NCBI GenBank assembly: GCA_964016885.1
Contig: OZ024755.1
Location: 12,524,001 to 12,588,000 of the forward strand
Reading direction: 5' to 3'
DNA: 64,000 nt
From: Eledone cirrhosa
Taxonomy: Eukaryota
Made by a program: the position numbers and the translations under genes. How positions within the stretch are numbered: position 1 is the first letter of the stretch; every line of letters starts with the position of its first letter. The notes below the pieces were generated by a model. It was given only the letters and a program-made list of their open reading frames with translations. It made no database searches and was not told the origin of the DNA. Positions 1 to 64,000 of the stretch are shown in pieces.

Positions 1-1004
1 GATGAGATACGTAAATGTTCGATGATTAATATATGCAAATTTATCGCCTATCACGAAAGAAAAACCGGAATGTAGCCAAACAAGGAATTTATGAATAGTT
101 TCTGAAATGATAGTAACAGCAGCCTTTTGAACTATGAGACTGCCTCCATTTGCAAGGAATTTTCTTTGAAATTAATTGTTAAACCGATGTGGTTATTACA
201 AATACTACTACTTAACACCAGAGTTTAACTCTGTCGAACCCATCTCTAAAACCTTCCGCTCAATGGAATGGACAAGCGAACTGATATGTATGTTTATCAC
301 CCTTAACATCGAATTCTATTTAAATACAGTACTTAACCATAAAATGCTTAAGTTTAAGCTGCAATAGTTTACATGCATATATATGTAAATAAGCACATAT
401 ATTTATTAGAAATTATATACGGACTTACGCACATACATATATATGCACATTTCTAAATATAATTCAGAAAAAAAAATAAAACCCGTACAAGTTAAATAAA
501 GAATGATGATTACTTTAGCCTGAAAAATATATTATTGGTCGTGATACGAATGTAAATACTTCTAGTATATAGTTGTCTCAAAATGGTAGAATTGTTTAAA
601 GGTGAAAAAGAAGAGCCACCTGTTTTCCCAATTTGTTTCGTTTTAACAACTCAGTTGTTTTGAGGACGAAAAAATAAAACTAAAAAAAAAAATAAACTGC
701 TTTTATATCCCCTTTGATATTTATCCCGTTGGTACACTTATGTAAAGATATGATTATTTAAATGTATTTGCTTAAGCATTATATTTAAAATATAAAAAGC
801 TGCAGGTAATTATATCTGAGGAGGTGTTTTAATAGTTTGGTAAAACCACGTTCTCAACTTTGTAGCTTCGTTTTCCTCTCTGTCGACTTTCCTTTTTTCA
901 CTTAAGCTGCAAAGATCTGGTAGAGAGAGAAAAAAAAATAAAGCAGGATTAATATAAAATATCAATGTGATTACATATTTATTGATTACTTAAACATGTA
1001 TATG

Positions 1005-1436
1005 CAGTGCCGGATTTAGCCATAAGATAAACCAGCTACAGCTTAGTTCATGTTGATAGGGATTGAAGGCCCCTTTCATTAAAAACACTCCAGAATCATT
1101 CTATGAGATGCAACCTCGTAAGAGGCCAGCTAAACCTGAATAGCTGTGATCTATAACAATAGTATAGGACTGGAGGTCCCGTTACTAAAAAATTCGACAA
1201 ACTTCCGTAATGCAGATTCGTAGGAAGCTAGCTAAATCGAAAAAAGTGTGGGCTGTAATGGTAGGAATAGGACTCGTACCTATGAGATACAATCTCCTAG
1301 GGAGCCAGCTAAACTTGTATAGGTATGAGTAGTACATTTCATTCCACATGGGCCTCAAAATAATTGAAGGCATATATGGTTTCTATTTTTGTTTAAACAA
1401 TGGCCCCCCAACAATTTCGTAGTTTAGGGACCACTG
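1005..1436. mobile_element. possible degenerate hAT-like MITE
   Basis: Starts CAGTGCCGGATTTAGCC and ends ...GGACCACTG, with a subterminal GGCCCCCC; no matching 8-bp TSD found. Confidence 0.25.
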
Positions 1437-2289
1437 CACATGTTATAGTTCTGTCATTTAATACATCACACATGATAAATGTTATCTTTCTAAATTATAT
1501 TTACACTTTTACATTATTTCGTTTTTGGATTTAAATTAAAATGATATGAAATTTCAAGCGAAAACAGAAACTAGAGCATAAACCAAATTAGTTGAGGGTT
1601 AGTGGTAAGAAACTCACAGGAGAGCTGGACAGCAGAAGGTTTTCAGGGAAGAACCCCCTAACCCCACCTTAACAAGTGTTTTGGCCCTTGACTTCTAGAA
1701 GCTGAAATACGTGCTTGATTATGCATTACTGTTACTTTATCGACCCTGAAAGCTAACCTCAGCAGGATCTAAAATCAGAACGTAAAGGCCGTAAATCTAT
1801 GCCACAAAACACAGTGTTCGACATTCTACTGATACTGCCAATACACCACCCTAACTTCTATTACTCCAATGCTACATAATATTGCTTTGGCTATTTTTGG
1901 CTCTCGTCTTTGGCAATGCCGTATTGCTGATCTTAGACCGGACATTAAACTTAGCTTTGTTCCCTTTCTTATTCCAATCATGTAATTTTCTCCTTCATAT
2001 CCAATTAAACGCCCACCGCCCACATTATGTGGTGGCAGCTACCCTACTACAAGTTTACATCTCATTAGGGCCTCAGTACTGCCATGAAAAGCAAAGTAAA
2101 ATGAAACGTCTCGTTCCAGGACACAGCGTGTCACTCGCTCCAGGAACCAAATACACGACCGTATAATCGTGTGTACAGTGGCCCTAACTACAGGGCAATG
2201 CCACTTCATACGTGTCCTGAAACACAATTAACAATTAAGAAAATTGCACTTAGATTGGGTTTTTTACAAGAAAACTGTCAGATATAGCA

Positions 2290-2665
2290 CTCAAGATTTG
2301 TGAATAGGGCTGTGTATAGTGGTGATGTTGTGTAGGGGTGTGATGTGTAGTGGTATTGTAGGGCTGTCTGTAGTGGTGTGATGCTGTCTGTAGTGGTGTT
2401 GTAGTAGTACTGTGTAGTGGTGTGATGTGCTGTGATGTGTGTAGTGGTGTGATATGATGTGATGCTGTGTGTAATAGTGTTGTGATGTGATGCTCTGTGT
2501 AGTGCTGTTGTAGTGTGTAATGCTGTGGTGCTGTGGTGCTGTATTGTGCTGTGCTGTAATGCATGTTATGGTGTAGTTATTATGATGCTATATGTAATGG
2601 TGTAGTGTTTTGTGTTGTGGTATTGCCTATTGTAATATAGTATGTAGTGGTGTAGTTATCTTGTG
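2290..2665. repeat. low-complexity GTGTAG/GTGATG degenerate repeat
   Basis: Visible degenerate tri/pentanucleotide repeats. Confidence 0.8.
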
Positions 2666-4180
2666 ATGAATAGAAATGTTCTAAAATAGTTGTAGAGAAA
2701 TGGTTGTTATAGCTGACACTGTGTGGAGGGAGGAGAGTACGACAGAGAATTTAGATACAAGATGAAAATATGATTGTTATTACGATAGAAGATTAAAATA
2801 TGATTGCTATTAAGATAACTAAATTGAAATCAGATGGTATGTGTTACAAAACATGGTCTAATATTAATAAGAATATTACTAAGGTATAGATATTTCCTTT
2901 CTTCTATCGACCACGAGTAACATAGTTGGATAACATCCATCGACTGTGTTGGCCTCGCTTTGGGACCAGCCAGGTCAAATAAAGACAGTTGCTACTGATA
3001 GGACATTCTAGAAGGCTTTTTTAAAGATTCTACCCCTATAATACCTCCAAGAATAAGTGGGCGAAAAAGAACTTTATTTGAACAGATATAAAATAAGGAA
3101 ATTTTCTGTTTTAATTAAGAGAAGAAAAAAGAAGGGTTAAAAAAGAATGAAAGGAAGGGGCAAACGCTACACCCTTGACGGGAGCAATGTGAAATAAAGT
3201 GTAATACTCAAGAACAGAAGGTATCGCCCTCAATCGAAATCTCGACACCACGAATGTAAGCAGAAAAGTTTAACAACTAAGCCTTGCTGCTTAACAATGT
3301 GGAAGTACTTAGATAAAATTGTCATCTCCTCTGAGAGCACATTATTACAATATATATGTATATATATATATATATTATATATATTATATATATATTATAT
3401 ATATATTATATATATATTATATATATATATGTTAAATATTTTCCATCTTGGCGTAATAGTCACTTATTTGTATGAATTACTGTTGGCTTCTTGCTCACAT
3501 TAATTTCTCTATTTTCATTTATATATATTATATATATATATATATTATATATACATATATATATTATATATAATATATATATTATATATATAATATATAT
3601 TATATATACATATATATATTATATATATAATATAAATATAATATATATATATATAATATATATTATATATACATATATATATTATATATATAATATATAT
3701 ATACTATATATACTGTATATATTATATATAGTTTCATATAATTAATATAGTAGAACTAGTAGACCAGATATAAGTACTCTCATATAGTCATGGTGTTTTT
3801 TGTGTTGTATTATATTATGAGTGGTGGCGGGGGAGGGGAAGATGGAGGAATGAGAAAAAGCAAAATAGAAAAACTTAAAAATAGATATAAATTAGAAACA
3901 AATAAATATTAAAGATATGACTAAAGCTTGAAGAAATATATATATATACATTTTTATTAGAATAACAGATTAAAGTGTAAGCAAAGAATCGCTGCTTTCA
4001 CCCTCTTTGGAATTTAGTCTTCAAATTTATTATTACTATATATATACATATATATATATATGAAAATATGGGTGAGAAGAATACTGCTGGTTGCACATGG
4101 ATAACATGTTATATAATGAGTCCCTCATCAGTGATTTACCAAACGATCATGGGTATTTCATCGCAAGCTTTAGTCATATC

Positions 4181-4217
<37 letters not shown>

Positions 4218-4220
4218 ACA

Positions 4221-4381
4221 CTTGTTTCTAAGGCCAGCAATTATCCCAGTGTATTACTGGTGCTTTATTTTATAGACCCCATAAGGATAAAAGGCAAAGT
4301 TAACCTCGTCGGGATTTGAACTCAGACCATAAAGGGCCGTAACTCTTTGCTGCAAAGCATGGCGTCCGACCCTCTACTGAT
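4221..4381 (-). mobile_element. tRNA-derived SINE family 1, partial
   Basis: Matches the full copies at 8961, 12844 and 51193 (ggtgctttattttatagacccc...ggatttgaactcag). Confidence 0.85.
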
Positions 4382-4423
4382 ATAATAATAAACGAAAAAT
4401 ATATACTATATATCATCTCTATT

Positions 4424-4494
4424 TATTTCATTATATATATTTCGAAGATGTAAAGTTTTATGTAAAGCAAAACATGTCCTCCTCAGATAAAATA
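4424..4494 (-). ncRNA. type I hammerhead ribozyme (family B-related)
   Basis: Reverse complement: tattttat-CTGAGGA-gga catgt...acat cttc-GAA-ATATATAT-A-atgaaata; intact core, palindromic stem III, 8-bp stem I with one G-U. Confidence 0.65.
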
Positions 4495-4531
4495 CATAGA
4501 AAATGTGTATATATATATATAGTTAAGTACC

Positions 4532-4733
4532 TAATAAACAACATAAGATAATTATTCCATTTACCAGTGGTTTCTTGAAGACAGATATTTATATCTGTCT
4601 TCAGTTGTCAGTATGAATAACATAGAATGTTTAATAAACATTCTATATTATTCATTCTGACGACTGAAGACAGATATAAATATGTCTTCAAGAAACCACT
4701 GGTAAATGAAATAATTATCTTATGTTGTTTATT
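4532..4733. repeat. long inverted repeat (hairpin) carrying head-to-head hammerhead copies
   Basis: ~100-bp arms centred near 4633, e.g. taataaacaacataagataattatt / aataattatcttatgttgtttatta. Confidence 0.9.
4651..4710 (+). ncRNA. type I hammerhead ribozyme (family E)
   Basis: ttcatt-CTGACGA-c tgaagaca(gatataaata)tgtcttca a-GAA-ACCA c TGGT-A-aatgaa; GUA cleavage triplet; the minus-strand partner at 4555-4617 has core CTGACAA. Confidence 0.8.
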
Positions 4734-4969
4734 ACATAACTAAAAAGCTCTGTAGCCTACATAGAGCACTCTCTTTTCCTTTACCTTTCCTACGGAAATA
4801 CTTTATATATATATATGAACTAAAAGCCTGTTGAAAAAGTGACTTCCTTGTTCAATCATCTTACCAGAAGCCTAACATTATTTGTCTAAGCGGACAGTAC
4901 TTGATTTAGGAGTCGCAGAAACCCAAATGCTGGACTTTCACCAAACATCCAGGGGTCCGGGTAAATTTT

Positions 4970-5173
4970 TCAATCACATTTTTTTTATTTGTTTGACCCG
5001 AATTACTTGGTCGTTTCTATGGCTGTGCGGATAACGGTTTAACCATCGTCTCAGTGTGTTTGGCCTTTTAACGTATGTTGTAGCTCTGGTTCGTCAGAAT
5101 CTATTGAGCGCTTGCCACACATCTCGGAAGTTGTTTTTCGCTAATTTCCAAAGCCGAAATACGATTCTCGCTA

Positions 5174-5178
<5 letters not shown>
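4970..5178. repeat. dispersed repeat family D abutting (TA)n
   Basis: Reverse complement of 53075-53285; partial copy at 37428-37485. Confidence 0.8.
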
Positions 5179-5234
<56 letters not shown>

Positions 5235-6080
5235 GACTCGGTGTTTGGGTGTGTAACACTTCATAGGTATAAGAGTATAATAGTGAGGAGTGGAAAACTA
5301 AGTAATTTCCCAAAAATGGTACAAGAGAAGAAAAGAATTTTCTGTAGTCGAATTCAGAGGTCATATTGGTTTAATGCCATATGTAGCGTATATATACAGG
5401 GTGTCCCCCAAAAATGTATACACACTTTGATTAGAATGTATATATATATATATATGTATATATGTATATATGTATGTATATATGTGCGCGTGTGTGTGAG
5501 ATAAGTTATATATATATATATATATGTATGTATATACATATATGCGTGTGCTTGTGAGATAAGATACATATATATATATTTATATTTATATTTATACATA
5601 CAATATCATGCATATACACACTTACATGCAGAATACAGATAATATAAAGCATCTGATTCAGTCCAACATAGTTCGTAGCTTAAATCACAACTGATCAGCA
5701 TTCACTGCCCCCCCCCCCCTCTCTCTCTCTCTCTCTCGTTAACTGATATCGTTGTACAGACACTCAAATGCCTGCTTGGTCTTATTTACACAATAAACCT
5801 CTTGCCAAAGTCAAATGAAGCCCACCTTCGTATATTTACATATATGCATACATACATATATGTATATATAGATACAGATGCAGATTCATACATATATATA
5901 TATATATATATACACACACGGCGATACATTCTTAGACACGCATATATGTACCTATATATGTGTATATGCACATATATACGCACACAGATTCATACATACT
6001 TCCGAGTAAGCTGTTCTTTGTGTAGGTGTGTATTCATACCTACAATTCTACTCATCTGTATGTGTTTATATATATATATT

Positions 6081-6123
<43 letters not shown>

Positions 6124-6144
6124 ACATATGTAGATATATATATA

Positions 6145-7100
6145 GTGGTTAGGACGGAACAGGAGGAGAAAGGAAGAAAGGAGTTTCCATCGTCAGCTGT
6201 AAATGTTTCCCGAACCGATGTTTCGACGCTGAATTACAGGACATCGGTGTAGTTCGGGTGCGCCCGAGGCCTTTTATTAATCAAAAGGCCAGGTGGAAAA
6301 GGAGAGAGAAAAAGAGAGGACAAAAGGAGAGAGAAAAGGCAAGAGAGGGAAAGGAGGAAAAACAGGGGGGAAAAGATGAGGGGAGAGGGGGGAAATAGGA
6401 AAGGAATGGAAGAAAAAAGTGTACAGATCCCACCGTGGGAAGACACAGGTGAAAGAAACATGCAAAAAAGTAACTGTGGAAAAATAGGGAAAATAAGTTG
6501 TGGCCAACCTGGGAGACTTTAGCCTGGTGGTCAGGTACGACTCAGGGCTGGTATAACCGTGCTGCCTCTCGTATAGACAGGAGAGAGAGAGAGAGAGAGA
6601 GATACACGGGCAACCAAAAGAGAGGAGAAGGGAAAGGGAGATAATCCAGAAGGATTTTTTACGACAGTGGTAAAAACGTGCCGTAAATATTGCGGATAGA
6701 GAGGCCACCACGGCACGTGTAAACATGTCAACAATCAAAACCGAACGGATGGATAGAGAGAGAGAGAGAGAGAGAGAGAAAAACGAGAGTGGGGAGAGAG
6801 AAAAAAACGAGAGTGGGGAGAGAGAAAAAAACGAGAGTGGGGAGAGGGAAGAGAGAAGGGAGGGTCGATGCGAAAGTGTGGAGGGTACACAGATCGACCA
6901 AAGCAGGTAGGGTGACAGCGGTAAATACAAAAAGTTATGAAACGAAAGGAGCTGAGTGGTTTTCCACGGTTACTTTTTTGCATGTTTCTTTCACCTGTGT
7001 CTTCCCACGATGGGATCTGTACACTTTTTTTCTTCCATTCCTTTCCTATTTTCCCCCCTCCCTCTCTCCTCATCTTTTTCCCCCCTGTTTTTCCTCCTTT
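6145..7100 (-). mobile_element. degenerate Penelope-like element 3' fragment (GIY-YIG remnant, pyrimidine-rich UTR, HHR relic, inverted UTR copy)
   Basis: Frameshifted minus-strand peptides TCRGGLSIRN (cf. C..GLYIGE) and ESYLTTRLKS/QVGHNLFS (cf. ESYLI.RL.TL.P.GLN); HHR-like relic 6210-6258; 6352-6483 is inverted at 6960-7098. Confidence 0.4.
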
Positions 7101-7355
7101 CCTTTTCTAGGGAAAAAGGTGTCGATCACCGAAATTTCAAAGTCACAACCATCCATTTTTCGTGGTGCTTGTGTGTATACACAGTAAATATATTTATATA
7201 AAGTATAATATACTTCAAAGAATAACTTTTCTTTTGAACATTTTATATTGAAAACACAACTGTGCTCCAGTTTGGTCATTGTAATTAAAGAATTTAGTAT
7301 TTGCTTGCTAGTTATTTATGCTTAGCTTGGAATCATAGGATTTCCAAACCCATGT

Positions 7356-7401
7356 GTCTTTTAGAGTTTCGAGGTCTTCACTGCCTCATCTTCAGAATGA
7401 C
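7356..7401 (-). ncRNA. minimal type I hammerhead ribozyme
   Basis: Reverse complement: gtcatt-CTGAAGA-t-gagg(cagtgaaga)cctc-GAA-A ctc T-A-aaagac; a second partial copy (CTGAAGAtgggg) lies near 7500-7520 in a ~120-bp diverged tandem duplication. Confidence 0.6.
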
Positions 7402-8256
7402 CATACTAGTGGCGTATAGTTTCACAGGCTTAGCAGATATGTGTTAAAGGATCATGGGAGTGATATGAAACCATGGACGGGGACACACACACACACACAC
7501 CGCCCCATCTTCAGTAATCAGAATAGTTATACTCTTGACGTATAGTTCACACGCTTAGCAATGGTTTTAAAGGACCACGGACACACACACAGACACTTAT
7601 AACCTTGTCCAAGAAAAGCAATTCTGTGGTGTAAGCCTATCTTTTTCGACACAACTAGTTGTTGTGTAAACAAGTCTCTCTGATTTCTCTCAGGAAGGTT
7701 CAATGTTAAACAGGACTTTCTTATATTTTTATGGCATTTTCTAGTCGCATTCTTAGGCAATCTCTCGGGAGAAAGGCAAACAGCAGTTTTATAGCTTAGA
7801 ATTTTATATTATTTTCTCCTCCGCCACCTACATATTTCTTATCATTTCTTATTCTCTTTGGGTATTATTTGCTTTCAGATATGTGTGGGAGGGTTCGTTT
7901 ACGTGTGTGTATACAACTTGATGTGTAGTTGTGTGGGTTGAGGGATGTTGTATGTGTGTGGGGGTTGGGGGATGTTATGTGTATGTGTGTGGGGGGGGGG
8001 GGGGGGGTTAATGTGCATGTTAGAGTATTTATGACTGTAAATGTGTAAATTTGCGAAAGGTTGCTGAGAAGGATATGATCGTGTAAATATGTGAGTTAAG
8101 AAAGGGAGACGAGAGGTCCGTATGTGGGTGTAAGAGTATATATAGTTGTACGTGTATATATGTATATATATATATATATTATATATATATACACATATAT
8201 ATATATATATACACACATATATATATATATATATACACACATATATATACACACAC

Positions 8257-8287
<31 letters not shown>

Positions 8288-8342
8288 TATATATACACAC
8301 ACACACACATATATATACACACACACAGATATATATACATAT

Positions 8343-8405
<63 letters not shown>

Positions 8406-8960
8406 TGCTCGCACACACATTCATAAGTGCATACATATGTGAGTACATATTTGTGAGCTTAAATAATGAATGCCTCACTGAATGCAAGAGCACGCGAGGT
8501 AAATAAATTATGCAAATGAGTGACTCTATAAACACGCGTATGTGTAATGTGTATTGTGTGTATATGTACACGGATGCATGACATGAATCACGAGTTACAC
8601 GCATTGACAGGCCGTTGGAACGAGAAAGAATGTATCGCAAAGAAAGGATTACGTCAACGAATTATGATATAGTCGCCAAAGAGTTCCATTCCTCGGGATG
8701 GTCGAATTAGGTGGTTCGTTTCACAATCATAAGGACCCGAGTTTCATCCCACTGCTTGGCATCTTGGGCAAATGTTAACCAAAGGCTTGTGAGTGAGATT
8801 GGGTAGAGGAAAACTGTTTGGTAGCCCGTCAGATGGACGACTGTGCCTATGAAAATCCCAGCATCCTCATGAACTGTGTCATACTGGATATGCCAGAGTA
8901 TTACGTTAAGTGTACTACACGTGTCTATAAAATCCACAGTCACTCGCTTTATATATATAT

Positions 8961-9149
8961 AATTGTTTCTACTTTAGACACAAGGCCAGCAATTACCCAG
9001 TGCATTACTGGTACTTTATTTTATCGACTCCGTAAGGATGAAAGGCAAAGTTAACCTCGGCGGGATTTGAACTCAGACCGTAAAGGGACGTAACTATGCT
9101 GGAAAGCATGGTGTCCGACCCTCTACCGATACTGCCAATCCCCCGCCCT
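8961..9149 (-). mobile_element. tRNA-derived SINE family 1, full length
   Basis: Reverse complement has A box TGGCAGTATCGG and B box GAGTTCAAATCC; more than 15 copies in the window. Confidence 0.9.
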
Positions 9150-9160
9150 TATATATATAT

Positions 9161-9808
9161 AATTGTTTCTACATTAGGCACGAGACCAGCAATTTGAAGG
9201 GGAGTACAAAGTCCAGTAAATCGACCCCAGCGCGTGATTGGTACTTTATTTTATCAACCCCGAAATGATGAATGGCAAAGTAGACCTTAGCGGGATTTGA
9301 ACTCAGTACGTAAAGAGCCGGAATAAATGCCGCTCATCATTTTCTCCGAAACTCTACTGATTCTGCCAATCAACCACCCTACTTGCTTTATATATAACGA
9401 TGTCTACTATAGGCACAAGGCCAGCAATTTGGGGGGAGGGGAAAGTCGATTATATCGACCCGTGCATTACTGGTGCTATATTATATATATATATATATAC
9501 CCTACTTGCTTTATATATAATTCTTTCTACTTTTGGCACAAGGCCAGCAATTATTCCAATGTATTACTGGTACTTTATTTTATCGACCTCCTAAGGATGA
9601 AAGGCAAACTTGCTTTATATATAATTCTTTCTACTTTTGGCACAAGGCCAGCAATTAATCCAATGTATTACTGGTACTTTATTTTATCCACCCCGTAAGG
9701 ATGAAAGGCAAAATTAACCTCGGCGGGATTTGAACTCAGACCGTAAAGAGCCGTAACTCTATGCGTCAAAGCATGGCGTCCGACCCTCTACCGATTCTAC
9801 CAATCCAC
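9161..9808 (-). mobile_element. tandem cluster of SINE family 1 copies and fragments
   Basis: Four successive (partial) copies separated by cttgctttatatataa. Confidence 0.85.
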
Positions 9809-9829
9809 TTGCTTTATATATAATAAAAG

Positions 9830-10010
9830 ATGGACTGTACCTGTAATTCAAAGAGCCAGCCTTGTCACACACTGTCTCAAGTGGAATCTTCATGAGAATT
9901 ACGTTAAGACTACACGTGTCTGTGGCATATACAACCATTTGTAGGTTAAGTTCACGAGCATATTGTTCTGCTAGAACGGTGCATAGTCGAAACAGACGGA
10001 AGTACATTCC
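9830..10010 (+). mobile_element. SINE 3'-domain repeat (ccagccttgtcacac...acacgtgtctgtgg)
   Basis: Same domain recurs at ~8850, 16660(-), 17375, 18600, 32535, 49545, 54065(-) and 54675. Confidence 0.7.
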
Positions 10011-10628
10011 AATTCCATTGACTTACAAAGCAAAATGTGTATGTTAATCATACTTCGACTTCAATGAATTTTCCTGAACGCAAGCCAAACAGAGGGCGGG
10101 GCTGGGAGTTCCCACTTGGCATGGGTCCAAACTTTTGGGGTGGGTTGGATCTTTCTTACTTCATGCAATGACATGAACTTCGGTGAGATTTAAATATTTA
10201 GACAGAATTATATCCAGAATTGATACCGCAAGGGATCTCGTCCGATGCTCTAACAATTCTGCCAATCCACCACACATGTACTAGTACTTTATTTATCGAC
10301 CACCAAATGATGAAAGGCAAAGTTATCTTCGGTGAGATTTAAACTAACAACTCATATATATATATATATATAAACAGGGAGAAAAAGACGATTATTAGGA
10401 AGAAAAATTTTTTTTTTTTCTCTTTTTTCTGGGCTAGAAAATGATTAAAACGAAATCTTTTACTTTGTGTGAAGTGTTAAGGTATTAGTTGATTTATTTA
10501 TTAATTAACAATAACATTTATTTATATATTTAATAATATATATTTATATATTTATTTATATATATATATATATATTTATTTATTTATATTTTTAATAATA
10601 TATATATATATATATATATATATGCGCT

Positions 10629-10693
10629 GTTAGTTTACCGAGCTGAGGGTCCGAATAAGGTCAAACATTTTGTGCTCGGTATGGTGAACTAAC
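10629..10693 (+). ncRNA. degenerate type I hammerhead ribozyme
   Basis: gttagtttaccgag-CTGAGGG-tcc gaataa ggtc-AAAC atttt GT-G-ctcggt..aactaac; stem I intact, core mutated. Confidence 0.4.
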
Positions 10694-10786
10694 TGTTATG
10701 GAACTACTTCTACCAAACTCATCCCATGGACTGAGTGCTCTACTACTACGGATATAGCCCACCACTGTTCTACTATATATATATAT

Positions 10787-10901
10787 AGTAATAATAATAA
10801 ATTTGAAGACTAAAATTCAAAGAGTTCTTATATATTTGATGTATATTTATCCTTATCGAACCCTCTTTGTATTTTAGTCTTCAAATTTATTATTATTACT
10901 A
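10787..10901. repeat. inverted repeat between (TA)n tracts
   Basis: agtaataataataaatttgaagactaaaat / attttagtcttcaaatttattattattact; the right arm is also present at 4003-4038. Confidence 0.85.
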
Positions 10902-10916
10902 CATATATATATATAC

Positions 10917-10977
<61 letters not shown>

Positions 10978-11495
10978 TATATATATATAAATATATATGA
11001 GAGAGAGAGAGAGAGAAAGCGGAGAAAGAGAGAGAGAGAGAGCGAGAAAGAGAGAGAGAGAGAGCGAGAGAGAGAGAGTCTGTAGTGTTGAGACTGAGAA
11101 GACCACTAATCATGGGAGTACTATATGCTTGGGGAGATGCAGGGTGGGTATCCCTCTCTCTCTTTATATATATGCATGTAAATCTCTGTAGAGATATAAA
11201 TTTGCACGGGTGTCTATTTATGTGCAGGCAAGGATATGTGGCAGAGAGTGTGAGTTGGGGAGGTAGACATGCAGTACCGGTTACCTACGATTATCTATGA
11301 GTTATTTTTCTATTTATCATCCCGTTCCTCTACCCCGCTGTTTCTGAATTCCTGAGAGAGCACATTCCTCCTTTTTCGTTTGTACTGTTAACGCCAACGA
11401 CTTGTATTGTTCTAAATATGTCTTTTGTTTCTTCAGCAGTTCTACAACTGAGAACTCTCTTTCTTATATATATATATACACACACACATATACTC

Positions 11496-11537
<42 letters not shown>

Positions 11538-11540
<3 letters not shown>

Positions 11541-11711
11541 AAAAAGTATGAGCCCGACGGCAGAGCTCTGGACAGTCCAGAAATAGCCGTCGAAACGGCT
11601 TGAACTCTGCCGTCGAGGTCATACTTTTTCCTATTTCCCACTCTACTACCCTAAGTATTGAATACTCTGGTGCGTTATGGTCCATCTGGCTCCTTACCAC
11701 AATTCCTTTGT

Positions 11712-11713
<2 letters not shown>
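11538..11713 (+). mobile_element. family X module with fold-back 5' end (half-hammerhead)
   Basis: GAAACGGCTTGAACTCTGCCGTC stem III/GUC motif followed by the conserved tail ccactctactaccctaagtattga...ccttaccaca; other copies at 26873, 34220, 46668, 52932, 60415, 62147. Confidence 0.7.
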
Positions 11714-11743
<30 letters not shown>

Positions 11744-11748
11744 ATATA

Positions 11749-11944
11749 TAGGACGAGAACTGTTTCATTCGGGAGAAATCATCAAGGAGCCATCAGGAAG
11801 CCAATCAGGGCTTCCTAATGATTTCTCCCGAATGAAACAGTTCTAGTCCTGTAGAAGCCATTTCTGTATTAAATATTTGTACTGTGCTATAATTTGAGGA
11901 CCTTATTCACTGTGGTTACCCCCGATTGAACCCGAGATAAACTT
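11749..11944 (+). mobile_element. family A HHR module with inverted 5' partial copy
   Basis: HHR at 11809-11859: ggcttc-CTAATGA-tttc tccc gaat-GAA-ACAG ttctagtc CTGT-A-gaagcc (core G5->A); tail ctgtggttacccccgattgaacc. Confidence 0.75.
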
Positions 11945-12249
11945 ATATACATATATATATGCATGTATGTTTGAATTTCATTTCCGGCGGTGCGTTGTGT
12001 CCTTGATCAAAACATTTTATTTAACGTTGCTCCAGTCCACTGAGTTATATCTATGATATAATGGGCCAACCTCATCACTGTGCCTCACTGAACCTGTCTC
12101 AGAATTACCATCTCTGAAGAATGCTCAGCCATGTGCTTGTATTTTGCTTCTTTTTCTTAATTTTGAGTTTACTTTTGACCGGCCACCTTCCTGGCAACAA
12201 GGTTGTAAAGAAAAGGAATATTTCGTGGTCTTTTGTACAAACATTCATC

Positions 12250-12640
12250 ATTTGAATCTTGAAAGTTCCAGATATATTGTCCTTATGAATCAAGGAGCTG
12301 CGTTGTTTTCCGTCAGATCGATGATCAATCGTACTTTGGTTCAGACGGGTTGGTATATAAACTGTATCTCCAGTAACAATAGGTATAAAACCTAACGTGT
12401 CTTTTCGTTCTGGATTTGCAAACTCCTCATCAATGGTCCGTAGATATCCTACTCCTCTCTTGCATTTTTTTTTACTAAATTGACATCGGATGTGCAGCCG
12501 ACTTCTACAACAGAACATACTTTATGAGGTCTCAAACAACAATATCTGACCGGTTGTCTTTTAATTTGATGTACGATGGTGGTTTTTGATTTTAGGTTCC
12601 AGCAATATTCCTTTGAGCTATCAGTCTCTACATGTTTCAT
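12250..12640 (-). pseudogene. non-LTR retrotransposon restriction-like endonuclease (RLE) remnant (R2/R4/NeSL-type)
   Basis: Frameshifted peptides DNRSDIVV*D / KVCSVVEVGCTSDVNLVKK.AREE*DIYGPLMRSLQ / FIPIVTGDTVYIP resemble the RLE signature RPD...E...K...Y...PIV.G..G. Confidence 0.7.
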
Positions 12641-12843
12641 TTATGTATGTGTGTGTATGTACGCACGTATGTATGTATCTGTGTGTATGCACGTATGTAT
12701 GTATGTGTGTGTATGTATGTGTGTGTATGTATGTGTGTGTGTATGTACGCACGTATGTATCTATGTATGTCTGTGTATGCATCTGTGTGTATGGATATAC
12801 ATACATATAGCCGTACATTTGTTATATTATCCAATTATATCAT

Positions 12844-13032
12844 AATTGTTTCTACTTTAGGCACAAGGCCAGCAATTACCCAGTGCATTACTGGTACTTT
12901 ATTTTATCGACCCCGTAAGGATGAAAGGCAAAGTCAACCTCGGCGGGATTTGAACTCAGATCGTAAAGGGACGTAACTATGCTGGAAAGCATGGCGTCCG
13001 ACCCTCCACCGATACTGCCAATCCACCGCCCT
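12844..13032 (-). mobile_element. SINE family 1, full length with TSD
   Basis: A/B boxes; direct repeat ccaattatatcataat at 12831-12846 and 13035-13050. Confidence 0.92.
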
Positions 13033-13472
13033 AACCAATTATATCATAATGTTCACATTATATATCTTCCCTTTGTTTTCTCATTAATAGATAGGAGGTG
13101 TGGGACAAAAAAATTCCATAATACTTGAGTGGGGTTTTTGAGGCCTGGTAATTATCAGTTTTAGAACTGCTGCCCTTTAATACAATTCTATTATCCAAAA
13201 TACATTACTTAATGCACCAATAATTAACCCATTTCATGCTAAACCGCCTGAAACCAGCTCCGGTTCTATGATAATAAAATGATAATTTTAAGGCATTTAT
13301 GGACAAAAAATGAAAGAAAACAATCTTCCATTATAATTTTATGAGGAAACTTTATTAACCTATGCTCCAAATAATTTTCTAAATTAATTGAAAATTATAG
13401 ACAGAATATTTTTTCATTAGAAATATTGCAACAAAAGGGATAGTGTTCATATTTATCTAAAAAAAAAATAAT

Positions 13473-13528
<56 letters not shown>

Positions 13529-13720
13529 TAATTATATATTAATATATATATATCATAATTTTATATATATATATATATAGGTATTAGAGGTGCAAATTAA
13601 TTGCGTCCGTAGGCTGTATGCCAAGATGAAAACTCGATGCTCGTGGGGAACAGAGTATCAATAATAATAATATATAAGGGAACAAAGAATCAATGTTGCA
13701 TCATATACATATTCAATTAC

Positions 13721-13797
13721 ATATTACATGTGTTTCAGTGCCGATCAACTCGAGGAACGATCGATCCTGATTCTGGAATCGGAAGTTCCTCAGATAT
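13721..13797 (-). ncRNA. type I hammerhead ribozyme with long stem II
   Basis: Reverse complement: atat-CTGAGGA-actt ccgatt...gatcgg cact-GAA-ACA ca TGT-A-atat; intact core, GUA triplet. Confidence 0.55.
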
Positions 13798-13830
13798 CTG
13801 TTCACATGTAGACTCGCGCCTATATATATA

Positions 13831-14893
13831 CAGTGGCGGATTGGCCAGGTCGCCAAGTTGCCCACTGGCAAGTGGGCCCCAGTGGGCCCACGGTAGCATT
13901 GCAATAGCTCACGTTTGCATTGCAGGGTTCACTGTAGTATTTTAGGGGTCAATGCATTGCTTTCAAAAAATACCTGAAATCTAAGAGAAAGAATAAAAAA
14001 AAATTTTTTAACAAATAAAACAATTAAGCAAAGCATTTGGTCAACCAAGGAGGGGGAGAAATGAGGTGGAACAGAAATGAAACATCGATTGCAGGTTAAA
14101 ATGTAGTCTAGATAGATGAAACCAAAACGAGGATGAAGTTTATGGAACACCCAAATGATTTAGAAGTCGACCTTAAGTAGGAGCAATAACATTAAGACAT
14201 GAACGACAAATTTTGTTTGGAAAATTTTGAAAGTAGGTTTATAAGTATGAATTTTCACAAGATTTTCGTAGTTGTTTCTGTGGCCTAGCGGTAGGTACTA
14301 GGGGACGGTGGAAATCCTGGCCTTGGGTTTAACCCTAGTCAAGAGGTACATGTAACCTTTTTCAGTTTTTTATTTTACAGCCAATAGAAAAAAAACTGAA
14401 CAGGTTTACCGGGAACCCTACTCCCGACCAGGATCGAACTTCAGACCAGGATCACCACCGTCTATGATTCCTCCAACTAGGCCACCGAAACAGCTACAAA
14501 AGTATAATGAAAATTGATAATTATAAACCTACTTTCAAAATCAAAGTTAAAAAATTGTGGTGTCGTTCATGGCTTTCCTAGAGCTATTAGTAATATTTAG
14601 GGTCGACTTCTGGTCATTATTGAAAGTACCAGTAATGCACTGGGTGATTGCTGGCCTTGTGCCTAAAGTAGAAACAATTATTGAAAGTCTTTGAATTTCG
14701 CAAAATACATAATATTTTGTTATTGGAGAATTTTATTTTCCGCAAAAATTTGATTGCACTGTTTTGTTTCCACTTATGTATTTTTTGAAAATGTTATTTA
14801 TTCATTATAAAAATTAAATAATAACATTATATATATAGGTGGGCCCCCATTCATCTCATGACAACCGATATTTTTAGACCCAGTCCGCCACTG
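13831..14893. mobile_element. non-autonomous hAT-like DNA transposon (MITE)
   Basis: TIRs CAGTGGCGGATTGG / CCAGTCCGCCACTG; subterminal GGGCCCC motifs; flanks tatatata / tttatata (near-8-bp TSD). Confidence 0.8.
14162..14611. repeat. diverged ~450-bp palindrome containing two convergent tRNA-like Pol III cassettes
   Basis: agaagtcgacc.../...ggtcgacttct ends; + strand TGGCCTAGCGG..GGTTTAACCC; - strand TGGCCTAGTTGG..AGTTCGATCC; oligo-T after each. Confidence 0.7.
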
Positions 14894-16039
14894 TTTATAT
14901 ATATACTAAATACACACACAGTTTCATTCATCGAACAACTGGAACACTCATCGTCAAAACCAGTGGAGGTCCATTCGCGCGTGTGTATATATTATTTAAA
15001 CTTTATTTAATCTGTTCCTAAAATAAATGCTTTGTTCTTTTAATCTGTTGTAAACATGTTTGAAAGCATGTTTTGCGTGTGTGTATGTGAAAGTCTATAA
15101 TCTCTCTCTCTCTCTCCATATATATATATATACATGTGTGTATGTGTGTGTGTGTGCGTGCGTGTGACAGTCTATAGGCTCTCCATTCTCCATGTGTGTG
15201 TGTGAGGCCTGTGTTTGTGCCCAATATAGATGATTTAAATTCGTGCTTTTAAAAAATTATTCTCATGTTCGTAGTTATTTTTGTACAACACACACACATA
15301 CACACACACACACGTCAGTCATTTAAAATTAACATTACTACTATTGTTATTATATATAGTAGTAGTAGCAATAGTATTATATCCTGATAATCAAATGTTT
15401 CATAAATACACACACACACCTCCACATGCTTACACATATGCTTGCACGCCGCAGATATTTTACATATATTTAGAAACAGATATTGTTATATGCACAAATG
15501 ATTATAATTGATCAGATTCTCTTATGCACAACACACACACATACACACGTACACACACACACACATACATACACACACACGTACGTACACGTACACACGC
15601 GTATTGTATCACGCACAAACAGACATATATATATATATACACACAGGCACATTTTTGAAATATATAAATAACTTTACATTGTCACAAATATACACGCGCA
15701 TAGATGCAAATACATTCCGTTCACAATCTGCCAGTATGCTTCTCTCTCTCTCTCTCTCATAATTGCTTAACAACTCTATCAACCTACTTCACTCGTCTCT
15801 CTGCACATGCACCCTCTCTGTCTTTTCACACACACACACCTCTGCCCTACACACACACACCTCTGCCCTACACACACACACCTCTGCCCTACACACACAC
15901 ACATACACCTCTGCCCTACACACACATTCTTCGTTGTTTCAATATGTACCTAACTTCACATGAAATCTCGTCTGTTCTCCATTATCTCCACATACTTATG
16001 GAATCTAATAGTCACTTTTGTCTTGTACTATCTCTCTCT

Positions 16040-16088
<49 letters not shown>

Positions 16089-16128
16089 CACAGAGGTATC
16101 TCAGAAAACAATAAAACATTTTTAACTC

Positions 16129-16239
<111 letters not shown>

Positions 16240-17262
16240 TTCGCTCTGCTTTTCTCTTCTCTGAAGATTACAAAGGTGCAAAATCCAATCAAATCTTTGG
16301 CTCCAGGTAAACACAGGTGAACAAATGAACAGAAGAATGGTAGACGAGATAGAAGTAAAAATATAAATAAATTATAATAAAATGAACTCAAAAAGCCCAA
16401 ATATTTACAGAGCAATGAGGTGAAGAAATGTGTTTACTTTTGTGTATGTCTGTATGTGTTTTGTCTGAGTGCGTGTGTCTGTTTTTCGTGTGTGTGTGTG
16501 TGTGTGTCTTGAGTGTACGTATGAATGTCCTTGTATGTGTCGTGTGTGTGAATGCGAGGTTTTTTGTGAGCGTTTTGAAAGCTGCTGCTAAGAAAAACTC
16601 TGTTCGGTTTAACCTTCAACGTGTTAGCGTCCTGTTAACTCTTACGTGGGGAATTGCCTCTCCGTCGGTTTCGAAGATGGGTGTTCCAGCTGTTCGGTGG
16701 GCAGAACAAACAGCCAGTTGGTGAAATTAACGTGTAAGTGGCTGAGCATTCTAAAGACCGGTGTAACTTTCAAGTAATTCTCATGGAGATTCTGCATGGC
16801 ACTGTGTGTGTTGTAACAAGGCTGACTCTTTGAATTATTGGTACTACCCATCCGACTGGCTTCCAAACAGTTTTCCTCTTCCCAATTTCACTCACAAGTC
16901 ATGGGTCGACCTGAGGCTATGGTAAACGACACTTTACCTAGATGCAACGCAGTGGGATCGAACCGAGGACATAATTGCGAAGCGAACATCCTAACTATTC
17001 GTTACATATTAGGTTTAGAGTCCGTCACCCTCTCCCCTTCTTTCTTTCTTTTGTCGCTTAATAATCCTCACTCATTCTCTCTTATAGCATTTATAGTCCT
17101 TCCCAGTCCTACTCTCTTTTTTCTATAAGTTTGACTAAATAGTAAATTATTTATTATTTTTATGTAATTTTATCCGGGAAATATATTTTAAGTATTTTAT
17201 GTAAATAAAATTCCTTGCGTAAAATCATGAGAAGAATGCCAAAACAAAAATGAATAACGTGA

Positions 17263-17545
17263 TGGTGAGTGGCTTTGTGGTTAAGATTTTTGACTCATGG
17301 TCGTAAGAACATGAGTTCGATTCCTGGTGATGCGTTGTGCCCTTTGAGCACAACTTTATTTCACGTTTGAGTCGTACCTGTAATACAAGGGCACAGTCTT
17401 GTCGCACACAGTCTCGCACTTATCTCTTTCAGAATTACTTTATGGGTTCACGTGTCTGTTTTGATTACTCAGCGACTTGCACGCAAATTTCAGTGTAAGC
17501 TGTTCCGCTGTTCAAACAACTGGAACACTCGTTGGAGGTCCAACA
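17263..17545 (+). mobile_element. tRNA-derived SINE family 2 (A/B boxes, cctt(t)gagca..cactttatttcac core)
   Basis: TGGCTTTGTGG, GAGTTCGATTCC; homologous to copies at 29825, 32375, 42150, 43870(-), 60980(-). Confidence 0.75.
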
Positions 17546-19864
17546 TATACAAGATCCCTCATACTGATAACGGTGAAATATAAAGATATATAAGGCTTAG
17601 TGAGAGACGTTATACAAAGGATTCTATCACTAGATGTATATATTTCGACACTCACATTGAGGGGCGCTTCCATCGCTATTGATTGAAGTTTTTCCAGCTA
17701 CCTACTGGCTAAGAAATTATTCCTCCATAATGGATTTACCATACTCTGAATGGCGGTCTCATATTTCAAAAGCAATCATATATTCATCAACAATAATTCC
17801 CCAGCTCCCCAACGTCCACATGCTTTGCAAACAAAACAACATAAACGAAACGAAAAGCAAACCAAACCATCGAAACTTCTGATAAACAATAACACTAAAA
17901 TATAACAAAAACAGCCCCTCTCTCATATATATAGCACCATGAACTGAAGAAAGTAGGGTCTCAACTAAATATAAAAATGCTGGGAACCATCTAGCCATTG
18001 TTAAAACATGTTTAACGTCTGTCTCTTTAAATCCCAGGGTCTCATCAGACGAGAACTTATCCTGGTTTCATTGGCGTTACACAACTTGGATTACATGATC
18101 CTTCCTTGGACAGGACATCAGTCTATCACCGGGTTAACCCTCAGCTTCTGCTACTGGTACACATTTTCACCTGATTCAACAGGAGCAGTGTGAAATGAAG
18201 TGTTTTTGTTCAAGATCACTCGACATCATCTGGTCTATTAATTAAATCCGCGCCAATACGATCGCTAGCCTAACACCCTAACTACTAGGCTACGCGCCTC
18301 CACATCTCACCGTGCTTATACCTTTATATTACATGAATCCAAGCTGTTGACCACCAATGACGATATGGTAAGCTATTCCTGTCTGGACATAACTTCTCAG
18401 ATCACACTTTACAAGCGAAAATATAAAGCAGCCCAACCTTCCACCCGTTTAATACCATCTTATAACTACCGACATTCCTTGAACTTACTCATGGTATTTC
18501 GTCTTTCCAAAGAACATCTATAACAACGTTGGATGTCATTGAAAGGAATGTCGCGATTGAAATTGTGTAGATGGAAACTACGTGGAAGACTATCGGATGA
18601 ATTGTATTTGTAAATAAAAAGTCCAGCCTTGTCACATATTGTCACGCTGATTCTGCCTGAAAACTGCGTTAAGATACACGTGTCTGCGGAGTACTTAGCC
18701 ACTTATGGATTAAATCACAAGTCAGACGTTCAAATGATTGGACCTCGGGACATTCATCGTAGAAAATCGAAGGGGATCCATCATTATCCTCTGTTGGGCT
18801 GATATATGAATATAAATCTCAGGGACGCTCCTCGTCGTTCGGTCAATATTTTACATGCTACAAGTATAGTCGATGTAAGCTGACCTGAGGCTATATATTA
18901 CATTGATGTAACACAACTCGACCAACTGATCGACTGTTTTACCTACTTGGATATATATATATATATTACGAAATTCAACTACACTATATATATGTGTGTG
19001 CTGCAGATTCCACTATACATACATATATATATATATAATGGAATTTGCTGGCTAAACGGTAAGAGTTCAGCTGTCGGGTCCCGACTTTCTAATATATTAA
19101 GGACAACCTTTATTCTAGAAAGTAGGAGTTAAAGATCAGTTAGGTTGTGGTAAAAACCAGCTAGAGTCTAGGTCTTAGACTATAACCCATCAGAGTACTC
19201 GTTACTTGGGGTAGTAGAGTGGGTAATATGAAAAGATCTAACTCATCTTTAGCTTCTACTTTCGTAGAAAAAAGAGGGGCCCTGAATCTTTTCATATTAG
19301 CCACTCTACTACCCCAGGTATCGAGTACTCTGGTGGGTTTTTGTCTAGCTGGTTTTTACCACACCCAAACTGATATATATATATATCAGTTTGGGTGTTA
19401 TTCCAGTCTCATGAGTGGACTGGAATAACATGAAATGAAGTCTCTTGCTCAAGAATAGAACCTCCCACCCGATCAGGAATCGAACTCACGACCTTAACCA
19501 TCGTGAGCTCAACATGCTAACCACTCTACTATACAACAAAATAAAGGTTTCATTCGCCCAATCCCTCATTCTAGTATATAACTCCCACTTCACCACGACC
19601 ACTACCACCATCACAACAACATCTTGCTCTGATACCACCACAACCATCACGTCCAATTCTCATCTTCCCTGTCACCACCACTACTACTACTACAACCACC
19701 ACCACCATCACTACCACCCCATGAGCTCTCTAACAGCACCACCAGATCCCACACCACCACCACCACCACTACCACCTCATTATATATATATATATATATG
19801 CGCGCGCTAATGTCTTACAAGAGTTCTAGAAGTGTTAATATTTTTGGCCTGGAGGCAGGAAGCG

Positions 19865-19925
<61 letters not shown>

Positions 19926-20147
19926 TTCATGAGAGAGAAACCATTCAGATACACACATACATACACACACATGCATGCATCTCTACATACAGATATATAT
20001 ATATATATACACACAATACTACTACAATGCGTAGCAGTATTGTAGTAGAATGCGTAGTTTTCGGTGTGAATATATCATATCAATAATACAATTACTGCTG
20101 TCTTTGTCTCTTTACATCTGTATATAAAACCACAATTAGTTACACAC

Positions 20148-20202
<55 letters not shown>

Positions 20203-20327
20203 TGCATTAATACATTCACGCGTAGCTATATACACATACATATGTGCGTATGTGCATAAATGCATAAATATGTACACATATATCCATGCATAGATATATT
20301 TATGCATAGCTATGTACACACACACAC

Positions 20328-20371
<44 letters not shown>

Positions 20372-20431
20372 ACATGTGTGCATATGTGTGCAAGTCTTCC
20401 ATTTCTCTATCTTAACGTGTCTTTTCATACA

Positions 20432-20463
<32 letters not shown>

Positions 20464-20580
20464 GAGAGAGGGAGAGAGAGAGAGAGCGAGAGAGAGAAAG
20501 CGAGAGGGGTCGGAATATATATCGGTATATATAATAACACATATATATATGGACCTACATATAAATATATTTATAGATGC

Positions 20581-20945
20581 ATAACTGCATTATTTCTTTC
20601 CAGGAACTATGTTGAAAAATAAACCTCATTTGGTCATTCCATGAGAGTATCTTGGTAGGGTAACTCTGTAAGAGTGATGCTAGAGCTGTGAAATATTGTA
20701 TGCATTAATTCCAACTCTTCTTATTAATAACTGCATTGTTTCTTTCCAGGAACTATGTTGGAAAATAAACCTCATTTAGTTATTCCATGAGAGTATCTTG
20801 GTAGGGTAACTATGTAAGAGTGATGCTAGAGCTGTGAAATCTTGTATGCATTAATTCCAACTCTTATTAATAATTGCATTGTTTCTTTCCAGGAACTATG
20901 CTGGAAAATAAACCTCATTTGGTCATTCCATGAGAGTATCTTGGT
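20581..20945. repeat. ~145-bp tandem duplication (2.5 copies)
   Basis: tttctttccaggaactatg...catgagagtatcttggt occurs three times; partial reverse-complement copy at ~51505-51585. Confidence 0.9.
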
Positions 20946-21130
20946 CAGCCTATGCACATTTCTGCCTCCCCTCGTATATACACAAACACGTGTATGTCAT
21001 CAATGTATGTTTAAACATACTCCTCCTGCTCCTCGCCTCATCCCCAACACAGAAATGGTGGGGGTGGGGCGAGGAGGAGAGTGAGAGAGCACAATTCCTA
21101 AATAAACTTTGATGACATAGTTGCACCCCT

Positions 21131-21270
21131 CCTCCCGCGCCTACCTACATCCCTCCCATCCCCCTGCGCCTACCTACATCCCTCCCCTCCACCGCGCCTA
21201 CCTACATCCCTCCTCCCCCACCGCGGCTACCTACATCCCTTCCCTCCCACCGCGCCTACCTACATCCCAC
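21131..21270. repeat. ~28-bp minisatellite (cgcgcctacctacatccctcc..)
   Basis: About five visible units. Confidence 0.85.
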
Positions 21271-21601
21271 TACTCTCACAAACCTGGACATGGTTTACAT
21301 TAGCCACCATCTCCTCCCCCGACTCTCATTAACTGGATGACATGGTTACGTAGTCACTATCTCCTCCTACTACCCTTACAAACCTGGATGACATGTTTTC
21401 CCCCGTCGTCACCATCTCCTACCACTTTCGCTATCTGATATATCTACCTCCCACTACTTCTCACACACTCTCTGACACAGATAGCTATTAACACGAACAG
21501 TTACAGATGCTGAGTAGATTTGCAGTGTCAATAGCATAAGCATTACACACTTACACGTGTGTGTCTGTTTATATGTACATACGTGCGAATCTAAGTATAT
21601 A

Positions 21602-21710
21602 CAGTTGTCCCCCGGTATTCGCGGGCTTACGTTCTAGAGTTAAAAACCGCGAATGTTAGACGTGTTCCATAAAAAAAGGCCTATAAACGTCAAAATATAA
21701 CTTTAAAAAG
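21602..21710. mobile_element. Tigger/pogo-like (TcMar) terminal fragment
   Basis: TA|CAGTTGTCCCCCGGTATTCGCGGG resembles Tigger-type termini. Confidence 0.45.
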
Positions 21711-21737
21711 CGTGCGCGCACGCGTGAGAGAGAGAGG

Positions 21738-21777
<40 letters not shown>

Positions 21778-22003
21778 AGCAAATGTGTATTCAGCCTTGG
21801 TGGGCTTCCTTGCAGCTTGATTCTATCGAATTCACTCTCAAGGTATTCGGCATTTTCGAGCTATAGAAAACACTCAAGGAAAGGAACAATGCAGAGAGAG
21901 CGATCGAACTCGGAACCACGAGATTTTGAAGCTAGCTCTTTAACCATAGAACCACATTTTTCTATCTATCTAACCACACACACACATACGAGTCCGAAAG
22001 TCA

Positions 22004-22370
<367 letters not shown>

Positions 22371-22398
22371 ATATATATATATATATATATATATACGT

Positions 22399-22619
22399 AT
22401 ATATATTGGAAAATGTGTGAGATCCTTGGTACAGTTAGGTATATTTGAAAAAAAGAAAAGAATGACTTCACTTGTAGTTCTAAACAATTTGATTTAATTT
22501 TATATTATAATATTATAGAATTAAATCAAATTGTTTAGAACTAGAAGTGAAGTCATTCTTTTCTTTTTTTCAAATATACCTAACTGTACCAAGGATCTCA
22601 CACATTTTCCAATATATAT
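22399..22619. repeat. near-perfect ~220-bp palindrome
   Basis: atattggaaaatgtgtgagatccttgg... / ...ccaaggatctcacacattttccaatat; centre near 22510. Confidence 0.95.
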
Positions 22620-23126
22620 CAACTCAACCACGGATTACACATATTGAACATCGATCCCTAGAATCCACCACATCCCAAGAATATTACCCAGCATTCCACC
22701 ACATCCTCTACGGAACTACCTTAAGGACTCACCCACTGACATACACTCAAAAAAAATGTTTTCCCACACGCCACCTACATCCACAACACGCATAAACACC
22801 ACACACACACGTGTGTACACCACATATTTACACACTCAGCCTCCGGAATCCTCTCTCCCCACCCCTCTGACCCCTCCCCATCCACACACGCACACACACA
22901 CACCGACCTACACCCCACTCCACCCCACCCCACCTCCCTCTCCCCACTCCACCCCCCCTACACGCCCCACATCCTTCCACCACCTGTTTTACTTCATGTT
23001 TATTTTTATTTTTATTATGCTTTTATATTTAATTTCATTTGTACCGTTTCCTCTCACCCCCTTTTTTTTCTATATGTCTCTCCACCACTCCCCTACACAC
23101 CCTTGGAACTCTCTTCCCACACTTTT

Positions 23127-23160
23127 CACCTGAAGAAGGGCTTATGCCCGAAACGTCGTT
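23127..23160 (+). ncRNA. minimal Penelope-type hammerhead ribozyme
   Basis: ac-CTGAAGA-a gggc(ttat)gccc-GAA-ACGT-C-gt; palindromic stem III, GUC triplet; downstream AATAAA at ~23195. Confidence 0.7.
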
Positions 23161-24207
23161 CCCCACCACCACCCCACTCTCAAGAGCGTGAAACTAATAA
23201 ACCTTTGTTCGTACTGCCTCTCTGTTTTGTTCCCGTTCAATTTTTTACTATATATATGTGTGTGTGTGTGTGTGTATGTATGTGTGTGTGTGTCAAAGAG
23301 ATGGAGATTATGTGTGTATGTGTAAAGTCAATATGAATATGAAACCAACAGTATGTGTACAAGCATATATGTGTGTTAATATAAATATGCATAGAAAGCT
23401 CAGTGTGTGTACAGCAATGTGTGAATGTGTGTGTGTAAGTGTGTGTGTAGGTGTGTATTTGCAAGTGTCTCAATGGATGTCAAATTGACAATTTAAACGG
23501 ATGTGAGGCACGTGACTATAATTTAAAAGTGTTTAACTTAGAGCATCAGTTTCACTTTATTACAGTCATATATATGTGTATGTCCGTTTATACACACGTG
23601 TGTGTGAGTGTATATATATATAATGTGTATATGTGTGTGTCCGCTTATGCACACGTGTGTGCGTATATATCTATATATATATAATGTGTATGTGAGTGTG
23701 TGCGTATATATCTATATATATATAATGTGTATGTGAGTGTGTCCGTTTATGCAGACATATACATGTGTACATAAACGGACACATACACACGCACTCTCAC
23801 ACACACCTACATCCATACACACATACACGTGTGTGTGTGTGTGCGTGTAATGTGAGTGAGGGTATATTTAAATATATGCAATTCACATTTTGCTTAAACA
23901 AGTATTTATAACTTCAACTCTATTAGCTCAAACCATGTCGAACGTTGACCCCAAGCAATGTGTAACTTAACAGCACTGCATGAAGGCGTCTTAAGTCATA
24001 TTTCATATTCAATTCATATTAGGAGTCACTATAACCCACTGGAATGGAGTGTTGCTATTGGCTGAGACATATCCGGGTTTTGGTGGACTACCGGGAATTT
24101 CTTGATCGAATATGTCCGGGAGCCGTTTCAATGTTATGTTTTCATATGATATTAAACAGAGCAGGGCCGTTTGAGGTGAAGTAGTTCTGTCGTAATGTTA
24201 TGTGATG

Positions 24208-25667
24208 TGTACGGCGTTGATCGCACAGGGACGAAGACATGGGCGGATTTTAAAGTTGATGTGAGCTCGATCTTTGTACGGGGTTGATAGCACAGGGATG
24301 AAGACATGGGCGGATTTTAAAGTTGATGTGAGCTCGATCTTTGTACGGGGTTGATAGCACAGGGATGAAGACATGGGCGGATTTTAAAGTTGATGTCAGC
24401 TCGATCTTTGTACGGGGTTGATAGCACAGGGATGAAGACATGGGCGGATTTTAAAGTTGATGTGAGCTCGATCTTTGTACGGGGTTGATAGCACAGGGAT
24501 GAAGACATGGGCGGATTTTAAAGTTGATGTCAGCTCGATCTTTGTACGGGGTTGATAGCACAGGGATGAAGACATGGGCGGATTTTAAAGTTGATGTGAG
24601 CTCGATCTTTGTACGGGGTTGATAGCACAGGGATGAAGACATGGGCGGATTTTAAAGTTGATGTCAGCTCGATCTTTGTACGGGGTTGATAGCACAGGGA
24701 TGAAGACATGGGCGGATTTTAAAGTTGATGTGAGCTCGATCTTTGTACGGGGTTGATAGCACAGGGATGAAGACATGGGCGGATTTTAAAGTTGATGTCA
24801 GCTCGATCTTTGTACGGGGTTGATAGCACAGGGATGAAGACATGGGCGGATTTTAAAGTTGATGTGAGCTCGATCTTTGTACGGGGTTGATAGCACAGGG
24901 ATGAAGACATGGGCGGATTTTAAAGTTGATGTCAGCTCGATCTTTGTACGGGGTTGATAGCACAGGGACGAAGACATGAGCGGATTTTAAAGTTGATGTG
25001 AGCTCGATCTTTGTACGGGGTTGATAGCACAGGGACGAAGACATGAGCGGATTTTAAAGTTGATGTGAGCTCGATCTTTGTACGGGGTTGATAGCACAGG
25101 GACGACGACATGGGCGGATTTTAAAGTTGATGTGAGCTCGATCTTTGTACGGGGTTGATAGCACAGGGATGAAGACATGGGCGGATTTTAAAGTTGATGT
25201 GAGCTCGATCTTTGTACGGGGTTGATAGCACAGGGATGAAGACATGGGCGGATTTTAAAGTTGATGTCAGCTCGATCTTTGTACGGGGTTGATAGCACAG
25301 GGACGAAGACATGAGCGGATTTTAAAGTTGATGTGAGCTCGATCTTTGTACGGGGTTGATAGCACAGGGATGAAGACATGGGCGGATTTTAAAGTTGATG
25401 TCAGCTCGATCTTTGTACGGGGTTGATAGCACAGGGATGAAGACATGGGCGGATTTTAAAGTTGATGTGAGCTCGATCTTTGTACGGGGTTGATAGCACA
25501 GGGATGAAGACATGGGCGGATTTTAAAGTTGATGTCAGCTCGATCTTTGTACGGGGTTGATAGCACAGGGACGAAGACATGAGCGGATTTTAAAGTTGAT
25601 GTGAGCTCGATCTTTGTACGGGGTTGATAGCACAGGGACGAAGACATGAGCGGATTTTAAAGTTGAT
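24208..25667. repeat. 67-bp tandem satellite, ~22 copies, partly 134-bp dimeric
   Basis: Unit gacatgggcggattttaaagttgatgt(g/c)agctcgatctttgtacggggttgatagcacaggga(t/c)gaa; ORF-track offsets of 67 and 134. Confidence 0.98.
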
Positions 25668-26282
25668 GCGAACATCATTTAGGAAATATTGATGGAATAT
25701 TTTCCATATTTAACAAATGATGAGGCAATAGTTTGAGCTTTTGATGACATAATCAAGACCCACCATTCCATTTATTTATTGTAATTGACCTCTGTAGTGC
25801 TTAGGTTCTCATAATAATGGGGAGAAAAAGGAGAAAAAAAATCATTTGTAAAAAGTTTGCTTCGTACATGAGTTCCATAAAAACTACCCTATATTTTAAC
25901 ACTGTTGATATCAATTCACCTGACATCCCGTCACCAATTCTGTGATACAAAACCTTTGCTTTAATGTGCTTATATCTATCTAAAAACCTTCCATCATAAT
26001 TTTATGTAAGACTCTAATGATGACAAAAGTTATATTACTAAATCTTTCTAAACTCTTGATTATTACCAACATTATTTGATAATCATAGATAGTATTTTAA
26101 TCAGAAATATGGTAACGAAAGTGTTATGTTCAAAATACCAGATTCATATGAAAGGTATATTACTGAATTCATCCAAATTCTTGATTATTTTCGAAATTAT
26201 TAGAAAATCATAGTGTCGTTTAAGTTATGCTCAAAATCCCAGCTTAATCCCAGTTTCTGATTTAGGCACAAGGCCAGCAATT

Positions 26283-26482
26283 NNNNNNNNNNNNNNNNNN
26301 NNNNNNNNNNNNNNNNNNNNNNNNNNNNNNNNNNNNNNNNNNNNNNNNNNNNNNNNNNNNNNNNNNNNNNNNNNNNNNNNNNNNNNNNNNNNNNNNNNNN
26401 NNNNNNNNNNNNNNNNNNNNNNNNNNNNNNNNNNNNNNNNNNNNNNNNNNNNNNNNNNNNNNNNNNNNNNNNNNNNNNNNNN
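26283..26482. other. assembly gap (200 N)
   Basis: Run of N; the left contig ends inside a SINE family 1 tail. Confidence 0.99.
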
Positions 26483-26815
26483 TATTGGGTTACATGTTTC
26501 CAGTAGCACACAAGAGTGACCCGACATACATATAATTGTTATGCTTTGGGGGGGGGGGGGGTCATATTGCTAATAAGAAACACACGCACCAGTTGCTTTC
26601 ACTCCAATTTATTATAAATTAAATTTATAAATTTAAGAATTTATAAATTTTATATTTCCGGCTGGTTTGTTGGTTCCACAACCGGACGGTTGTTCATATA
26701 TTGTCAAAGTTCTTTCGTCACACATTCTGTATTATATATATATAATGATTACTATCATTAAAAGACATATAGGCTCTGTGGTCAAACTGAAACAGTTTCG
26801 ATGACGAAATGGGAG

Positions 26816-26872
<57 letters not shown>

Positions 26873-26873
<1 letters not shown>

Positions 26874-27075
26874 ACGAAGGAAATGTGGTAAGGAACCAGA
26901 TGGACCATAACGCACCAAAGTACTCAATACTTAGGGTAGTAGAGTGGGTAATAGGAACGAGTAGGACCCCGACGGCTGAGCTCAAGCCGTTTCGACGGTT
27001 AATTCTGGACTAAAATTTTAGTCCAGAATTAGCCGTCGAAACGGCTTGAGCTCAGCCGTCGGGGTCCTACTCGTT

Positions 27076-27079
<4 letters not shown>
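26873..27079. mobile_element. family X head-to-head inverted pair
   Basis: Palindrome centred on ctggactaaaattttagtccag (~27015); both arms carry GAAACGGC...GCCGTC. Confidence 0.8.
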
Positions 27080-27121
<42 letters not shown>

Positions 27122-27809
27122 CGTGTAGTGGTGTATGTGCATACACATCCGCATATGTGAGATATATATATATATATATATGCGTGTGTATGTGTGATAA
27201 AAATAAGTTGGGTGAAGCAGAGGTAGCGATTGACGAAAAAAAAGCACTCAAAGCATAACTATTTTTATATATATTGTATTTCATATAATCGACCTTTACT
27301 AGCTTTTTTTTTCGTTAATGAAGCGGTGATGAACTATGGTGTTAAGTTGGTTCAGGATGTAATTGAATTAAAGTCAAAGCACAATATAACAATATCAACA
27401 GAAACACACTCACAACCGACAGAAAACAAATCAATGAAGAATTAGTGATTATGGATTTACAGCTGCTAATAATGGTGACGATGAAAAGCTCTTTGTTAAG
27501 AGATTAATTTAGAACGTTAAACATTTTATCAATGAAATGATGTACTATTAATTCGTAAAGACAATCTTATCAGACTCCATCTGTCATGTGGCCTAAACGT
27601 TAAGGGCTGAGAGCACGCCGTCCCCGCAATGACCGCCTATAATACAAACATATTTCTTTTTTGTTTTGTAAGAAATTCACCAGATCATAAGTAATCGATA
27701 TATTTTATGAAGATTGTTATCGATATATTATGAAGATTTTATCGATATATTTTGTGAAGATTTTTTAGTGATATCGATGATGAATTTACGGTAATTGACA
27801 CACACACAC

Positions 27810-27880
<71 letters not shown>

Positions 27881-27925
27881 CAGATACGACTGCTTCAAAG
27901 GGACCTCTTAATAAATTTCAAGAGT

Positions 27926-27976
<51 letters not shown>

Positions 27977-27980
<4 letters not shown>

Positions 27981-28306
27981 GAGGTTATATTTAATTTGTT
28001 GGGATTCAACAAGCTTAAACATTTTTATAACTGATATAAAGCACTCAACAATTTAGTGGAGTAAATATACAATATATTAACAAATGGAAACTATATTTCT
28101 AAAACCATATTTATTTTATTATACATATTTCAAGGGCCACCAAGGCAAATTATGGTGCGCTTTCATCAGATAAAATACAATACAGATTTTTTTTATAAAT
28201 AAATATTGACATACCCTGAACAAAAAGACAACCTTAACGGTTGGAGCTTCCATGTATAATAAAATAAATATGGTTTTATAAATATAGTTTCCATTTGTTA
28301 ATATAT
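27977..28306 (-). mobile_element. family B HHR module
   Basis: HHR at 28112-28177, reverse complement: tattttat-CTGATGA-aag c gcacca...tggtg g ccctt-GAA-ATATGTAT-A-ataaaata; partial inverted copy at 28250-28306. Confidence 0.75.
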
Positions 28307-28915
28307 TGTGTGTATATATATATATATATTGATGAAAGATAAATGTCCGAAACGGCGATAACTAATAACAACCTTAGTACTGTATTCTCTGAGGCCATTT
28401 TCAAATTGTTTTCGACCGTTACTAACCTTGCACTATATATACATAGACATGCACTAGTGTATGTGTGTGTATTCTGTTGCATTGTATGTGTTTATGAATG
28501 TCTTTGCAATGCATATATGAGTGTGTATTATTGTATGTGTTTATGAATGTGTCTGCCATGCATGTATGTGTGTGTGTGTAACACGCGGTGCCTCTGCAGC
28601 TGCTGTTTATTGTTTACATGTCTCAATGATTGATGTGTGTGTATGTGTATATATGTATATATTATGTATGTATGTATATATGTATATATGTATGTATGTA
28701 TGTGTGTATGTATGTGTGTGTGTATGTATGTATGTGTGTATGTGTATGTATGTATGTGTGTGTGTGTGTACGCGTGTGTGTATGGACGTGAGTGTATTTA
28801 TTAGAGTTGAAGGCATTTTTAGCCTTTGTCTGTCATAGTTGTGTATGTTTGTTTGTGTGTGTGTATGTATATGTGTGTGTGAGAGTATATATATATATGT
28901 GTGTGTGTGTGTGAG

Positions 28916-28949
<34 letters not shown>

Positions 28950-29251
28950 AATATATGTGTGTGTGAGTGTGCTGCGTGTTTAGAGAGAGACAGGTGTTAA
29001 TAAAACAATACTTGCCACGAAAAACAATTCGAAGCGAAAAAAATAAAGAAAAAACAACAAAATACAAACAAACAAACAAAGTGTGAATTTAAAAAAAAAC
29101 AAGTTCAACGGAATTAAAGAAGTAGAGAAGATGAGAATAAGAGATTGTGATTTGTTAAATACTAAGCTGTGTAGTTTTTATGTTGTTCTAATGTTTATCA
29201 GTCAGTTAAACGTAAACAGAAATTATAAAGTGGGTAATGAGTTCTGACGTT

Positions 29252-29570
29252 AAGTGGTAGTGGGTGTTGTGGCGGTGGTAGTGGTGGTGGTGGTGGTTGG
29301 GGTGGTAGTGGTAGGGAGGTTATGTGGCGGTGGTAGTGGTGGGGAGGTGGTAATGTTGGTAGAAGTGGTAGTAATGTTGGTGATGGTGTTAGTGGCTGTG
29401 ATGGTGGTAGTGGTGGTGGTTGTCGTGTCGTTAGTTGTGGTAGTAATGGTGGTGGTTGTGGTGATGATGTTGGTGTTAGTGGTGGTATAGGTGGTGGATG
29501 GGGCGCGGGTGAGGGTAATGGTGGTGGAGGTGGTGGTAGTGGTCATCGTGGTGAAGGTAATGGTAGTAGG
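29252..29570. repeat. (GGT/AGT)n low-complexity repeat
   Basis: Visible triplet repeats. Confidence 0.9.
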
Positions 29571-29784
29571 AAGAGATGAAAATAATATATATACCTGTTG
29601 TTTTACAGGTTATGACCAAGATGGCACGGCCGTAAAGGGATTTTCTTTAGTCACTGATATCAACCGACCCCTGGCCTTATTCTTTATGGCCCTTTATGTT
29701 CTAACTTCAAATCCTACCGAAATTGTGAACATTTTGGTTGGACACTCTGTACATGTATGTATGTGAGTGTGTGTATATACATAC

Positions 29785-29815
<31 letters not shown>

Positions 29816-29824
29816 TATATATAT

Positions 29825-30119
29825 GGAGGCACATGGCTTAGTGGTTAGAGCATTGGCCTTGCAATCGAAATGTTGTGAGTTCAATTCTCAGACCGGGTGA
29901 TGTGTTGTTTCCTTGAGCAAGACACTTTATTTCACATTGCTCCAGTTTACTCAGCTGTAGAAATGAGATGATAGGGACTGGGGTCCATATCATTCCACTG
30001 CAAAGTGGTCGTGGAGGTGCCACGGCAAAAAAGCACCCAGCACTCACTGTAAATGAGGTTGGTGTTAGGAAGGGCATCCAGCTGTAGAAATCAAGCCAGA
30101 ATCAGTTCCCGTCCCAAGC
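29825..30119 (+). mobile_element. SINE family 2 composite
   Basis: A box TGGCTTAGTGG, B box GAGTTCAATTC, ccttgagcaagacactt core, ggttggtgttaggaagggcatccagctgtagaaa domain; inverted homolog at 60781-61107. Confidence 0.85.
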
Positions 30120-30146
30120 ATATATATATATATATATATATATAAA

Positions 30147-30567
30147 TAATATATAAGATCAAAAGATGGTTAAAAGAGTTCCATGTATTTTATTATGCGC
30201 ATTTCAAAAACAAATATCATCATGCAATAACATTTACGTTTTCGTCAGATAAAATAGGGAGACATGATATGAAGGTTAAAACACACTTGTGAATAGTGCA
30301 GTTTTAAATCAACATATGTTGATCTAAAACTGCACTATTCACAAGTGTGTTTTAACCTTCATATCATGTCTCCCTATTTTATCTGACGAAAACGTAAATG
30401 TTATTGCATGATGATATTTGTTTTTGAAATGCGCATAATAAAATACATGGAACTCTTTTAACCATCTTTTGATCTTATATATTATTTATACTCCAGTCCT
30501 ACAAACTGTAGAGTGCTTCTTATCCGATATCTGCATTGCTTTATTGTACTACAATAAAACTCACCTC
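30147..30567. mobile_element. family C head-to-head pair: ~170-bp-arm hairpin with two intact HHRs
   Basis: Centre tcaacatatgttga (~30316); + HHR at 30375-30445 tattttat-CTGACGA-...-GAA-ATGCGCAT-A-ataaaata; - HHR at 30186-30256. Confidence 0.85.
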
Positions 30568-30568
30568 C

Positions 30569-30629
<61 letters not shown>

Positions 30630-30631
30630 GT

Positions 30632-30870
30632 AGAGGAGACTGAGGTTAGCTGGACATGCTCACCGACATCCAGAGTTGACATTGCACTCAGTGGTCCTTT
30701 GGGAGCCCCTACATGGACACACTAGAAGAGGAAGACCAAGGTTAACGTATGTTGATGCCTTAAGGACAGACACTGGTCTGTTGGAGATGCAGGACATGGC
30801 AGCGATAATGAGGGACAGAGACCGCTGGAGAGAACTCGTCCATGGATCTCGGGAATTTTACCCGCCTTAG
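30632..30870 (+). pseudogene. RTE-clade LINE ORF C-terminal fragment
   Basis: RRLRLAGHAHRH...VLWEP.HG...RGRPRLTYVD.L..D.G......M.DRDRWR is a typical RTE C-terminal signature; second copy at 62905-63215. Confidence 0.85.
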
Positions 30871-31054
30871 ATATATATATATATAGTTAGATCGCTATCT
30901 GTAACGTTGTTTGCGTTTATCTATACATATATATCTATATATGTACACGTATGCATATATGCATGTATATGTTTATACACATATATAGGCATGCATATAC
31001 ATTATCCTATATACATATATTCTTTCAGTGATAATAGCCACATACACATATATA

Positions 31055-31396
31055 ACATCACACCATACACATATCACACCACACACCACATACACACATC
31101 ACACCACACCACACACATACACACCACACACCACATACACACATCACACCACACCACACACATACACACCACACACATACACACCACACACCACATCACA
31201 CCACACCACACACATACATACACACCACACACCACATACACACATACACACCACACCACATACACATATCACACCACACACATACACACCACACACCCAC
31301 ATCACACCACACCACACACATACACACCACACACCACATACACACATACACACCATACACATACACATCACACCACACACATCACACCACACACAT
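31055..31396. repeat. (CACCA/CACAT)n degenerate repeat
   Basis: Visible repeat. Confidence 0.9.
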
Positions 31397-31651
31397 GTTA
31401 GATCTCCACACGTAATCAATGGTTGGACACGCGCAATATTGTTGCTACCCCGCCCCTCTCTGTTTTACTCTCTCCCCCTCCCTCTCTCCTCTCTTTCACC
31501 GTGTCACTCCCTCTCTCCTCTCTTTCACCGTGTCACTCTCTCTCTCTCCTCTCTTTCACCGTATCACTCCCTCTCCCTCCCTTCTCTCTGTATCACCCTC
31601 TCTCTATATATCTATTACTTTCTCTATCTATTTCTCTCTCATTATCTCTCT

Positions 31652-31806
31652 TTGGCAGTATCGGTAGAGAGTCGGACGCCATGCTTTTCAGCATAGTTAT
31701 GGCCCTTTACGTTCTGAGTTCAAATCCCGCCGAGGTAAACTTTGCCTTTCATCCTTACGGGGTCGATAAAATAAAGTACCAGTAATGTACTGGGTTATTG
31801 CTGGCC
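31652..31806 (+). mobile_element. SINE family 1
   Basis: ttggcagtatcggtagag...gagttcaaatcccgcc...gtaccagtaa. Confidence 0.88.
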
Positions 31807-32889
31807 TATAATAAATATATATGTTGAAACTAGCGAATAATTCTTGGAAGAATTGAACAGCAGAAGATTTGGAAAGAAGGAATCATGTTGACATGCTGTA
31901 GTTTAGCGGTTCGATAAAAAGGGATCGCCTAAATATGTTGATATGACTGGGATCGATAAGATCAACTAAACCAAGCCAATGCTCCTGCATGGCCACAGTC
32001 TAATGACAGAAAAAGGTAAAAGAATAAAAGATTGCATATATGCATTTATATGTATAATGTATGTGTGTATATATATCTTCATTGTACTGTATCGTTTTGC
32101 TGTGCTGTTTTCCATTTACTTTTCGCATATGTATATATATGTCTATATGTATGTATCTATGTATGTATGTATGTATTATGCATGCATGCATATATGTATG
32201 CATGCATATATGTATGCATGCATGTATGTATGTATGCATGTATATATGCATGTATGTATGTATGTATATATGCATGTATGCATGTATGTATATATGCATG
32301 TATGTATGTATGCATGTATATATGCATGTATGTATGTGTGTATGTAAGTATGTATGAACAAACACAATGTGAAAGCACGTGTCTTAGTGGTTCTATTCGG
32401 GTTCGTATGGTCGTGAGTTCGATTCCCGGTCACATATTGTGTCCTTAAGCAAGACACTTTATTTCACGTTGTTACAGTTGACTCACCTGATAGACCCCCA
32501 CCACTACCACCACCACACAAAAAAAAAAACAGTTTTACCTGTAATCCAAAGGACCATACGGTCACATTGAATCTCTCCGAAACTACGCTAAGGTTTACGA
32601 AGCAGGCTGTTCCGTTAAGTCAAATAACTTGAAGGTTCGCCGTCGAAAGCGACGGAGGACCAACACATACAAAGATTACAGCGATAGAAAGATAAAAAGA
32701 CAAAACTGACAGCGATGAATGCAGAACTGTGATTTTATATGTAATGAAGTTGGTTAAATATTTATTACATAGAAAAATAGATAAGGAGATAGACAGTTAC
32801 ATAACTACATATATATACGCACAGATCTGAAAATTACACACGAATACACATATATCTACACACACAAATATTTATAACGATACACCATT

Positions 32890-32943
<54 letters not shown>

Positions 32944-33054
32944 GTTGTTGAAGACATGACAACATTTCAGTTTCAATTTCTCTATCAAAATCTTTACATA
33001 TTTTATAAGGACTCATGAAAGATCTATTCCTTATATATATACGAATGAGTTTAT

Positions 33055-33128
<74 letters not shown>

Positions 33129-33167
33129 AAATATATATTATATATATATATATTATATATATATATA

Positions 33168-33590
33168 ATTGTTTCTAATTTTTTGCACCAGACCAGCAAT
33201 TACCCAGTACATTACTGGTACTTTATTTTATCAACCCCGTAAGGATGAAAGGCAAAGTCAACCTCGGCGGGATTTGAACTCAGATCGTAAAGGGACGCAT
33301 GGAAAGTATGGCGTCCGACCCTCTACCGATACTGCCAATCCACCGCCATATATACATACATAATATTGATTTCATACATATACACATACATAATATTGAT
33401 TTCAAATTTGGGAACAAGGCCAGTAAGTTTAAGGGAAGACTAAAGTTGATTAAATCAACCACAATACTTCACTGAACCTCAATAGAACGAAAAGTAAAGT
33501 AGACCTCGATGGGATTTGAACATAGAAGAAACAAATACTGCGACTGTAATTTATCCGATTCTATACCAATTCTGCCAACCCACCACATAT
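33168..33590 (-). mobile_element. two tandem SINE family 1 copies (young plus diverged)
   Basis: Homology to the copies at 8961 and 9161. Confidence 0.8.
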
Positions 33591-33844
33591 AGGCATACAT
33601 AATAGTTTGAAAGAGATGTATAAACCTTATTATATATAGAGGGAGTCGGATAAACTAGCGGAATATAGCTATTCACTTTAGCAATGTAGCTTTATAGCTA
33701 CTAAGTTGGTGTAGTTAGATAGATTAATAGACATACAGAGAAGAGAAATATGATAGTGGAAGAGAGAGGAGAAATATGATAGTGGAAGAGAGAGAAAGAT
33801 TGAAAGGGAGGGACAGGACATAGAGAGAGAAATGGTAAGGGTAC

Positions 33845-33896
<52 letters not shown>

Positions 33897-33963
33897 GAGT
33901 TTATATTTAATTTGTTGGGATTCAACAAGCTTAAACATTTTTTATAACTAATATAAAGCACTC

Positions 33964-34013
<50 letters not shown>

Positions 34014-34020
34014 GTATATG

Positions 34021-34061
<41 letters not shown>

Positions 34062-34089
34062 GTATATATATATATATATACATATATAT

Positions 34090-34212
34090 AAGTTTATCCC
34101 GGGTTCAATCGGGGGTAACCACAGTAAGTAAGGTACTTATATAGAAATAGCTTCTACAGGACTAGAACTGTTTCATTCGGGAGAAATCATCAGGAATCAG
34201 GAAGCTTCCTGA
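34090..34212 (-). mobile_element. family A HHR module
   Basis: HHR at 34152-34196, reverse complement: ttc-CTGATGA-tttc tccc gaat-GAA-ACAG ttctagtc CTGT-A-gaa; intact core. Confidence 0.75.
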
Positions 34213-34380
34213 TATATAAATTTAGTCCAGAATTAGCCGTCGAAACGGCTTGAGCTCAGCCGTCGGGGTCCTATTCGTTCCTATATATATATATATATAT
34301 ATATATATACTATCCAAACTGAACCTGAATCGATAAGGTCTGGTTTCTTGGGTATGTCACTATTTATAAAACAAATTTTG

Positions 34381-34440
34381 TATTTTATCTGATGAGTGCG
34401 TACAAAAATGTTGGCACCCTTGAAATATATATAATAGAAT
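34381..34440 (+). ncRNA. type I hammerhead ribozyme (family B)
   Basis: tattttat-CTGATGA-gtgcgtacaaaaatgttggcaccctt-GAA-ATATATAT-A-atagaat. Confidence 0.65.
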
Positions 34441-34611
34441 AAATATGGTTTTATAAATATAGTTTCCATTTATTAATATCATTGATTTACACACACACAT
34501 ATATATATATAGACACACAGACATACCTCTATAGATACACGTGTATACAGATTTACAAAGAAATATGCATAAAGATATATAGATACAAAAACACACACAC
34601 ACACATGTATA

Positions 34612-34669
<58 letters not shown>

Positions 34670-35021
34670 AATGTGTGGGTGGGTGTGGGGGGGTGTGGGT
34701 GTGTGTGTGTATCGAGAGAGATACATACATGTGTATATATATATACATGGACAGATATAAATATATATAAACACACACATACATACATATGCATACTGAG
34801 AAGATACATACATATAAATATATAATTTATATATGTATATGGATACATTATAGAGATATAAAAACATGCACACACATGTATATAATACTGTATATATATA
34901 TATAAACACATACATACACACACATATATATATACATTATATTTATTCGTTTGTTTGCCCGTTCTTTGCCAGGGAACGTTTCCACGAACCAAAGTATTTT
35001 AAAATATTCACTTCTGCGTTT

Positions 35022-35097
35022 ACAGATTGACTTTGTTAGTTTCAGAAGATCCCGTTAAGGGTGAAAGCAGCGATTCTTTGCTTAAACTTTAATCTGT
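35022..35097 (+). ncRNA. hammerhead ribozyme, core mutated (family G)
   Basis: acagatt..agttt-CAGAAGA-tccc(gttaa)gggt-GAA-AGCA gcgattctt TGCT-T-aaact..aatctgt; the 3' half also occurs at 3960-4003 (-). Confidence 0.5.
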
Positions 35098-35318
35098 TAT
35101 TTTAATAAATAAATATATATATATATATATAAAATCATATACACGCACACATGTATATATAAATATAGGGTATTCAAATAAATTTAAGGTAAAAGACTAA
35201 TTGTCAACAATATCTTTTGCATTTGTATTTATATTCTATATCCATACCCGCATTGTCTTCGCCTGACAACTCCAAACGTTTATATATATATATATACACA
35301 TACACACACATATATATG

Positions 35319-35365
<47 letters not shown>

Positions 35366-35411
35366 TCTGTTATATATATATATATATATATATATAGATA
35401 TAGATATATAT

Positions 35412-35611
35412 ACGTTATTCCGGGTTGAATCGGAGGTAACCACAGTAAGGTACTCAATACATTGCAGAGTATAAAAGTTTTAATATAGATGAGATTCTAC
35501 AGGACTAGAACTGTTTCATTCTTTAGAGATCATCAGGAATCTCATCAGGGATTCCTGATGATTTCTAAAGAATGAAACAGTTCTAGTCCTGTATAATCTC
35601 ATCTATATTAA

Positions 35612-35615
<4 letters not shown>
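35412..35615. mobile_element. family A head-to-head pair
   Basis: - HHR at 35488-35546 with a 10-bp stem I (gatgagattc/gaatctcatc); + HHR at 35550-35603. Confidence 0.85.
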
Positions 35616-35666
<51 letters not shown>

Positions 35667-35963
35667 CATCTGTTTGTGTATATATAAATATATATATATT
35701 CATCTGCTATATATATATGTTCATCTGTTAGTGTATGTATATATATATATATACATACATACATACATACATACATACATACACAAACAGATGAACATGC
35801 ATTAGATAGAAGTACATACTACAAAGCGATAAACTGACATGCGAATGAATTTTAGACAGAGAAAATTGGAAGGAAATATGCAATTAGTGGTAAGAGCGAC
35901 GCACGACAACGGAGAAGGGGATGTAATGTACCGCATGCTATGTACGCATATATATAAGCCTGG

Positions 35964-35996
<33 letters not shown>

Positions 35997-36094
35997 GGTA
36001 CTTTACTATAGACATTGTTACAATCAACCCGGCTTCTATATTTACACGCCGCCACATGTCACAAACAGTCACGCCATATATATATAAGATAAGA

Positions 36095-36280
36095 TAAGCT
36101 ATTCCGGGTTCAATCAATCGGGGGTAACCACAGTAAGTAAGGTACTCAATAAATAGCAGAGTATAAATGGTTTAATATAGAAAAGCTCCTACAGGACTAG
36201 AACTGTTTCATTCGTGAGAAATCATCGGGTATGATTTCTCACGAACGAAACAGTTCTAGTCCTGTAGAAGCTTTTATGTA
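36095..36280. mobile_element. family A head-to-head pair, fused within the cores
   Basis: Inversion point near 36228; both arms carry GAAACAGTTCTAGTCCTGTA. Confidence 0.75.
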
Positions 36281-36463
36281 ATAATATATATATATATATA
36301 CTTAAATATATATATATATATATGCAAAAGTTTCATTTAAAATTGTTGGGTTACAACGAGTAAATATTTTATAACTGATATAAAGCACTCAACAACTTTT
36401 TTAAATGGAAGTTTCAATATTTTATGGTACGTCAAATTTATTTATAAAACTGCTTATATATTG

Positions 36464-36529
36464 TATTTTATCTGAAGAAAGCATGCCATATTTTTAATAT
36501 GGTATCCCTGAAATATGTATAATGAAATA
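36464..36529 (+). ncRNA. type I hammerhead ribozyme (family B)
   Basis: tattttat-CTGAAGA-aagc atgccatat(tttta)atatggtat ccct-GAA-ATATGTAT-A-atgaaata. Confidence 0.7.
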
Positions 36530-36787
36530 AATATGGTTTTATAAATATAGTTTCCATTTGTTTAATATCGTATATATATATATACATATATATGTGTGTG
36601 TGATGTGTATCAAAACATCGTTACAGTAACAATACACACGTGTAATGCTTGTGTGCCTGTGTGCCTGTGTGCATATAGATAGATATAATATTACAGCGTT
36701 ACTACTATGTATAAATATATATAGTATCGCAGTCTGTACTATTAAACGACAACATATATATATAGAGAGAGAGAGATACACAGTCAT

Positions 36788-36821
<34 letters not shown>

Positions 36822-37136
36822 GTGTGTACCCCAGGTTCAATCGGGGGTAATCACAGTATTGTAACCAAAACAGTTCTAGTCCTGTAGAAGCCATTTCTAT
36901 AATAAAACAGACACACACACACACACACACATATACATATATACACATATATATATATATATATAGTACTTTTTGGTCTCGATTTTGCAAATTGAGAAAA
37001 ACAACAAAATCACAAGTATATATATTATAGTACATGTTACACGAGGAAACCACTATAAAAAGCTACACACAAACATGTACGTATGGTATATATTTATATA
37101 TACACACATGCACATACACACGTACGTACATATATG

Positions 37137-37169
<33 letters not shown>

Positions 37170-37170
37170 G

Positions 37171-37229
<59 letters not shown>

Positions 37230-37248
37230 GTATGGGGTTAACCGATCT

Positions 37249-37286
<38 letters not shown>

Positions 37287-37385
37287 AGTGTGTGTATATA
37301 TAAGTTGACGGGATTAGCATGGGTTTCACTGCTAGTACCCTATATATATATATATAGAGAGAGAGAGATAGATATATGTACGTAC

Positions 37386-37430
<45 letters not shown>

Positions 37431-37484
37431 TTCAGCGAGAATCGCATTTCGGCGGGTAGAAAAAGCGAAACGTAACGCAAATTC

Positions 37485-37509
<25 letters not shown>

Positions 37510-37515
<6 letters not shown>

Positions 37516-37586
37516 GTCCCCCAAAGATGTATACACACGACAACAGCATTCTAATAAATATGTATACATTTTGGAGGGACACCCTC
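37510..37586. mobile_element. tiny Tc1/mariner-like MITE
   Basis: Imperfect TIRs agggtgtcccccaaagatgtatac / gtatacattttggagggacaccct; solo end TA|CAGGGTGTCCCCCAAAAATGTATAC at 5397. Confidence 0.65.
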
Positions 37587-37739
37587 TCTGCATATATATA
37601 TACACACACACACACACATGTTTGGGTGTAGTTTTGAAGAGTGCACTTAGAAACGAAGCTCCAGCTCCTTGAGTCACAAGTATAGATTTACACCTACACA
37701 CGTACGTGTGTAGGTGTAAATGTACACATAATATAATCT

Positions 37740-37776
<37 letters not shown>

Positions 37777-37974
37777 CACAAACTCACCTTAGCTTTGCTA
37801 CTATCACTACTACTACTACAACTGCTGCTACTGTTGTAACATGCCGCCAGTGTCGCTGTCGTCCTTGTAGTAAAAACCATCAAGCGACTTGGCTGCTTTC
37901 TACTTCCTTCGTCTTGTACAACGTCCGCGTAGAGAGAGGATAAACCTCTAAACTGGTTCGGTTGGTGGCAAAAC

Positions 37975-38630
37975 ACATCCTCCTCCTCCCCCCTTCACCT
38001 CGCCGCCGCCTCCACCACCACCACCACCTTACACTGCTGTTATCATCGACCGACGACGCTGCCACCACCGTCTACAACATTATCGTCACTCGTCGCTGCT
38101 GCCGCCAACACCACCACCATTACCACCACCACCACCACCACCACTACCACCCACCACCATCGCCACCTTGTATTTTACACTTACACACAGACACACACAC
38201 ACACGCGCGCGCGCACATGCTCACTCACGCTCTGTCTTTCTCTCTTCTCTCCTTTCGCCCTCGACACCGTCGCCACCTCTCCTCTTACACACTTTATCTC
38301 TATCTCTATAGTCTTCGTTCTTTTCTTCTCTCGCCGCCGCCGCCACGACAAACACCGCCACCACCGCCACCACCACCACCACCGCCGCCACCAATTATTT
38401 CTTAGACACACCCTCTCTTTCTCTCTTCTATCGTCTCTATCATCGCCGCCATCGACATCACCTTAGCGTTTTCATATACAACACAGTCACACATTCTTTC
38501 TTTCTCTCTTTTCTTCTCTCGCTGCCGACTCCGTCACCACCTTGTTATTAAGCACACACATACACTAACACACACACATACAAACATTCACACACACATA
38601 CACACATACACACACACACACACATACACA

Positions 38631-38665
<35 letters not shown>

Positions 38666-39467
38666 TCACACACCCTTTCTATTCCTCACTGCTGCAGCCA
38701 CCACCATCACCATCACTACCACCATTACCACCAACACCACCACCAAACACCGCCACTATCACCACCATCACCATCACTACCACCATTACCATCACCACAG
38801 CCACCATTACCACCACCACCACCACCAAACACCGCCACTATCACCACCATCACCATCACTACCACCATCACCATCACCACAGCCACCATTACCACCACCA
38901 CCACCAAACACCGCCACTATCACCACCATTTTTCTTAAACTTACACATACATGCCTTTCTTTCTCTTTCTTCCTCTCTCTCTCTCTACCACCGCCACAAC
39001 CTTTTATTTTACTTTTACACACTCACGCACATGCACCCCCCCCTCTCTCTCTCTTCATTACCGACACCGCCACCGCCACCAGCTTGCACTTTACTTTTAC
39101 ACACACATACACACATACACACATACACACATACACGCACTCTTTCTCTCTTTTCTTCTCTCGCTGCCGACACACCATCGCCACCACCGCCGCCTGCGAC
39201 ACACCACCACTACCGACACCACCACCACTACCGACACACCATCGCCACTACCGACACACCACCACTACCGACACCACCACCACTACCGACACCACCACCA
39301 CTACCGACACACCATCGCCACCGACATCACCACCGACACCACCGCCACCACCACCGACACCACCACCACCACCACCACTACCGAAACACCACCGACACCA
39401 CCGCCACCACCACCTTTCACTTATACATCTATCTTTTTCTCATCTCTCTCTCTCTGCCTACATTTCT

Positions 39468-39500
<33 letters not shown>

Positions 39501-40126
39501 CTTTCTCTCTCTCTCTCTTTCATTTCTCCTTCTTACCTTCCTCCTTCTCTTTCACTTCTCCGAGTTTTCCTTCATTTCTCCCCATTTTTCTCCTTCCTTT
39601 CTTTCATTACTTTCTTTTTCCTTTCTTTATCTCTCTCTCTTTCTTTCTTTCACTTCTCTCTCGTCTTTTAATTTATTTATTCCCTTTTATCTGTTTTTCA
39701 TTCAGTCGTTAACTTCTACAAATCTCACTCCTTTCATTTTCATTCTTTAAGTCTCTTATTTCACTTTTTCCTTCTCTCCTTCTCCCCCTCTCTCTTTCTT
39801 TCTCTCTTCCTTCTCTCCCTCTCTATTTATTTCCTTCTCTCCTCCCTTTCACTCCCTATATTTCTTTCCTACTCTCTCCCCTTCCTCTTCTCTCTCACTT
39901 TATTTCTTTATTTCGCCCCGCCTCCTCCCATCTCCCTTTCATTCACTCCTTTGTTTCTCATTCTTCTTTCTCTAACAACAGTAGTAGCAGCAGCAGCAGT
40001 AGTAGTAGTAGTAGCACCTGTACAGGTTACATCATACTACTACCGCTACTACTACTACTACTACTACTACTTCCATCACGAATGACTACCACTACTACTA
40101 AAATACCACGAATTAGTCCCACCACC

Positions 40127-40187
<61 letters not shown>

Positions 40188-40256
40188 AATTGGTGTTATT
40201 GTGTTATCTGTGTAGCAGGTGCTCCTATCCCAGTTTAGTTATCGGTTTCGTCCGCT

Positions 40257-40306
<50 letters not shown>

Positions 40307-40600
40307 GGTGGTAGTGGTGGTGGTGGTGGTGGTAGTAGTGGTAGTAGTAGTAGTAGTAGTAGTGGTAGTGGTCGTAGTAGTAGTAGTAGTAGTAGTGGCA
40401 GTAGTAGTAGTAATAGTAGTAGTAGTAGTAGTAGTAGTAGTAAAGGTAGTAGTAGTAGTAGTAAAGGTAGTAGTAGTAGTAATGGTAGTAGTAGTAATGG
40501 TAGTAGTAGTAAAGGTAGTAGTAGTAAAGGTAGTAGTAGTAAAGGTAGTAGTAGTAGTAAAGGTAGTAGTAGTAGTAAAGGTAGTAGTAGTAGTAGTAAA
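37975..40600. repeat. low-complexity region: (ACC)n, (CACCACCACTACCGA)n, (CT)n, (TAC)n, (TAG)n
   Basis: Visible simple repeats. Confidence 0.9.

Positions 40601-64000: not shown

What the first reader, a model, noticed from the sequence alone, without database searches (positions are those of the whole stretch)
30147..30567. Ribozyme modules occur as head-to-head inverted pairs forming long hairpins
Seen: families A (11749, 35412, 36095, 52655), B (53370), C (30147), E (4532) and X (26873, 46668, 60415) share one architecture. A longer arm is joined to a shorter inverted copy, with the junction within or up to ~60 nt upstream of the HHR, so the ribozymes point outward on opposite strands. Established: Penelope insertions often carry an inverted partial pLTR. 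Inference: a shared cDNA fold-back or self-priming step. Read-through transcripts would form 60-170 bp dsRNA that could silence the ribozyme and provide ADAR or Dicer substrates, which matters if the host is a coleoid with extensive A-to-I editing.
Basis: partly seen in the sequence, partly recalled or inferred. Interest (0 to 1): 0.75.

Follow-up and report, generated by a model that had tools for sequence, protein, structure and literature searches.

The report
Penelope hairpins meet at capped start
These hairpins are real and of a known type, two back-to-back end pieces of Penelope-like jumping genes, but their centres fall at one fixed base and often carry an extra G, which suggests that both halves were likely copied separately from the same capped RNA up to its first letter.

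Summary
The hairpins are real. Each is one insertion of the hammerhead-bearing end (pLTR) of a Penelope-like retrotransposon, a layout already described and found by this scan in sharks and in this genome. In 1.6 Mb of evenly spaced genome, 56 neighbours lie head to head and 2 tail to tail; all 56 join a tailed arm to a tail-less arm. The junction does not track the ribozyme: 0 of 133 X starts and 0 of 55 A starts lie at the cut, and X arms lack the catalytic core. In X, A and C it tracks one base with initiator-like sequence (TATA box at -29 in A). Arms ending there often carry a G that the element lacks (36 of 84; 324 copies in one A subfamily), sometimes on both arms. That is the mark L1 and SVA copies get from the RNA cap. 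Most likely both ends of a DNA break prime on a capped sense RNA, both cDNAs run to its 5' end, and repair joins them. Simple fold-back fits less well. Not an assembly artefact; no RNA data, and no editing signal in the sampled arms.

The parts
30141..30317 (-). Family C short arm: from the probable +1 (30317) through the hammerhead to the first fixed 3' end; no tail
30314..30572 (+). Family C long arm: from the probable +1 (30314) through the hammerhead and tail to the second fixed 3' end, then (TA)n
30314..30317 (.). Junction: the first four bases (ATAT) of both arms overlap; the same 4-nt overlap recurs in 6 back-to-back pairs among the first 100 listed of 1997 exact matches
30375..30445 (+). 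Type I hammerhead motif, core at 30383, predicted cut after 30437
   Evidence: not the minimum-energy fold on its own
30186..30256 (-). Mirror hammerhead motif, core at 30248
30491..30572 (+). Tail of about 80 nt between the two fixed 3' ends
4532..4800 (.). Family E pair (short arm -, long arm +), hammerhead motif in both arms
11749..11940 (.). Family A pair; long arm starts at +1 with an extra G
26873..27080 (.). Family X pair; both arms start inside stem II and lack the core
35415..35615 (.). Family A pair; duplicate of 52657-52861 with the 8-nt spacer inverted
36100..36275 (.). Family A pair, junction inside the core
46666..46860 (.). Family X pair (second subfamily)
52657..52861 (.). Family A pair
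53370..53800 (.). Family B pair; long arm switches subfamily at the hammerhead cut region
60414..60600 (.). Family X pair (third subfamily)

Best explanation
Each hairpin is a single insertion of two head-to-head pLTR pieces of a Penelope-like retrotransposon, likely made when both ends of a DNA cut primed reverse transcription separately on a capped sense RNA and both copies likely ran to the RNA's first base before repair joined them. Steps: (1, inferred from published in vitro work) the element's endonuclease cuts both strands in (TA)n; (2, ends shown, cause inferred) one DNA end primes at the near start site and the other at the far site 60-95 nt downstream, giving one tail-less and one tailed arm; (3, shown) both arms pass through the uncut hammerhead and stop at or just short of one base; (4, inferred) that base is the transcription start and the extra G is the copied cap; (5, junction sequences shown, enzyme inferred) the two single-stranded cDNA ends join bluntly, by short overlaps or with templated inserts, and each fills in on the other. 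Stubs that begin at +1 lack the upstream promoter and, in family X, the ribozyme core, so they are predicted to be inert by-products.
For: Long+short in 56 of 56 evenly sampled pairs and 37 of 37 pairs in search loci. Two fixed 3' ends per family, also in raw reads of a separate study (L122:771 and 849 followed by (TA)n); two internal RT starts bounding the tail and cutting of both strands are shown in vitro for an anole element (PMC11167929). 5' ends: X 66 of 94 within -6..+8 of one A; A 12 of 50 exactly at +1 and none from -1 to -9; C 4 of 8 within 1 nt; contig depth rises about 25-35-fold across that point in X. TATAAA at -29 in A, at -30/-31 before a shared YCACT in four B references. G at -1 in 36 of 84 junction arms against 7, 2 and 7 at -2, -3, -4; never G in arms that run on natively. 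One A subfamily, whole genome: G 324, non-G 303; 21 of 21 inspected G rows are junctions, 12 of 12 C rows keep native upstream sequence. X, whole genome: 5603 non-native bases at -1 against 1027 at a control position; G:A 44:9 against 20:49 in the first 100 rows of each. Both arms carry the G with 0, 1 or 2 nt between in three pairs among those 100 rows. No starts at the ribozyme cut (0 of 133, 0 of 55, 0 of 11). Arms come from one subfamily. RT and GIY-YIG-like ORFs adjoin families C, X, B and A.
Against: No RNA 5' end was seen. Part of the G excess can be templated by the partner arm or by snap-back; without the snap-back cases it is 19 of 38 against 23 of 88 in the control (p 0.013), and only about 7 of the 21 A rows have a G that the partner arm cannot supply (my reading). 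In X, C is as common as G at -1 (47 of 100); three are the partner's G read on the other strand, the rest are unexplained and may be a subfamily. TATA is weak in X and absent in C and some B subfamilies; two B references have it at -21. In B only 12 of 58 arms map within -6..+8, partly for want of subfamily references. The +1 positions were chosen by me after seeing the pile-ups. Spacers can invert after insertion, which weakens the test of which arm runs further (22 short, 11 long, p 0.08). No ORF was linked to family E; Pfam gave no hit for the C ORF pieces.
Confidence: 0.62

Rival explanations
1. Fold-back: one cDNA primed at the tail end runs to the RNA 5' end, snaps back, copies itself and is resolved at the near site by the endonuclease.
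For: Arms are of one subfamily and can share rare variants; many junctions hold templated inserts that look like snap-back synthesis; spacers can flip later; endonuclease resolution of the tail is proposed in PMC8557442.
Against: Short arm holds more native upstream sequence in 22 pairs, long arm in 11; flipping from an all-long start cannot give a short-arm excess, though the excess is not significant (p 0.08). Pairs with the extra G on both arms and 0-2 nt between leave no loop. Tail-less arms also occur alone in numbers, and the near site is an RT start in vitro.
Confidence: 0.17
2. Self-priming on an antisense transcript (Arkhipova 2013) makes the head-to-head palindrome.
For: Proposed in PMC3846280 to explain head-to-head junctions and intron retention.
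Against: The junction base, initiator-like motif, TATA and extra G all read on the sense strand; an antisense RNA would have its 3' end there and no cap.
Confidence: 0.06
3. Twin priming holds, but the stop is not a capped start: RT stalls at a structure or at a processed end (splice acceptor, lariat branch), and the G is a terminal-transferase addition.
For: In A, +1 is the first base of stem I; X has a pyrimidine run plus AG next to +1; RTs add bases at template ends (recalled).
Against: The stop lies at different places of the ribozyme in each family; B, C and E have no AG there; X arms keep the AG.
Confidence: 0.13
4. Library or assembly fold-back artefact.
For: No raw read spanning the window's own hairpin was shown.
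Against: Arms differ by 1.5-5%; both outer ends are family-fixed and (TA)n-flanked (42 of 56 pairs at both ends, background 10% per end); strand-switch joints at L122:710-713 appear in raw reads of a separate study.
Confidence: 0.02

Closest known systems
Inverted-pLTR-plus-tail insertions of endonuclease-positive Penelope-like elements (PMC3846280 passages and Discussion; PMC8557442 passages; PMC2377424 passages)
   Same: Head-to-head inverted 5'-truncated pLTR, tail on one side only, AT-rich targets, TATA and TCACT initiator-like motifs in the pLTR
   Different: Here mostly pLTR-only stubs; tails 60-95 nt, not 30-40; junction pinned to one base with an extra G, which these passages do not report; the sense-template reading opposes their antisense self-priming proposal
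Poseidon_Ac in vitro (PMC11167929, parts 1-2 of 4 read)
   Same: Two internal RT starts bounding the tail, both strands cut, uncleaved RNA used as template
   Different: The paper does not address the inverted copy or where the cDNAs stop
Opposite-strand pairs of minimal hammerheads in Schistosoma PLEs and the U3-A8 core (PMC4209133, parts 1-2 of 4 read)
   Same: Dual hammerheads 100-700 bp apart on opposite strands; X subfamilies carry the U3-A8 core
   Different: No junction analysis; families A, X and E have a paired helix III of 3 bp or more
L1 twin priming (Ostertag and Kazazian 2001; title seen in a reference list; mechanism recalled) and the cap-derived G of L1/SVA (PMC3287187 passages)
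   Same: Both target ends prime on RNA; an untemplated G marks full-length copies
   Different: L1 primes on poly(A) and at a chance internal site, giving an inversion without duplication; here two fixed sites give an inverted duplication
Animal non-LTR retrozymes (10.64898/2026.07.22.740005, part 1 of 5 read)
   Same: Type I hammerhead, pLTR-related
   Different: Not tandem arrays: 7 direct against 56 head-to-head neighbours

Membership tests
EN+ Penelope-like element | pLTR adjoining an ORF with RT followed by a C-terminal GIY-YIG endonuclease | tested here: met
   Family C pLTR lies downstream of the EN-like ORF end and upstream of the RT ORF start; Atlas neighbours include GIY-YIG (63% of one cluster, score 0.95) and RVT_1 (12-42%) clusters; same ORF type beside X and B, RT pieces beside A. 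Pfam: no hit for C or X pieces, one sub-threshold RVT_1 hit beside A. None found for E.
EN+ Penelope-like element | Tail at one end, bounded by two fixed 3' ends | tested here: met
   Bimodal 3' ends in all five families; raw reads for X
EN+ Penelope-like element | Type I hammerhead in the pLTR | tested here: met
   Motifs in all five families; three-way fold is the predicted minimum for full-length X, A, E, B, not for C. Cleavage not tested
EN+ Penelope-like element | Target-site duplication | not testable with these tools
   Both ends lie in (TA)n, where a duplication cannot be read
EN+ Penelope-like element | RT phylogeny within PLE clades | not tested
   The CxC..CP linker in C and X recalls Nematis/Neptune; the label is from memory
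Non-LTR retrozyme | Two or more complete hammerhead units in direct tandem | tested here: not met
   7 direct neighbours among 217 arms; X arms lack the core
MITE / foldback DNA transposon | Symmetric terminal inverted repeats | tested here: not met
   Outer ends are asymmetric in 56 of 56 pairs and the linked ORF is an RT
Cap-copied full-length retrocopy (L1/SVA-like mark) | Untemplated G directly before the transcript's first base | tested here: inconclusive
   G excess at one position is shown; that the position is a capped start is not shown

The most novel reading that the evidence does not exclude
Penelope hairpins are double strong-stop products: a dimeric enzyme primes both ends of one break at two fixed sites of one capped sense transcript and copies the cap twice, with no separate second-strand step. 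Thousands of such stubs then map each family's transcription start from DNA alone, and show that some families start transcription inside their own hammerhead (X) or at its first base (A), so that the 5' copy of the ribozyme is missing or would remove the cap.
Probability: 0.55. Interest if true: 0.68.

Novelty: new member of a known kind. Interest (0 to 1): 0.5.

Why it matters
How Penelope-like elements form their inverted ends, and whether they copy a sense or an antisense RNA, is stated as open in the papers read (PMC3846280, PMC8557442). If the junction is the capped start, the question becomes directly testable: CAGE should hit a named base in each family, and the existing in vitro system should give two cap-terminated cDNAs from one break. 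The hairpins themselves are ordinary by-products, though common (56 pairs in 1.6 Mb, a lower bound), so they are a possible source of double-stranded RNA wherever they are read through.

Tried and rejected
Rfam scan: only chance microRNA-type matches among the 150 rows shown of 345. Direct-repeat and ORF lists were swamped by microsatellites; no element ORF lies in the window. A short DNA query for an unbiased family C sample returned nothing; evenly spaced stretches were used instead. Pfam and PDB gave no hit for the C ORF pieces. No RNA holder listed. The Hi-C run laid no reads. Read depth in the two RAD runs is confounded by a pile of read ends at L122:718, probably a restriction site, and was not used as evidence. 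Junction at the ribozyme cut: rejected. A-to-G editing written back into DNA: no polarity in the pairs compared. An apparent TATA 14-28 nt before B junctions in L161-L171 was a flank of a duplicated copy, not native sequence. Two palindromic or unrelated references were dropped before the counts. Paper searches for twin priming, start sites or cap G in Penelope-like elements found no such report; the library lacks most subscription papers, and no supplements were read.

Full report
What is there. Window 30141-30490 is a 175-bp palindrome without spacer, 99% complementary; the + arm continues about 80 nt to 30572 and both ends meet (TA)n. Each arm holds a type I hammerhead motif pointing outward. 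The window lies in a 3.0-Gb, microsatellite-rich animal genome; earlier notes of the scan call it octopus-type, which I did not test.

What the elements are. Genome copies of family C continue upstream into the end of an ORF and downstream into the start of the same ORF, which has an RT-type YRDD motif, a CxC..CP linker and a GIY-YIG-like end. Pfam did not recognise these pieces; the Atlas places them near GIY-YIG and RVT_1 clusters. Related ORFs adjoin X and B, RT pieces adjoin A, none was found for E. The modules are therefore pLTR stubs of Penelope-like elements. The inverted 5'-truncated copy with a one-sided tail is described in PMC8557442 (passages) and PMC3846280 (passages, outline and Discussion); opposite-strand hammerhead pairs and the U3-A8 core in PMC4209133 (parts 1-2 of 4). 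This scan reported the layout in other genomes and in this one.

Outer ends. I sampled 155 stretches of 10 kb at set positions plus the window, 1,614,000 bases. Anchors found 217 arms (X 94, B 58, A 50, C 8, E 7); some diverged arms were missed, so pair counts are lower bounds. Same-family neighbours within 400 nt: 56 head to head, 2 tail to tail, 7 direct. 3' ends are bimodal in every family, and all 56 pairs, and all 37 in search loci, join a long to a short arm, where chance would mix about half. Raw reads of a separate study confirm both X ends followed by (TA)n. This matches the two internal RT starts that bound the tail in vitro, with both DNA strands cut and uncleaved RNA as template (PMC11167929, parts 1-2 of 4).

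The junction. 5' ends pile up at one place per family: X 66 of 94 within -6..+8 of the A in TTAGT, A 12 of 50 exactly at the first base of stem I with none from -1 to -9, C 4 of 8 within 1 nt of the A in TTCAT; B is less clear, 12 of 58 near a YCACT shared by ten references. Summed contig depth in two runs rises about 25-35-fold across this point in X. The place differs relative to the ribozyme: inside stem II in X, so that 0 of 48 paired X arms hold the core, at stem I in A, about 70 nt before the core in C. No start lies at the cleavage site (0 of 133, 55 and 11). A has TATAAA at -29, four B references at -30 to -33, two at -21; X has a weak match and C none. I picked the +1 bases after seeing the pile-ups.

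The extra G. Among 84 arms that break at +1, the base before is G in 36, against 7, 2 and 7 one, two and three places further out; in arms that run on natively it is never G. Without cases that snap-back could template, 19 of 38 non-native bases are G against 23 of 88 at other break points (p 0.013). In the whole genome one A subfamily has G in 324 and another base in 303 exact matches; of the rows inspected (first 20 loci of each list), all 21 G rows had lost the upstream sequence and all 12 C rows kept it (two of them by eye). In many G rows the partner arm could supply the G; about 7 cannot be explained so. For X, non-native bases at -1 number 5603 against 1027 at a control position four bases downstream; in the first 100 rows G:C:A is 44:47:9 against 20:31:49 (counted by hand; test). 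Three pairs there carry G on both arms with 0, 1 or 2 nt between, and three share one base. The C excess is otherwise unexplained. An untemplated G before full-length L1 and SVA copies is attributed to copying of the cap (PMC3287187, passages).

One cDNA or two. The short arm holds more native upstream sequence in 22 pairs, the long arm in 11, equal in 23. Where the short arm has extra 5' sequence and the long arm has the tail, neither can be a copy of the other. The test is weakened because spacers can invert: the duplicated A insertion has its 8-nt spacer in opposite orientations, and 22:11 is not significant. Arms are of one subfamily and differ by 1.5-5%, which fits one RNA or one source. 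Junctions show blunt joins, short overlaps and templated inserts; at the finding the arms overlap by ATAT, a junction seen in 6 pairs among 100 listed rows of 1997 matches. This looks like end joining of two single-stranded ends (polymerase theta-type repair, recalled).

Mechanism. Most likely (0.62) both ends of a break prime on a capped sense RNA at the two start sites, both cDNAs run to the 5' end, and repair joins them, as in L1 twin priming (recalled; title). Fold-back (0.17), a non-cap stop (0.13), antisense self-priming as proposed in PMC3846280 (0.06) and artefact (0.02) are rivals. In D. virilis the transcript starts within the upstream pLTR (PMC2377424, passages), which supplies the needed 5' copy of the start sites.

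Consequences. A read-through transcript is predicted to pair its arms rather than fold the ribozyme, but no RNA run was listed and arm differences show no A-to-G polarity.

Novelty. The structure is known. I found no report that the junction is the capped start in five paper searches or three look-ups of the scan's notes; the library is incomplete and no supplements were read. Verdict: a new instance of a known layout with a new, testable mechanistic footprint; interest 0.5.

Noticed in passing
window 53540-53800: The long arm of the B hairpin is one subfamily up to the hammerhead cut region and another subfamily after it, while the short arm is the first throughout; 1 of 74 B arms tested is discordant. 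Possibly a template switch between two RNAs at the palindromic helix III.
   Followed up: partly
window 35209-35685 and 52461-52931: Local duplication of one A insertion with its flank; the 8-nt spacer is inverted between the copies.
   Followed up: yes
window 22399-22760: A further long/short palindrome (110-nt arms) in (TA)n with no canonical hammerhead found; a second pair at L128:6863-7043. May be a PLE of a clade without the usual ribozyme.
   Followed up: no
   Followed up: partly
L106:932-1040, L084, L132-L144: Family X cores differ: U3-A8 in L106 and L084, C3 opposite A8 in the L132-type subfamily (predicted to be impaired), yet that subfamily has many copies.
   Followed up: partly
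L002:77-1240 (-): The family C ORF has an asparagine-rich stretch between thumb and endonuclease, like the N-rich inserts described for rotifer Penelopes (PMC3846280).
   Followed up: no
L161-L163, L169-L171 (contig C25, 4.87-5.36 Mb and 7.25-7.30 Mb): One internally deleted B stub with its flank is repeated many times at roughly 16-40 kb steps, probably inside a larger tandem unit.
   Followed up: no
window 30630-30870; L027:311-1420: The element right of the finding matches the 3' end of a different, non-LTR-type RT element seen more fully in L027.
   Followed up: no
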